From: Kingella sp. (in: b-proteobacteria)
GTDB lineage: Bacteria > Pseudomonadota > Gammaproteobacteria > Burkholderiales > Neisseriaceae
Length of the DNA: 64,000 bases
Reading direction: 5' to 3'
Assembly: GCF_030527935.1 (NCBI RefSeq)
Contig: NZ_JAUMZV010000001.1
Location: 74,006-138,005 of the forward strand
Shown here: in pieces, positions 1-64,000 of the stretch
Numbering within the stretch: the stretch's first letter is position 1
Layout: every line of letters starts with the position of its first letter
Program-made: the position numbers and the translations under genes
Notes under the pieces: generated by a model
Told to the model about the DNA's origin: nothing
Databases searched by the model: none
Seen by the model: the letters and a program-made list of their open reading frames with translations, nothing else

Positions 1-429
1 AACCAGCCTTTATCGCGCGTTTGGTATTTTTTGGAAACGTTGTCCAGCGTAATCATTTGGTTGTCTTTCAGAAATCAAAGCCCGTTGCACACAAACGGTA
101 CAACGGGCGTGGAAGAGTTTACACGTTTAGCTGTTTGCACCCGCAAGCTGTGTCAAATCGGTGTTTGGCGTATCAAATTAAGGTTAAGGAATGTAACGAT
201 TATTGCGGATAGTGTCAAAGCATTTTTGTTGCTATCAGTTATGCTTTTCAGGCTGCCTAATTGGTATCGCTGGGATGCAGCCTGAAAAGCGTTTGTAAAG
301 CCCAGCCAAATATAGCGTGGCGTAATTTTCGTTATTGCGATTATAAATTGCGCCGTCTTCAAAAAAAAATATATAATTCGTCGCGTCAATAAATCAAATT
401 TATCAACCAAACCTTAATTGGAGTTTGAA

Positions 430-1179
430 ATGTCTGTGCAAATCAAAACTGCTGCCGAACTAAAAGGCAAAAACGTCCCATCTGTTGTATTCCACACTCG
501 CCAAGACGATGCTTGGGTGGATGTTTCTACCGATGACTTGTTCAAAGGAAAAACCGTTGCCGTGTTCTCCTTGCCCGGTGCGTTTACGCCCACTTGCTCT
601 TCCACTCACTTGCCACGTTACAACGAATTGGCTGCCGAGTTCAAAAAACGCGGCGTGGACAGCATTGTGTGCATTTCTGTGAATGATACGTTTGTGATGA
701 ACGCTTGGTTGGCCGACCAAGAAGCGGAAAATATCACCGTTGTGCCCGATGGCAACGGCGAGTTCACCAAAGGCATGGGCATGCTGGTGAGCAAAGAGCA
801 ACTGGGCTTTGGCGACCGCTCTTGGCGTTATTCTATGCTGGTGAAAGACGGCAAAATTGAAAAAATGTTTATTGAGCCCGTTAAAGACGGCGACCCGTTT
901 GAAGTGTCCGATGCCGACACCATGCTGAAATACATTGACCCTAAATGGGAACCGCACGAGTCTGTTTCCATCATTACCAAACCGGGCTGCCCATTCTGCG
1001 CCAAAGCCAAAGCCTTGCTGAAAGAAAAAGGCTATGCGTTTGAAGAAATCGTGTTGGGCCGTGATGCTTCCATCACTTCCGTGCGCGCGATTACCGGCAA
1101 AGCGACTGCGCCGCAAGTGTTTATCGGCGGCAAATACATCGGAGGCTGCGACGATTTGGAAGCGTATTTGGCTAAATAA
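430..1179 (+). CDS. pgdX: peroxiredoxin-glutaredoxin hybrid protein (Prx5-type peroxiredoxin with C-terminal glutaredoxin domain)
   Basis: ORF 418..1179. The N-terminal half is Prx5-like with the peroxidatic Cys in PGAFTPTCS. The C-terminal half is Grx-like with a CPFC active site. The ATG at 430 is preceded by GGAG. This hybrid is known as an OxyR-controlled peroxidase in Neisseria and Haemophilus. Confidence 0.85.
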   Translation: MSVQIKTAAELKGKNVPSVVFHTRQDDAWVDVSTDDLFKGKTVAVFSLPGAFTPTCSSTHLPRYNELAAEFKKRGVDSIVCISVNDTFVMNAWLADQEAENITVVPDGNGEFTKGMGMLVSKEQLGFGDRSWRYSMLVKDGKIEKMFIEPVKDGDPFEVSDADTMLKYIDPKWEPHESVSIITKPGCPFCAKAKALLKEKGYAFEEIVLGRDASITSVRAITGKATAPQVFIGGKYIGGCDDLEAYLAK

Positions 1180-1324
1180 TCTGGCTTTATAGGTTCTAAC
1201 TTTCAAGCGGCACGACAGTTTTCTCCTCCTTTTCTGGCGTGCCCCCCGAGCAAATCTCTCCGTTAGGTTGTTCGGGCAGCTTAATTGTTTGAGTTAAGCT
1301 GCCCGAACAACCTTTTTTGTGTTT

Positions 1325-1363
1325 AGGCAGCCTGAAACCGCGTTACTCTGTTTCAGGCTGCCT
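1325..1363 (+). terminator. inverted DUS pair hairpin after pgdX
   Basis: AGGCAGCCTGAA(1325-1336) ... TTCAGGCTGCCT(1352-1363). Inverted DUS pairs are known to act as terminators in Neisseria. Confidence 0.5.
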
Positions 1364-1414
1364 TATCATTTCCGCTATAATAGACAGCCTGAAAACCTTT
1401 TAACGAGCTATTCC

Positions 1415-1852
1415 ATGATTGCCTTAATCCAAAGAGTTACCCAAGCCAGCGTTGCCGTTGCAGGCGAAACCGTTGGCAAAATTGACCACGGCTTGCTGGT
1501 GCTGCTGGGCGTTCAACACGGCGACACGCCAGCCATAGCCGATAAACTGCTGCACAAAGTGCTGTCTTACCGCGTGTTTGCCGATGAAGCGCAGCGCATG
1601 AATTTAAATGTGCAACAAGCAGGCGGGCAGCTTTTGATTGTGTCGCAGTTCACGCTTGCCGCGCACACGCAAAAGGGCTTGCGCCCCGATTTTGCCGGCG
1701 CGGCGAAACCCGATGCAGCGCAGGAATTGTATGACTACTTTTGCGCCCAATCTGCCGCGCGCATTGCCACGCAAACGGGTATGTTTGCGGCGGATATGCA
1801 TGTGTCGCTGGTGAACGATGGACCTGTTACGTTTTGGTTGCAAGTGTCGTAA
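1415..1852 (+). CDS. dtd: D-aminoacyl-tRNA deacylase
   Basis: MIALIQRV...SQFTL...GPVT matches the Dtd family over its whole length. The upstream part of ORF 1319.. is read-through of a DUS inverted pair, so I take the ATG at 1415 as the start. Confidence 0.85.
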
Positions 1853-2150
1853 ACAGGGCGGCAAGTGGCGTATGGGTTTGTTTGCTGCTGTTATGCTGTT
1901 TTAGCTTCGCTACGCAGGCTGCCTTGGTGATTATCCATAGGCAGCCTGAAACGTTGTTATCACGCTCAAATTGGTTTGCATCCATTGCTGCCATCACAAC
2001 AAAATGCTTTTCAGGCTGCCTTATCCACCCACCCCCAAAGGCAGCCTGAAACCACGCTGTAATCTTCTTTCAAAAACGCCGCTAAAAGCAAAAAGCCCCG
2101 CTGGAAACACGGTATAATCGCCGTTTTTCAAGCAATACAAGGAATGGATT

Positions 2151-3623
2151 ATGCCAGCCATCAAACGAGATTTAACGCGCATTCGCCACAACACCAAAAT
2201 CGTGGCAACGCTGGGACCGGGTAGCAACAATGTGGATTTGTTGCGCGATATGATTAGCATCGGCGGCGTGCACGTGGTGCGCTTTAATTTTAGCCACGGC
2301 ACGCCCGAGTTTCACGAAGAAAACGCCCGCATTGTGCGCGAAGCAGCGCGGCAGGCGGGCTTGGAAGTGGCGATTATGGCGGATTTGCAAGGGCCGAAAA
2401 TCCGCGTGTCTAAAATCGCAGGCGGCAGCATTCAAGTGGAAGCAGGCGAAACCTTGCTGTTTGACGCGGCGTTGGAAGGCGAAGGCAGCCGCGAGCGCGT
2501 GGGCTTGGATTACCGCGAGCTGCCCAACGATGTGAAAACAGGCGATGTGCTGCTGCTGGACGATGGTTTGCTCACCGTTACCGTGGAAAAAGTTGTCGGC
2601 AGCGAAATCCACACCATCTGCAACAACAGCCACACGCTCAAATCCAACAAGGGCATCAACAAGCAAGGCGGCGGTTTGAGCGCGGGCGCGTTCACCGAAA
2701 AAGATTTCCGCGATTTGAAAACGGCGGTGAAGATTGGCTGCGATTATTTGGCGGTGAGCTTTGTGAAAAACGGCGAAGATATGCACATTGCCCGCCGCGC
2801 GGTTGCCGAAGAGTGCGAAAAATTGGGCTTGCCGATTCAACCAGGCTTGGTATCCAAAATTGAGCGCATTGAAGCGATTGAAAATTTGGACGAAATTATT
2901 TTGGCATCAGACGGCATTATGGTGGCGCGGGGCGATTTGGCGGTGGAAGTGGGTAACGCTGCTGTGCCTGCGCTGCAAAAACGCATGATTAAACGCGCGC
3001 GCGAATTGCGCCGTTTCAGCATCACGGCAACGCAAATGATGGAATCGATGATTACCAACCCTGTGCCCACCCGCGCCGAAGTGAGCGATGTGGCGAACGC
3101 GGTGTTGGACGGCACAGATGCGGTGATGTGCTCGGCGGAAACGGCTGTGGGCGCGTATCCTTTTGAAACCGTGCGCCAAATGGCGTTGATTTGCGCGGCG
3201 GCGGAGAAAGAGCAAGACACGCTGGTGGGCGTGGACGAAAGTGCCGTTACCGAAACAGGCGAAATCACCCACGCGGTCGCCAGCGCGGCGGTTTATGTTG
3301 CCAAACAGGTGCACGCCAAGGCGATTGTTGCGCTCACCGAAAGCGGTTCGTCTGCGTTTCATGTGAGCCGTTATGGCATTTTGATTCCGATTTACGCGCT
3401 CACGCCCAGCGAAAAAGCGCAACGGCGCATGGCGATGTATCGCGGCGTGCGTCCGCTCAATTTGACCACCAGCAAAGACCACGAAACCGCGTTTGCCGAA
3501 GTGGAAGCCCTGCTGCTTGAACGCGGTGTGTTCCAAGTGGGCGAGCAATATGTGATTACCAGCGGGCGGCGGATGCGCGAAACGGGCAGCACCAATTCAC
3601 TGGAAGTGCGGGTGGTGCACTAA
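2151..3623 (+). CDS. pykA: pyruvate kinase II
   Basis: 490 aa. Conserved blocks KIVATLGP, VRFNFSHG, DLQGPKIRV, ITATQMMESMI and the C-terminal GSTNSLEV align with PykA. AAGGA sits 8 nt upstream of the ATG. Confidence 0.9.
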   Translation: MPAIKRDLTRIRHNTKIVATLGPGSNNVDLLRDMISIGGVHVVRFNFSHGTPEFHEENARIVREAARQAGLEVAIMADLQGPKIRVSKIAGGSIQVEAGETLLFDAALEGEGSRERVGLDYRELPNDVKTGDVLLLDDGLLTVTVEKVVGSEIHTICNNSHTLKSNKGINKQGGGLSAGAFTEKDFRDLKTAVKIGCDYLAVSFVKNGEDMHIARRAVAEECEKLGLPIQPGLVSKIERIEAIENLDEIILASDGIMVARGDLAVEVGNAAVPALQKRMIKRARELRRFSITATQMMESMITNPVPTRAEVSDVANAVLDGTDAVMCSAETAVGAYPFETVRQMALICAAAEKEQDTLVGVDESAVTETGEITHAVASAAVYVAKQVHAKAIVALTESGSSAFHVSRYGILIPIYALTPSEKAQRRMAMYRGVRPLNLTTSKDHETAFAEVEALLLERGVFQVGEQYVITSGRRMRETGSTNSLEVRVVH

Positions 3624-3632
3624 CGCAGCGAT

Positions 3633-3666
3633 AAAAGGCAGCCTGAAACCTATTAGGCTGCCTTTG
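3633..3666 (+). terminator. DUS-based hairpin after pykA
   Basis: AAAGGCAGCCTGAAACCTATTAGGCTGCCTTT starts 10 nt after the stop. Confidence 0.5.
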
Positions 3667-3771
3667 TTATGACCTTGCCAAGCGCACATCAAGGCAGCCT
3701 GAAAACACGTTAACTCGTTTTCAGGCTGCTATAATCCCCCTTCCCTATTCACATCCACAGAAAGCCCCACC

Positions 3772-4554
3772 ATGAGCCGCATCGCTTCCACTTTCGCCCA
3801 ACTGGGCAGCCAAAAAGCCCTGATTGCCTACATCACCGCAGGCGACCCCAATCTCGCCACCACACTCGCCATGATGCACAGCATGGCAGCCAACGGCGCA
3901 GACATCATAGAGCTGGGCATCCCCTTTTCCGACCCAATGGCAGACGGCCCCACCATCCAACGCGCAGTAGAACGTGCCCTAGCGCAACACGTTTCCCTGC
4001 GCGATGTGCTGGCGGTGGTCAAACAATTTCGCCAAAGCAACGCGCACACGCCCATTGTGCTGATGGGCTACTTAAACCCCGTACACACAATGGGCTACGA
4101 AGCCTTTGCCCAAGCCGCTGCCGAAGCGGGCGTGGACGGCGTGCTCACGGTGGACGACCCCATTGAAACCATTGCCCCGCTCCAAACCGCCCTTGCGCAG
4201 CGCGATATAGACAACATTTTTCTGGTTGCCCCCACCACCAGCGAAGCGCGGATGCAAGCCATCGCCCAGCACGCCAGCGGCTTTGTGTACTACGTTTCGC
4301 TCAAAGGCGTAACAGGCTCGGCGCAGCTTGATACAAACGAAGTCGCCGCCAAAATCGCCGTGCTGCGCCAACACATCAAGCTGCCGATTGGCGTGGGCTT
4401 TGGCATCAGCGATGCCGAAAGTGCCGCCAAAATCGCCGCCGTTGCCGATGCCGTGATTGTGGGCAGCCGCATCGTAAAAGAAGTGGAAACGCATCAGGGC
4501 AACGAAGCGCAAGCGGTGGGCGCGTTGGTGCGTGAACTCAAAGCCGCGATTTAA
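3772..4554 (+). CDS. trpA: tryptophan synthase alpha chain
   Basis: 260 aa. LIAYITAGDP, ELGIPFSDPMADGPTIQ and VGFGIS are TrpA hallmarks. Confidence 0.9.
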   Translation: MSRIASTFAQLGSQKALIAYITAGDPNLATTLAMMHSMAANGADIIELGIPFSDPMADGPTIQRAVERALAQHVSLRDVLAVVKQFRQSNAHTPIVLMGYLNPVHTMGYEAFAQAAAEAGVDGVLTVDDPIETIAPLQTALAQRDIDNIFLVAPTTSEARMQAIAQHASGFVYYVSLKGVTGSAQLDTNEVAAKIAVLRQHIKLPIGVGFGISDAESAAKIAAVADAVIVGSRIVKEVETHQGNEAQAVGALVRELKAAI

Positions 4555-4601
4555 ATCGTCTGCACAACATTTATCTGCACGACATTTATCTACACTACGC
4601 C

Positions 4602-4645
4602 AAGGCAGCCTGAAACCGAGTTAAATCGTTTTTCAGGCTGCCTTT
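4602..4645 (+). terminator. inverted DUS pair after trpA
   Basis: AGGCAGCCTGAAACCGAGTTAAATCGTTTTTCAGGCTGCCTT. Confidence 0.5.
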
Positions 4646-4750
4646 ATCGCGCAATTTTGCAGAACGGCGATGGCTTGTCGTCGCCAGATGGTGCGAAGTG
4701 TGTAAACGTGTTCACGCATCGCTTGGCAAAGCCTGAAACCTTTGCAAAAC

Positions 4751-4848
4751 CTGTAACCGATGGAGCGTCGGCGGCTCGCCGACATCTTGGCAAATCATAA
4801 TGCGCTGTTTAATAAATGTTGGCAACGAGCCGTCGCCGCTCCATTTTA
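4751..4848. repeat. family-B hairpin repeat of about 100 bp
   Basis: CGATGGAGCGTCGGCGGCTCGCCGACATCTTGGCAA...TTGGCAACGAGCCGTCGCCGCTCCATTTT. An inverted copy lies at 16329-16425 and a degenerate one near 13300-13345. Confidence 0.55.
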
Positions 4849-4915
4849 GGTTTCAGGCTGTCATTGGGGGTTTCGCAAAGGCTTCAGCCTAATAACGCGC
4901 GGCAAAACCAACGCA

Positions 4916-4990
4916 AAGGCAGCCTGAAAACGAGCGAAGCGAGTTTCAGCGAAGCTAAAACAGCATCTTAAAAATCGTTTTCAGGCTGCC
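4916..4990. repeat. family-E DUS-associated repeat (DUS, then CGAAGCGAGTTTCAGCGAAGCTAAAAC, then DUS)
   Basis: Related copies lie at 28194-28262, 40612-40658, 46125-46160, 47260-47293, 47714-47750, 49849-49882 and 60916-60990. Confidence 0.5.
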
Positions 4991-5021
4991 TATTTCTGTT
5001 CGCAAGCATCAAGCCGCAACA

Positions 5022-5939
5022 TCAATCTACAAACGAAACCCCCGTCAGCTGCGCCAACTTCACCGCTTCGGCAATCGCCGCCAACGCCTGCGGGCGCACA
5101 AAGTTGCGCCGATACGCCAGCACAATGCGGCGGCTGGGCGCGGGCGATTCAAACGGCACAATGGAAAACAGCAAATGGTCGTTGTCCGTGAGCGCGGTGG
5201 AAGGCAACACGCTGATGCCCAAGCCGCTGGCAACCATGTGGCGAATCGTATTCAGCGAGCTGCCTTGCAGCGTGTTCGCCAAGCCCGCCACGCGCTGTTT
5301 TGCCGCCAATTCGCTGCACGAACCTAACACTTGGTCGCGCATGCAGTTGCCTTCGGTGAGCAGCAACACATTTTCTTCGGTGATGTCTTTGGTGGAAACC
5401 GCGTCCAGCTCTTCAAAGCGATGCCCCTTGGGCACAATCACAAAAAACGGCTCGTCATACAGCGGAATCGTTTCCACGCCTGTTTCCGCGTACGGCTCGG
5501 CGACTACAATCGCATCCACATCGGCGCGTTTGAGCATTTCGGTGAGCGCGGCGGTGTAGTTCTCTTCCAGCATCAGCGGCATTTTGGGCGCAACTTGGCG
5601 CATGGATAAAATCAGCTTGGGCAGCAAATACGGCGCAACGGTAAAAATCAAACCCAGCTTAAAATTGCCTTCCAACTGGCTTTGCTCTTCGTTTGCCAAA
5701 TAGCGAATCACTTCCGCTTCATCCAGCACGCGCCGCGCCTGCGTCACAATGCGCGCGCCTGAATTGGTGGCCATCACTTCGTTGCTGCTGCGGTCAAACA
5801 GCGACAAGCCCAGCTCTTCTTCCAGCTTTTTGATGGCGATGGAAAGCGTGGGTTGGCTCACATGGCAACGTTGCGCGGCGCGTCCAAAATGCTTTTCCTG
5901 CGCCACGGCAACAATGTAGCGTAGCTCGGTTAAAGTCAT
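5022..5939 (-). CDS. oxyR: LysR-family hydrogen peroxide-responsive regulator OxyR
   Basis: 305 aa. It has a LysR HTH (HVSQPTLS) and the OxyR redox region with the conserved Cys in [10 protein letters not shown] (E. coli LEDGHCLRDQ). Its start overlaps the minE stop (ATGA). Confidence 0.75.
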
Positions 5940-6238
5940 GCTTTGTCCTTTTGTTTTTCAGGCTGCCCATCTTCGGGCTTGGTTTCGGGCAGCGTGATGT
6001 TTAACGCCAACATTTCCACGCCGTCTTGCTCTTCGCGCGTGATGTTGATGTCGTCCAATTTAATCTTCACATATTTAGACAACACTTCCATCAATTCTTT
6101 TTGCAGCGTGGGCAAATAATCAGGCGTTCTGGCGGTCTCGCGGTTGGCACGCTCTTGCGTGATGATGATTTGCAAACGGTCGCGCGCCACCGCCGCGCTT
6201 TGCGGTTTTCTGCCAAACAAACGGTCTATCAACGACAT
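5936..6238 (-). CDS. minE: cell division topological specificity factor MinE
   Basis: 100 aa. [11 protein letters not shown]...[12 protein letters not shown] matches the MinE N-terminal membrane-targeting and anti-MinCD region. Confidence 0.85.
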
Positions 6239-6241
6239 GGC

Positions 6242-7054
6242 TTATCTCCCAAAAATTTTCTGGAAGAAGCCTTTTTTCTCGGCTTCCAAGAAACGGATTT
6301 CGCGGTTTTCGCCCAGCAAACGCGCCACCACATCTTGATACGCCTGCGCCGCAATCGCATCGTTTTGATGGATAACAGGCTCGCCCGCGTTAGACGCTTG
6401 CAACACATTTTGCGATTCGGGAATCACGCCAATCAACGGAATGCGCAAAATATCCTGAATATCTTGCACCGACAGCATCTCGCCTTTTTCCACACGCTCG
6501 GGCGAATAGCGCGTAATCAGCAAATGCTCTTTCACCGCTTCGCCGCGCTCGGCTTTGCGCGATTTGCTTTGCAAAATACCCAAAATGCGGTCGGAATCGC
6601 GCACGGAAGATACTTCGGGGTTGGTGGTGATAATCGCTTCATCGGCAAAATACAACGCCATCAACGCGCCTGTTTCAATGCCTGCGGGCGAATCGCACAC
6701 CACAAATTCAAAGTTCAAATTGGTAACCAATTCTTTCAACACTTTGCCCACGCCTTCTTTGGTGAGCGCGTCTTTATCGCGGGTTTGCGAAGCGGGCAGA
6801 ATGAACAGGTTTTCGCAATGCTTGTCTTTAATCAGGGCTTGGATGGCGGTTGCTTCACCTTGAATCACGTTAATCAGGTCGTACACCACGCGGCGTTCGC
6901 AGCCCATAATCAAATCCAGATTGCGCAGACCTACGTCAAAATCAATCACACAGGTTTTGTGTCCTTGCAACGCCAAACCTGTTGCGATGCTGGCGGATGT
7001 GGTGGTTTTGCCCACGCCGCCTTTGCCTGATGTAACCACAATAATTTTTGCCAC
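6242..7054 (-). CDS. minD: septum site-determining ATPase MinD
   Basis: 270 aa with the deviant Walker A motif GKGGVGKTT. GTG start with a GAGAG ribosome-binding site. Confidence 0.9.
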   Translation of the reverse strand: MAKIIVVTSGKGGVGKTTTSASIATGLALQGHKTCVIDFDVGLRNLDLIMGCERRVVYDLINVIQGEATAIQALIKDKHCENLFILPASQTRDKDALTKEGVGKVLKELVTNLNFEFVVCDSPAGIETGALMALYFADEAIITTNPEVSSVRDSDRILGILQSKSRKAERGEAVKEHLLITRYSPERVEKGEMLSVQDIQDILRIPLIGVIPESQNVLQASNAGEPVIHQNDAIAAQAYQDVVARLLGENREIRFLEAEKKGFFQKIFGR

Positions 7055-7145
7055 TTGAATACTCTCTTTCAGATTAAATGGTGAATGGGAAAAGGATAGG
7101 CAGCCTGAAAAGGGGGGCTTTTAGGCAGCCTGAAAAACAATTTCT

Positions 7146-7250
7146 GATGGTGTTCTAAAAAAGTATGTTGCACAGGGGTGGCTGTTTAATCCACCTACCA
7201 CCCTCCATCCTAACCTTCCCCGCTAGCGGGGGAAGGAACAGATTGCAGAG
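7146..7250. repeat. family-D related imperfect copy upstream of minC
   Basis: CTAAAAAAGTATGTTGCAC...CCTTCCCCGCTAGCGGGGGAAGGAACAG shares both arms with the palindrome at 55802-55895. Confidence 0.5.
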
Positions 7251-7379
7251 TTTTTAATCAATACTGTTTGCCTTAACAATAATTAAGTCAGCATCCTTAT
7301 TTAGGATACCACCCAATTTTTCAATTTAAGGCAGCCTGAAAACTATCGCCCATCCCACTTTCAGGCTGCTTGTGTATTT

Positions 7380-8303
7380 TTAATTCGCGTTAATCGCCAA
7401 AATCGCTAAACGCTCATCGTCTTGCAATTCGATCTGCACCGCCTTTTTGTGCAAAGACGGTGGCAAATCCTGTTCAAACACGCGGTAAATCCCCGCGATG
7501 GACACCAATTCCGCCTGCATGGATTGCAAGAAAATCCGCGCCGTTGTATCGCCCGATTCGCCCGCCAGCGCACGCCCGCGCATCGGCGCGTACACATGGA
7601 TATTGCCATCGGCGATAATCTCCGCGCCTTCGCTTACCATACCCAGCACCACCAAATCCGCCTGCTCGGCATACACCTGCTGCCCCGTGCGCACGGGCGA
7701 TGTAACGACTACGGTTTTACGCGCGGTTTGTATGGTTTCAGGCTGCCTTGGGCTGGCTTCTGCGGCTGGTGGTTCGGATGGTTCGGCAGCGGGTTCTGTC
7801 GTGTGTTCGCTGTGTTCTGCGATGGGTTCGGCTTGGTCAGCATGGTCTGCGTTTTCAGGCTGCTGATTATTTTCAGGCTGCCTTGGGTCTGTCGTTTCGT
7901 TTTCCGATTGTTCCGCCGCCGCATCATCAGCCTTGTTTACCTGATTGGCAGCCGCATCAGCAAGCGCGTCCGCATCCTTTTCAGGCTGCCGATGGGTTTT
8001 CTTGCCGCTATCCAGCCACAGCAAACCCGCTGCCTTTGCCGCTTCCGACCAATCTTTCTTGCCATGCTTCAACGCCACCACGCGCATATCACGCGCCGCA
8101 AACGCCGCCACCAACGCCGCAAAATCCAGCTCATCCGCCCGATTTATCCGCGTGGCATCCAAAATAAACGGCATATTGGCAAACTTGGCATACTGCGCGG
8201 CTTTTTCGTCCAGCAGCGCGGTCATCGCCGCCAAATCTGCCGTAAACAAACGCAGCGTCAAGGCTTCCAAGCGAGCGGATTTCAAATCAAAGGCTGATTT
8301 CAT
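7380..8303 (-). CDS. minC: septum site-determining protein MinC with an expanded acidic, Pro-rich interdomain linker
   Basis: The C-terminal domain ([31 protein letters not shown]) is MinC-like. The N-terminal domain is present. The linker is about 90 aa and contains several in-frame DUS copies (RQPE). I take the ATG at 8303; the listed ORF starts at a TTG at 8324. Confidence 0.75.
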
Positions 8304-8477
8304 GGTTTTGATTGTTTTATTCAATTAAGTTCGCAAGTTTACCGCGTTAGACAATATTACACAACCAATAGACAGCCTGAAACACCATCACCCAAATCAA
8401 AACCGATTGAATTTTAAAAACAATGCCTTTACAATGCCGCTTCCTTTTTTAACCACTTTTAACGAGAAGATAAGATA

Positions 8478-9620
8478 ATGAAAAAAACCCTGTTAAGCAC
8501 CGTGCTATTGTTCGCCTTGGCAGCCTGCGGCGGCGAAAACAACAACGCCCCAGCGCAAAACACCAACGCATCGGGCGCAGCCCCAACAGCCAGCGCAGGA
8601 GAAACCAACGCGCTTAATATCTACAACTGGTCAAACTATGTGGACGAATCCACCGTTGAAGATTTCAAAAAAGCCAACAACCTAGATTTAACCTACGACC
8701 TATACGAAAACAACGAAACCCTTGAAGCCAAAATGCTCACAGGCAAATCTGGCTACGATTTAGGCGTGCCCGGTATCGCATTCTTGCCCCGCCAAATCAA
8801 AGCGGGTGCTTATCAGAAAATTGACAAATCGCTTATCCCCAACTACAAAAACATTGACCCTGCCTTGCTGAAACTCTTGGAGCAAGCCGACCCTGGTAAC
8901 GAATACGCCGTTCCCTATTTTTCAGGCGTAAACACCTTGGCGATTACCGCCAAAGGCAAAGAATTGCTCGGCGGCAAATTGCCCGAAAACGGCTGGGATT
9001 TGATGTTTAAACCCGAATACACGCATAAACTCAAATCTTGCGGCATCGCGCTGTGGGACACACCCAGCGAAATGTTCCCCATCGTGTTGAATTATTTGGG
9101 CAAAGACCCCAAAGGCACCAACCCCGCCGATATTGAAGCCGCAGCCGCCGTGTTGCAAGCCATTCGCCCCGATGTGAAACGGTTTAGCGCATCGTATATT
9201 GACGAATTAGCGCGCGGCGATATTTGCTTGGTGGCTGGCAACGGTGGCGATTTGAACCTTGCCAAAGCCCGCAGCGAAGAAGTGAAAAACAACGTGGGCA
9301 TTGAAGTGCTCACCCCAAAAGGCATGGGCTTTTGGGTGGAATCTTGGGTCATCCCCAAAGATGCGAAAAACGTTGTCAACGCGCATAAATACATCAACTA
9401 CACGCTAGACCCCGAAGTGGCGGCGAAAAACGGACACGCGGTAACCTTTGCCCCCGCCAGCTTGCCTGCGCGTGAAAAAATGGACAAAAAATTGGTGGAA
9501 ACCCGCTCCATTTTCCCCACCGCGCAAGATATGGCTGATGGTTTTGTGATGCCGCAAATGTCGGACGAAGCGAAAAAACAAACCACCGCGCTGTGGCAAA
9601 AATTGAAAATGAGCAAATAA
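8478..9620 (+). CDS. polyamine (spermidine/putrescine) ABC transporter periplasmic substrate-binding lipoprotein, PotD/PotF family
   Basis: 380 aa. It has a lipoprotein signal with lipobox LAAC and PotD/PotF-like blocks throughout. Confidence 0.75.
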
Positions 9621-9646
9621 CGTTGTTCTATCTTGGCAACTGTATA

Positions 9647-9685
9647 GGCAGCCTGAAAACGGGAATATGGGTTTTCAGGCTGCCT
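9647..9685 (+). terminator. inverted DUS pair after the potD-like gene
   Basis: AGGCAGCCTGAAAACGGGAATATGGGTTTTCAGGCTGCCT. Confidence 0.5.
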
Positions 9686-9748
9686 AATATGTGTTTACGG
9701 CAGCCTGAAAACCTATCTTCATTTACTCTTAACCTTGTAAACAAAAAT

Positions 9749-10285
9749 ATGAACACATCCATCTCTACCCAACCGCCCCGCCGCAATTTGCTTGCTGCGT
9801 TGATTTTCGCAAGCCGTTGGCTGCAACTGCCTATTTATTTGGGCTTGATTGTGGTGCAGGCGATTTATTCGTATAAATTTATCAAGCTGCTTTGGGGCTT
9901 AATCACCCATCTAAACACCATGGACGAATCCACCATGATGCTGGCGGTGTTGAATTTGATTGATGTGGTGATGATTGCCAATTTGCTGGTGATGGTGCTG
10001 ATTGGCGGCTACGAGACGTTCGTGTCGCGCTTGAATGTGGACGACCACCCCGACCAGCCTGAATGGCTGAACCATGTGAATGCTTCGGTGTTGAAAGTGA
10101 AGCTGTCGATGGCGATTATCAGCATTTCGTCGATTCATTTGCTGCAAACATTTATCAACGCGGGGCGGCTGTCTGAAAATCAGATGATGTGGCAGTTGCT
10201 GCTGCATTTGGCGTTTTTGCTGTCGGCGATTGCGATGGCGTGGACGGATAAAATTGTGTATGGTACGTCGCATCAGGCGCATTGA
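9749..10285 (+). CDS. YqhA-family (UPF0114) inner membrane protein
   Basis: The hydrophobic ~178-aa protein starting at MNTSISTQ matches the YqhA family. Upstream of that, the listed ORF 9593.. reads through a DUS hairpin, so I use 9749 as the start. Confidence 0.6.
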
Positions 10286-10351
10286 TTGGGGTGTGTATAG
10301 GCAGCCTGAAACCTTTGCAAAACTCTAACAGCAGCCTGAAACACAAGAAAT

Positions 10352-10460
10352 GCCGTCATTCCCGCGTAGGCGGGAATCTTGTTTGATATTCAGAAATAAT
10401 TGTAAAAACAAACCGTTGTTTAAGTTTAACCAAGATTCCCACCTACGCGGGAATGACGGA
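10352..10460. repeat. NIME-like element bounded by dRS3 repeats
   Basis: dRS3 ATTCCCGCGTAGGCGGGAAT at 10358-10377 and ATTCCCACCTACGCGGGAAT at 10435-10454. They lie within the longer inverted repeats GTCATTCCCGC and GCGGGAATGAC. Confidence 0.7.
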
Positions 10461-10673
10461 GAATTTACTGTTTCTTGTTTTATTTTAGGCTTTACAAAGG
10501 TTTCAGGCTGCCTTTTATGATGGCTGAATGGGACTGCGGATGGTTGGGTTGCGGTGGGGTGCAGGGGCTTGCCCCTGCTCGTGGTAGGCGGCGAAACGCC
10601 TGCTCTGGGAAAAATAGATAAAGGCAGCCTGAAAGTGGAAACGATACTTTCAGGCTGCCTTTTATGCTTGGCA

Positions 10674-11894
10674 CTAGGCGATTTGCGCATCGCGCACATA
10701 GGGGTTGCTGCTGTCCCATGCGTAGCCTGCGAGCACGGCGCAGAGCATTTCGCGCGATTCGGGGCTGTGCGATGGGTTGAACACCCAGTCTTGCAGCGAG
10801 CCGTTGTACCAGTTGTCTATGCTGGTTTTGAATACTTGTGCGCCGTAGGCTTGGCGGCTGGCGTAGTCGCTTTGCCAATCTACTTTTTCGCCGTCAAATT
10901 GGCGGGTGAGCGCTTCTACGGCGAGTTTGGCGGAATACATCGCGCTGCTGATGCCTGATGAGAACACGGGATCTAGAAAGCCTGCTGCGTTGCCGATCAG
11001 GGCGAAGCCGTTGCCGTGGTTGTCTTTTACGCCTGCGGAATAGGATGGGATGTAGTGATAGGGGAAGCCGTTGTCCCAGTTGGCTTGGGGCATGATTTTT
11101 TGAAACAAGGGGACTTCGCTGAAATATTTTTTCAGCAATTCGGATGCGCCCAGCAGTTTGCCTGCTTCGTCTTCGGCGCGTTTGAAGTATTGGGCTTGCC
11201 CCACTAGCCCTACGGAGCTGCGTTGGTTGTCTAGTGGAATCAACCACATCCATATATCGCGGTGTTGGGGGTGGACGGCGATAAGGTTTTTGTTGCGGTC
11301 AAATTTGGGGTGGGTTATGCAGTCGTTGATTTGGGTGTGATAGACGTTGTGTTGGGTGATGCCTTGGGTGATTTCCCAGCCGAGCAGGCGGGGCACGGCG
11401 CGGAAGTAGCCACTGGCATCAAACACGAAGCGGGCGTGCAGGTCGTATTGGATGCCGCTGTTTTGTTGGATTTTGAGTTGGATGGGCTCGGTGCTGTTGT
11501 TCATGCTGATGACGGCTTCGCCGAAGTGAACGTCTGCGCCGTGTTGCTGGGCTTGCAGGATAAGGATGTGGTCAAAACGGGCGCGGTCCACTTGCAGGGC
11601 GAAGTTTTTGCCTTTGCCGTGTTTGTGGCGAAAATCAAAGGCGGTGTAGTGGTTTTGATAGGTGAAGGCGATGCCGTTTTTGAGCTGGAAGGGTTCGTTT
11701 TCTATGACGTGCAGCACGCCTGCTTCTTCCAACACGTCCATGCCCAGCGGCAATAGGCTTTCGCCGACCACATAGCGGGGGAAGTGTTGTTTTTCTATGA
11801 CGCAGACGCTGAATCCTTGTTGCCGCAGCAATAAGGCGGCGATTGAGCCTGCCGGCCCTGCGCCGATGATGACGACATCGTATTGTTTTGCCAT
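10674..11894 (-). CDS. FAD-dependent oxidoreductase, flavin-dependent halogenase-like
   Basis: 406 aa. It has an N-terminal GAGPAGS Rossmann motif, a GESLLP block and DIWMWLIPL. The last of these fits the WxWxIP signature of flavin-dependent halogenases. Confidence 0.6.
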   Translation of the reverse strand: MAKQYDVVIIGAGPAGSIAALLLRQQGFSVCVIEKQHFPRYVVGESLLPLGMDVLEEAGVLHVIENEPFQLKNGIAFTYQNHYTAFDFRHKHGKGKNFALQVDRARFDHILILQAQQHGADVHFGEAVISMNNSTEPIQLKIQQNSGIQYDLHARFVFDASGYFRAVPRLLGWEITQGITQHNVYHTQINDCITHPKFDRNKNLIAVHPQHRDIWMWLIPLDNQRSSVGLVGQAQYFKRAEDEAGKLLGASELLKKYFSEVPLFQKIMPQANWDNGFPYHYIPSYSAGVKDNHGNGFALIGNAAGFLDPVFSSGISSAMYSAKLAVEALTRQFDGEKVDWQSDYASRQAYGAQVFKTSIDNWYNGSLQDWVFNPSHSPESREMLCAVLAGYAWDSSNPYVRDAQIA

Positions 11895-12039
11895 GATTTC
11901 GTTGCCTTTTTTGGGGCGATTTTAGGGATTGGGGGGATTAACGAATTTTAGCATTGATTAACGTTTTCAGGCTGCCTATTGGGCTGCGGCTGTGGGGGAT
12001 TGAGTGATGGGCGCAACAGTAGGCAGCCTGAAAATAACA

Positions 12040-12119
12040 CGAGTAGAGTGTGTGGCTTTGCCACTCACCATTTAAGCCATGCTAAACGGTGCGCGAGCAA
12101 GCTCACACACTCTACTCGC
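12040..12119. repeat. family-C stem-loop repeat of about 80 bp
   Basis: GAGTAGAGTGTGTG ... CACACACTCTACTC encloses GCTTTGCCACTCACCATTTAAGCCATGCTAAACGGTGCGCGAGCAAGCTCA. Related copies lie at 47383-47455 and, inverted and truncated, at 26494-26545. Confidence 0.55.
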
Positions 12120-12226
12120 TGATTACTTGATTTGTTTCACTATAAAGCGCAGGGTTGGGGCTTCGCTTGTTTTCAGGCTGCCTTGGGTTGTTGGTGTGTT
12201 TATAGCTAATGTGGTTTTCAGGCTGC

Positions 12227-13009
12227 CTACACCCTATCCTGCGCGCGGCGTTGAAACACCCATTCGTGGTCGTTGGAAGCGGCGGCGTGGTATTGGTAGC
12301 CGTCTAGGTCAAAATTTTTGAGCTGTTCGGAGTTTTCAATGGCGTTTTGCGCGGCGTAGCGCACCATTAAGCCGCGTGCGCGTTTGGCGTAGAAGCTGAT
12401 AATTTTGTATTTGCCGTCTTTTTCGTCTTGAAAAATGGGGGTGATGATGCGGGCGTTGAGTTTTTTGGGGTGGATGGCTTTGAAGTATTCTTGCGATGCT
12501 AGGTTGATGACGATGTTGTCTTCGGCGCATTGCAGCGTGTTGTTGAGCCGCTCGGTGATGATGTCGCCCCAAAATTCGTAGAGATTTTTGCCGCGTGGGT
12601 TGGCTAGGGCGGTGCCCATTTCTAGGCGATAGGGTTGCATTAAATCCAGCGGGCGCAGGATGCCGTATAGCCCCGATAGGATGCGCACGTGGTTGTGGAT
12701 GTAGCTGATGTGTTCTTCGGCTAGGCTGCGCGGGGCAATGCCGTCATACACGTCGCCGTTGAACAGATACAGCGCGAGTTTGGCGTTGTCGGGGGTGAAA
12801 GGGGGTTGCCAGTTTTGGTTGCGCTCGGCGTTGAGCAGGGCGATTTTGTCGGAAACGTGCATCAGCGTGGCAATTTCTTGCGGGGCGAGTTGGCGCAGGG
12901 TGTGCATCAGTTCTTGGGCGTGGTTGAGCAGCGGCGGGGTGGAATAGAATTTAGGGGTGAACTCGTGGCTTTCGTTGAGATTTTTGGCGGGGGAAAGCAG
13001 GAAGTACAT
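12227..13009 (-). CDS. yaaA: peroxide stress protein YaaA (UPF0246)
   Basis: 260 aa. The N-terminus LLSPAKNL and overall colinearity fit the YaaA/DUF328 family. Confidence 0.75.
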
Positions 13010-13125
13010 GGTGTTCCTTTCGGGATTTGTGGGTTATTGTTTGATGGGCGTTTCAGGCTGCCTTACTTGGTGTGATAGGCAGCCTGAAATCTTTGTAAAA
13101 CCTAAAATAAAACAAAAATGGTCAA

Positions 13126-13240
13126 TTCTCCGTCATTCCCGCGTAGGCGGGAATCTTGGTTGAACTCACACAATATATTGTTTTTACATACATTTCCGAA
13201 TATCAGACAAGATTCCCGCCTACGCGGGAATGACGGCATT
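13126..13240. repeat. NIME-like element bounded by dRS3 repeats
   Basis: dRS3 at 13135-13154 and 13212-13231. The flanks and the internal RS-like sequence are shared with the copy at 61463-61572. Confidence 0.7.
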
Positions 13241-13361
13241 TCTTATTTTTCAGGCTGCTGCTAGGGTTTGCACAGGTTTCAGTCTGAAATCTTTATAAAA
13301 CCTGTAATCAATGGAGCATTGGCGACAAGCCGCCACCATTCCATTTTTGGTTTCAGGCTGC

Positions 13362-14780
13362 CTAATGCTCGCCATCAGCGTGGTCGGAGTGGTCTTTTTT
13401 ATGCGTTTTTTGTTTGGCGAGCTTGGGCAGGATAAAGTGTATTTTCAAGCCGTTGGGCTGCACGTTTTCGGCGATGAGTTTGCCGTGGTGTTGCTCGGCG
13501 ATGTGTTTGGTAATCGCCAGCCCCAAGCCTGTGCCCGATGTGTTGTTGCTGCTGTCGGCGCGGTAAAACGCAGTAAAGATGTGCGGCAACTGTTCGGGTT
13601 TGATGCCCGGTCCGTTGTCAATAATCACGATGTGAATATTGCGGCGGTCTTCGTGCAGGATAACGCGGATGGTGCTGCCTTGCGGGCTGTATTTCATGGC
13701 ATTGCGGATAACGTTATCAAACGCGCGATACAGATAGCTTTCGTTGGCTTCTAGCTTAGTGGTGTCTTTCAGGCTGCCTGTATCCAGCAACAGGGTGTCG
13801 TTGTTTTGCGCGGCAACGTCTTGGCTGTCTTCAATAAGCTGTTGAATAAATGGAACAATTGCCAACGGTTCTTTTTCCATTGGGATGTTGGCGGTTTCCA
13901 GCCGCGAGAGCGTGAGCAACTCGCCCACAAGGTCGTCCATGCGGGTGAGCTCGTTTTCCAACCGCGTGATGTATTCGACTTGCTTTTCGGGGCGAGCTTG
14001 AATCAGCCCCACAATCGCTTGCATACGGGCAAGTGGCGAGCGCATTTCGTGGGAAACGTGGTGCAGCAGATGGCGTTCTTTGGCAACGAGTTGTTGCAAC
14101 TGCGCCGCCATTTTGTCAAATTGAATGCCCAAGTTGGAAAGCTCGTCTTTGCGGTCATCAAGCTGTTGCGACACGCGGGCATCCAATTCGCCCGCAGCCA
14201 AGCGGTTCATACCGTGCTCCAAAATGCGAATGGGCTTGGAAATATTGCTGGCAAGGATATACGCCAGCAGCAAGCCGACAACCAGCACGCCGCCAAACAC
14301 GATAAATTCATGCCACACGGGGGCGATGGGCAAACCCGGAATCATAAAGGTGGGCAGGCGTTCTATGCGCGGTTTGTCAAAATTGCGAATGAAAAATAGG
14401 TATTCTTCGCCGTAGGGGTCAAGATAAATAAGCGATTGATTGGATGATGGGTTTTTGATGGCAAAATCGTAGGCGTGGGTGATTTCATCGGCGGGGATGG
14501 TGCGATTGAGAATGTCTGCCCCCGTGCTGCCTGTGATGATGTAGATATTTTGTGCGGCAGGCATTTGCCAGCGTTGCAACAGCTCGCGCGTGGCTTGCGT
14601 GCCTTGGGTTTGAAAGGTTACCAGCGCGTTGGCGAGCAAAGCGGTTTCCATGTTGCGGGCTTGCTGGCTGTGGGTTTCGGACAGGCGATTTTGGATGACC
14701 CAAAAGGCAAAGCTGGCAACAAAAATGCCGCAAATGATGACCATGCAAAAGGTGGCGAAAATGCGTTGAAAGAGTTTCAT
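13362..14780 (-). CDS. sensor histidine kinase (two transmembrane segments, HAMP, HisKA and HATPase domains) with no adjacent response regulator
   Basis: The H-box HVSHEMRSPLA and the N, G1 and G2 boxes (IDNGPGI, GTGLGLAI) are present. I take the start at MKLFQRIF (ATG at 14780). Confidence 0.8.
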   Translation of the reverse strand: MKLFQRIFATFCMVIICGIFVASFAFWVIQNRLSETHSQQARNMETALLANALVTFQTQGTQATRELLQRWQMPAAQNIYIITGSTGADILNRTIPADEITHAYDFAIKNPSSNQSLIYLDPYGEEYLFFIRNFDKPRIERLPTFMIPGLPIAPVWHEFIVFGGVLVVGLLLAYILASNISKPIRILEHGMNRLAAGELDARVSQQLDDRKDELSNLGIQFDKMAAQLQQLVAKERHLLHHVSHEMRSPLARMQAIVGLIQARPEKQVEYITRLENELTRMDDLVGELLTLSRLETANIPMEKEPLAIVPFIQQLIEDSQDVAAQNNDTLLLDTGSLKDTTKLEANESYLYRAFDNVIRNAMKYSPQGSTIRVILHEDRRNIHIVIIDNGPGIKPEQLPHIFTAFYRADSSNNTSGTGLGLAITKHIAEQHHGKLIAENVQPNGLKIHFILPKLAKQKTHKKDHSDHADGEH

Positions 14781-14818
14781 GGCGATGGTTGGGCTGATTG
14801 GTTTATGGGCGGAATTAT

Positions 14819-14893
14819 ATAGGCAGCCTGAAAATGCCAAAAGCCCTTGCGGGCAAACAAGGGCTGAGCGGATAACCATTTTCAGGCTGCTTT
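14819..14893 (-). terminator. inverted DUS pair with an inner GC hairpin downstream of greA
   Basis: The DUS pair encloses the inner stem GCCCTTGCGGGCAAACAAGGGC. Confidence 0.45.
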
Positions 14894-14914
14894 TGAGTTG
14901 GACAATGGACGGTT

Positions 14915-15391
14915 CTAAATATATTGCACCGTCAAAATATCATACTCGCGCACGCCGCTGGGGGCTTGCACTTCGGCAACGTCGCCTTCTTCCTTGCCAA
15001 TCATGGCGCGGGCGATGGGCGAGTTCACCGAAATTTTGCCTGTTTTGATGTCGGCTTCATCGTCGCCCACGATTTGATAAGTGGCTTCTTCGTCCGTTTC
15101 TAAATCGGACACGGTTACGGTTGCGCCAAACACGATTTTGCCTTCGGCGTGGATTTCGGTGGGGTCAATGATTTGCGCGTGCGACAGCTTGCTTTCTAGC
15201 TCGGCGATGCGCCCTTCAATAAAGCCTTGGCGGTCTTTGGCGGCTTCGTATTCGGCGTTTTCGGACAAATCGCCGTGCGAGCGCGCCTCAGCGATGGCGG
15301 CAATGACTTCGGGGCGGGCAACGCTTTTGAGCTGTTGTAATTCAGCTTTGAGCTTTTCTGCGCCTGCAACGGTTAAAGGGATTTTTTGCAT
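14915..15391 (-). CDS. greA: transcription elongation factor GreA
   Basis: 158 aa. GDLSENAEY and the C-terminal FKBP-like domain are present. Confidence 0.9.
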
Positions 15392-15566
15392 ATTGGGCTA
15401 CTCCGATGAGATTTTTGCTTTTCAGGCTGCCTTGGGGAACGCGATAAGGCAGCCTGAAAACGTATTTTGTTAATAAAATTTTGCTAATAAATAAAAAGGC
15501 AAGCCACATTTGGATAATGCGGCTTGCGGGGTAAATCTGTGGGGCGCATTGTACCAAATGCGCGAT

Positions 15567-16031
15567 TTATTGCAATGGTTTCATATCCATAAATTCCAAC
15601 AGGAAGTTGGTGAACGCAGGGTTGTTGGGTTTTTCGTGCATGGACGACCAACGTTGTTGCCAGCCTTTGAGCGCGTTTTCCACATAGGCGCGTTGCTGCT
15701 GCGCGGTGATGCTGCCGCGTTGGTTGTCCACAGCGGAGCGCAGATACACTTCATACACGCTGTCGTCCACATTATTATGCCCCACCAAATCTAGGCGGAA
15801 GCGGTTTAAATGCTGCGCGGCTTGCACTTTGGTGAGCTTGCCTTCGCGCACTTGTGAGCCAAGGCGATTGGCTTCGGCGCGGATTTTTGCTACATCGGAA
15901 TAATGACTGGATTTGAGCTTGAAGCCTGCGGAAGAAACGCTGTTGGATGGCGTGCTCACGCTGTTAAATCCGCTTTGGCACGCGCTTAACGCGATGGCGA
16001 GTAGGCTTAATGCGAAGGCTTTTTTTATCAT
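15567..16031 (-). CDS. hypothetical lipoprotein
   Basis: 154 aa with a signal peptide and lipobox LSAC. I do not recognise a family. Confidence 0.5.
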   Translation of the reverse strand: MIKKAFALSLLAIALSACQSGFNSVSTPSNSVSSAGFKLKSSHYSDVAKIRAEANRLGSQVREGKLTKVQAAQHLNRFRLDLVGHNNVDDSVYEVYLRSAVDNQRGSITAQQQRAYVENALKGWQQRWSSMHEKPNNPAFTNFLLEFMDMKPLQ

Positions 16032-16171
16032 GGCGATGCTCCGAGTTAAGTTTTGTTGGCGTGGAATATTAACCTATTTTTGCAATGGCGCAAAGTTTTG
16101 CGGGCGATGTTGCATGGCTAAACAGCTTTCAGGCTGCCTTTGGCGGGGGCAATATAGGCAGCCTGAAACCT

Positions 16172-16335
16172 AAGAACCTGTATTCACTATTTCCATAGAC
16201 ATCTTTTATGCCCTAAAAACGTGGCTACTGCGTTAAAAATGCTCGCAAGGTGTCCAACCTTGCTGTGCTTTTTGCCTTGTATCCGCGCTTTTATTTCATA
16301 AAATCTGCCTATGGAAATAGTGAATACAGGTTCTA
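16172..16335. mobile_element. Correia-like MITE, full copy of about 164 bp with 26-bp terminal inverted repeats
   Basis: AAGAACCTGTATTCACTATTTCCATAG at 16172-16198 pairs with CTATGGAAATAGTGAATACAGGTTCT at 16309-16334. Confidence 0.7.
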
Positions 16336-16425
16336 AAATTGGAGCGGCGACGGCTCGTCGCCCAAATGTTTAATGGAATTTTACTGGTTGGCAAGATGTC
16401 GGCGAGCCGCCGACGTTCCATCGCT
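16329..16425. repeat. family-B hairpin repeat, inverted copy, abutting the MITE
   Basis: Its reverse complement matches the 4751-4848 copy. It contains the near-palindrome GTCGGCGAGCCGCCGAC. Confidence 0.55.
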
Positions 16426-16552
16426 TGCTGGTTTTGCCAAGATTTCAGTTTGAAAAGATTATGACAGGTTAAATCGCCTTGCCCCATTGCACAACCCAAA
16501 GGCAGCCTGAAACCAGTAAAGCACGTTTTCAGGCTGCCTTTGAACTTGGCTA

Positions 16553-16597
16553 TTTATGGATAAACCATTTATAGATAAACCATTTATGGATAAAGCG
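16553..16597. repeat. three tandem 15-bp repeats (TTTATGGATAAACCA-like) downstream of cysK
   Basis: TTTATGGATAAACCA, then TTTATAGATAAACCA, then TTTATGGATAAAGCG. Confidence 0.6.
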
Positions 16598-16599
16598 CA

Positions 16600-17532
16600 T
16601 TACGCCAAATCGGCATAAAGTGCGGTAGAAAGATAGCGTTCGCCAAAATCAGGCAACACGGTAACAATCAATTTGCCTGCGTTTTCGGGTTTTTTCGCCA
16701 ATTCCAACGCTGCCCATGCGGCTGCGCCTGATGAAATGCCTGCCAAGATGCCTTCTTTTTCGGCAAGGGCGCGGGCGGTGGCGAGCGCGTCTTCGTTGGT
16801 TACGGTCAGCACGTTGCCATAGATTTGGGTGTTCAAAATGCTGGGCACAAAGCCTGCGCCCAAGCCTTGAATCACATGCGCGCCTTTTTCGCCGCCGCTT
16901 AACACGGGCGAATTGGCGGGTTCTACGGCGTAGATTTGCACGTTGGGATTGCGCGCTTTCAACACTTCGCCCACGCCTGTGAGCGTGCCGCCTGTGCCCA
17001 CGCCTGCTAGGAAGATGTCCACTTTGCCATCGGTGTCGCGCCAGATTTCTTCGGCGGTGGTTTGGCGGTGGATTTCGGGGTTGGCGGGGTTGTCAAACTG
17101 GCGGGGCATGAAGTGGGTGTCGGGGTTGTTTTTCACCAATTCTTCGGCTTTGGCGATTGCGCCGCTCATGCCTTCGGCGGCGGGGGTTAGGATGAGTTCC
17201 GCGCCGTAAGCCCGCAGCAGCATTCTGCGCTCTTTGCTCATGCTTTCGGGCATGATGATGACGAGTTTGTAGCCTTTGGCGGCGCACACCATCGCCAAGC
17301 CAATGCCTGTGTTGCCTGATGTGGCTTCCACGATGGTGCTGCCTGCTTTGATTTTGCCTGTTTTCTCGGCGTTTTCCACCATTGCAATGGCGATGCGGTC
17401 TTTCACGCTGCCTGCGGGGTTAAAAAATTCCAGCTTCACCGCCACGCGGGCAGGCAAGCCTTGCGTTAGGTGGTTAAGCTGAACAAGCGGCGTGTTGCCG
17501 ATTAGGGCGTTGATGTTTGCTGCGATGGCCAT
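16600..17532 (-). CDS. cysK: cysteine synthase A (O-acetylserine sulfhydrylase)
   Basis: It has a PLP-lysine region (SVKDR) and [11 protein letters not shown] prefer the ATG at 17532, which has an AAGGA ribosome-binding site. The listed ORF starts at an upstream TTG. Confidence 0.9.
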
Positions 17533-17871
17533 GATTGCGTCCTTTGGTTGGTTTTGCAAAATTGCGATTGGGCTATGTTACGGGGGAATAGGGGGAAAAT
17601 AAAAGAATTTCTGTTACTTTGTTTTATAACTGGGCGATATAATACTGCGCTTTTTTTGGCTATATTATTCGGTCGGCGGTCGGGTTCTCAAATCCGGCAT
17701 TTGTTTGGCTGATTTAGGCAGCCTGAAAATGGTTTGCACGATTGCTGTATGCTTTTCAGGCTGCCTACTATTATTGCCTGCCGATATTCGCTCGCATTAT
17801 TTCACACAAGGCAGCCTGAAAACGATTTCATCCAATTATTTCGTTTCAGGCTGCCGCAACAAGGTCTCGTT

Positions 17872-18216
17872 ATGAACAATCGCCCGCTCTATTCTCTTTG
17901 GTCTGCGCAAGCCGCTTGGTGCGCGTTGATTGCGCTCACGCTGCTGTGGGATTGGGCGTTTGCGCCGTTGCACACGGGGCGGGCGTTGCTGCTGATTAAG
18001 CTGTTGCCCCTGCTGCTGCCGTTGCGCGGGATTTTGCGCGGGCGGGTGTACACCTATCAATATGGTTCTATGCTGATTTTGGCGTATTTTTGCGAGAGCG
18101 TGATGCGTTGGTTTGACCCCACGCCGTTAAGCCGTGCGCTGGCGGGTGTGGAAACCGCGCTTTCGGTGGTGTTTTTTGTGTGTTGTTTGTTGTATTTAAA
18201 ACAGTTTAAAAATTAA
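17872..18216 (+). CDS. DUF2069-like small membrane protein
   Basis: About 115 aa starting at MNNRPLYS with three predicted transmembrane segments. The upstream extension of the listed ORF is DUS read-through. Confidence 0.45.
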   Translation: MNNRPLYSLWSAQAAWCALIALTLLWDWAFAPLHTGRALLLIKLLPLLLPLRGILRGRVYTYQYGSMLILAYFCESVMRWFDPTPLSRALAGVETALSVVFFVCCLLYLKQFKN

Positions 18217-18233
18217 AAAGAAGGATTAGGCGC

Positions 18234-20114
18234 ATGGATGTGTCTCAACGCAATGCTTTGTTTGCCCGCGAAACGCTGCCGCTGTGGCTGGGCTTGTTTT
18301 TGATTGTGGTGGCGGTGCCGTTTTCCATTATGCGTGTTGGGCCGTTGCCCAGCTTTTTTTTGGAAGCGGGGTCGCTGCTGGGCTGTTTGGCTTTGCTGGC
18401 TTTGACTTTGTTTTCAGGCTGCCTGAAAGCCCGCCCGCCCGCTGCATCGTATTATTTTATGGCATTGGCGGTGTTTTGGGCGGCGCAAGCACGCATCATG
18501 CAGCTTGCTTATGTTGGCATGAGCGACATGGCGGCGTGGACGTTTGCCATACTGGCGTTGCTGTGCTGGGCGTGTCGCGGCTGGATGGTGCGTTTGGGCA
18601 CGGAGCGGGCGGTGTCTATTTTGGCGGGGGTGCTGCTGCTCGGCGCGGTGCTGCAAGCGGCGGTGGGCTGGCTGCAATATGCGGATTTGGCGGGCAAGTT
18701 TCACGGCGTGCTGATGTATCGCAAGGGCATTGTGGAAGGGCAGCTTGCCCAGCGCAATCATTTTGCCCATTATTTGATGTGGGGCGTTCTGGCGGCGGGT
18801 TGGCTTTGGGCGCAACGGCGTTTGGCGTGGTTTGTTGCTGTGCCGTTGATGCTGTTTGTGGCGGCGACCATGGGCTTAACAGGCTCGCGCACGATTTTTG
18901 GCTATGTGCTGGCGATGCTGATGTTGTTGCCGCTGTATCGCCTGTTTTCAGGCTGCCTAAGCACGCGCACGGTGTGGGGCTTGGGCTTGGCGGCGGCGCT
19001 GGTGCTGCTGGGGCAATTTGCCGTTGAGCCTGTGTTGGATTTATTCCGCGAAGGCACAATTACCAGCGCAGCAGACCGCATCAGCAGCGGCTCGCAAATC
19101 GCAGGCTCGGGGCGCGGCTACGAATGGCAAAAAGCGTGGCAAATCTTCCTATCTGCGCCGTGGTTTGGCTATGGCTGGGGCAGCTATCCGCTGTATGGCT
19201 TCTTAACCAATGTTTACCCCACCACCTTCCGCCCCTACGAAACCGATGTGCTGTTTACCCATAGCCACAATTCTTTTCTCAACCTGCTTGCCGAAATGGG
19301 CATCGTAGGCACAGCCTTGGTTTTATTGGGCATGGTTTGGGCGATTCGCGGCTGTTTTCAACGGCAAAACGCGCCCGCAGGCGTGTTTATGCTTGCGCTT
19401 ATCGCTGTTTCATTGGTGCACAGCACGCTGGAATATCCGCTTTGGTACATCTATTTGCTCAGCATTTTCGCCCTGTTTCTCGGCTTTGCGCCTGCATCCG
19501 CCAAAGCATCCGCCCAGCCTGCATTAGGCAGCCTGAAAATCATCTACGCCGCCACCGCCTCGGCAACCGTGCTATTGAGCGCAGGCATTGTGTACATGGC
19601 AACCGTGTATCAAGATTTGCGCCAATTCTCCGATGGCAGCAATGATGCCGTGCAGCAAGCCAAAAACATCGCAGGCTTGCAACGCATCGCCCGCCACAAC
19701 GCCATGCTGCGCTACTACGCCCATTTTCAGCTCATCAGCCATTTTGACCCCAGCAGCGCAACCGTGCCGCAATGGGCAGCAGAAGCCGCCCAATCGCTGC
19801 AATACCGACCCTATGCCAACGCCCAACGCTACGCCTTCGCCGCCTACCGCGCAGGCAACATTCAGGCTGCCCGCGATTGGATGATGCTGATGTATCACTA
19901 CTACCCCACCAAATTCTCCGCCTATTCCAGCCCGATTATGGAAAGCCCGTATTACCCGCAGCTGCAAGCCGATTTCACCGCCCAATGCCGCGCCTACTAC
20001 GCCAGCGTAGAGCAAATCCCCATTTGCGCCCAAGCCAAGCCAGCCAAGCCCGAGATTGAAGATGTGTTGCACAATATGCGAGCGATGCGCGGTAGCCGCG
20101 CTTTTAGGGCATAA
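18234..20114 (+). CDS. pglL: O-antigen ligase-family protein, pilin/protein O-oligosaccharyltransferase PglL-like
   Basis: 626 aa. It is polytopic with a Wzy_C-type region, and its size and architecture match Neisseria PglL. The last ~10 codons lie inside a MITE fragment. Confidence 0.6.
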   Translation: MDVSQRNALFARETLPLWLGLFLIVVAVPFSIMRVGPLPSFFLEAGSLLGCLALLALTLFSGCLKARPPAASYYFMALAVFWAAQARIMQLAYVGMSDMAAWTFAILALLCWACRGWMVRLGTERAVSILAGVLLLGAVLQAAVGWLQYADLAGKFHGVLMYRKGIVEGQLAQRNHFAHYLMWGVLAAGWLWAQRRLAWFVAVPLMLFVAATMGLTGSRTIFGYVLAMLMLLPLYRLFSGCLSTRTVWGLGLAAALVLLGQFAVEPVLDLFREGTITSAADRISSGSQIAGSGRGYEWQKAWQIFLSAPWFGYGWGSYPLYGFLTNVYPTTFRPYETDVLFTHSHNSFLNLLAEMGIVGTALVLLGMVWAIRGCFQRQNAPAGVFMLALIAVSLVHSTLEYPLWYIYLLSIFALFLGFAPASAKASAQPALGSLKIIYAATASATVLLSAGIVYMATVYQDLRQFSDGSNDAVQQAKNIAGLQRIARHNAMLRYYAHFQLISHFDPSSATVPQWAAEAAQSLQYRPYANAQRYAFAAYRAGNIQAARDWMMLMYHYYPTKFSAYSSPIMESPYYPQLQADFTAQCRAYYASVEQIPICAQAKPAKPEIEDVLHNMRAMRGSRAFRA

Positions 20115-20147
20115 AAGATGCCTATGAGAATAGTGAATACAGGTTCT
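20086..20147. mobile_element. MITE right-half fragment overlapping the 3' end of pglL
   Basis: GTAGCCGCGCTTTTAGGGCATAAAAGATGCCTATGAGAATAGTGAATACAGGTTCT matches the right half of the copies at 16172 and 40661. It supplies the last codons and the stop of pglL. Confidence 0.65.
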
Positions 20148-20233
20148 AAGATTTTCAATCCCCTTAATTCATCAAAATCACAAATAAATTTGGGATAATC
20201 ATTATTTCCACCCCCGTTTTTAAGGAAACCATC

Positions 20234-20824
20234 ATGGCAAAAAGAAAGCCTGCAGCCTTGGTGTATCAACTGCATATCCGTTTAATGGATTCGCAGCCTG
20301 ATATTTGGCGCAGACTATTAGTGCCCGCCCATTTTGATTTGCAAGATTTGCACTACGTTATCCAAAACGCTTTTGAATGGAATCACGAACATTTATTCCA
20401 ATTCTGCCAAAACGCTCCTTGGGGATATGCCATATATCCCCCCAAGGATGAAGATGGGCTAATTGTTGAACCCGATGACAACGGCGAATACCCACCCGCC
20501 CCGCCATTAAGCGAAGTGTTAAAAGTGGGCGAAAGCCTGTTTTATGTTTACGATTTTGGCGGCAATTGGGAGCACGAAATCTATTGCGAAGCCCTGATGG
20601 TTAAGCCACCCAAAACGCGCCTGCCTTGTTGTATTGATGGCGCAAACCAAGCCGCATTTGAAAATTGCGGCGGCGTGTATGGCTATGCCCACATCCTAGA
20701 AATATTGTCCAACCGCGATAATTCCGACTATAAAGAAGCATTAGCCGAGCTCACTGAGTATTACACCAAGCGGATTTTAAAATACGACCCCACCGCCTTT
20801 GACCCGAAAAAAGTAAAACTTTAA
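20234..20824 (+). CDS. pRiA4b ORF-3-like (PF07929-like) protein, first gene of the candidate defence operon
   Basis: 196 aa. LVYQLHIRLMDSQPDIWRRLLVP...LHYVIQNAFEW resembles the PF07929 N-terminal signature. AAGGA ribosome-binding site. Only a 13-nt gap separates it from the next gene. Confidence 0.55.
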   Translation: MAKRKPAALVYQLHIRLMDSQPDIWRRLLVPAHFDLQDLHYVIQNAFEWNHEHLFQFCQNAPWGYAIYPPKDEDGLIVEPDDNGEYPPAPPLSEVLKVGESLFYVYDFGGNWEHEIYCEALMVKPPKTRLPCCIDGANQAAFENCGGVYGYAHILEILSNRDNSDYKEALAELTEYYTKRILKYDPTAFDPKKVKL

Positions 20825-20837
20825 CTGCTGCCCAACC

Positions 20838-21626
20838 ATGCACCGCCTTTTTCCCTACCTTGAAAAAATCCATCGTGGCAAACCCATTAATTATCCCGTT
20901 TTTGCCAAGCTCTGCCGCCAAGAAAAAGTGTTCGGCTTAGACAAAATATTCAAAGCTGAACACGAAAGCGGGCAGCGGTATCGGGTGCAAATTCTCGATG
21001 ACAACCAGTTCAACGAACTGCTGCTGCGTTTTGCCGACAGCGGCAGCCGTGTGGCGGCGGCGCAGGCGGGCGACAGCCATCGGGAAAACACGGGCGCGTC
21101 GTATCTGCTGCGGCGTTCTGCGCCCTTGTGGCAGCCTGAATTGGTGTGGCTGCCCGCAGACGGGGCAACGCCTGCTGCGGCGGCTCGGTCGGCGGTGGTG
21201 TTGGAAAATCTGGAAAATTTTTATCATTTGGACAAAATGTCTGCGCTGCTACGCCGATGGCAGCCTGAAAACGATTTTACGGCGGCAGACTGGCTGTTTG
21301 GCGCGGGCAACCAAATCAGCAATGCGCTGAACCGCGCGTATCTGGTGCAGTATGGCGCGATGTATTGCCTGTTTGACTGGGACATCGGCGGTTTGCAGAT
21401 TTTCCGCAACCTGCAAACCATGCTGCCCCAAACCGCCGTGCGTTTTGTTTTGCCGCCCGAGCCTGCGGAATATTTAATGAAGTCAAACCGTCTGCTTAAT
21501 ACGCAGCAGCGCAGTAAGCTGGCGGACTTGGGCGGAATGTCGCCTGAAACCGACCGCCTGATTGCGGCAATGCGACGCACGGGCAGGAGTTTGGAGCAGG
21601 AAATTTATTTGATTGAGGAGCCATAA
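20838..21626 (+). CDS. short Toprim-domain protein related to DUF2220 of JetD/MksG
   Basis: 262 aa. The Toprim glutamate sits in VVLENLENF and the DxD motif in CLFDWDIGGLQIF. The protein is about 130 aa shorter than a typical JetD. Confidence 0.55.
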   Translation: MHRLFPYLEKIHRGKPINYPVFAKLCRQEKVFGLDKIFKAEHESGQRYRVQILDDNQFNELLLRFADSGSRVAAAQAGDSHRENTGASYLLRRSAPLWQPELVWLPADGATPAAAARSAVVLENLENFYHLDKMSALLRRWQPENDFTAADWLFGAGNQISNALNRAYLVQYGAMYCLFDWDIGGLQIFRNLQTMLPQTAVRFVLPPEPAEYLMKSNRLLNTQQRSKLADLGGMSPETDRLIAAMRRTGRSLEQEIYLIEEP

Positions 21627-24547
21627 TGCAAACTTTATTTGAGTATTTTTCCGAGCGTTTTGTGTTGAAAAAACTGGTGTTTGTAAACAGCGCGGGGCAT
21701 TGTTTTACCGAGATTGACATCGACCGCCATCTGGCGGTGTTCGGGCAGAACAACAAGGGCAAAACTTCAATACTCAACGCGCTGAAACTGTTTCTGCTGC
21801 CCGAGGAAAACCTGAAAGACTGCAAAAATAAGTTTGCTTTCCGCGATTCCAAAGGCGGTTTTTACAGCGGCGGCGAGAGCCACCGCCATTATTTTCCCGA
21901 CGATTTTTCCTTTATCGTGCTGGAAGCCGCAAACCGCCACGGCGTGTTTTGCCAAATCCTGTATCGCAACAAAAACGAGCATGGCTACGGGCGTGTGCTG
22001 CTGGCACAACCGTTTGATGAAATAAGATATTTGTTTTGGAACACGCAAAGCAGCCTGAATGACGGCTTGGGCGAAAAAGCCGCCGATGCTTCGCTGAAAA
22101 CGATGTTGGACACGCTGAAAAAACTGGGCGGCGAGACGGTGGCGGACAAAAAAGACATCCGCCAAAAGCTGTTTAACGAGGGCGAATACAGCATCGAGGA
22201 AGGTCAGTTTTGCATTTTGCCGTTTGCAGGCGGCGGAAACGAGCGCGAAATCAAAGCATTCCGCAATCTGTTCCAGCTTGCCTACGACATTGGTGCGAAT
22301 GAAAAACGCACGCTGCCCGATGCGGCGGCTGCGGTGTTGGAGGGCGAAAAACAACGGGCAAACGAGCGTTTGGACAGCGATTTGCAGGACATTTTGTCCG
22401 AAGAAAAAGAATTAATTGCCGAACGCGATTATTTGCAAGATTGTGCCAACCAGCAGGCAAACTGGCACAGCCTATACCAATTACGCGAGAGTACGCAGCG
22501 GCAGGCATTGGCAGCGGCGCAGGGTTATACCGATTTTGCGGCGGCACTGTTGCAGGCGCAGCAGAATGCGGGCGGCGAAATGCGGCAGTTGCAGGCGCGC
22601 AAGCAAACGCTGTTGGAAGCGAAAACCGCCGCCGAAAACCGCAAAGGCAGCCTGAAAACGGAAAAAGACAAACAGTCGGGCATATTGGGTGAGCGGGAAC
22701 AGCATTATCAAAAAGCCAAAGAAACGGTAAACCGTGCCACCGCCGTGTGCGAGCGTTATCCCAATTGGACGCTGGACAAAATCAAAGAAACGCTGGATGC
22801 GGAAAAACGCCGTTTGCAGCAGCAATCCGAAAGCCTGCAAAGCATAGAAACCGCGCGGCGGGATTTTCAGGCTGCCTTACAACGGCGCAAGCAGGCGGAA
22901 ACGGATATCAAAAAGATTGAAAACCAGCTGGCGCAAAACCGCGACTGCCTGCCCGATTTTCTGCCCGATGCGCACAGCCGCAATGTGTTGGGCAGCCTGA
23001 ACGCCAATTTCAACACCTTGTCGGTGCAGCCCGATGCCGAAGCAAAACAGCGTATTAGCGAGTTTGCCGCGCTGTTTGCCGAGCAAAACGGCGGGCTGGC
23101 TTTTTTGGGCGAAACCATGCCGAAAACGCCGTTTCAGGTTTACAACAAAGCGCAACAGCAGGAATTGCTGCAACAGAATTTGAGTGAAGCAAAGCAGCGT
23201 TACGAAACCGCCAACCAAAAAATGGACACTTTATCCGCCGCGCTTTCGGGCAGCCCTGAAAATCTGGCTGCTGAACAAAAAGCCTGCCAGCGCGAACTGG
23301 CGCGGGTGGAAGACGAACTCAAACTCATCATGCTGTGGGACAGCAATCAGGCGCAATGCGAAGATACATGTCGTCTGAAAGACGAAACGGCGGCACGTTT
23401 GGAAGAATTATCGCTGCAATACGACAGCGCGGCGCAGGCGGCGGATACTGCCAAACAAGAGTTTGACGAGCATTTGGCGTTGCTGTACGAAGTGGAAGAG
23501 CGGCACAAAAACCATCGGCGGCTGCAAGAGCGGCTGAACGCCTGCCAACAGCAGCGCGGCAGCGAATTGGGCGGATTGTCTGCTACTTTGCTGCCCGAGC
23601 CGTGCCAAGCGGCAGAAGGCAGCCTGAAAGCGGTGGAAACCGCGTTTGCCGAGTGGCGCAGGCTGCAAACCGAGCGCGATGCGCTGTTGCAGCAGATGCT
23701 GAAATCGGGCGTGTTGCGCGATGGGCAGTTTGTTGATTTTTCGTATAAAACCGAGTTCGTGCCTGATGAGTTTGACAACTGCTACACCGCCCTGCAAACC
23801 CTGTACAACAATCTGGAATCCGAGCAGCGCAATTTTGACCACCGTCTTGCCGCCCACACCAAACACGCGCTGATTCGTGTGCAGGAATTGGAAGATGCCG
23901 CCAAGCAAATCCGCGAATTTGAACGCGAAATCAATCAGGAATTTTGTAACCACCGCATTTCCGATTTGGAAGAAATCCGCGTCTCTTTCAGGCTGCATCC
24001 GAATTTTGAACAGCTTTTAAACAAGCTGGGCAATATTGACCGCGTTTCGGGCAATGGTTTGGACAAAAATTTCTACGAGCTTATCCGCCAGTTTACCCAA
24101 GCGTTTTTTGACAATAACAGCGGCCGCAGCACGCTGGATATGGCGGGCATTATTCAGGAGGTCGGCTACACCTGCCGCAAAAAGGGCGAAGACAAGGCCA
24201 CCTCCACCAGCCAATCCACCGGCACCAACACCATGATTAACTGCCTGCTGTTTTCCACCCTGCTCAACCGCCTGATGCGCCGTTCCACCGCGCTGACCAT
24301 GCCGCTGGTGTTGGACGAAATGGACAAATTGGACGGCGAAAACCTATCCGAGTTTGTCAAAATTGCCGAAAAGCATCATTTTGCCGTATTCGGCACCTGC
24401 CCCGATCTCACGCCCAAAGTGATGGCGGCGGTGAGCAATTATCTGAATTTGGAATATTTTTCCGCCGAATACCCCTACAACGCCCGCAACACCATTCTCT
24501 ACCACAGCGGCGCGGAACGGTTGATAACTGACGGAGACGCGCCATGA
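21626..24547 (+). CDS. SMC-like ABC ATPase of the MukB/MksB/JetC type
   Basis: 973 aa. Walker A GQNNKGKTSILNALKLFLLPE matches the MukB-head pattern NxxG..GxNGxGKS..ALIPD. About 650 aa of coiled-coil-like sequence follow. The C-terminus has STSQSTGTNTM followed by Walker B LVLDEMDKLD, which parallels MukB LSTGEAIGTGM...LLFLDEA. GAGGAG ribosome-binding site. It overlaps the upstream gene by 1 nt. Confidence 0.7.
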   Translation: MQTLFEYFSERFVLKKLVFVNSAGHCFTEIDIDRHLAVFGQNNKGKTSILNALKLFLLPEENLKDCKNKFAFRDSKGGFYSGGESHRHYFPDDFSFIVLEAANRHGVFCQILYRNKNEHGYGRVLLAQPFDEIRYLFWNTQSSLNDGLGEKAADASLKTMLDTLKKLGGETVADKKDIRQKLFNEGEYSIEEGQFCILPFAGGGNEREIKAFRNLFQLAYDIGANEKRTLPDAAAAVLEGEKQRANERLDSDLQDILSEEKELIAERDYLQDCANQQANWHSLYQLRESTQRQALAAAQGYTDFAAALLQAQQNAGGEMRQLQARKQTLLEAKTAAENRKGSLKTEKDKQSGILGEREQHYQKAKETVNRATAVCERYPNWTLDKIKETLDAEKRRLQQQSESLQSIETARRDFQAALQRRKQAETDIKKIENQLAQNRDCLPDFLPDAHSRNVLGSLNANFNTLSVQPDAEAKQRISEFAALFAEQNGGLAFLGETMPKTPFQVYNKAQQQELLQQNLSEAKQRYETANQKMDTLSAALSGSPENLAAEQKACQRELARVEDELKLIMLWDSNQAQCEDTCRLKDETAARLEELSLQYDSAAQAADTAKQEFDEHLALLYEVEERHKNHRRLQERLNACQQQRGSELGGLSATLLPEPCQAAEGSLKAVETAFAEWRRLQTERDALLQQMLKSGVLRDGQFVDFSYKTEFVPDEFDNCYTALQTLYNNLESEQRNFDHRLAAHTKHALIRVQELEDAAKQIREFEREINQEFCNHRISDLEEIRVSFRLHPNFEQLLNKLGNIDRVSGNGLDKNFYELIRQFTQAFFDNNSGRSTLDMAGIIQEVGYTCRKKGEDKATSTSQSTGTNTMINCLLFSTLLNRLMRRSTALTMPLVLDEMDKLDGENLSEFVKIAEKHHFAVFGTCPDLTPKVMAAVSNYLNLEYFSAEYPYNARNTILYHSGAERLITDGDAP

Positions 24548-25917
24548 AAGTAAACGCCGATGCCGTGCTGCTGATGCTGATTCAGCGCAAAGCGTTCTTT
24601 TTCAGGCTGCTGGACGAAATGGACAAGCACCACGACACCCTGCCGCTGCCGTTTTACAAACAAGCGTTTTTCCACGAGTTGAACCAGATTTCAGACGGCC
24701 TCGAACGCGAAAAATTCCAAAACGCGATGCAGCCTGAAAACCTGTATGACGCGGGTTTGCTGGTGAGTTTGGACCATCACGCAGGCAGCCTGAAATGGCA
24801 GGGCTTCGTCAGCGAAATGTTCCGCCACCTTGACCGCGCCCGCCTGCGCCGCCTGACCGACCCCGAGCTGCAACAGTTCCGCGAGCGCATTTTTTCGCTG
24901 GCAGACAAATTGTCCGCATTGGAAAACCAAGTCGGCAGCGCGCAATGGAACGACACCGTGCGCCCTGCTTTTGACACGCTGCACGAAATCCACGCCCGCA
25001 TCCGCGAAAACACCGAATCGCTGCGCCACCGCGCCGAACACCTTGCCGAAATCGTGGACGGCAGCGACCTTGCCGATGCCGCCGACAGCGAAAAAAGCCG
25101 CGCCGCGCTCGATGAAATCGGCAGCATCTACCGCCGCAGCATCCTGCCGTTGTTAGAATTTCTCAACCAAGACGAAGACATCAAAGACGGCAAAACCCCA
25201 ATGGGCGGCATCGATGCTATTGCCGATTTGTTTTCGCGTACCGGTCAGCACGCCCACGCCCGCCGCGTGCTGCTGGTTAAAAACGGCATCCGCAGCTTCT
25301 ATAAAGACATCTACCGCATCAGGCAGGATATGGAACGCTATGTGCGCCAAAGCGAAACCATGCGCCGCCAGTACGATGCCGTCGAAACCTTGTACAACCG
25401 CCTGCGCCAAGCCGTTGGAACGCTGCAAGACGGCAGACTGCGTGGCAGCAAAATCTCGTTTCAGGCTGCCTTGTCGCACCCCTTTCCCCATTTTGTCCTG
25501 CACAAACCCCATTACGACAAACCCATCAACTGGCAGCAGGGCAGCGAAGCGGCGCGGTTTGCCGAACACCTGCGCGTGCAGCTTGACCGCACCGAGCCGC
25601 CCCAAACCAATATCCGCGTAGCAAGGCAGCCTGAAAACAGCATACAGGCATTAAAACAGCGGCAGCACGAAAGCCGTCTGAAACAGCTTGTCCGCCAATA
25701 CCGCGTGCCCGTTTCAGACGACCTGCACCGCAGCCTGCACGATTATCTGCAACACCGCCTGCCCGACTACACCTTGGCCGATTTGTCCAACGCATTAAGC
25801 TGGCTGCGCATCCTACACCACGTCCGCCCCGTGCCCGTATTTGGGCTGAAAAGCCTACATCACCGCCACCAAACCCTGCACTACCACGCACTCAGCAACG
25901 AGGTCAGACATGATTGA
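24544..25917 (+). CDS. candidate kleisin-like partner (JetA/MksF-sized) of the SMC ATPase
   Basis: 457 aa. The start overlaps the upstream stop (ATGA). The protein is helical and Arg-rich. I base the assignment on size and position only. Confidence 0.35.
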   Translation: MKVNADAVLLMLIQRKAFFFRLLDEMDKHHDTLPLPFYKQAFFHELNQISDGLEREKFQNAMQPENLYDAGLLVSLDHHAGSLKWQGFVSEMFRHLDRARLRRLTDPELQQFRERIFSLADKLSALENQVGSAQWNDTVRPAFDTLHEIHARIRENTESLRHRAEHLAEIVDGSDLADAADSEKSRAALDEIGSIYRRSILPLLEFLNQDEDIKDGKTPMGGIDAIADLFSRTGQHAHARRVLLVKNGIRSFYKDIYRIRQDMERYVRQSETMRRQYDAVETLYNRLRQAVGTLQDGRLRGSKISFQAALSHPFPHFVLHKPHYDKPINWQQGSEAARFAEHLRVQLDRTEPPQTNIRVARQPENSIQALKQRQHESRLKQLVRQYRVPVSDDLHRSLHDYLQHRLPDYTLADLSNALSWLRILHHVRPVPVFGLKSLHHRHQTLHYHALSNEVRHD

Positions 25918-26482
25918 TACCAAACGCAGCCAACAAATCTACGACATCCTTATCAACGGCAAAATCCTCAACCGCCGCCGCTACGACCCGATACGCAACA
26001 GTTTTGCCGAAGACGAACTGTTCCAAGAACTCTCGTCCCAATATGAAAGCGAAAACGGCTACCGTGCCCTGTATCAGCGCATCGGCTGCGAACTCGTGCT
26101 GCGCCCCGACTACGCCTACCTCAAAGAACACAGCGCAGAAGACGACAAAAGCAGCCAAACCGCCACCGCCATCCAAGCCCTGCTCACCGTAATGGCGAAA
26201 ACCGCCCTGTCGCGCAATTACCGCTTTGAGCTGCTCACCGCCGCCGAAGCAGGATTCAGACGCGAACTGGCCGAAGCCGCCGACCAAGACCCCGAAATGC
26301 GCCGCATCCTCGCCGCCTGCCACTGCAACAACGCACCGCTGTGGAACGAAATCAACCGCCTGCTGCTGCGCCGCAATATCGTTTTTGAAAACGCACGCGG
26401 CAATTTTGTGCTGACCGATGCAGGGCGGGATTTTTTTGAAGAATTGTTTGCCCAAGCGGAAAATGCTGCGCCATTAGAATAA
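25910..26482 (+). CDS. candidate KITE-like partner (JetB/MksE-sized) of the SMC ATPase
   Basis: 190 aa, acidic, overlapping the upstream gene by 8 nt. I base the assignment on size and position only. Confidence 0.35.
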   Translation: MIDTKRSQQIYDILINGKILNRRRYDPIRNSFAEDELFQELSSQYESENGYRALYQRIGCELVLRPDYAYLKEHSAEDDKSSQTATAIQALLTVMAKTALSRNYRFELLTAAEAGFRRELAEAADQDPEMRRILAACHCNNAPLWNEINRLLLRRNIVFENARGNFVLTDAGRDFFEELFAQAENAAPLE

Positions 26483-26493
26483 ATCAACAATCA

Positions 26494-26545
26494 GCGAGTA
26501 GGGTGTGTGAGCTTGCTCACGCACCGTTTAGCAATGCTTCATAGT
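26494..26545. repeat. family-C repeat, truncated inverted copy at the right edge of the defence operon
   Basis: GAGTAGGGTGTGTGAGCTTGCTCACGCACCGTTTAGCAATGC. Confidence 0.5.
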
Positions 26546-26584
26546 GCGCGACTCATACCGTTTTATTTTTAAGAAAGAAAACCC

Positions 26585-26920
26585 ATGAACCTTACCCTCG
26601 AACAAGCCCAACAGCGCATCAACGAAATCCAAACTCTCTACCGCCAATGGCTGCAACTTTTGCCACAGCTTGAAGCCGCGCAACAGCAATGGCAGCAGGC
26701 GGCGCAGATTATGGCAGAGCTGGACAAGTTTTATGCCACCGAATATATGGAATACATGGATGCTGTGGCAGATGGTTTGCCCGTGTCGCTGCGCACCGAA
26801 GGCGAATACAGCGTGTTGAGCGAAGACGCGCTGTTTGACGCGTTCGCCGACTACACCCGCCTTGCGTGGCAGCAGCTGCGCGATGCCACCGCCGCGCTTG
26901 ACCCTGAAAACCGCGTGTAA
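26585..26920 (+). CDS. hypothetical protein (possibly DUF4298-like)
   Basis: 111 aa, helical, with a good AAGAAAG ribosome-binding-site context. I did not verify the family. Confidence 0.4.
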   Translation: MNLTLEQAQQRINEIQTLYRQWLQLLPQLEAAQQQWQQAAQIMAELDKFYATEYMEYMDAVADGLPVSLRTEGEYSVLSEDALFDAFADYTRLAWQQLRDATAALDPENRV

Positions 26921-27063
26921 GGCAGCCTGAAACCGTACAAACCGCACAGCCAAACGAAACAACAAAGCAAAAACAACACCATCATACAATCCCATTTCAG
27001 GCAGCCTGAAAACTATGCGATAATCCGCCCCCATTCCAAACCTATTCAACAAGAGACACAATC

Positions 27064-28167
27064 ATGGCAGAAAAAAAATCCGACAAAAACACCGATAAAC
27101 CAGTTGACAAAGCCACCGCGCTCAAAGCCGCCCTTGCCCAAATTGAAAAAAGTTTCGGCAAAGGCGCGATTATGAAAATGGACGGCAGCACCCCGCAAGA
27201 AGAGCTGCAAGTCATCTCCACAGGCTCGCTGGGACTTGACCTTGCCCTAGGCGTAGGCGGCTTGCCACGCGGGCGCATCGTAGAAATTTTTGGCCCAGAA
27301 TCATCAGGCAAAACCACGCTTTGCCTAGAAACCATCGCCCAATGCCAAAAAATGGGCGGTGTGTGCGCCTTTATTGATGCCGAAAACGCCTTTGACCCCG
27401 TTTACGCCCGCAAACTCGGCGTAAAAGTGGAAGATTTGATGGTGTCACAGCCCGACACGGGCGAACAAGGGCTAGAAATCTGCGATATGCTGGTGCGTTC
27501 AGGCGGCGTGGACATGGTGGTGATTGACTCCGTTGCCGCGCTGGTACCCGAAGCTGAAATTGAGGGCGACATGGGCGACAGCCACGTTGGCTTGCAAGCC
27601 CGCCTGATGAGCCAAGCCCTGCGCAAGCTCACAGGACACATCAAAAAAACCAACACGCTGGTGGTGTTCATCAACCAACTCCGCATGAAAATTGGCGTGA
27701 TGTTTGGCAACCCTGAAACCACCACAGGCGGCAACGCGCTGAAATTCTATTCATCTGTGCGCATAGACATTCGCGGCACAACGCAAATCAAACCCGCAGG
27801 CAAAGACAAAGATAAAGACGAAATGCCCATCGGCAAAGAAACCAAAGTGAAAGTGGTGAAAAACAAAGTTGCGCCACCTTTCCGCACCGCCGAATTTGAC
27901 ATCCTTTACGGCGAGGGCATCAGCTGGGAGGGCGAATTGATTGATTTGGGCGACAAATACGGCATCATTGAAAAATCAGGCGCATGGTACAGTTACAACG
28001 GCAACAAAATCGGACAAGGCAAAGAAAACGTGCGCATCTGGTTGAAAGAAAACCCAGAAATCGCCAACGAAATCGCCGCTAAAATCCGCGCCGAAGGCTT
28101 GGTGAACCCCATCATCACCGAAGGCGTGTTGGATGAAACCGATGGCGAAATGCCTGACGAAGAATAA
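27064..28167 (+). CDS. recA: recombinase RecA
   Basis: 367 aa. Walker [10 protein letters not shown], the L1/L2 loops and the acidic C-terminus are present. Confidence 0.95.
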
Positions 28168-28193
28168 TCGGCAAAGTTAGATAGCTAGATAGG

Positions 28194-28262
28194 CAGCCTG
28201 AAAACAAGATAGTGCGTTTTAGCTACGCTGAAACTCACTTCGCTCGTTTTCAGGCTGCCTTG
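28194..28262. repeat. family-E DUS-associated repeat at the left junction of the prophage
   Basis: GGCAGCCTGAAAACAAGATAGTGCGTTTTAGCTACGCTGAAACTCACTTCGCTCGTTTTCAGGCTGCC. Confidence 0.5.
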
Positions 28263-28374
28263 TATATTTGAAGCTCCACAAGGGGCATCATATCTGACAG
28301 TATCTTAGGCAACAAGCCATTATACACCGCAAGGCTGATAGCCCCTTACTTAAACGAGTTAAGGGGCTTTTATC

Positions 28375-28674
28375 ATGTATGAAGACAGCGCAAGAAGATA
28401 CAGAAACAAAGACGATGCAAGAGTAGTTGAAATTGACTTGCAAATTATTGTTGATGAATATAGAAAAAAAGTGGAGTTGTTAGAAAAGCTAATAGCTAAA
28501 AATTCACACAACTTGACAGCATATTCAACATGGGGCTTAGAAAACGATATTTTATTAGTTATTCATCTACTTATTGACCAAAGCCTAGTGGATAACCACT
28601 ATTTCAAACAACTAGAAGCACTAAAAGACAAAGTATATGCCATTAAAGCCAAGCTAGCAGGAAACGAAAGGTAA
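28375..28674 (+). CDS. hypothetical prophage protein
   Basis: 99 aa, AT-rich, at the left end of the prophage. Confidence 0.35.
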   Translation: MYEDSARRYRNKDDARVVEIDLQIIVDEYRKKVELLEKLIAKNSHNLTAYSTWGLENDILLVIHLLIDQSLVDNHYFKQLEALKDKVYAIKAKLAGNER

Positions 28675-28678
28675 TGCT

Positions 28679-28939
28679 ATGAACATTGACCTATCCATCC
28701 AAATCAAACGCAACGCCGAAAACCAAAACTACCAGCTAAACATGCTGGTAATTAACCCAAGAAACACAGGCGTAATGGAAACCAATATTTGTCAAACACT
28801 CGCCGAAGTTTGCGAAAAAATCGCCCAATTTGAAGCCAAGCATCTAAACGTTTTTGAGCACGCGATTGAGTACGAAAAAACCGACTGGCGGCAACTTGCA
28901 AGGCAAAACCAACAAAATGCAAAGAGAGCAGCAAAATGA
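28679..28939 (+). CDS. hypothetical prophage protein
   Basis: 86 aa. Its end overlaps the Rep start (ATGA). Confidence 0.35.
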   Translation: MNIDLSIQIKRNAENQNYQLNMLVINPRNTGVMETNICQTLAEVCEKIAQFEAKHLNVFEHAIEYEKTDWRQLARQNQQNAKRAAK

Positions 28940-37149: not shown

Positions 37150-38976
37150 ATGAAAAAATATTTTTACGCGCTGTTGGCGTGTTTGAGCTTGGCGCAGTTT
37201 TCTGGCGCGGCGGTGAACGCAGATGATTTGTTGCCACCTGAACAGGCGTTTGTGCCAACGGTAACCGTGTCGGACAAGGGCGTGGATGTGCAGTTTAAAA
37301 TTGCCGATGGCTATTATCTGTATCAGGGCAAGATTACGGCGGAGACGCAGCCTGAAAAGCTGTTGCGCGACAAGGCGGCGTTTAGCCAAGGAGAGCAAAA
37401 GGAAGATGAGTTTTTTGGCAAGCAAGTGGTGTATCACCGCGCGGCAAATGTGAAATGGGATTACGCCCAGCCTGCGCCGGCATCTTATAAGCTCACGCTG
37501 CATTATCAGGGCTGCGCGGAAGCGGGCGTGTGCTATCCGCCTGTGGACACGGAGTTGAACATCAACGGCTCGGGCGTATATGCGCCGCAAGATGGGGCGG
37601 GCGATGGTGCAAAGGATATGTTTGTAAAGCCGCAGGGGAGCGTTCAGGCGGATTCGTTAGCCGCGCAAACGCCAGCGGCGGCGCAGAATACTCCCCTTTC
37701 GTCCGCAACTGCTGATGCTGATTTCGCCCTATCGCGCGACACGTTGGGCAAAAATTTGCTCACGTTTTTTGTGTTTGGCTTGGGGCTGAGTTTCACCGCG
37801 TGTATGTATCCGCTGCTGCCGATTGTGTCCAGCATTATTGTGGGCGACAAATCGGGCAGCAAGCGGCGGGCATTTGCGCTGTCGCTGGTGTATGTGCAAG
37901 GGCTGGCGGTTACTTATGCGGCGGTGGGCGTGCTGGCGGGGCTAACGGGCGCGTTGCTCACCGTGTGGCTGCAACAGGCTTGGATGGTGCTAACGGCTTC
38001 GGGCTTGATGGTGCTGCTGGCGTTGTCTATGTTTGGCGTGTTCAATTTGCAACTGCCCAACGCGCTGCAAAGCTATTTTCAAAATCAAAGCAACAAGTTA
38101 TCAGGCGGCAAGGCGGCGAGCGTGTTTGCGATGGGGATGTTTTCCGCGTTAATCGTAGGGCCGTGCGTTGCGCCGCCGTTGGCGTTTGCGCTGGGCTATA
38201 TTGGGCAAACAGGCGATGCGCTGCTGGGCGGCGCGGCGTTGTATGCGATGGCGTTGGGCACGGGCGTGCCGCTGGTGCTGGTGGGCACGTTTGGCGGGCA
38301 TATTTTGCCGCGTGCGGGCGATTGGATGAACGGCATCAAATATGCGTTTGGCGTGATTTTGCTGGCGGTGGCGGTGTATTTGGCGGCGGGCTTTTTGCCC
38401 TACGCGCTCACTGCCACGCTTTACACGGCGTTGATGATTGCACCCGCGCTGTATTGGTTTTGGCGATTGCCCAAACTATCAGGCAGCCTGAAAACCATTT
38501 CGGCGGTGCTGGCGACGGCATTGGCAATCGGCGGCGCGTGGTTTGGCTGGCAAAGCGCAAATGGCGGCACCACCGCGCTGCACGAATTTCTGACGCTGCA
38601 TCGCGCTGATGCGAATGTGGCGCATGGCAAGAAGTTTACCGATGTAAGCGCGTTGAAAACGGCGATTCAGGCTGCCTTTGCGGAGAACCCCAATCAGCCT
38701 GTGCTGCTGGATTTTTATGCCGATTGGTGCACATCGTGCCGCGAAATGGAAGCGAAAACGTTTACCGATGCGGGCGTTCAGGCGGCTGTGCCGTTGCACC
38801 GCTTGATGCAAATTGATGTTACCCAAGCCACGCCCGAACAAAAGGCGTTGTTGCAGGAATATGGCTTGTATGGCCCACCTGGGTTGTTTGTGCTAAAAGC
38901 AGACGGCAGCCGCAGCAAACCGCTGTTGGGCTATGCGGCGGCGGATAAGTTTGTGGCTTGGTATCAGCAGCAGTAG
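37150..38976 (+). CDS. dsbD: thiol:disulfide interchange protein DsbD
   Basis: It has an N-terminal periplasmic domain, a central transmembrane region with CxxC, and a C-terminal thioredoxin-like domain (WCTSC). ATG at 37150 with an AAAGGAA ribosome-binding site. Confidence 0.85.
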   Translation: MKKYFYALLACLSLAQFSGAAVNADDLLPPEQAFVPTVTVSDKGVDVQFKIADGYYLYQGKITAETQPEKLLRDKAAFSQGEQKEDEFFGKQVVYHRAANVKWDYAQPAPASYKLTLHYQGCAEAGVCYPPVDTELNINGSGVYAPQDGAGDGAKDMFVKPQGSVQADSLAAQTPAAAQNTPLSSATADADFALSRDTLGKNLLTFFVFGLGLSFTACMYPLLPIVSSIIVGDKSGSKRRAFALSLVYVQGLAVTYAAVGVLAGLTGALLTVWLQQAWMVLTASGLMVLLALSMFGVFNLQLPNALQSYFQNQSNKLSGGKAASVFAMGMFSALIVGPCVAPPLAFALGYIGQTGDALLGGAALYAMALGTGVPLVLVGTFGGHILPRAGDWMNGIKYAFGVILLAVAVYLAAGFLPYALTATLYTALMIAPALYWFWRLPKLSGSLKTISAVLATALAIGGAWFGWQSANGGTTALHEFLTLHRADANVAHGKKFTDVSALKTAIQAAFAENPNQPVLLDFYADWCTSCREMEAKTFTDAGVQAAVPLHRLMQIDVTQATPEQKALLQEYGLYGPPGLFVLKADGSRSKPLLGYAAADKFVAWYQQQ

Positions 38977-39088
38977 GCACTTGGGGCAGCCTGAAAATGG
39001 GATTTCATTTTCAGGCTGCCTTTTTTGCATTCAAAGGCAGCCTGAAACCCCGCTATAATCCCCACCTTTTCCATCCGCCCCCACCACC

Positions 39089-40633
39089 ATGCTCCCCAAA
39101 CTTGACCGCATCTGGCAAATCCCCGCCGTCTATTTCATCCTGCTCACCGCACTCGCGCTCGCCACGCCGCTCACCTTTGCCCCGTATTACCAATTTTGGC
39201 TGATGCCGCTGCTGTTTGGCGGCTTGGTGCGCCTGATTGAGCTCAAACCCCACCGCGCCGTGCGTTCTGCCTATTGGTTTGGCTTCATCGGCTACACCGC
39301 GCAATTTTGGTGGATACACACCGCGCTACACGGCATCGCCAAGCTGCCCGAATACTTCGCCCTGCCGCTCACCCTGCTGCTGCCCGCCTTTTTGGGGCTT
39401 TACCCCGCGCTTGCCTTTTGGCTCTATCGCCATTTCGGGCTGCCGCGCAGCATCGGGCTGGGCATCGGCTTGCCCGTGCTGTGGACGCTCACCGAGTTCG
39501 CCCGTGAACGCTTGCTCACAGGCTTTGGCTGGGGCGCGTTGGGCTACTCGCAAATCGCCGATAACAGCCCGCTGGCAGGCTTCGCCCCCATCGGGGGCAT
39601 CCATCTGGTAACCTTTGCCACCGCGCTGGTGGGCACATGGCTGGTGTTGTTGGTGAACAGCCGCGCCGCCAAACCGCGCATCGCCGCCGCCATCGGCATC
39701 ACCAGCCTATTGCTTTCAGGCTGCCTATTGCGCACCATCGCGTTCACCCAGCCCACAGGCCACCCCACCACCGTAGCCCTAGCGCAAGGCAATATTGAAC
39801 AGCGGCTAAAATTTGCCCAAAACCAGCTTTTTCCCACCTATCAACGCTATCTTGGCCAAGTTGCCAGCACCCGCGCCCAAATCGTTATCCTGCCCGAAAC
39901 CGCGCTGCCCGTGTTCCTGCAAAACACCCCCAGCGACATCCTGCAAGATTTCGCCCAAACCGCCCGCCGCAACGGCAGCAGCCTAGCCGTGGGCGTGCCC
40001 ATGTTTACCCCCGATAGCGAAAATTATCTCAACGCCATCGTCAATCTCACCGACTACACCGCGCAAACGCAGCCTGAAACGCTGCCCATCTACGCCAAAA
40101 ACCACCTTGTGCCCTTTGGCGAATACAAGCCGCTCAAACCGTTTACCCAGTTTCTCTACAATGCCATGAATATGCCCTTGGGCGATTTTCAACAAGGCGG
40201 CGCAGCGCAAGCCCCGTTTAGCATGGCAAACCAAAAAGTCGCGTTTAACATCTGCTACGAAGATGGCTTTGGCGACGAGCTGATTGCATCCGCCCGCCAA
40301 GCCACCTTGCTTGCCAACGCCAGCAACATGGCATGGTATGGCGACTCCAACGCCATGTGGCAACAGCTGCAACAATCGCAAACCCGCGCCCTAGAACTCG
40401 GACGCTACATGATTCGCGCCACCAACACAGGCGCAACCGCCATCGTTTCGCCGCAAGGCAGCATCGTCAAACAAGCTACGCCCAACACCGCCACCGTGCT
40501 AGAAGGCAGCGTGCAAGGCATGGCAGGCGAAACCCCGTTTATGCGGTTCGGTGGCTCGCTGCCCTTGATTGGCTTGCTTGCCGCCATCGCAGGGTGGTTG
40601 AAATGGCGGTTTAGGCAGCCTGAAAACGAGTAA
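39089..40633 (+). CDS. lnt: apolipoprotein N-acyltransferase
   Basis: 514 aa. It has an N-terminal transmembrane bundle and a CN-hydrolase domain with the catalytic NICYE. Confidence 0.85.
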   Translation: MLPKLDRIWQIPAVYFILLTALALATPLTFAPYYQFWLMPLLFGGLVRLIELKPHRAVRSAYWFGFIGYTAQFWWIHTALHGIAKLPEYFALPLTLLLPAFLGLYPALAFWLYRHFGLPRSIGLGIGLPVLWTLTEFARERLLTGFGWGALGYSQIADNSPLAGFAPIGGIHLVTFATALVGTWLVLLVNSRAAKPRIAAAIGITSLLLSGCLLRTIAFTQPTGHPTTVALAQGNIEQRLKFAQNQLFPTYQRYLGQVASTRAQIVILPETALPVFLQNTPSDILQDFAQTARRNGSSLAVGVPMFTPDSENYLNAIVNLTDYTAQTQPETLPIYAKNHLVPFGEYKPLKPFTQFLYNAMNMPLGDFQQGGAAQAPFSMANQKVAFNICYEDGFGDELIASARQATLLANASNMAWYGDSNAMWQQLQQSQTRALELGRYMIRATNTGATAIVSPQGSIVKQATPNTATVLEGSVQGMAGETPFMRFGGSLPLIGLLAAIAGWLKWRFRQPENE

Positions 40634-40660
40634 AGCGAGTTTGAGCACAGCTAAAACAAT

Positions 40661-40825
40661 TAGAACCTGTATTCACTATTTTCATAGGCAGATTTGATGA
40701 CATAAAAGCGTGGATACAAGGCAAAAAGCACAGCAAGGTTGGACACCTTGCGAGCATTTTTAACGCAGTAGCCGCGTTTTTAGGGCATAAAAGATGACTA
40801 TGAAAATAGTGAATACAGGTTCTTA
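40661..40825. mobile_element. Correia-like MITE, second full copy
   Basis: Same terminal inverted repeats (TAGAACCTGTATTCACTATTTTCATAG ... CTATGAAAATAGTGAATACAGGTTCTT). The internal sequence is about 85% identical to the 16172-16335 copy. Confidence 0.7.
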
Positions 40826-40956
40826 AACCGTTTGATGTCATGCCAACTACGTTTTTACTGAATAGATTAACTTTCAGGCTGCCCCTATCCCAAGGCAGCC
40901 TGAAACCCATTAACCGCGTATAATCCGCGCCTTTCCCATTTGCAAAGCAACCCACC

Positions 40957-41340
40957 ATGTTTAGAACCCTACTCGGCGGCAAAATCCACCTCGCCACCGT
41001 AACCCAAGCCGACTTAAACTACGTTGGCAGCATCACCATAGACCAAAACCTGCTAGACGCAGCAGGCATTTGCGTGAACGAAAAAGTGCAAATCGTGAAC
41101 AACAACAACGGCGCACGCTTTGAAACCTACACCATCGCAGGCGAGCGCGGCAGCGGCATCGTGTGCCTAAACGGCGCAGCCGCGCGGCTGGTGCAAGCGG
41201 GCGATATTGTCATCATCATGTCGTATGTGCTGCTGTCCGAACCCGAAATCGCCGCGCATCAGCCCAAAGTGGTGCTGGTGGATGGCGCAAACCAAATCCG
41301 CGAGATTATTCATTACGAGCCAGCCAATACGGTTTTGTAG
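40957..41340 (+). CDS. panD: aspartate 1-decarboxylase
   Basis: 127 aa. [16 protein letters not shown] and the GS(24/25)IT self-cleavage site are present. Confidence 0.9.
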
Positions 41341-41420
41341 CGTTAAGGCAGCCTGAAAAACAAAGCCGTTTGGCATTGCACCAAACGGCTTTTTACTGGA
41401 TAGATTGGCTTTCAGGCTGC

Positions 41421-42044
41421 CTATCCCCGCCCCGCCGCCAGCCGATACACCCACACCGCAGCAGGCGGCGAATTGCGCCACACCACCGCGTGCCGAAAGC
41501 TCTCAATGCCCGTATCCGCCGCCAACAGCGGAACCGGATTTTTCAGCCCATAAGTAAACTGCACCAACACCGACTGCGGGTTTTTGTGCAATTCGCTCTG
41601 CAAAAACAAGCCAATAGCCCGCGCCTCATCTTTCGCCAAACTGCGAAACGGCAGCGACGACACAATCGTTTTGTTGCCCGCCTCCTGCCAATGCGGCAAA
41701 TCCTGCACCTTGCAACACGCCACCTCAATCTCAGGCATTCTACGCTGCAATTCCAGCGCAAGCGGCTCCAAAAACTCGCACGCCACCAAGCGATTTTTCT
41801 GCGCCAGCGACTGTGCCAACACCCGCGTAATCGCCCCATTGCCCGCGCCCGCCTCAATAAACAACGCATCCCGCGCCCCATAACGCAACGCCGCCGAAGT
41901 CATCGCCCGCCCCAGCATTTTGGAAGACGGCAACACGCTGCCCACATTGCGCGGATGGCGCGCATAGCGTTTCAGCCAACCTGCCGCTTCATGGCTTTGC
42001 TGCGAAACATGGCTAAACAAACGAGAAACAAAACTAGGCTTCAT
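41421..42044 (-). CDS. class I SAM-dependent methyltransferase
   Basis: 207 aa with motif I EAGAGNGAIT. Confidence 0.6.
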   Translation of the reverse strand: MKPSFVSRLFSHVSQQSHEAAGWLKRYARHPRNVGSVLPSSKMLGRAMTSAALRYGARDALFIEAGAGNGAITRVLAQSLAQKNRLVACEFLEPLALELQRRMPEIEVACCKVQDLPHWQEAGNKTIVSSLPFRSLAKDEARAIGLFLQSELHKNPQSVLVQFTYGLKNPVPLLAADTGIESFRHAVVWRNSPPAAVWVYRLAAGRG

Positions 42045-42248
42045 AGCGATAACGTTTTCAATAAAAAGATTTGAGATTATAACCAGTTATCACGCGTTAT
42101 AGATAACGCCTTTCAGGCTGCCTAAAATAAATACTTTAATGCCATCCATTAAGCAAATTAAGTTCCAAATCAACAAACCCCGCTGCTATTTTTGATATAG
42201 TAGGCAGCCTGAAAATCATCCATCCACCCCATCCACGAAAGCCCAACC

Positions 42249-43724
42249 ATGATTACCAAAGCCCAATACCAAGCCCAAGCCGCGCAAGGCTACAACCGCA
42301 TCCCGCTGGTGCAAGAACTGCTCGCCGATTTAGACACACCGCTGTCGCTGTATCTGAAACTCGCCAACCAGCCGTTTAGCTATCTGCTGGAATCGGTGGT
42401 GGGCGGCGAACGCTTTGGGCGGTATTCCTTTATCGGGCTGCCCTGCCGCGACTACATCAAAGTAGCGGGCAATCGCACCGAAATCTACCAAAATCATCAG
42501 CTTATCCAAACGCACGATGGCAATCCGCTGGACATCATCGCGCAATACCACGCGCAATTCAAAACACCCTACATCCCCAGCCTGCCCCGCTTCACAGGCG
42601 GCTTGGTGGGCTATTTTGGCTACGAGAGCATTTATTATTTTGAACACATCGCCCATAGATTAAAGCAGCCTGAAAAAGCCAACCCTTTGAACACGCCCGA
42701 TATTTTGCTGATGCTGTCGCAAGAATTGGCGGTGGTGGACAACCTAAGCGGCAAAATCCACCTGATTGTGTATGCCGACCCCAGCCAGCCGCAGGGCTAC
42801 GAAATCGCGCGCGAGAAGCTGGAAAACCTACGCGAAAAGCTGCGCCAAAGCGTTGCCATTCCGCTGTCGCTGGGCAGCCAACGCACCACGCCGCAGCATC
42901 TTACCGGCGAAGCAACGTTTAAAAGCTATGTGCGCCGCGTGCGCGACTATATTCTCAACGGCGATTGTATGCAGGTAGTGCCTGCGCAAAGCATGAAGCT
43001 GCCTTTTGCCGACAATCCGCTGCATCTGTATCGCGCCTTGCGCACGCTCAACCCATCGCCTTATCTGTTTTACTACCATTTTAGCGATTTCCACATTGTT
43101 GGCTCATCGCCCGAAATTTTGGTGCGCCGCGAACGCGATAAAGTGGTGGTGCGTCCGATTGCGGGCACGCGGCTGCGCGGGGCAACGCCCGAGCAAGACC
43201 TTGCCAACGAGCAAGATTTGCTCAACGACCCCAAAGAAATCGCTGAACACACCATGCTGATTGATTTAGGGCGCAACGATGTGGGGCGCATCAGCCAAAT
43301 CGGCAAAGTGGCGGTTACCGATAAAATGGTGGTGGAAAAATATTCTCATGTGATGCACATCGTTTCCAACGTGGAAGGCAGCCTGAAACCCAACACCAGC
43401 AATATGGACATCCTTGCCGCCACGTTCCCCGCAGGCACACTCTCGGGTGCGCCCAAAGTGCGCGCGCTGGAAATCATTGAGGAGCTGGAAACCACCAAGC
43501 GCAATATTTTCGGCGGCGCGGTGGGCGTGTGGGGCTTTAATAACGACATGGATTTGGCGATTGCCATCCGCACCGCCATCATTAAGAACGATGAGTTGTT
43601 TGTGAGCAGCGGCGCAGGCATTGTGGCGGACAGCGTGGAAGAGAACGAATGGCAGGAAACGCAAAACAAAGCGCGGGCGGTGCTGCGCGCGGCGGAAATG
43701 GTGCAGGATGGGCTGGATAAATAA
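42249..43724 (+). CDS. trpE: anthranilate synthase component I
   Basis: 491 aa. It has a chorismate-binding C-terminal domain and the LLESV motif. Confidence 0.9.
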
Positions 43725-43851
43725 GAAATTTCAGGCTGCCTTGTGAACCGATTAGGCAGCCTGAAAACGTCATTTGGCTATTATTGAATACACCATTTTA
43801 GCTTTCAGGCTGCCTAATCGTTGAACAACCAATCAACCCAAAAGAAACCCC

Positions 43852-44208
43852 ATGCAACGCCTAACACTCATTCTCGCTACCCTGCTGCTTGCCACCCCAG
43901 CCGTCGCCGCGCCCAAGCTCAAAACCTTCCCCTTGGACGAATCTGGCTGCGCCCAAAACGTGCCAGTCAAAAAAGGCGAACGCTATCGCATCCACGCCGC
44001 AGCAGACGGCACAATCTTTACCGTATCCAATGGCTACGCCGCTTATGCCACGCTCTACGCCGCCGCAGGCAAAGCCGTGCCGCCCGAACGCGCCACGCGG
44101 GATGACGGCAGCGGCGAGCAATTTGCCGAATTGCGCCAAGGCAACCATGTGCTAAAAATCAACCGCAGCCAAACCATCAAGCGTTTGTGCATCAACGCCG
44201 AAAATTAA
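43852..44208 (+). CDS. hypothetical secreted protein
   Basis: 118 aa with signal peptide MQRLTLILATLLLATPAVAA. Confidence 0.45.
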   Translation: MQRLTLILATLLLATPAVAAPKLKTFPLDESGCAQNVPVKKGERYRIHAAADGTIFTVSNGYAAYATLYAAAGKAVPPERATRDDGSGEQFAELRQGNHVLKINRSQTIKRLCINAEN

Positions 44209-44310
44209 CCGCCCTGCGTTCGTCCCCTCTTTTTTCAGGCTGCCTGTGCATCATATAGGCAGCCTGAAAATTCTGCTAAAATCGCCCCCTTTTTTCACAC
44301 ACACGACACA

Positions 44311-45396
44311 ATGCCTGCCCTATTTATCGCCGTGCTGATTGCGCTGCAACTCTTTATCTATCTCGCCGCCCGCGCCGCGCTGTGGCAATTTCGCATCCAA
44401 CACCCAGCCCAACGCAAAACGCTCTACATCCTTGCCTACGCGCTGTGCAACGGCTTCACCATCGCCGCGCTGGTGCTGCGCCAAAGCCTGCTGTTTCGGC
44501 TCAACGCCGCCATGCTGGTTGCCCTGCTGTATATCGTGCTTACCAGCATCGCCACGCTCATCATCTGGCACATCGCCCGCCCGATTAGGCAGCCTGAAAA
44601 GCTCGCCCGCGAGCTGCGCATCCTAGCCCCCGCGCTGCTGATTGCCCTGTTTGCCCTGTCGGTTTACAACGCCTACACCCCCGTGGTGCGCCATATCAGC
44701 ATCCAAATCAACAAACCGCTTGCCCAGCACATCCGCATCGGCATGGCATCCGACACCCACCTTGGCACGCTGGTGGGCGCGCGCCAGCTAGACAAACTCG
44801 CCCGCATCATGCAGCAAGAAAAAGTGGACATCATCCTGCTACCGGGCGACATCATGGATGACGACATCGCCGCCTACACCGCCGAAAACATGAAGCCCCA
44901 CCTTGCCAAACTGCGCGCCCCGCTGGGCGTGTATGCCACGCTGGGCAACCACGACTACTTCATCAACCCGCAAGCCATCACCCGCGCCATTGAAGACGCA
45001 GGCATCCAAGTGCTGCACGACCAAACCGTGCTCATCAACCAGCAATTTTGGCTCATCGGGTGACCCGACAACCTAGACAGCCACCGCCAAAAAACCAGCG
45101 AACTCATCAAACACACCAACCCCGCACAGCCCATCATCCTGCTAGACCACCGCCCCGACCAAATCGCCGAACACGCCAATCTGCCCATAGATTTGCAACT
45201 ATCGGGACACGTTCACAACGGGCAAACCTTCCCCGCCAACTTCATCACCAAAATGCTTTACCCCGCGCTGGCATACTGCTATAAAGCCATCGGCAACGGG
45301 CATTTTGTCGTAACCTCGGGCTACGGCTTTTGGGGCGTGCCGTTCCGCCTTGGCTCGCAAAGCGAAGTGTGGATAATTGACGAGAAAGAGAAGTAA
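44311..45396 (+). pseudogene. membrane-anchored metallophosphoesterase (YkuE-like) interrupted by an in-frame TGA at 45061-45063
   Basis: The 250-aa N-terminal ORF (GMASDTH, LPGD, TLGNHD) and the downstream 45064..45396 segment (LSGHVHNGQ...FVVTSGYGFWGVPFR) are in the same frame and together make a complete calcineurin-like phosphoesterase. Confidence 0.6.
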
Positions 45397-45496
45397 GCGG
45401 TAATAGGCAGCCTGAAACCCCGCCCAACATTATTTTCAGGCTGCCTATACACCCAGCAGCCTGAAACCACCCCAACCCCAATCATCCTACCCCACC

Positions 45497-46126
45497 ATGC
45501 ACACCATCCAAGACTATCTCCAAACCCAAGCCCTCACGCTCAACCCCGAAGCCATCGCCATCGCCCGCGCCGCCACCCAAGCCATCATCGCCCACGGGCA
45601 AGCCCACATAGACCGCAGCATCCTGCTGCCCAGCCACCTTGCCCCCCTGTTCGCCCAGCAGCCACAAACCGAAGCCCTGCTCAAACCGCTCTACATGGCA
45701 CTGGATTCCGCCCACAGCCAACACCCCAACCAAACCACCGTCCTTTACGGCAACCACATCCCCAGCCAAAGCCTGATTCGCCTGATTCAACACGGCGCAG
45801 CCATAGAAGAACGCATCCCGCTTACCGAACACCACTACTGGCAACATCTCCCCGCCCGCGCCGCGCAATCAGGCTGGGCGCAAATCGCCCCCAACACCCA
45901 ACAATGGCTTGCCAACGGCGAACTGCACGGCACACACAACCTGCGCAGCTCCAGCCAAACCAGCCTGCCCATCAGCAAAGAAGACGGCATCGTGTACGGC
46001 GTGCTGCACCTAGAAACCGCCGCCCCGCTCACCGATGAGCAACTTGCCCATTGGGTAGGCGTAGCCCTTGGCATCCATGCCACCCTAAGCCAACTGCTGC
46101 CGCCAGCCCAAAGCGCAGATGAATAG
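45497..46126 (+). CDS. hypothetical protein, possible GAF-like domain
   Basis: 209 aa. The family is not recognised with confidence. Confidence 0.4.
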   Translation: MHTIQDYLQTQALTLNPEAIAIARAATQAIIAHGQAHIDRSILLPSHLAPLFAQQPQTEALLKPLYMALDSAHSQHPNQTTVLYGNHIPSQSLIRLIQHGAAIEERIPLTEHHYWQHLPARAAQSGWAQIAPNTQQWLANGELHGTHNLRSSSQTSLPISKEDGIVYGVLHLETAAPLTDEQLAHWVGVALGIHATLSQLLPPAQSADE

Positions 46127-46278
46127 GCAGCCTGAAACCCAGTTCAGCGTAGCAACAACAAAACAGCAACGGCTCATTGCCACAATCTCCCCAGTCAAAC
46201 CCCTTTTCAGGCTGCCTGCCCCCGATGCAGCCTGAAACCATAAACCCACTAACCACACACAAAGAAAGCAACCAAACC

Positions 46279-46866
46279 ATGCCACTACAACACATCACCT
46301 CCTGCCGTCTCCCTACCGAACACGGCATCTACCAAATGCACGGCTACCAAGACAGCCAAACAGGGCAAGAACACATCGCCCTAGTGATGGGCGACATCAC
46401 CACGCCCGAGCCCGTGCTCTCCCGCGTCCACTCCGAATGCCTAACAGGCGATGCCCTATTCTCACAAAAATGCGATTGCGGCCCCCAGCTTAAAGCCGCC
46501 ATGCAAGCCATCCAAGCCCAAGGGCGTGGCGTGATTGTTTACCTGCGCCAAGAAGGGCGTGGCATTGGCTTAATCAACAAAATCCGCGCCTACGCCCTGC
46601 AAGACAAAGGCATGGACACCGTAGAAGCCAACCTCGCCCTCGGCTTGCCCATTGATGCCCGCGACTTCACCCTTGCCAAAGAAATCTACGACCACCTCGG
46701 CATCCACAGCATCCGCCTGCTCACCAACAACCCCGAAAAAGTCCACACCCTGCAACAAGCAGGCATCCACATCACCGAACGCCTGCCCCTACACGTCGGC
46801 ATCCATCCCGAAAACCAAAATTATCTCAACACCAAAGCCCAAAAACTTAACCACATGAAAGACTAA
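46279..46866 (+). CDS. ribA: GTP cyclohydrolase II
   Basis: It has a CxxC...C zinc site (ECLTGDALFSQKCDCG) and RxxRGxG. I take the start at MPLQHIT, because the upstream part of the listed ORF is DUS read-through. Confidence 0.85.
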   Translation: MPLQHITSCRLPTEHGIYQMHGYQDSQTGQEHIALVMGDITTPEPVLSRVHSECLTGDALFSQKCDCGPQLKAAMQAIQAQGRGVIVYLRQEGRGIGLINKIRAYALQDKGMDTVEANLALGLPIDARDFTLAKEIYDHLGIHSIRLLTNNPEKVHTLQQAGIHITERLPLHVGIHPENQNYLNTKAQKLNHMKD

Positions 46867-46867
46867 A

Positions 46868-47257
46868 ATGCTCTATCTCGCCCTACTCTGCGCCGCGCTC
46901 ACCGCCGCCATCCACTTCTACATCTTCTACCTAGAACTGCTCGCCTACGGCGCAAGCAACTTCCGCCGCGTGTTCCAAATCCCGCCCGAACACCTGCCCA
47001 TAGTGCGCGCCCCCTTTAACAACCTAGCCATCTACAACATCGCCCTAGCCCTAGCCGCCGCGCTCGGCATCCTGCTGCACATCGTCGCCAACAGCAACTA
47101 CCTTTACGGCATGGCAAACGGGCTTATCTTCGCCGCCCTTGGCACCGCCACCGCCGCAGGTGTCTATCTGTGGTACAGCCAGCCCAGCAAACAACGCCCC
47201 GCGCTGATTCAAGCCGCCCCCGCTCTGCTCGGGCTTATCTGCCTTGCGCTCAGCTAA
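46868..47257 (+). CDS. DUF1304-like small membrane protein
   Basis: 129 aa with four transmembrane segments. Confidence 0.45.
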   Translation: MLYLALLCAALTAAIHFYIFYLELLAYGASNFRRVFQIPPEHLPIVRAPFNNLAIYNIALALAAALGILLHIVANSNYLYGMANGLIFAALGTATAAGVYLWYSQPSKQRPALIQAAPALLGLICLALS

Positions 47258-47382
47258 TTGGCAGCCTGAAACGAAGTTCAGCGTAGCTAAAACATCCCAA
47301 CGCAAGCGAAGCCCAAATAGCGCATTGGCAACTTGGCGACATCAGCCCAATCCATAGCAGAAGTATAGTAAGCCAGAATAAA

Positions 47383-47455
47383 AGCGGTACAAGTAGGGGG
47401 GGTGGCTTTGCCACGCACCATTTGGCTTGGCTAACCGGTGCGCGAACAAGTTCAC
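47383..47455. repeat. family-C stem-loop repeat
   Basis: GTAGGGGGGGTGGCTTTGCCACGCACCATTTGGCTTGGCTAACCGGTGCGCGAACAAGTTCACACACCCTAC. Confidence 0.55.
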
Positions 47456-47774
47456 ACACCCTACGCGCCGATTGAATTAGATATTTCTTGATTTATTCCA
47501 CTATATTTTCAGGCTGTCTTATCCCCAAGGCAGCCTGAAAACAAAACAGCGTGGGCAACCCAAGGGAAGAAGGGTTGCCCACGCTGTTTTGCGGTTTTAT
47601 AGTCGTTCCACACAGCCTTATACTACGTTGGCTCGCCGTGCTGTACTACTTGTACTATCTGCGGCTCGCCGCCTTGTCTAAGGCTGTGTGGAACGACTAT
47701 CGCCTTGCGAACTGTTTTTTAGCTACGCTGAGCTTCGTTTCAGGCTGCCTGTATGGTTTCAGGCTGCTTTGGGG

Positions 47775-48011
47775 TTACTTATCGCTGCCGATGCGTTCAA
47801 GTTCGGGGTTGGTGGCGCGAACAGACTCGCCTGCGTATGCCAACTTAATGCGGTCATCATTGCGGAATGAGCCGAAATCGGTGTTTACTGCTTGCAAGGC
47901 TGGGATTTCTTGATGGCTGGGTTGTGGTGGCACAGGACGATCAATGATTTTGGCTGCCATAGCGTTGCTTGAAATAACGGCGGCAAGTGCGATTGCGATG
48001 ATTTTGTTCAT
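47775..48011 (-). CDS. small secreted hypothetical protein
   Basis: 78 aa with signal peptide MNKIIAIALAAVISSNAMA. It is divergent from metR. Confidence 0.4.
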   Translation of the reverse strand: MNKIIAIALAAVISSNAMAAKIIDRPVPPQPSHQEIPALQAVNTDFGSFRNDDRIKLAYAGESVRATNPELERIGSDK

Positions 48012-48404
48012 GGTGTGGTCTCCAAGTTAAGGGTTAAAAAGTGAACTTTGCGTCATTGTGTTTTCAGGCTGCCTTGGTGGTGCTGCGCTGAAAGTGTGTG
48101 CACCATAGGCGATTTATTTTTGCGGAAAAATGCGGTTTTTGGAAAAACGCTTTCAACGTTCAATTTAAAATCGCTTGCTGCTTATGCGCTGTTGTTCAGA
48201 AAGTGAGTGCATTGTAGGGGTTGCCCAAAAGGAGAAACAGAGCTGTTTTGACAATGGTTTATTTCTCAATAGGAAATTATGTTGCATTTTAACGGCTTGT
48301 AATTCCGCGATAAACGTAATTTAACAACAATTCGCAAAAATAAACGGCTTCCCCGCGTGGATAATCTCTTTTAATATCGTGTTTTTCGTGATTTAGGGCG
48401 ATTT

Positions 48405-49337
48405 TTGATGACTGAAAGCATTATTGAACTGCGCCATTTGCGCACTTTGCTGGCGTTGGAAGAAACGGGCAGCGTTTCGCTGGCGGCGCAGCGGGTTTTT
48501 TTGACGCAATCGGCGTTGTCGCACCAAATTCGTGCGCTGGAAATTTATTTTGACACGCCGCTGTTTGAGCGCAAAACCACGCCGATTCGCTTTACTCCTG
48601 CGGGCGAGCGGCTGCTCAAACTGGGGCATGAGCTGTTGCCGCGCGTGGCGGCGGCGGAGCGGGATTTGATGCAGATTGTGCAGGGCGAAGCGGGCGAAAT
48701 GCGCATTGCGGTGGAATGCCACACTTGCTTTGATTGGCTGATGCCTGCGATGGGCGTGTTTCGCCCGCAATGGCCGCAGGTGGAATTGGATATTGTGTCG
48801 GGCTTTCAGGCCGACCCTGTTGCGCTGTTGCTTACCCATCGCGCGGATTTTGCGATTGTGTCCGAAGCCGCGCCGCAAGCGGGGGTGGCGTATCAGCCGT
48901 TGTTTGCTTATGAAATGGTGGGCATTTGCGCGCCCGACCATCCGCTTGCCAGCAAGCCTGTGTGGCAGGCGGAAGATTTTGCGGATGAAACGCTGATTGC
49001 TTATCCCGTGCCCGATGATATGTTGGATTTGCTGAAAAAGGTGTTGCTGCCGCGCGGCATCCATCCCAAGCGGCGCAACAGCGAGCTGACGATTACCATT
49101 GTGCAACTGGTCGCCAGTAAGCGCGGCATTGCGGCGTTGCCTTATTGGGCGGTGATGCCGTATGTGGAGAAAAATTATGTGGTGCATCGCCCGATTGGCG
49201 AGCAGCCGTTGCAAAGCGAGCTTTATGCGGCGATGCGCGAAGGGGACAGCAATCGCGCGTATATCAATGATTTTTGCACGATTATTCGGCAAGAGAGTTT
49301 TGCCAATTTGCCTGCGTTGAGCGTGTTGATGATGTGA
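48405..49337 (+). CDS. metR: LysR-family regulator MetR-like
   Basis: 310 aa. It is colinear with E. coli MetR (LRTLLALEETGSV, QSALSHQ, IAVECH, LYAAMREGD). Confidence 0.65.
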   Translation: MMTESIIELRHLRTLLALEETGSVSLAAQRVFLTQSALSHQIRALEIYFDTPLFERKTTPIRFTPAGERLLKLGHELLPRVAAAERDLMQIVQGEAGEMRIAVECHTCFDWLMPAMGVFRPQWPQVELDIVSGFQADPVALLLTHRADFAIVSEAAPQAGVAYQPLFAYEMVGICAPDHPLASKPVWQAEDFADETLIAYPVPDDMLDLLKKVLLPRGIHPKRRNSELTITIVQLVASKRGIAALPYWAVMPYVEKNYVVHRPIGEQPLQSELYAAMREGDSNRAYINDFCTIIRQESFANLPALSVLMM

Positions 49338-49351
49338 ATACAGGTTCTAAG
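49335..49351. repeat. MITE terminal fragment of 17 bp
   Basis: TGAATACAGGTTCTAAG lies immediately after the metR stop. Confidence 0.4.
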
Positions 49352-49430
49352 CCTGTTTACACGCGTTTTCAGGCTGCCTTGGCGGTGACATTAGGCAGCC
49401 TGAAAATGAATTGCGCTGTTGCAAGCCTGT

Positions 49431-49742
49431 TTACTCTTTATTCTCCGCCAACATCGCAGCATCCCATTCAGCTTGGGCGAGAAAATAATCCTGCAAACAG
49501 CCTTGCACGGCTTCCTCTTCGTAAAGCAGCGTGCAATCGCCATCCGCGCCCGCCAGCAGCGTCGTGCCATCTATTGCGCCCAATAGCGTGGAAGCGGTAT
49601 CCAGCATCACCGTCTTAATCAAGCCGATGATGGCGTTTTTTTGCGGGCCATCCAATGGCTGCACTATTTTTCGGACTGCATCATACGTTGTGCCTGTGTC
49701 GCCAATTTCTTGGTTTAACAAATGATGTTTGTAGTATTGCAT
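49431..49742 (-). CDS. hypothetical protein
   Basis: 103 aa with no recognised family. Confidence 0.35.
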   Translation of the reverse strand: MQYYKHHLLNQEIGDTGTTYDAVRKIVQPLDGPQKNAIIGLIKTVMLDTASTLLGAIDGTTLLAGADGDCTLLYEEEAVQGCLQDYFLAQAEWDAAMLAENKE

Positions 49743-49964
49743 ATTGTTGAATAAGCGCGTTGTATATTGCTTCGCTGATTGCTTTATCTTTCATGTTTGC
49801 TATTCTTTCTCTATGCCAATTCGCCTTGCGCCATTTTACCTGCCAAAGGTAGCCTGAAACGAAGTTCAGCGTAGCTAAAACCATTTCTTTTACCGCCCCC
49901 AAAAGGCAGCCTGAAAATATTTCGGTATAATTTCCACCCCTTTCCCATCCCCCCTTATCTAGCC

Positions 49965-51374
49965 GTGAAAATCCTGATTTTAGGCTGCGGACAAGTCGGC
50001 TCCGCCATCGCCGAAGAACTCGCCGCCATGCCCAGCAACGATGTAACCATCGTGGATACCGATGAACAAGCCCTGAAAAACATCGCCAGCCGCCTTGATG
50101 TGCAAACGCTGGTGGGCAATGCCGCTTCGCCCCTGCTGCTGGAACAAGCAGGCGCGCCCGACACCGATATGCTGCTTGCGCTCACCCGCAGCGATGAAAC
50201 CAACTTGGTTGCCTGCAAACTCGCCGCCACGCTGTTCAACATCCCCCAGCGCATCGCCCGCGTGCGCAATTCTGCCTACCAAGAATACGGCGAAACCGAC
50301 CAAGACCCCGACACCCTATCCGCCAGCCTGAAAGCCTTTGACATCACCGATTCCATCCACCCCGAGCATCTGCTCACCGAACACATCGCAGGCTTGTTAA
50401 GCTATGTGCGCGCCTTGCAAGTGCTGCCCTTTGCCCACGACAAAGTGCGTATGGTGGTGGCGGAAGCCAAAACCGACGACTGGCTGGTGGGCAAAAGTCT
50501 GGTGCAAATCAACGCCCAGCTGGGCGAAAACTTGGATTGCCAAATCTCCGCCATCTATCGCAACACCCGCCTGATTGTGCCGCAGCCTGAAACCGTGATA
50601 GAAGAAGGCGACGAAATCGCCTTTATGGTGGCATCCAAACACATGGCAGCGGTGATGTATGTATTATTTGAATACAACCAATCCAACCACCGCGTGATGA
50701 TTGCAGGCGGCGGCAACGTTGGCTTTCGGCTGGCGAAAAAAATGGAAGGCAAATTCAACATCAAAATCATCGAAGAAGATGCCCACCGCGCCGAATGGCT
50801 TGCCGAACAGCTAGACAACACATTGGTATTACACGGCTCCGCCACCGATGAAAACCTGCTCACGCGCGAATACATCAACGAAATTGACGTATTCTGCGCC
50901 CTAACCAACGACGACGAAAACAACATCATGGCAGGCTTGTTGGCCAAAAACCTAGGCGCAAAACGCGTGATTAGCGTCATCAACCGCGCCCGCTATGTGG
51001 ACTTGCTCACAGGCAACCAGCTAGACATCATCGTCTCGCCGCACCAAATCACCATCGGCAGCGTGCTCGCCCATGTGCGCCGTGGCGACATCGCCGCCAT
51101 CTATCCCCTGCGGCGCGGCACAGCCGAAGCCATTGAAGCTGTTGTCCACGGCGACCGCGCCACATCATCGCTGGTGGGGCGGCGCGTGGACGAAATCAAA
51201 TGGCCACCCGCCTGCCACATTGCCGCCATCGTGCGCGACGACCAAGTCATCATGGGGCGACACCACGACCAAATCCTTGCCGATGGCGACAGGCTGGTGC
51301 TGTTCGTTTCCCGCCGCCGCATCTCGCGCGAATTGGAAAAATTGATACAAGTGAAGATGGGTTTTTTTGGCTGA
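49965..51374 (+). CDS. trkA: Trk potassium uptake system NAD-binding protein TrkA
   Basis: 469 aa with two Rossmann motifs (GCGQVGSAI and GGGNVGFRL). GTG start. Confidence 0.85.
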   Translation: MKILILGCGQVGSAIAEELAAMPSNDVTIVDTDEQALKNIASRLDVQTLVGNAASPLLLEQAGAPDTDMLLALTRSDETNLVACKLAATLFNIPQRIARVRNSAYQEYGETDQDPDTLSASLKAFDITDSIHPEHLLTEHIAGLLSYVRALQVLPFAHDKVRMVVAEAKTDDWLVGKSLVQINAQLGENLDCQISAIYRNTRLIVPQPETVIEEGDEIAFMVASKHMAAVMYVLFEYNQSNHRVMIAGGGNVGFRLAKKMEGKFNIKIIEEDAHRAEWLAEQLDNTLVLHGSATDENLLTREYINEIDVFCALTNDDENNIMAGLLAKNLGAKRVISVINRARYVDLLTGNQLDIIVSPHQITIGSVLAHVRRGDIAAIYPLRRGTAEAIEAVVHGDRATSSLVGRRVDEIKWPPACHIAAIVRDDQVIMGRHHDQILADGDRLVLFVSRRRISRELEKLIQVKMGFFG

Positions 51375-51466
51375 TGATTTGTTTTCAGGCTGCCTTGGGG
51401 TGGATATAAAAGGCAGCCTGAAAACTATGTTACAATTACAAATCAACAAAATATATTGACACTAAT

Positions 51467-52102
51467 ATGAATAAATTACTTTTATTATTAACTGTAAATA
51501 TGGCATGGTTGCCAATGACTTACGCCCAACAACCTTTATCATCTCAACCACAGAAAGCGAGTAAAAACATGGAAATTTCAAATGAAGATTTAGAGTTTGA
51601 GAAAAATAAAACAACATTGCAAAAAATGATTTCGTTTCCAAACGATAAAATCAAAGCAATTAATTTATTAGCGATAGAGTTACATAGTATATACGATTTA
51701 AAATTTGATAAAAAAGTCTTCATGCACTATAAGCAAGAAAATACCAATGGGTGGAGAGCATCATTTAATGGTGCTGAGGCAGATGGATGGTTCCGCATAG
51801 AAAATGAAAAAATAAACAGTGTTTTCAATGCTATAAAAAATATACCTGCATTACCAAGAAATAACGAACATTACATTTGGCTGGGAGAAATGATTGAAAT
51901 AGAATATTTTAATCAAAAACCTGTCTACATTATTATTGAGGGACAAAATTCATCTAAACAGAAATATTTAATAGCAGAAATTGAAGGTATATCAGATAAA
52001 CCCATACGAATTACTGTTCCATTAAAAGATATTCAAAACTTATTTTATTCTATTGATAATACACATATTTTATTTTCTTATTTTGGCAAGAAAGGCTATT
52101 AA
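51467..52102 (+). CDS. hypothetical secreted protein
   Basis: 211 aa with signal peptide MNKLLLLLTVNMAWLPMTYA. Its stop overlaps the next start (TAAATG). Confidence 0.45.
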   Translation: MNKLLLLLTVNMAWLPMTYAQQPLSSQPQKASKNMEISNEDLEFEKNKTTLQKMISFPNDKIKAINLLAIELHSIYDLKFDKKVFMHYKQENTNGWRASFNGAEADGWFRIENEKINSVFNAIKNIPALPRNNEHYIWLGEMIEIEYFNQKPVYIIIEGQNSSKQKYLIAEIEGISDKPIRITVPLKDIQNLFYSIDNTHILFSYFGKKGY

Positions 52103-53317
52103 ATGGTTACGACAAAAGATTTTGAAAAGAATGGTATCGTTATGTCGGTTAATTTCCCTCATAGTACTACACCTGTAATGGCTGATAAAGAAATTTTAGG
52201 AAATTATTTAATTAATATGATTGATTTTAATCAAAATGACAACAATCAAAATGGCAACAATTTTCCCAAACTAAATCATAAGTTTGTACAAACATTTATA
52301 CCTAATGCAACAAGTGCTCATTCAGATGATATTAAAAAGCTGGATACTGCATTAGCATATTTGCAGCAAAATCCAAAAGCAGCCAAATTAATTGAACAGA
52401 CCGTAAAAAATGGAGTTAGTATTGTTATGGTAAACAAAGGGCACGGTCATTATTATCGATTAAATGATGGTGATGCCGATGGAATTATTTTTTGGAATCC
52501 CAACGAATCTTTGGAATTATTTGAGGACATTAACGGGCAAAGGGTGTCGCTAGGTAAACAATCGCCTGCTAATGTGTTACTCCATGAATTAGTCCACGCA
52601 ACCGATCCTAATCTTGTTGGATTAAAAGTGGATATTGATAAATATGGAGAAGTTTATGATAAAAACGATGTAAATTTTAAATATTTCAATGCCGCTGAAT
52701 ACAGAGCAGTTACCACAGCCAACGAACTGGTCAGCAAGTACCATAATGAGCCTATCCGTCCTGACTATGACCATCCAAACTATACCAAGGTAGCTCCTGC
52801 TGTTGCCAAAAGCCCAATTGATTTCCATACAATTGAATACAATAAAAAAGGAGAAATTGAGCGAGAAATAACGCAAACTTATGATGATAAAAAAGGGATT
52901 GTTTCAAGAAAAACAGTTGATTTTTATCCTGATGAGCCAAATAAACAGCAAACAGTTACAGAAACTTTGACGGATATTCATGGCAAACCTATTTCGCAGG
53001 ATAAACAAAAGGCTCAATCGCTTATTTCACCCAAAGAAATTGATTGGAACAAAATTTCTAATAAGGATTTATACGCAGCAATATTATCAGGCGATACGCA
53101 ATCACGTGCTGCTCTTTCGGCTAGCTTTGCGCAATCGGATGCGGGAATGGCATTAAAAGCACGCGGTGCGGAGCTTTATGCGGAACAACAGGAGGAGCAA
53201 CGCCAGCAAGCATTTCAACGTGAATTGGAACAAATGCGAGAACAAGCAGAACAACGTCGCCAACAAGAAGCGGAGCAGCAACAATCTCAATCACTATCTC
53301 GTGGCATAAGACGTTAA
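52103..53317 (+). CDS. putative zinc metallopeptidase (HExxH), effector or toxin-like
   Basis: 404 aa with no signal peptide. VLLHELVHATD is a HExxH motif. The C-terminal ~70 aa are a Q/E/R-rich coiled coil. Confidence 0.45.
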   Translation: MVTTKDFEKNGIVMSVNFPHSTTPVMADKEILGNYLINMIDFNQNDNNQNGNNFPKLNHKFVQTFIPNATSAHSDDIKKLDTALAYLQQNPKAAKLIEQTVKNGVSIVMVNKGHGHYYRLNDGDADGIIFWNPNESLELFEDINGQRVSLGKQSPANVLLHELVHATDPNLVGLKVDIDKYGEVYDKNDVNFKYFNAAEYRAVTTANELVSKYHNEPIRPDYDHPNYTKVAPAVAKSPIDFHTIEYNKKGEIEREITQTYDDKKGIVSRKTVDFYPDEPNKQQTVTETLTDIHGKPISQDKQKAQSLISPKEIDWNKISNKDLYAAILSGDTQSRAALSASFAQSDAGMALKARGAELYAEQQEEQRQQAFQRELEQMREQAEQRRQQEAEQQQSQSLSRGIRR

Positions 53318-53332
53318 GCATGATTGATGAGC

Positions 53333-53361
53333 AGCAGACTGAAAAAGTCTGCTTTTGTTTT
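53333..53361 (+). terminator. classical rho-independent terminator after the HExxH gene
   Basis: AGCAGACTGAAAAAGTCTGCT followed by TTTGTTTT. No DUS is involved. Confidence 0.6.
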
Positions 53362-53395
53362 ATATAACCCCATTTTTTAATTGTAAGGAAAATAA

Positions 53396-53917
53396 ATGGA
53401 ATATGCTGATTATGATGAAACAGATGCGCTTAATGATTTGAATGATGAATTGCGTGTAGCTATTCAAACTTTGATGGTTTTAAGTGCGGAGATGACTGAA
53501 CGCGAGCAAAGAATATCTCAAATGTTGATTCAAAATTCTAACGAAATTCGCCATAAGTTAAACCAAGAATCAACTCAATTTAGCAAGCATTTAATGGAAG
53601 AAACACAAAGAGTTTTACCACCGCTGGTTCAGAAATACGACAGTATTGTATCGCCCGTTTTTGATAAGGTAAAACAAACGCATAGAACAGTAAAATTTTG
53701 GATATTGGGGATTATTGGGGTGTTTATTGCATTGGGGATAATGTCTTGGTTTTTGATACGGCAATATAAAAATGAATTTATACGCTATCAAAATGCTGTG
53801 GAGATTGTGCGGGCGTTTAATAGTTCGGATGCGGTGGTTTGTGATGGGCGGATTTGTATTAAGGCAGAATCGGGCACGGGGTATAAGCCTTATTTGAGAG
53901 CGAAAGCGCGGGAGTGA
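53396..53917 (+). CDS. hypothetical membrane-anchored protein
   Basis: 173 aa with one transmembrane segment (FWILGIIGVFIALGIMSWFLI). Confidence 0.4.
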   Translation: MEYADYDETDALNDLNDELRVAIQTLMVLSAEMTEREQRISQMLIQNSNEIRHKLNQESTQFSKHLMEETQRVLPPLVQKYDSIVSPVFDKVKQTHRTVKFWILGIIGVFIALGIMSWFLIRQYKNEFIRYQNAVEIVRAFNSSDAVVCDGRICIKAESGTGYKPYLRAKARE

Positions 53918-53925
53918 GTATATAC

Positions 53926-54708
53926 ATGCCCACCATCCAATCCCTACACAACCCCCAGCTCAAACACCTTGCCAAAATCCTAACCGCGTCCAAACACCGC
54001 CGCACACATCAGCAAGCTGCGTTGGAAGGCACGCATCTGCTCGCCGCCTATTTAGACGCAGGCAACACCCCGCAGCAGGTTTACATCCCCGAACCCAAGT
54101 TTAGGCAGCCTGAAACCGCCGCGCTCATCGCAAGGCTGCCTGAAAACCGCATCACACCCGTTGCGCCCAATCTACTGCAAAAAATCAGCAGCTTAGACCA
54201 CGCTGACGACATCATCAGCCTGATTACCCTGCCCCAACCCGCCCCGCCCAGCAGCGGCGACTGCATTGTGTTAGACGCGGTGCAGGACGCGGGCAATGTG
54301 GGCACGGTGCTGCGCAGCGCGGCGGCGGCAGGCATCCGCAATGTAGTGCTGGGCTTGGGCTGCGCCGATGCTTATTCGCCCAAAGTGCTGCGCGCGGGCA
54401 TGGGCGCGCATTTTGCGCTTGCGCTGCACGAGCGCGTGAACCTGCGTGACTGGCTGGCAAACTACCCCCAGCGCACGCTCGCCACCGCGCTCACCGAACA
54501 CAACAATTTTTCCTTATACGACCTAAACTTGCGCCAGCCATCGGCATGGATTTTTGGCAACGAAGGCAGCGGCGTATCGCCCGACATCCTTGCCGCCGCC
54601 GATGCCACAGTAAAAATCCCGATGCAAGGCGCGGTGGAATCGCTCAACATCGCCCAAGCCGCCACCATTTGCCTGTTTGAACAAATGCGGCAACGTTTGG
54701 CAGCCTGA
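53926..54708 (+). CDS. TrmH/SpoU-family RNA 2'-O-methyltransferase
   Basis: It has SPOUT motifs (VLDAVQDAGNVGTVLRSAAAAG and FGNEGSGVS) and KIPMQGAVESLN. I take the start at MPTIQ. Confidence 0.75.
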   Translation: MPTIQSLHNPQLKHLAKILTASKHRRTHQQAALEGTHLLAAYLDAGNTPQQVYIPEPKFRQPETAALIARLPENRITPVAPNLLQKISSLDHADDIISLITLPQPAPPSSGDCIVLDAVQDAGNVGTVLRSAAAAGIRNVVLGLGCADAYSPKVLRAGMGAHFALALHERVNLRDWLANYPQRTLATALTEHNNFSLYDLNLRQPSAWIFGNEGSGVSPDILAAADATVKIPMQGAVESLNIAQAATICLFEQMRQRLAA

Positions 54709-54830
54709 ACCGGAGTAGGCAGCCTGAAAACGTAAACCCTGCCAAAAAGTTGCCCCTGCCCGCAATACTCTCTACAATGCCCGTGTGCCGCCCCGCGCGG
54801 ACTATTTTTATAACGAACGAAAGGAATCTT

Positions 54831-55211
54831 ATGAAACAAAAACTTATCCTAGCCACTCTTGCTGCTGCTTTGCTTGCCGCCCCCGCGCTTGCTGCGCCCA
54901 CCGCGCAACAGCAACAACAACTTAACGAAGACTGCGCCATTGTTGCCAACATTGCTTTGGATTCCATGGGGCAATTTCAAACAGGTAAAAACCAAGCTAC
55001 CGCGCTGAAAACGCTGCAACAAAAATACGTTAAACCCGCCAAGCCCGAAGCGCAACAAATGGTGGGGCGCGTGGTGGAAAGCATCAACAATATGCTGTAC
55101 AAACAGCCCAAAGGCGCAATTGAAATCGGCCAAACCGATGCCGAACGCCAAGACCATATGCAAGCATGGGCAGCAGCGGTTTACACCACTTGCATCAACA
55201 ACGGCAAATAA
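54831..55211 (+). CDS. hypothetical secreted protein
   Basis: 126 aa with signal peptide MKQKLILATLAAALLAAPALA. AAGGAA ribosome-binding site. Confidence 0.45.
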   Translation: MKQKLILATLAAALLAAPALAAPTAQQQQQLNEDCAIVANIALDSMGQFQTGKNQATALKTLQQKYVKPAKPEAQQMVGRVVESINNMLYKQPKGAIEIGQTDAERQDHMQAWAAAVYTTCINNGK

Positions 55212-55382
55212 CGCGATAATTTGTGTAACAAAACGCCCGTCAGCTGGATTGACGGGCGTTTTTTGGTTTTCAGGCTGCCTATTTGTGTTCAACCAACAAG
55301 GCAGCCTGAAAAACAAGCCCATGCAATTGCGCATGGGCTTTATTGATGGCTCAAAATGGATATGAGCTAGCGGCGATTAACG

Positions 55383-55792
55383 TTAGTAATTGGGGCGGGC
55401 AACCAGCGTAATATCGCCATTTTTTGCCCACTCGCCCATTTTGTGAACCGTTACGCCTGCACCAGAAGCAACGACGTAAGAATCAATTACCAAATCGTTG
55501 CCCTGCGCGTCTTTGCCGTAATACATGGCAACGTGATACACGTTGGCAAAATATTTGCCGCTGGTGCCTTCGCCTTCGGGGTCTTGTTTGGAATAGGCGA
55601 GCAAATCGCCGCGTTTAAATTCGTTGGTTTCGTTGAGCCACACATCGCCGTTGGCAAAACATCGCCGTTGGCAAAGAACCAGCGCACTAAGCCATAGGCT
55701 TGGTGTGGCGGATAGCTATACGCGGTGGTATCTATGCGCTCATTTTTGTCACTTGCGTAGGTGAAGTGGTGATAGTCGTAGCCTTGCAGCAC
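55383..55792 (-). pseudogene. hypothetical protein (possible NlpC/P60- or CHAP-like C-terminus) frameshifted by a 17-bp tandem duplication
   Basis: ORFs 55487..55897 and 55383..55643 are in different frames. Deleting one copy of ACATCGCCGTTGGCAAA (55642-55658 or 55659-55675) joins them into one ~130-aa ORF reading ...FFANGDVWLNETNEF.... The GTG start at 55792 is my guess. Confidence 0.5.
55642..55675. repeat. 17-bp perfect tandem duplication (ACATCGCCGTTGGCAAA x2)
   Basis: Read directly from the sequence. Removing one unit restores the reading frame of the gene at 55383-55792. Confidence 0.9.
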
Positions 55793-55801
55793 TAAATTAA
55801 G

Positions 55802-55895
55802 GGGTAGTGTCCTAAAAAGTATGCTGCACTGCTGTTCCTTCCCCCGCTGGCGGGGGAAGGAACAGCAGTGCAGCATACTTTTTAGGACACTACCC
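55802..55895. repeat. perfect 94-bp palindrome (family-D element) between mfd and the frameshifted gene
   Basis: GGGTAGTGTCCTAAAAAGTATGCTGCACTGCTGTTCCTTCCCCCGC-TG-GCGGGGGAAGGAACAGCAGTGCAGCATACTTTTTAGGACACTACCC. Confidence 0.8.
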
Positions 55896-55937
55896 ATGGT
55901 TGAATAATCGGAAGGTTGGACCTGATCGTCTGGGTTT

Positions 55938-58900
55938 TCAGGCTGCCTTTGGGCTTAATTGTTTCAACACCGCCCTTACGGTTCTCACCCGCGCTTCCAC
56001 ATCTTCCATCACCGCGCTCACGCGCAGTTTGTCCGCCCCCGCCATGCGGTAGTTTTTATTGCTCTGCATCAGCAAAATAATATCGGCAGGCTCGACGCTG
56101 GTGTGTTTGCCGAAGGTGAGCGTGAGCGCGTCGGTGGACGCATCAATCGCGGTGATGCCGAAGGCTTTGGCGGCTAGGCGCAGGCGGTGGCTGTCAAGCA
56201 GGGTTTTGACGGGCTGTTCGGGCAGGCCGAAGCGGTCTACCAGTTCTTCGTGGATGCTGTTGATTTGCCCTTCGGTTTCGCAGGTGGCGAGGCGTTTGTA
56301 GAGGACGAGCCGTTCGTGGATGTCGGGGCAGTAGCCTTCGGGCAGCAGGGCGGGGCTGTGCAGTTTGATTTCGGTGGTGATGCCCAGCGGCGCGTCGAGG
56401 TCGGGCTGGCGGCCTTTTTTGAGGTCGCGCACGGCTTGTTTGAGCATTTCGGTGTAGAGCGTGAAGCCGACCTGTATCATTTCTCCGGATTGTCCTTCGC
56501 CGAGGATTTCGCCTGCGCCGCGGATTTCCAAATCCTGCATGGCAAGGGTGAAACCTGCGCCGAGTTCGTCTGCCGCCGCGATGGCGTCGAGGCGTTTTTC
56601 TGCGTCTTTGGTGATGTATTCGGGCGTGAGCAGGTAGGCGTAGGCTTGGTGGTGGCTGCGGCCGACGCGCCCGCGAAGCTGGTGCAGTTGCGCCAGCCCG
56701 AATTTGTCGGCGCGGTTGATGATGATGGTGTTGGCGTTGGGGATGTCGATGCCGGTTTCGATGATGGTGGAACAGAGCAACACGTTGAATCTTTGCTGCA
56801 AAAAGTCGCGCATGACTTGTTCTAGTTCTCGCTCGCGCAGTTGTCCGTGTGCCACGCCGATGCGGGCTTCGGGCAGCAGGGTTTCCAGCCGCTCGCGCAT
56901 GTTTTCGATGGTATCCACTTCATTGTGCAGGAAAAATATCTGCCCGCCGCGTTTGAGTTCGCGCAATACGGCTTCGCGCACGCTGCCTTCGCTGAACGGT
57001 TTGACAAAGGTTTTGACGGCGAGGCGGCGGCTCGGCGCGGTGGTAATCAGCGAGAAGTCGCGCAGACCTTCGAGCGCCATGCTGAGGGTGCGCGGAATCG
57101 GCGTGGCGGTCATGGTGAGGATATCGACATTGGCGCGCAGGCGTTTGAGCTGCTCTTTCTGGCGCACACCGAAGCGGTGTTCTTCGTCGATAATCACTAA
57201 GCCTAAGTTTTTGAATTTGATGTCGTCCTGCACCAGTTTGTGCGTGCCGATAACGATATCGACCGTGCCGTCTGCCATGCCTTCCAGCGCGGCTTTGGTG
57301 GCTTTGCTGTTGTTGAAACGCGAAAGGCTGGCGACTTTCACGGGGAAATCGGCGAAACGGTCGGCGAAATTTTGCGCGTGCTGCTCGACCAGAAGCGTGG
57401 TCGGGGCGAGTACGGCAACCTGTTTGCCGCCCATTACCGCCACAAACGCGGCGCGCAGGGCGACTTCGGTTTTGCCGAAACCAACATCGCCGCACACAAG
57501 GCGGTCCATCGGCTTCGCCTGCGTTAAATCTTTAATCACGGCGGCGATGGCGGCGGCTTGGTCTTCGGTTTCCTCGTAGCCGAAGCCGTCGGCAAAGGCG
57601 CGGTAGTCGTCTTCGCTGAACGGGAATTTGTGCCCTTCTTGCGCGGCGCGTCGGGCGTAGAGGTTTAAAAGCTCGGCGGCGGTGTCGCGGGCTTTTTCGG
57701 CAGCCTTGCGCTTGGCTTTGTTCCATGTCGCGCTGCCGAGTTTGTGCAGTTGCACGTTTTCATGCGCCTGGCCGGAGTAGCGGCTGATTAAATGCAGTTG
57801 CGAAACAGGCACATAAAGCTGCGCTTCACCTGCGTATTCCAGCAGCATCATCTCCTGCGCTTCGCCGCCCAAATCCATCGTTACCAAGCCCATATAGCGG
57901 CCGATGCCGTGTTCTTCGTGGACAACGGGGTCGCCGATGCTGATTTCGGCAAGGTCGCGCAGCAAACCATCGGACACGGCGGCGTGCTTCTTGCGGCGTG
58001 TGCTGCTGCGGCTTTTGGCGACGTATTGGTAGAGGTCGGATTCGGTGATGATGGCGAGGGCGGGGGTTTTCAGGCTGCCTTTGGGGGCGTCTGAAATATT
58101 TGGTAGGTTGGGTCTTGACCCAACATTTGCGGCGGATTGTTGGGTCTCGACCCAACCTACATTGTTTTCATGCTGCCTTTCAGACGGCGTTTCTCCGTTT
58201 TCAGGCTGCCCGCCCAATCTAAACCCATACGCCAGCGGCGTTACCGTAATGCACAGCCGCGCATCGCTCTGCAAAAACGCCTGCCAGCCGTCCACATTTT
58301 TCGGCTTCAAACCGTGCTGCGCAAAAAAGCCCAGCATGGTTTCGCGCCGCCCCGCGCTTTCGGCGGTAAGCAGAATCCGCCCGCCAAAGGCAGCCTGAAA
58401 ATCCTGCAACGCCTGCAAAGGCTGCTCCGCCTGACGGTTCACCGCCACATCGGGCAGCGCAAACGCCCCACCGCCCAATTCGGGGTGGATTTGCGGATAG
58501 GCTTTCAGGCAGCCTGAAAATTGGTCGGCAGCGAGATACAGATGCTGCGGCGGCAGCGGCGGATAGGTTTCGTCGCACTGCGCCATTTGGAAACGCGATT
58601 TCACTTCCGCCTCAAACCGCCGCGCCTCGGCGTGCACATCGCCCACGCACACCGCCAGCGCGTCCGCGCCCAGATAGTCAAACAGCGTCGCGCAGCCGTC
58701 TTCAAAAAACAGCGGCAGATAATATTCCACCCCCGCGCCAAACTGACCGCCGCTCACGGCTTTGTACACCGCCGCCTCGTTCGGATTGCCGTTCACCTCC
58801 TCGCGGAAACGGCTGCGGAAGATTTTTTGCGCCGCGTCGTCGGTGGGGAATTCGTGCGCGGGCAGCAGGCGGATTTCCGACACGGGCGCGATGGTGCGCT

Positions 58901-59486
58901 GGCTGTCGGGGTCAAACGTTTTGATGCTGTCAATCTCATCGTCAAACAAATCAATGCGATACGGCGTGTCGCTGCCCGTGGGGAACAAGTCCACAATGCC
59001 GCCGCGCACGGCAAATTCGCCGCCCGCCACCACATTCGACACCGCACTGTAACCCGCTTCCACCAGATTCTGCCGTAGCGCGGCAATGTCCAGCCGCTGC
59101 CCCGTTTTCAGCCAAAACGTGCGTCCCAACAGAAACGGCGCGGGCGCAAGACGCTGCATCGCCGTGGCAACGGGCACAAACAGCGCGTCCGCCAGCCCGT
59201 TTTTAAGCTGCCACAACACCGACAGCCGCTCCGACACCAAATCCTGATGCGGCGAAAACCGCTCATAAGGCAGCGTTTCCCAGTCGGGCAGAAACAGCGC
59301 GTTGTCCTGCGGGCGGAAAAACTGCCACGCCGTTTGCAGCCGCAGCGCGGTTTCCGCGTCGGGCGTAAGGATAAGTTTCGGCGGCTTGGGCGGCAGGTTT
59401 TGCGTTAAGAAATAAGGCAGGCTGCCGGCGGTGAGATTGAGCCAGCGGGTGCGCGGGGCGGATGGGGTGGGGAGGGGAAAGGTCAT
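55938..59486 (-). CDS. mfd: transcription-repair coupling factor Mfd carrying an in-frame ~45-aa insertion
   Basis: 1182 aa. It has UvrB-homology, RNAP-interacting and SF2 translocase domains (GDVGFGKTEVALRAAF, DEEHRFG), TRG and a C-terminal D7. The insertion is encoded at 58060-58212. Confidence 0.9.
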   Translation of the reverse strand: MTFPLPTPSAPRTRWLNLTAGSLPYFLTQNLPPKPPKLILTPDAETALRLQTAWQFFRPQDNALFLPDWETLPYERFSPHQDLVSERLSVLWQLKNGLADALFVPVATAMQRLAPAPFLLGRTFWLKTGQRLDIAALRQNLVEAGYSAVSNVVAGGEFAVRGGIVDLFPTGSDTPYRIDLFDDEIDSIKTFDPDSQRTIAPVSEIRLLPAHEFPTDDAAQKIFRSRFREEVNGNPNEAAVYKAVSGGQFGAGVEYYLPLFFEDGCATLFDYLGADALAVCVGDVHAEARRFEAEVKSRFQMAQCDETYPPLPPQHLYLAADQFSGCLKAYPQIHPELGGGAFALPDVAVNRQAEQPLQALQDFQAAFGGRILLTAESAGRRETMLGFFAQHGLKPKNVDGWQAFLQSDARLCITVTPLAYGFRLGGQPENGETPSERQHENNVGWVETQQSAANVGSRPNLPNISDAPKGSLKTPALAIITESDLYQYVAKSRSSTRRKKHAAVSDGLLRDLAEISIGDPVVHEEHGIGRYMGLVTMDLGGEAQEMMLLEYAGEAQLYVPVSQLHLISRYSGQAHENVQLHKLGSATWNKAKRKAAEKARDTAAELLNLYARRAAQEGHKFPFSEDDYRAFADGFGYEETEDQAAAIAAVIKDLTQAKPMDRLVCGDVGFGKTEVALRAAFVAVMGGKQVAVLAPTTLLVEQHAQNFADRFADFPVKVASLSRFNNSKATKAALEGMADGTVDIVIGTHKLVQDDIKFKNLGLVIIDEEHRFGVRQKEQLKRLRANVDILTMTATPIPRTLSMALEGLRDFSLITTAPSRRLAVKTFVKPFSEGSVREAVLRELKRGGQIFFLHNEVDTIENMRERLETLLPEARIGVAHGQLRERELEQVMRDFLQQRFNVLLCSTIIETGIDIPNANTIIINRADKFGLAQLHQLRGRVGRSHHQAYAYLLTPEYITKDAEKRLDAIAAADELGAGFTLAMQDLEIRGAGEILGEGQSGEMIQVGFTLYTEMLKQAVRDLKKGRQPDLDAPLGITTEIKLHSPALLPEGYCPDIHERLVLYKRLATCETEGQINSIHEELVDRFGLPEQPVKTLLDSHRLRLAAKAFGITAIDASTDALTLTFGKHTSVEPADIILLMQSNKNYRMAGADKLRVSAVMEDVEARVRTVRAVLKQLSPKAA
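58060..58212. mobile_element. in-frame hairpin mini-element inside mfd carrying Neisseria-type DUS
   Basis: kingDUS at both ends. Internally GGCGTCTGAA (58086-58095) and TTCAGACGGC (58178-58187), which is the reverse complement of GCCGTCTGAA. They flank the cruciform GGTAGGTTGGGTCTTGACCCAACATTTGCGGCGGATTGTTGGGTCTCGACCCAACCTAC. Confidence 0.65.
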
Positions 59487-59616
59487 GGTTGGTTTTTTGG
59501 GGGTTAAAAAACGTTTTAGGCAGCCTGAAAACAGGGACGGGTTTTGGGTTTCGCAGAAGCCCGTAAACTTGCTTTCAGGCTGCCTTGGATTTTATAAGCC
59601 GTAGTTTCGTAGCGAC

Positions 59617-60192
59617 TTACAACGTGCCAACAAACAAAAATGAATAAAGATTTTCTCGGTTGATTTTTAATTCGGCGCAGTCAAGCAGTTGCTGGATTTC
59701 AGCAAGATAGTCTTCATCTTCATTCAGGAAGTAGTTTTCATCGCACTCCCCGTCTATTGTGTTGGCGGCAATATATTTGATGGAAATGTCCATCATATCG
59801 GACAAGACGCAAATAAAATCTGCAAGGGTTTGGGCGATGGGGAATTTTTCATTTGTGCCGAAAGTCATGGCAAATAATTCTCCCGTTTCGCTGTCAATCA
59901 ATATTGGCTGGTCGTCCTGATTGAGCAAATATAAAAAATGTTCGTCTTTTCCGTCCAGCCAGCCGCGATGGTTTTGCATATCGTCCCACGATTGGAAAAA
60001 GAACAAATTAAAAGGATTGCCGATTGCGATGAGATTATGGGATGGGTGCAGGGTGTTCATAAAATTTGCTGCATCGCTTTTGTTGGCATCATACAAATCA
60101 GGGTTAAAAACCAACGTTCCGTTATCAAATTCTGCCCTGCCTTCTTTGCCGTAAACGTTTGAAAAATGGTGTAGCGCGTTTTTTATCAACAT
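59617..60192 (-). CDS. SMI1/KNR4 (SUKH-superfamily) immunity-type protein
   Basis: About 190 aa starting at MLIKNALHHF. It is acidic and AT-rich. Its architecture resembles orphan immunity genes of polymorphic-toxin (maf/CDI) loci. Confidence 0.45.
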   Translation of the reverse strand: MLIKNALHHFSNVYGKEGRAEFDNGTLVFNPDLYDANKSDAANFMNTLHPSHNLIAIGNPFNLFFFQSWDDMQNHRGWLDGKDEHFLYLLNQDDQPILIDSETGELFAMTFGTNEKFPIAQTLADFICVLSDMMDISIKYIAANTIDGECDENYFLNEDEDYLAEIQQLLDCAELKINRENLYSFLFVGTL

Positions 60193-60292
60193 TTTTCTTT
60201 CTTTGTTGCGGGTTGCGGTTGCGTCAGTCGGATACTCGTATCCAACAAACATTCAATGCTGCGCCAAGGTCGGATTTTAGAACCCGACTTGC

Positions 60293-60320
60293 TTAGAACC
60301 TGTATTCACTATTTGCATAG
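60293..60320. repeat. MITE left terminal-repeat fragment
   Basis: TTAGAACCTGTATTCACTATTTGCATAG. Confidence 0.5.
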
Positions 60321-60551
60321 GCAGCCTTGCTTTTGAAAAGCGTTGTTCAGCCGTTTGTCGTTGCCTGCGAGCCGCATTGTGTCGCGTTTCGGGCAGAAGC
60401 TGAGGTAGGTGCGGAACAGGATATCTTGGCGCAGGATTTCGTTGCGGCATTCTTCGGCGGTGATGGTGCGGACGTTTTCCGGCATTGCCGGAACTTCGTC
60501 GGAAGGCGGCTGTGCGGCGGCGTGGGTGGTAAGCAGGGCGAGGGTTTTCAT
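60309..60551 (-). CDS. small hypothetical protein
   Basis: About 80 aa from MKTLALL. Its 3' end runs into a MITE fragment. Coding status is doubtful. Confidence 0.2.
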   Translation of the reverse strand: MKTLALLTTHAAAQPPSDEVPAMPENVRTITAEECRNEILRQDILFRTYLSFCPKRDTMRLAGNDKRLNNAFQKQGCLCK

Positions 60552-60647
60552 GGGATTTCCATTTGAGTGAGCCAAGGTTTTTTCAGGCTGCCTTTGCGCG
60601 GGCGGTACTTTGCTTTATAGTGCGCCTTTTCACACGCGCATAGGAGT

Positions 60648-60896
60648 ATGACGATGGGTTTGATTGGTATGATTGTGATTGGTTTTTTTGTTGGGCTGGT
60701 GGCGCGGGCGATTATGCCGGGTAACAACAAAATGGGCTTTTGGCTGACTTCGGGGCTGGGGATGCTGGGCTCGGTGGTGGCGGGCTTTCTAGGGCAGCAG
60801 CTGGGCTGGTACAGCATCGGCGAGCCTGCGGGCTTTGTGGCTTCGGTGGTGGGTGCGCTGCTGATTATGGCGGTGTTGGGCGGGGTGCGCCGTTAG
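60648..60896 (+). CDS. GlsB/YeaQ/YmgE-family (transglycosylase-associated) stress membrane protein
   Basis: 82 aa. GLIGMIVIGFFVGLVARAIMPG is characteristic of the family. Confidence 0.75.
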   Translation: MTMGLIGMIVIGFFVGLVARAIMPGNNKMGFWLTSGLGMLGSVVAGFLGQQLGWYSIGEPAGFVASVVGALLIMAVLGGVRR

Positions 60897-60915
60897 GGTG
60901 CTTTCTTGCTCTTTA

Positions 60916-60990
60916 AGGCAGCCTGAAAACGGGCGAAGCGAGTTTTAGCGAAGCTAAAACGGCAGCTCAATTTGTTTTCAGGCTGCCTTT
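60916..60990. repeat. family-E DUS-associated repeat
   Basis: GGCAGCCTGAAAACGGGCGAAGCGAGTTTTAGCGAAGCTAAAACGGCAGCTCAATTTGTTTTCAGGCTGCC. Confidence 0.5.
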
Positions 60991-60999
60991 TTTGTTGGG

Positions 61000-61218
61000 T
61001 TATTTTCTTTTCAACACCAGCGTGAATACGCCGTTTTCTTCGCGGCTGTCTAGCAATTCGTGTCCTGTGTGTTGGCAGAAGGCGGCGAAGTCGGCGGGCG
61101 CGCCTGCATCGGTGGCGAGTATGGTGATGATGGCACCGCTGTCTAGGGTGGCTAGGGCTTTTTTGGCGCGGAGAATGGGTAGCGGGCATTTTAAGCCTGT
61201 TAGGTCTAGGGTTGGCAT
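61000..61218 (-). CDS. TusA-like sulfurtransferase
   Basis: About 72 aa starting at MPTLDLTGLKCPLPIL, which contains the CPxP motif. AAGGA ribosome-binding site. The upstream part of the listed ORF is unlikely to be coding. Confidence 0.7.
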   Translation of the reverse strand: MPTLDLTGLKCPLPILRAKKALATLDSGAIITILATDAGAPADFAAFCQHTGHELLDSREENGVFTLVLKRK

Positions 61219-61462
61219 GGGAGTTCCTTTGGGTGGGGCAGTCTGAAAGGGCTTTTTAGTGCTTTTCAGGCTGCTTTGATGGGGGGGAATGAAAGGGGGA
61301 GATTTTATCAAAGTTTGGGGCGGGGATTGGGCGTTTGCGCGTTTTCAGGCTGCTTGATGATTGCGCGGGGTGTTGTATTTTAAGGCAGCCTGAAAACGTG
61401 AAATTGCAGTTTCAGGCTGAAACCTTTGCAAAACCCAAAACACAACAAGAAATAGTCAATTC

Positions 61463-61572
61463 TCCGTCATTCCAGCGTAGGCGGGAATCTTGGTTAAATT
61501 CACACAATGGGTTGTTTTTTCATAAATTTATGAATATTGGACGAGATTCCCGCCTGCGCGGGAATGACGGCA
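61463..61572. repeat. NIME-like element bounded by dRS3 repeats
   Basis: ATTCCAGCGTAGGCGGGAAT at 61469-61488 and ATTCCCGCCTGCGCGGGAAT at 61546-61565. Confidence 0.65.
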
Positions 61573-61825
61573 TTTCTTGTTTTCAGGCTGCCTTTTGTGT
61601 GGCTGGCGATGGCGGGATGGCGTGGATGGGATGGTTTCAAGGCTGCCTGAAACGCGGGTGCAATCGTGGCAGCCTGAAAACGCTTGCCCCGCGTTCCTAC
61701 GGCTTGCTTGCAAGCCGTGCGCTGGCAAAATAAAAATAGCGGATTAGGGGATTGGGCTTTTCAGGCTGCTTTTGGGCTTTATGCCTAGGTTGCAGCCTGA
61801 AATCGTGTTCGCAAGCCAACCTGCC

Positions 61826-62674
61826 CTACTCTGCCACCACCATCACTCGCAATTCTTCGTGCCAGTAGCCATCGGGGCGGGGGGCGACTTGGGCGTACAG
61901 CGCGGCGGGGGTGATTTGGCTGCGGCTGATGGTTTCGGGCTGTGTGATGCGGGCGGGGGCTAGGTATTCGGTGCGGTTTAGGCGGTAGTAGCGGGCGTGT
62001 TCGGGCAGGATGTGGGCGGTGGTTGTCCAGATGCCGCTCCATGCTTGCGGCGGGAAGGGGGGTGGCAGCTTGCCTGTAGCGGTGAAGCCGATGCCGCGTA
62101 CGATGCTGGCGCTGCGGATGGGTTCAGAGGCGATGTTGTGTTGGCGCAGGGTTGCTTGGGCTTGGGGGCTGGCGAGTAGGGCGAGTTGGCGTTGTAGCTT
62201 GCGTTGCTTGCGGGCTAGGGTGTCGCGCGGGTTGAGCCCTGCCATCTGTTCGCCTGTTGCGCTGCCGTGGTATTTGCAGGCGAGTTCTAGGTGGTAGGGC
62301 GTGCCGTTGAGCTCTACGATGTAGTCTATTTCGCCCAGCGTACTGTTGCCATCCGCATCATGGTTGTAAACGGGCAGATTGGCGGCGAGCAGCTTGGCGT
62401 GTGGGACGTGGGTGAACCAGTAGGCAAGCAGGTCTTCGGCGTATTTGCCGAGTGCATAGCGGTTGCGGGTTAGTTTTTCAGGCTGCCTTTGCGGGTCGCG
62501 CTGCCATTGTTCGTCCCATTGCAGCAGCAGCCTGAAACCGTGTTCGCCGAGCAATTCGCGCGTGGGCAATTCGCAGCCTGTGTGCCACAGCGGCGGGGCG
62601 GTGAGCAGGCTGGCTAGGTCGCGGATAGTGGGGTGGGCAAGCCGCCACCATAGGGCATCTTGGGCGTAGTTCAT
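61826..62674 (-). CDS. DUF1853-like hypothetical protein
   Basis: 282 aa. I did not verify the family. Confidence 0.4.
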   Translation of the reverse strand: MNYAQDALWWRLAHPTIRDLASLLTAPPLWHTGCELPTRELLGEHGFRLLLQWDEQWQRDPQRQPEKLTRNRYALGKYAEDLLAYWFTHVPHAKLLAANLPVYNHDADGNSTLGEIDYIVELNGTPYHLELACKYHGSATGEQMAGLNPRDTLARKQRKLQRQLALLASPQAQATLRQHNIASEPIRSASIVRGIGFTATGKLPPPFPPQAWSGIWTTTAHILPEHARYYRLNRTEYLAPARITQPETISRSQITPAALYAQVAPRPDGYWHEELRVMVVAE

Positions 62675-62853
62675 GGGGTTGTCCTTGGGATGGTTTTATT
62701 GTTTGCAAGCGGGCAAGTATAACGCGGATGGGGCTTGGCGGAACTTTGTTTCAGGCTGCCTATGCCATTTCACTTTTGCTGCGGATGGCGCAGCAAGGTA
62801 GCGCGGCAGATTTATGCCATAATCTGCGTTTTCTTGTTTACCGCAGCCTGAAA

Positions 62854-64000
62854 ATGCCTTGCTATCTGAAAATCGCGCTCAACACGCCGCTTGGTTTGCT
62901 CACTTATTCCCACCCCACGCCGCTGCCACGCGGCACGCGCGTGCTGGTGCCGTTTATCAACAAAACGCTGGCGGGCATTGTGTGGGGCAGCGAAACGCAG
63001 CCTGAAATCGCCGCGCACAAAATCCGCGCCGTGCAACAAGTGTTGTCGGACGAGCCGCCGCTGCCCGAAAGCTGGCTCGCGCTGATTGAGTTTGCCGCGC
63101 GTTATTACCATTACCCCATCGGGCAAACCGCGTTCACCGCGCTGCCGCAAGCCCTGCGCGAAAACCAATCCGCCAAAATCCCGCAGCCTGAAACCTTTTA
63201 CACGCTCAACGAATTAGGCAAACAGCAGCCTGAGCCGCCCGCGCGTTCGCACAAACAACGCGCCCTGTGGCAAGCCCTGTTTTCAGGCTGCCTAAACCTG
63301 CCCGCGCTGAAAAAAATCCATCCGCAAGCCGCCCATCTGATTAACGAATACGCCGCGCAAAACTGGCTTACCATCAGCACGCAAGGGCAGCCTGAAATCG
63401 CAAAATCCGCCCACACGCTCAACCCCGAGCAGCAAACCGCGTCTCACCAAATTCAGGCTGCCTTGGGGCAATTTCAGCCCTTTTTGCTGTACGGCATCAC
63501 AGGCAGCGGCAAAACCGAAGTCTATTTTGATGCCATGGCAACCGCGCTCGCGCAAGGCAAGCAAGTGTTGCTGCTGCTGCCCGAAATCAACCTGACCCCC
63601 CAGCTTTTGCAGCGTGTTGCCAACCGCTTCCCCAGCCTGCCCACCGCCGTATTGCACAGCCAAACCGCCGCAGGCAAGCGCAGCCAAGATTACCTGCGCG
63701 CCATGCTCGGGCAAGCCAAGCTCATCATCGGCACGCGCCTAGCCGTGTTCACCCCGCTGCCCGATTTAGCCCTGATTGTGGTGGACGAAGAACACGACGC
63801 TTCGTTTAAACAAGACAACGAACTGCGCTACCACGCCCGCGATTTAGCCATCTGGCGCGCCCAGCAAGCCGCCTGCCCCATTGTGCTCGGCAGCGCGACC
63901 CCCAGCCTAGAAAGCTGGCACAAAGCGCAAACAGGCGCATACCGCCTGCTCACCCTGCCCCACCGCGCCAACCCCCGCGCCCAGCTCCCGCACATCCAGC
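62854..64000 (+). CDS. priA: primosomal protein N' (PriA helicase), 5' part, continuing beyond the window
   Basis: The N-terminus reads MPCYLKIALNTPL...RGTRVLVPFINKTLAGIVWG. Walker A GITGSGKTEVY and the DExH motif VVDEEHD are present. It is missing from the ORF track because there is no stop inside the window. Confidence 0.85.
   Translation, partial: MPCYLKIALNTPLGLLTYSHPTPLPRGTRVLVPFINKTLAGIVWGSETQPEIAAHKIRAVQQVLSDEPPLPESWLALIEFAARYYHYPIGQTAFTALPQALRENQSAKIPQPETFYTLNELGKQQPEPPARSHKQRALWQALFSGCLNLPALKKIHPQAAHLINEYAAQNWLTISTQGQPEIAKSAHTLNPEQQTASHQIQAALGQFQPFLLYGITGSGKTEVYFDAMATALAQGKQVLLLLPEINLTPQLLQRVANRFPSLPTAVLHSQTAAGKRSQDYLRAMLGQAKLIIGTRLAVFTPLPDLALIVVDEEHDASFKQDNELRYHARDLAIWRAQQAACPIVLGSATPSLESWHKAQTGAYRLLTLPHRANPRAQLPHIQ

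What the first reader, a model, noticed from the sequence alone, without database searches (positions are those of the whole stretch)
58060..58212. In-frame hairpin mini-element with Neisseria-dialect DUS inside mfd
A ~150-bp element is inserted in mfd without breaking the frame. The encoded peptide reads ...GGQPENGETPSERQHENNVGWVETQQSAANVGSRPNLPNISDAPKGSLKTPA.... The element contains a cruciform, GGTAGGTTGGGTCTTGACCCAAC ... GTTGGGTCTCGACCCAACCTAC. It also contains TTCAGACGGC, the reverse complement of the canonical Neisseria DUS GCCGTCTGAA, plus a one-mismatch copy, GGCGTCTGAA. Both are flanked by host-dialect kingDUS. A foreign-dialect DUS inside an essential-type gene suggests interspecies DNA acquisition followed by tolerance as a protein insertion.
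Basis: seen in the sequence. Interest (0 to 1): 0.6.

Follow-up and report, generated by a model that had tools for sequence, protein, structure and literature searches.

The report
In-frame REP hairpins and DUS in mfd
A pair of palindromic "REP" repeats wrapped in DNA-uptake sequences of two dialects sits in frame in a surface loop of the repair protein Mfd of an oral Kingella; related strains and species swap different inserts at this same loop, so it records gene flow between species rather than one mobile element.

Summary
About 126-147 bp at 58066-58212 encode GQPENGETPSERQHENNVGWVETQQSAANVGSRPNLPNISDAPKGSLK. No other Mfd outside this clade has this stretch.

The insert is a mosaic, not a discrete mini-element. 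Its layout is kingDUS, GCCGTCTGAA, a one-mismatch kingDUS, an inverted doublet of a GTAG-headed REP hairpin, GGCGTCTGAA, kingDUS. Only the 22-nt hairpin recurs elsewhere. It is a common, mostly intergenic REP in Neisseriaceae of every DUS dialect, and it flanks a RAYT-like transposase in Legionella.

The insert lies inside domain D3, not in the D3-D4 linker. It falls after position 60 of the 73-position Pfam D3 model, in a loop that is 2-8 residues long in other bacteria.

In 120 close orthologue clusters this loop has at least 12 in-frame architectures. They include three REP types, DUS of three dialects, a 90-aa module, a mini-intein and one near-empty allele.

mfd is shared between kingDUS Kingella and AG-DUS Neisseria bacilliformis. 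Identity is 86-97% in mfd against about 80% in the flanks, and the DUS dialect swaps at homologous sites. Interspecies acquisition is therefore supported, by allele exchange rather than transposition. In-frame REPs in repair genes are already known, so this is a new variant of that kind.

The parts
55938..59486 (-). mfd (transcription-repair coupling factor), intact, 1182 aa
   Evidence: ORF list and translation. All Mfd Pfam domains are present. It aligns to E. coli Mfd over residues 35-398 and 476-1180.
58066..58212 (-). The whole in-frame cassette in the D3 loop. It encodes about aa 426-474 and is 42 codons longer than the near-empty allele P0111.
   Evidence: The Pfam MFD_D3 match stops at model position 60 (aa 424) here, but runs 1-73 in P0111.
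58197..58209 (-). Left kingDUS GCAGCCTGAAAAC, read as QPEN (module K1). This module is also present in the empty allele.
58179..58188 (-). Neisseria-type DUS core GCCGTCTGAA, read as (T)PSE. Its 12-mer prefix is AC.
58167..58176 (-). Degenerate kingDUS GCAGCATGAA (one mismatch)
   Evidence: Read from the sequence
58139..58160 (-). Left REP unit GTAGGTTGGGTCGAGACCCAAC: GTAG head, 8-bp stem, 2-nt loop. Read as VGWVETQ.
   Evidence: The same motif occurs in intergenic doublets in many Neisseriaceae and flanks a Y1_Tnp gene in Legionella feeleii.
58125..58138 (-). 14-nt spacer of the doublet (AATCCGCCGCAAAT). The N. bacilliformis-type alleles have a 20-nt version, which is an in-frame 6-nt difference.
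   Evidence: This spacer was found only in mfd in the metagenome scan.
58103..58124 (+). Right REP unit in inverted orientation, GTAGGTTGGGTCTTGACCCAAC on the + strand. Read as VGSRPNLP on the coding strand.
58086..58095 (+). Inverted one-mismatch Neisseria-type DUS GGCGTCTGAA. In the sister allele L005 this position is GTCGTCTGAA, the mucDUS core.
58066..58078 (-). Right kingDUS GCAGCCTGAAAAC, read as GSLK (module K2). It aligns to GCCGTCTGAAAA in the N. bacilliformis-type alleles.
58390..58399 (+). Intragenic inverted kingDUS (DFQAAF). The homologous site is a Neisseria-type DUS (DFQTAF) in alleles L002, L003 and L007.

Best explanation
The element is a passenger DNA mosaic, not a protein adaptation or an autonomous transposon. 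Its core is an inverted doublet of a GTAG-type REP hairpin, REPIN-like and of the class mobilised by RAYT transposases. DNA-uptake sequences of two dialects bracket that core.

It lies in frame in a normally very short surface loop inside domain D3 of Mfd.

**Shown**
- The loop is an insertion hot spot in the Kingella oralis / N. bacilliformis gene pool. It holds at least 12 in-frame architectures bounded by kingDUS, read as QPEN on the left and GSLK on the right.
- Cassette type is almost uncoupled from the flanking mfd sequence.
- mfd alleles are shared between kingDUS Kingella and AG-DUS N. bacilliformis.
- The DUS dialect differs between alleles at homologous positions.

**Inferred**
- A REP doublet entered next to a pre-existing loop DUS. 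It came either by single-strand RAYT-type transposition or by microhomology (DUS-DUS) integration of an intergenic DUS-REP-DUS fragment taken up by transformation.
- Only copies in the one open frame survived selection on Mfd.
- Alleles then spread and recombined through natural transformation, using the conserved mfd flanks as homology.
- The GCCGTCTGAA copies in this kingDUS host were acquired while the cassette resided in, or was imported from, an AG-DUS genome such as N. bacilliformis.
For: - **Anatomy and frame:**
- **REP identity:** the hairpin has a GTAG head plus palindrome, as Di Nocera 2013 (PMC3733652) defines the class. In Neisseriaceae it mostly forms inverted doublets outside long ORFs: 43 of 46 non-mfd hits lie in open frames under 300 aa. 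In Legionella feeleii the same hairpin flanks a RAYT-like Y1_Tnp gene.
- **An insertion, not ancestral:** nearly all of 150 diverse representatives align in two pieces, most with the second piece starting near aa 476. The loop is 2-8 aa in 40 aligned Mfds. The D3 model match is contiguous in the near-empty allele P0111.
- **Hot spot:** 12 architectures were found among 120 orthologue clusters. They are intermixed in the core-protein clustering. Flank divergence is only 1.07-1.43 times higher between different-type pairs than between same-type pairs.
- **Interspecies exchange:** the flanks of L003, L129 and L007 carry Neisseria-type DUS, while their mfd carries kingDUS. mfd is 86-96.6% identical across the species groups against 78-81% for flanking ORFs. 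Within N. bacilliformis the flanks are 97-99% identical but mfd only 92-95%. Published ANI between K. oralis and K. potus, the closest relative of N. bacilliformis, is about 79% (PMC10715097). N. bacilliformis is an AG-DUS species and K. oralis a kingDUS species (PMC3630211).
- **Dialect swaps at homologous sites:**
- **REP-adjacent DUS normally match the resident dialect:**
Against: - No copy of this REP outside mfd is seen in the host's 64 kb, so the REP may not be active in this genome.
- No RAYT gene was looked for in Kingella or N. bacilliformis.
- The original entry mechanism cannot be read from the sequence.
- The only near-empty allele could be a secondary deletion rather than the ancestral state. 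Its junction differs from the filled alleles by 5-8 nt.
- No outgroup Neisseriaceae Mfd (K. denitrificans, K. potus, N. elongata) could be retrieved.
- Higher mfd identity than in the flanks could partly reflect stronger constraint on mfd than on small hypothetical ORFs.
- GCCGTCTGAA differs from kingDUS by only two bases, so some dialect differences could be point mutations.
Confidence: 0.72

Rival explanations
1. A discrete non-autonomous mobile mini-element, MITE-like, with DUS-bearing inverted ends, transposed once into mfd and duplicated the kingDUS target.
For: The unit is symmetric: DUS, REP, inverted REP, inverted DUS. It is flanked by a 13-nt direct repeat of kingDUS, and one allele has a single kingDUS at the site.
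Against: - Only the 22-26-nt hairpin matches anything in 127 loci.
- The REP spacer occurs only in mfd.
- The two kingDUS lie in different reading frames and 131 nt apart. Excising the insert plus one kingDUS copy neither restores the frame nor regenerates the empty allele.
- A homologous cassette exists with other boundaries, lacking the inner DUS pair and carrying GCCGTCTGAA in place of the right kingDUS.
- From general knowledge, IS200/RAYT-type elements make no target duplications.
Confidence: 0.08
2. The Neisseria-type DUS arose in place, by point mutation of kingDUS or by chance, or they are relics of an older dialect of the lineage. They would then say nothing about interspecies transfer.
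For: The two dialects differ at only 2 of 10 positions. The 12-mer prefix here is AC, neither AT nor AG. The right-hand copy is imperfect. The window holds two more GCCGTCTGAA inside another ORF.
Against: - Chance expectation is 0.15 per 64 kb.
- Two N-type copies sit directly against the REP doublet in mirror arrangement.
- A kingDUS host provides no drive toward that dialect.
- A homologous REP2 cassette, with GCCGTCTGAA in place of the right kingDUS, occurs in AG-DUS N. bacilliformis genomes, and dialect islands are visible around mfd.
Confidence: 0.12
3. The insert is kept because it does something. Either the extra loop changes Mfd regulation (D3 is lineage-specific and mobile), or the strong mRNA/DNA hairpin regulates expression or marks a recombination break point.
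For: - Nearly all alleles of the clade (119 of 120 clusters) carry some insert.
- The hairpin is very stable.
- D3 moves by tens of angstroms during the Mfd cycle (PMC7385628).
- Hairpin repeats can be cut in incoming single-stranded DNA in Neisseria (Ssn/NTS system, PMC11893778).
Against: - The inserted peptides are unrelated between alleles (three REP types, an intein, a 90-aa module). Their only conservation is that imposed by the DNA repeats.
- There is no promoter or terminator signal and no Rfam family above threshold.
- A near-empty allele exists.
Confidence: 0.08

Closest known systems
Intragenic GTAG-type REPs in DNA-repair genes (Di Nocera, De Gregorio & Rocco 2013, PMC3733652)
   Same: GTAG-headed palindromes, often as dimers, inserted in frame and encoding 20-30 or more amino acids. 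They are frequent in replication and repair genes (uvrA, uvrB, uvrD, polA, recBCD) and are thought to sit in permissive loops.
   Different: mfd, Kingella and N. bacilliformis are not listed in that paper. Here the REP doublet is embedded in DUS of two dialects, and the site is polymorphic with many alternative cassettes.
Rickettsia palindromic elements (RPE)
   Same: Palindromic repeats inserted in frame in functional protein genes and tolerated as extra surface peptides, as summarised in PMC3733652.
   Different: RPEs are high-copy in their own genome, and several belong to the CGTC class. This host window has no other copy. No transformation or DUS is involved in Rickettsia.
REPIN-RAYT systems (Bertels & Rainey; Nunvar et al.)
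   Same: Two inverted REPs a short distance apart that fold into one long hairpin. The same REP core flanks a Y1-transposase gene in Legionella feeleii.
   Different: The described Neisseria REPIN is the dRS3/NTS type, ATTCCCGCGCAGGCGGGAATC, not this one. No cognate RAYT or REPIN population has been shown in the host.
Neisserial intergenic mosaic elements and minimal mobile elements (general knowledge)
   Same: Variable cassettes delimited by short conserved repeats and exchanged by transformation and homologous recombination between conserved flanks.
   Different: Those are intergenic and delimited by dRS3. Here the mosaic is translated, is delimited by kingDUS in two fixed reading frames, and must stay in frame.
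Intragenic DUS in genome-maintenance genes and permissive regions (Davidsen 2004; Treangen 2008, PMC2397512; Frye 2013, PMC3630211)
   Same: DUS accumulate inside repair genes in permissive regions, often arriving by recombination rather than point mutation.
   Different: Here two or three dialects coexist in one loop, and the dialect differs between alleles at the same position.

Membership tests
GTAG-type REP / REPIN | 5' GTAG head followed by an imperfect palindrome (stem 5-13 bp, loop 2-20 nt) | tested here: met
   GTAG-GTTGGGTC-GA/TT-GACCCAAC has an 8-bp stem (10 with flanking pairs) and a 2-nt loop. The criteria are as in Table 1 of PMC3733652.
GTAG-type REP / REPIN | Two units in inverted orientation a short distance apart, folding as one hairpin | tested here: met
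   The units at 58139-58160 (-) and 58103-58124 (+) are 14 nt apart. The predicted fold pairs the two units, with z = -6.2 and -7.0.
GTAG-type REP / REPIN | Dispersed multicopy family, mostly extragenic, in the genome that carries it | tested here: inconclusive
   The feature is met across Neisseriaceae as a group, in about 40 loci, with 43 of 46 non-mfd hits outside long ORFs. In the host's 64 kb the only copies are the two in mfd. The rest of the host genome was not available.
GTAG-type REP / REPIN | A cognate RAYT (Y1 transposase) gene flanked by the same REP | tested here: inconclusive
   The feature is met in Legionella feeleii L015, where a Y1_Tnp ORF at 6054-6602 is flanked by the same hairpin on both sides. 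It was not examined in Kingella or N. bacilliformis.
In-frame intragenic palindromic insertion (RPE-like) | Lies wholly inside an ORF, keeps the frame, and is absent from orthologues | tested here: met
In-frame intragenic palindromic insertion (RPE-like) | The decorated protein is made and is functional | not testable with these tools
   Only domain integrity and conservation of the frame in all 120 clusters can be shown.
Neisseria AT/AG-DUS | 10-mer core GCCGTCTGAA with an AT or AG prefix | tested here: inconclusive
   The core is exact at 58179-58188, but the prefix is AC. The second copy has one mismatch, GGCGTCTGAA.
Neisseria AT/AG-DUS | The dominant over-represented repeat of the resident genome | tested here: not met
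   There are 3 copies against 147 kingDUS in the window. It is therefore foreign to this host's dialect.
MITE / discrete mini-transposon | The same complete unit repeated at other loci, with defined ends and a target-site duplication | tested here: not met
   No match beyond the hairpin in 127 loci. The spacer was found only in mfd. The kingDUS flanks are out of register and do not behave as a target-site duplication.
Neisserial intergenic mosaic element / minimal mobile element | Repeat-delimited variable cassettes between conserved flanks, in intergenic DNA | tested here: not met
   Cassette behaviour is present. However, the site is coding and is delimited by kingDUS, not dRS3.

The most novel reading that the evidence does not exclude
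The D3 loop of Mfd in oral Neisseriaceae is a translated, DUS-delimited cassette site. kingDUS in two fixed reading frames (QPEN and GSLK) bound interchangeable modules: three REP families, an orphan 90-aa domain and a mini-intein.

These modules are shuffled by transformation within and between species that use different DUS dialects. The uptake sequences are rewritten to the resident dialect after each transfer. The locus would therefore be a natural record of how DUS dialect barriers are crossed and how DUS are translated after transfer.
Probability: 0.4. Interest if true: 0.7.

Novelty: new variant of a known kind. Interest (0 to 1): 0.5.

Why it matters
In-frame REP insertions in repair genes are already documented, so the element alone is a curiosity.

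The context adds more. One short loop of a conserved repair protein accepts many unrelated inserts without breaking the gene. Alleles of that gene circulate between species whose uptake-sequence dialects are thought to limit exchange.

Different dialects at the same nucleotide positions in different alleles give a concrete place to study two things: how DUS arise and are converted after transfer, and how repeats shape recombination in naturally competent bacteria. It also warns annotators that REP- and DUS-derived peptides can be part of real proteins.

Tried and rejected
- **Cassette peptide search.** A search of the protein database with the 52-aa cassette peptide found nothing, because the word index found no candidate. 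It gives no census of REP-derived peptides in other proteins.
- **90-aa module search.** The module of the N. bacilliformis allele returned one 50-aa fragment only. It has no Pfam family.
- **Structure prediction.** AlphaFold2 on the full protein with 22 close orthologues gave mean pLDDT 31.5. This was too poor to place the insert on a structure, so it was not used and no fold search was run.
- **Rfam.** Only sub-threshold matches to eukaryotic miRNA hairpin models, 33 bits against a gathering score of 94. These were rejected as generic hairpin hits.
- **Promoter and terminator scan.** Nothing was found in the element.
- **Metagenome scan.** The scan for the doublet's spacer found only one more mfd allele, so no source locus was identified.
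- **Genome scan.** The species list is therefore incomplete.
- **Outgroup Neisseriaceae Mfds.** They could not be retrieved, because the homologue search lists only the 120 best hits, all from the same clade.
- **Target-site duplication by the kingDUS pair.** Considered and rejected on frame and junction sequence.
- **Assembly artefact.** Considered and rejected, because independent assemblies carry the same cassette.
Full report
**1. The observation**

On the coding (minus) strand, 58212 to 58066 reads:

GCAGCCTGAAAAC (kingDUS) - GGAGAAAC - GCCGTCTGAA (Neisseria-type DUS) - AG - GCAGCATGAA (kingDUS with one mismatch) - AACAAT - GTAGGTTGGGTCGAGACCCAAC - AATCCGCCGCAAAT - GTTGGGTCAAGACCCAACCTAC - CAAATAT - TTCAGACGCC (inverted Neisseria-type DUS with one mismatch) - CCCAAAG - GCAGCCTGAAAAC (kingDUS).

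- The hairpin core occurs only at these two places in the window, against 0.02 expected.
- GCCGTCTGAA occurs 3 times, against 0.15 expected. The kingDUS core occurs 147 times.
- That is 2.3 kingDUS per kb, which matches the density published for K. oralis: 5918 in 2.4 Mb (PMC3630211).
- The stretch folds much better than shuffled versions, with z = -6.2 as DNA and -7.0 as RNA.
- mfd (55938-59486, minus strand) is an unbroken 1182-aa ORF with all Mfd domains.
- Only one of the three coding-strand frames through the cassette lacks stop codons, and it is the frame in use.
- The protein is identical to an NCBI Kingella sp. entry. Four other assemblies carry the same cassette, so it is not an artefact.

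**2. It is an insertion, and it lies inside D3**

- E. coli Mfd aligns in two blocks: query 35-398 and query 476-1180.
- Nearly all of 150 diverse representatives from a 1.84-billion-protein library also align in two pieces, most with the second piece starting near residue 476.
- In an alignment of 40 of them, only 2-8 residues separate the conserved 'PL..GF' strand from the '..ITE.DL' strand. The window protein has about 55 residues there.
- The Pfam D3 model (PF21132, 73 positions) matches positions 1-60 and stops at residue 424 in the window protein.
- The same model matches 1-73 without interruption in the near-empty allele P0111, in P0121 and, to position 72, in P0124.
- The insert therefore splits D3 before its last conserved segment. 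It is not in the D3-D4 linker.
- D3 is described as a non-conserved, lineage-specific and mobile domain (PMC7864632; PMC7385628). That fits a permissive site.

**3. What the hairpins are**

- Each unit has the GTAG head and palindrome that define the GTAG class of REPs (PMC3733652). The two units are inverted, like a REPIN.
About 40 were from Neisseriaceae: N. sicca, N. perflava, Neisseria spp., Kingella pumchi, an uncultured Kingella, Neisseriaceae bacterium B1, Alysiella crassa and Eikenella glucosivorans. Many others were from Legionella, Azospirillum and Leptolinea.
- In the Neisseriaceae loci the motif usually forms inverted doublets in intergenic DNA next to DUS. Of 46 non-mfd hits, 43 lie in open frames shorter than 300 aa.
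- In Legionella feeleii the same hairpin flanks a Y1_Tnp (RAYT-like) gene on both sides, which is a typical REPtron.
- The host window holds another REP type (GTAG(G/A)GTGTGTG...) at two intergenic sites, 12043-12115 and 26498-26525. It has no other copy of the mfd type.

**4. It is not a discrete mini-element**

- BLAST of the 200-bp region against all 127 loci held at that point matched only the 22-26-nt hairpin outside mfd alleles.
- A metagenome scan for the doublet's specific spacer found only one more mfd allele.
- The two flanking kingDUS lie in different frames (QPEN and GSLK) and 131 nt apart. Removing the insert plus one kingDUS copy would shift the frame, and it does not reproduce the empty allele.

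**5. The site is a cassette hot spot**

Among 120 orthologue clusters at 89-100% identity, protein length ranges from 1156 to 1403 aa. The segment between PLAYGF and LYQY ranges from 30 to 223 aa, and is longer still in two alleles. Twelve architectures were counted. K denotes kingDUS. Letters for the other DUS cores are upper case when direct and lower case when inverted: N/n = GCCGTCTGAA and M/m = GTCGTCTGAA. In the tallied architectures 'n' stands for either inverted core.

| Architecture | Clusters |
|---|---|
| K-REP1 doublet-n-K-M-REP3 doublet-K (K. oralis type) | 38 |
| K-REP1 doublet-n-K | 33 |
| K-REP2 doublet-N (N. bacilliformis type) | 25 |
| K-single REP1-K | 7 |
| K-N-REP2 doublet-n-K (window type) | 5 |
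| Alleles with a roughly 90-aa module lacking any Pfam hit, between two REP1 cassettes | several |
| Mini-intein alleles | 2 |
| Single kingDUS only (P0111) | 1 |

- The DNA of ten alleles confirms that each peptide motif is a repeat read in frame.
- Architectures are intermixed in a clustering of the rest of the protein.
- Pairs with different cassettes are only 1.07-1.43 times more divergent in their flanks than pairs with the same cassette.
- mfd DNA shows block-wise mosaic identity between alleles.
- All of this points to frequent recombination.

**6. Dialects and species**

N. bacilliformis is an AG-DUS species and K. oralis is the kingDUS species (PMC3630211). Their wider groups are about 79% ANI apart (PMC10715097).

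- In N. bacilliformis loci the flanks carry only Neisseria-type DUS, while mfd carries kingDUS at the same positions as in Kingella. These loci are L007 (type strain), L129 (isolate GCA_001063965.1) and L003.
- L007 and L129 also have a kingDUS-rich block just downstream of mfd that L003 lacks.
- mfd is 86-96.6% identical between N. bacilliformis and kingDUS genomes, while neighbouring ORFs are 78-81% identical.
- Within N. bacilliformis the flanks are 97-99% identical, but mfd only 92-95%.
- At nucleotide 1087 of mfd the DUS is king-type (DFQAAF) in four alleles and Neisseria-type (DFQTAF) in three.
- The DUS at the 3' end of the gene is K in most alleles and N in L005.
- The window's right-hand kingDUS aligns base for base with GCCGTCTGAAAA of the N. 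bacilliformis-type cassette.
- That cassette is homologous to the window's. It has the same REP units and a spacer differing by an in-frame 6 nt. It lacks the inner pair of Neisseria-type DUS.
- Elsewhere in Neisseriaceae, 23 of 27 DUS lying within 90 nt of this REP are of the resident dialect. Neisseria-type DUS directly against the doublet in a kingDUS genome are therefore atypical.
- Some species, such as K. pumchi and Neisseria sp. WLZKY-1, carry both dialects side by side. They are alternative donors.

**7. Mechanism**

Shown:
- a permissive D3 loop;
- repeat-derived cassettes kept in frame;
- recombination that decouples cassette type from the flanks;
- an mfd allele pool spanning two dialect groups;
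- dialect differences at homologous sites.

Inferred:
- A REP doublet first entered beside a loop DUS, by RAYT-type transposition or by DUS-microhomology capture of an intergenic DUS-REP-DUS fragment.
- Selection on Mfd filtered for the single open frame.
- Alleles then spread by transformation with homologous recombination in the mfd flanks.
- The Neisseria-type DUS were acquired in an AG-DUS background.

Because the left and right kingDUS are in different frames, simple DUS-by-DUS deletion of a single cassette would be frameshifting. Recombination between like-framed DUS of duplicated cassettes is in frame. This fits the allele series observed (inference).

**8. Comparison with what is known**

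- In-frame GTAG REPs, often dimers and often in replication and repair genes, were catalogued by Di Nocera et al. 2013. mfd and these taxa were not included.
- Rickettsia RPEs are the classic analogue.
- DUS are known to be enriched in genome-maintenance genes and in permissive regions, often arriving by recombination.
- A literature search for mfd with DUS and Neisseria found nothing on this locus.
- The element is therefore a new variant of a known kind. The polymorphic, DUS-delimited coding cassette site and the cross-dialect allele pool are the parts I could not find described.

**9. Limits**

- No outgroup Neisseriaceae Mfd was retrieved.
- The host genome beyond 64 kb was not available.
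- RAYT genes in these taxa were not examined.
- The structure prediction failed, with mean pLDDT 31.5.
- The peptide searches failed.
- The direction and number of transfers remain inferred.

Noticed in passing
L130:4001-8203 (proteins P0105, P0118): In two close mfd alleles (96% identical to the window's protein) the same D3 loop holds a mini-intein of about 245 aa instead of REP and DUS. It has canonical junctions (...NSHA|CFVAGT...VHN|CAPST...) and PT-HINT/Hint_2 Pfam hits. It also brings its own short flanking residues.
   Followed up: partly
L007:4400-4640 (N. bacilliformis ATCC BAA-1200 mfd; also P0077, P0087, P0096, P0112): A module of about 90 aa (ARPRYTDGTPMHIGDYVRVEQAWHGRIV...) sits in frame between two kingDUS-REP1 cassettes in the same loop. 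It has no Pfam family, and the homologue search was uninformative.
   Followed up: partly
L007:6877-9603 and L129:11239-12744: In N. bacilliformis genomes whose flanks carry only Neisseria-type DUS, a kingDUS-rich block lies just downstream of mfd. It is 94-95% identical to a kingDUS Kingella locus (L001) and is absent from L003. It looks like an imported island of Kingella DNA.
   Followed up: partly
window 58390-58399 (and nt 1087 of mfd in L002, L003, L007): The same intragenic DUS position is king-type (TTCAGGCTGC, DFQAAF) in some alleles and Neisseria-type (TTCAGACGGC, DFQTAF) in others, so the dialect swap changes an amino acid. A similar swap occurs at the DUS overlapping the mfd stop codon, which is K in most alleles and N in L005.
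   Followed up: partly
window 12043-12115 and 26498-26525: A second GTAG-type REP family (GTAGAGTGTGTG... / GTAGGGTGTGTGAGC...) lies in intergenic DNA of the host, once as a doublet flanked by kingDUS. A closely similar hairpin (GTAGGGTGTGTGAGC...) is read in frame (RRVCELVSR...ACPQ.HTL) in the 1212-aa K. oralis mfd alleles.
   Followed up: partly
window 24690-24699 and 25673-25682: The other two GCCGTCTGAA copies of the window both lie inside one 457-aa ORF (24544-25917) with no Pfam family. This may be another segment of foreign-dialect origin.
   Followed up: no
L015:5800-6960 (Legionella feeleii), also L072 and L058: The identical hairpin GTAGGTTGGGTC..GACCCAAC flanks a RAYT-like Y1 transposase gene and forms long tandem arrays in Legionella. 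The same REP core is therefore shared by very distant bacteria.
   Followed up: partly
L013 and L036 (Neisseria sp. WLZKY-1, Kingella pumchi): These genomes carry Neisseria-type and king-type DUS in similar numbers, often directly adjacent (for example GGCCGTCTGAAAAGGCAGCCTGAAA). They appear to be dual-dialect species.
   Followed up: no
window 58504-58518: Inside mfd, an inverted kingDUS overlaps a simDUS to form the dyad TTCAGGCTGCCTGAA (QFSGCLK). This is the overlapping-pair arrangement reported for Simonsiella muelleri.
   Followed up: no
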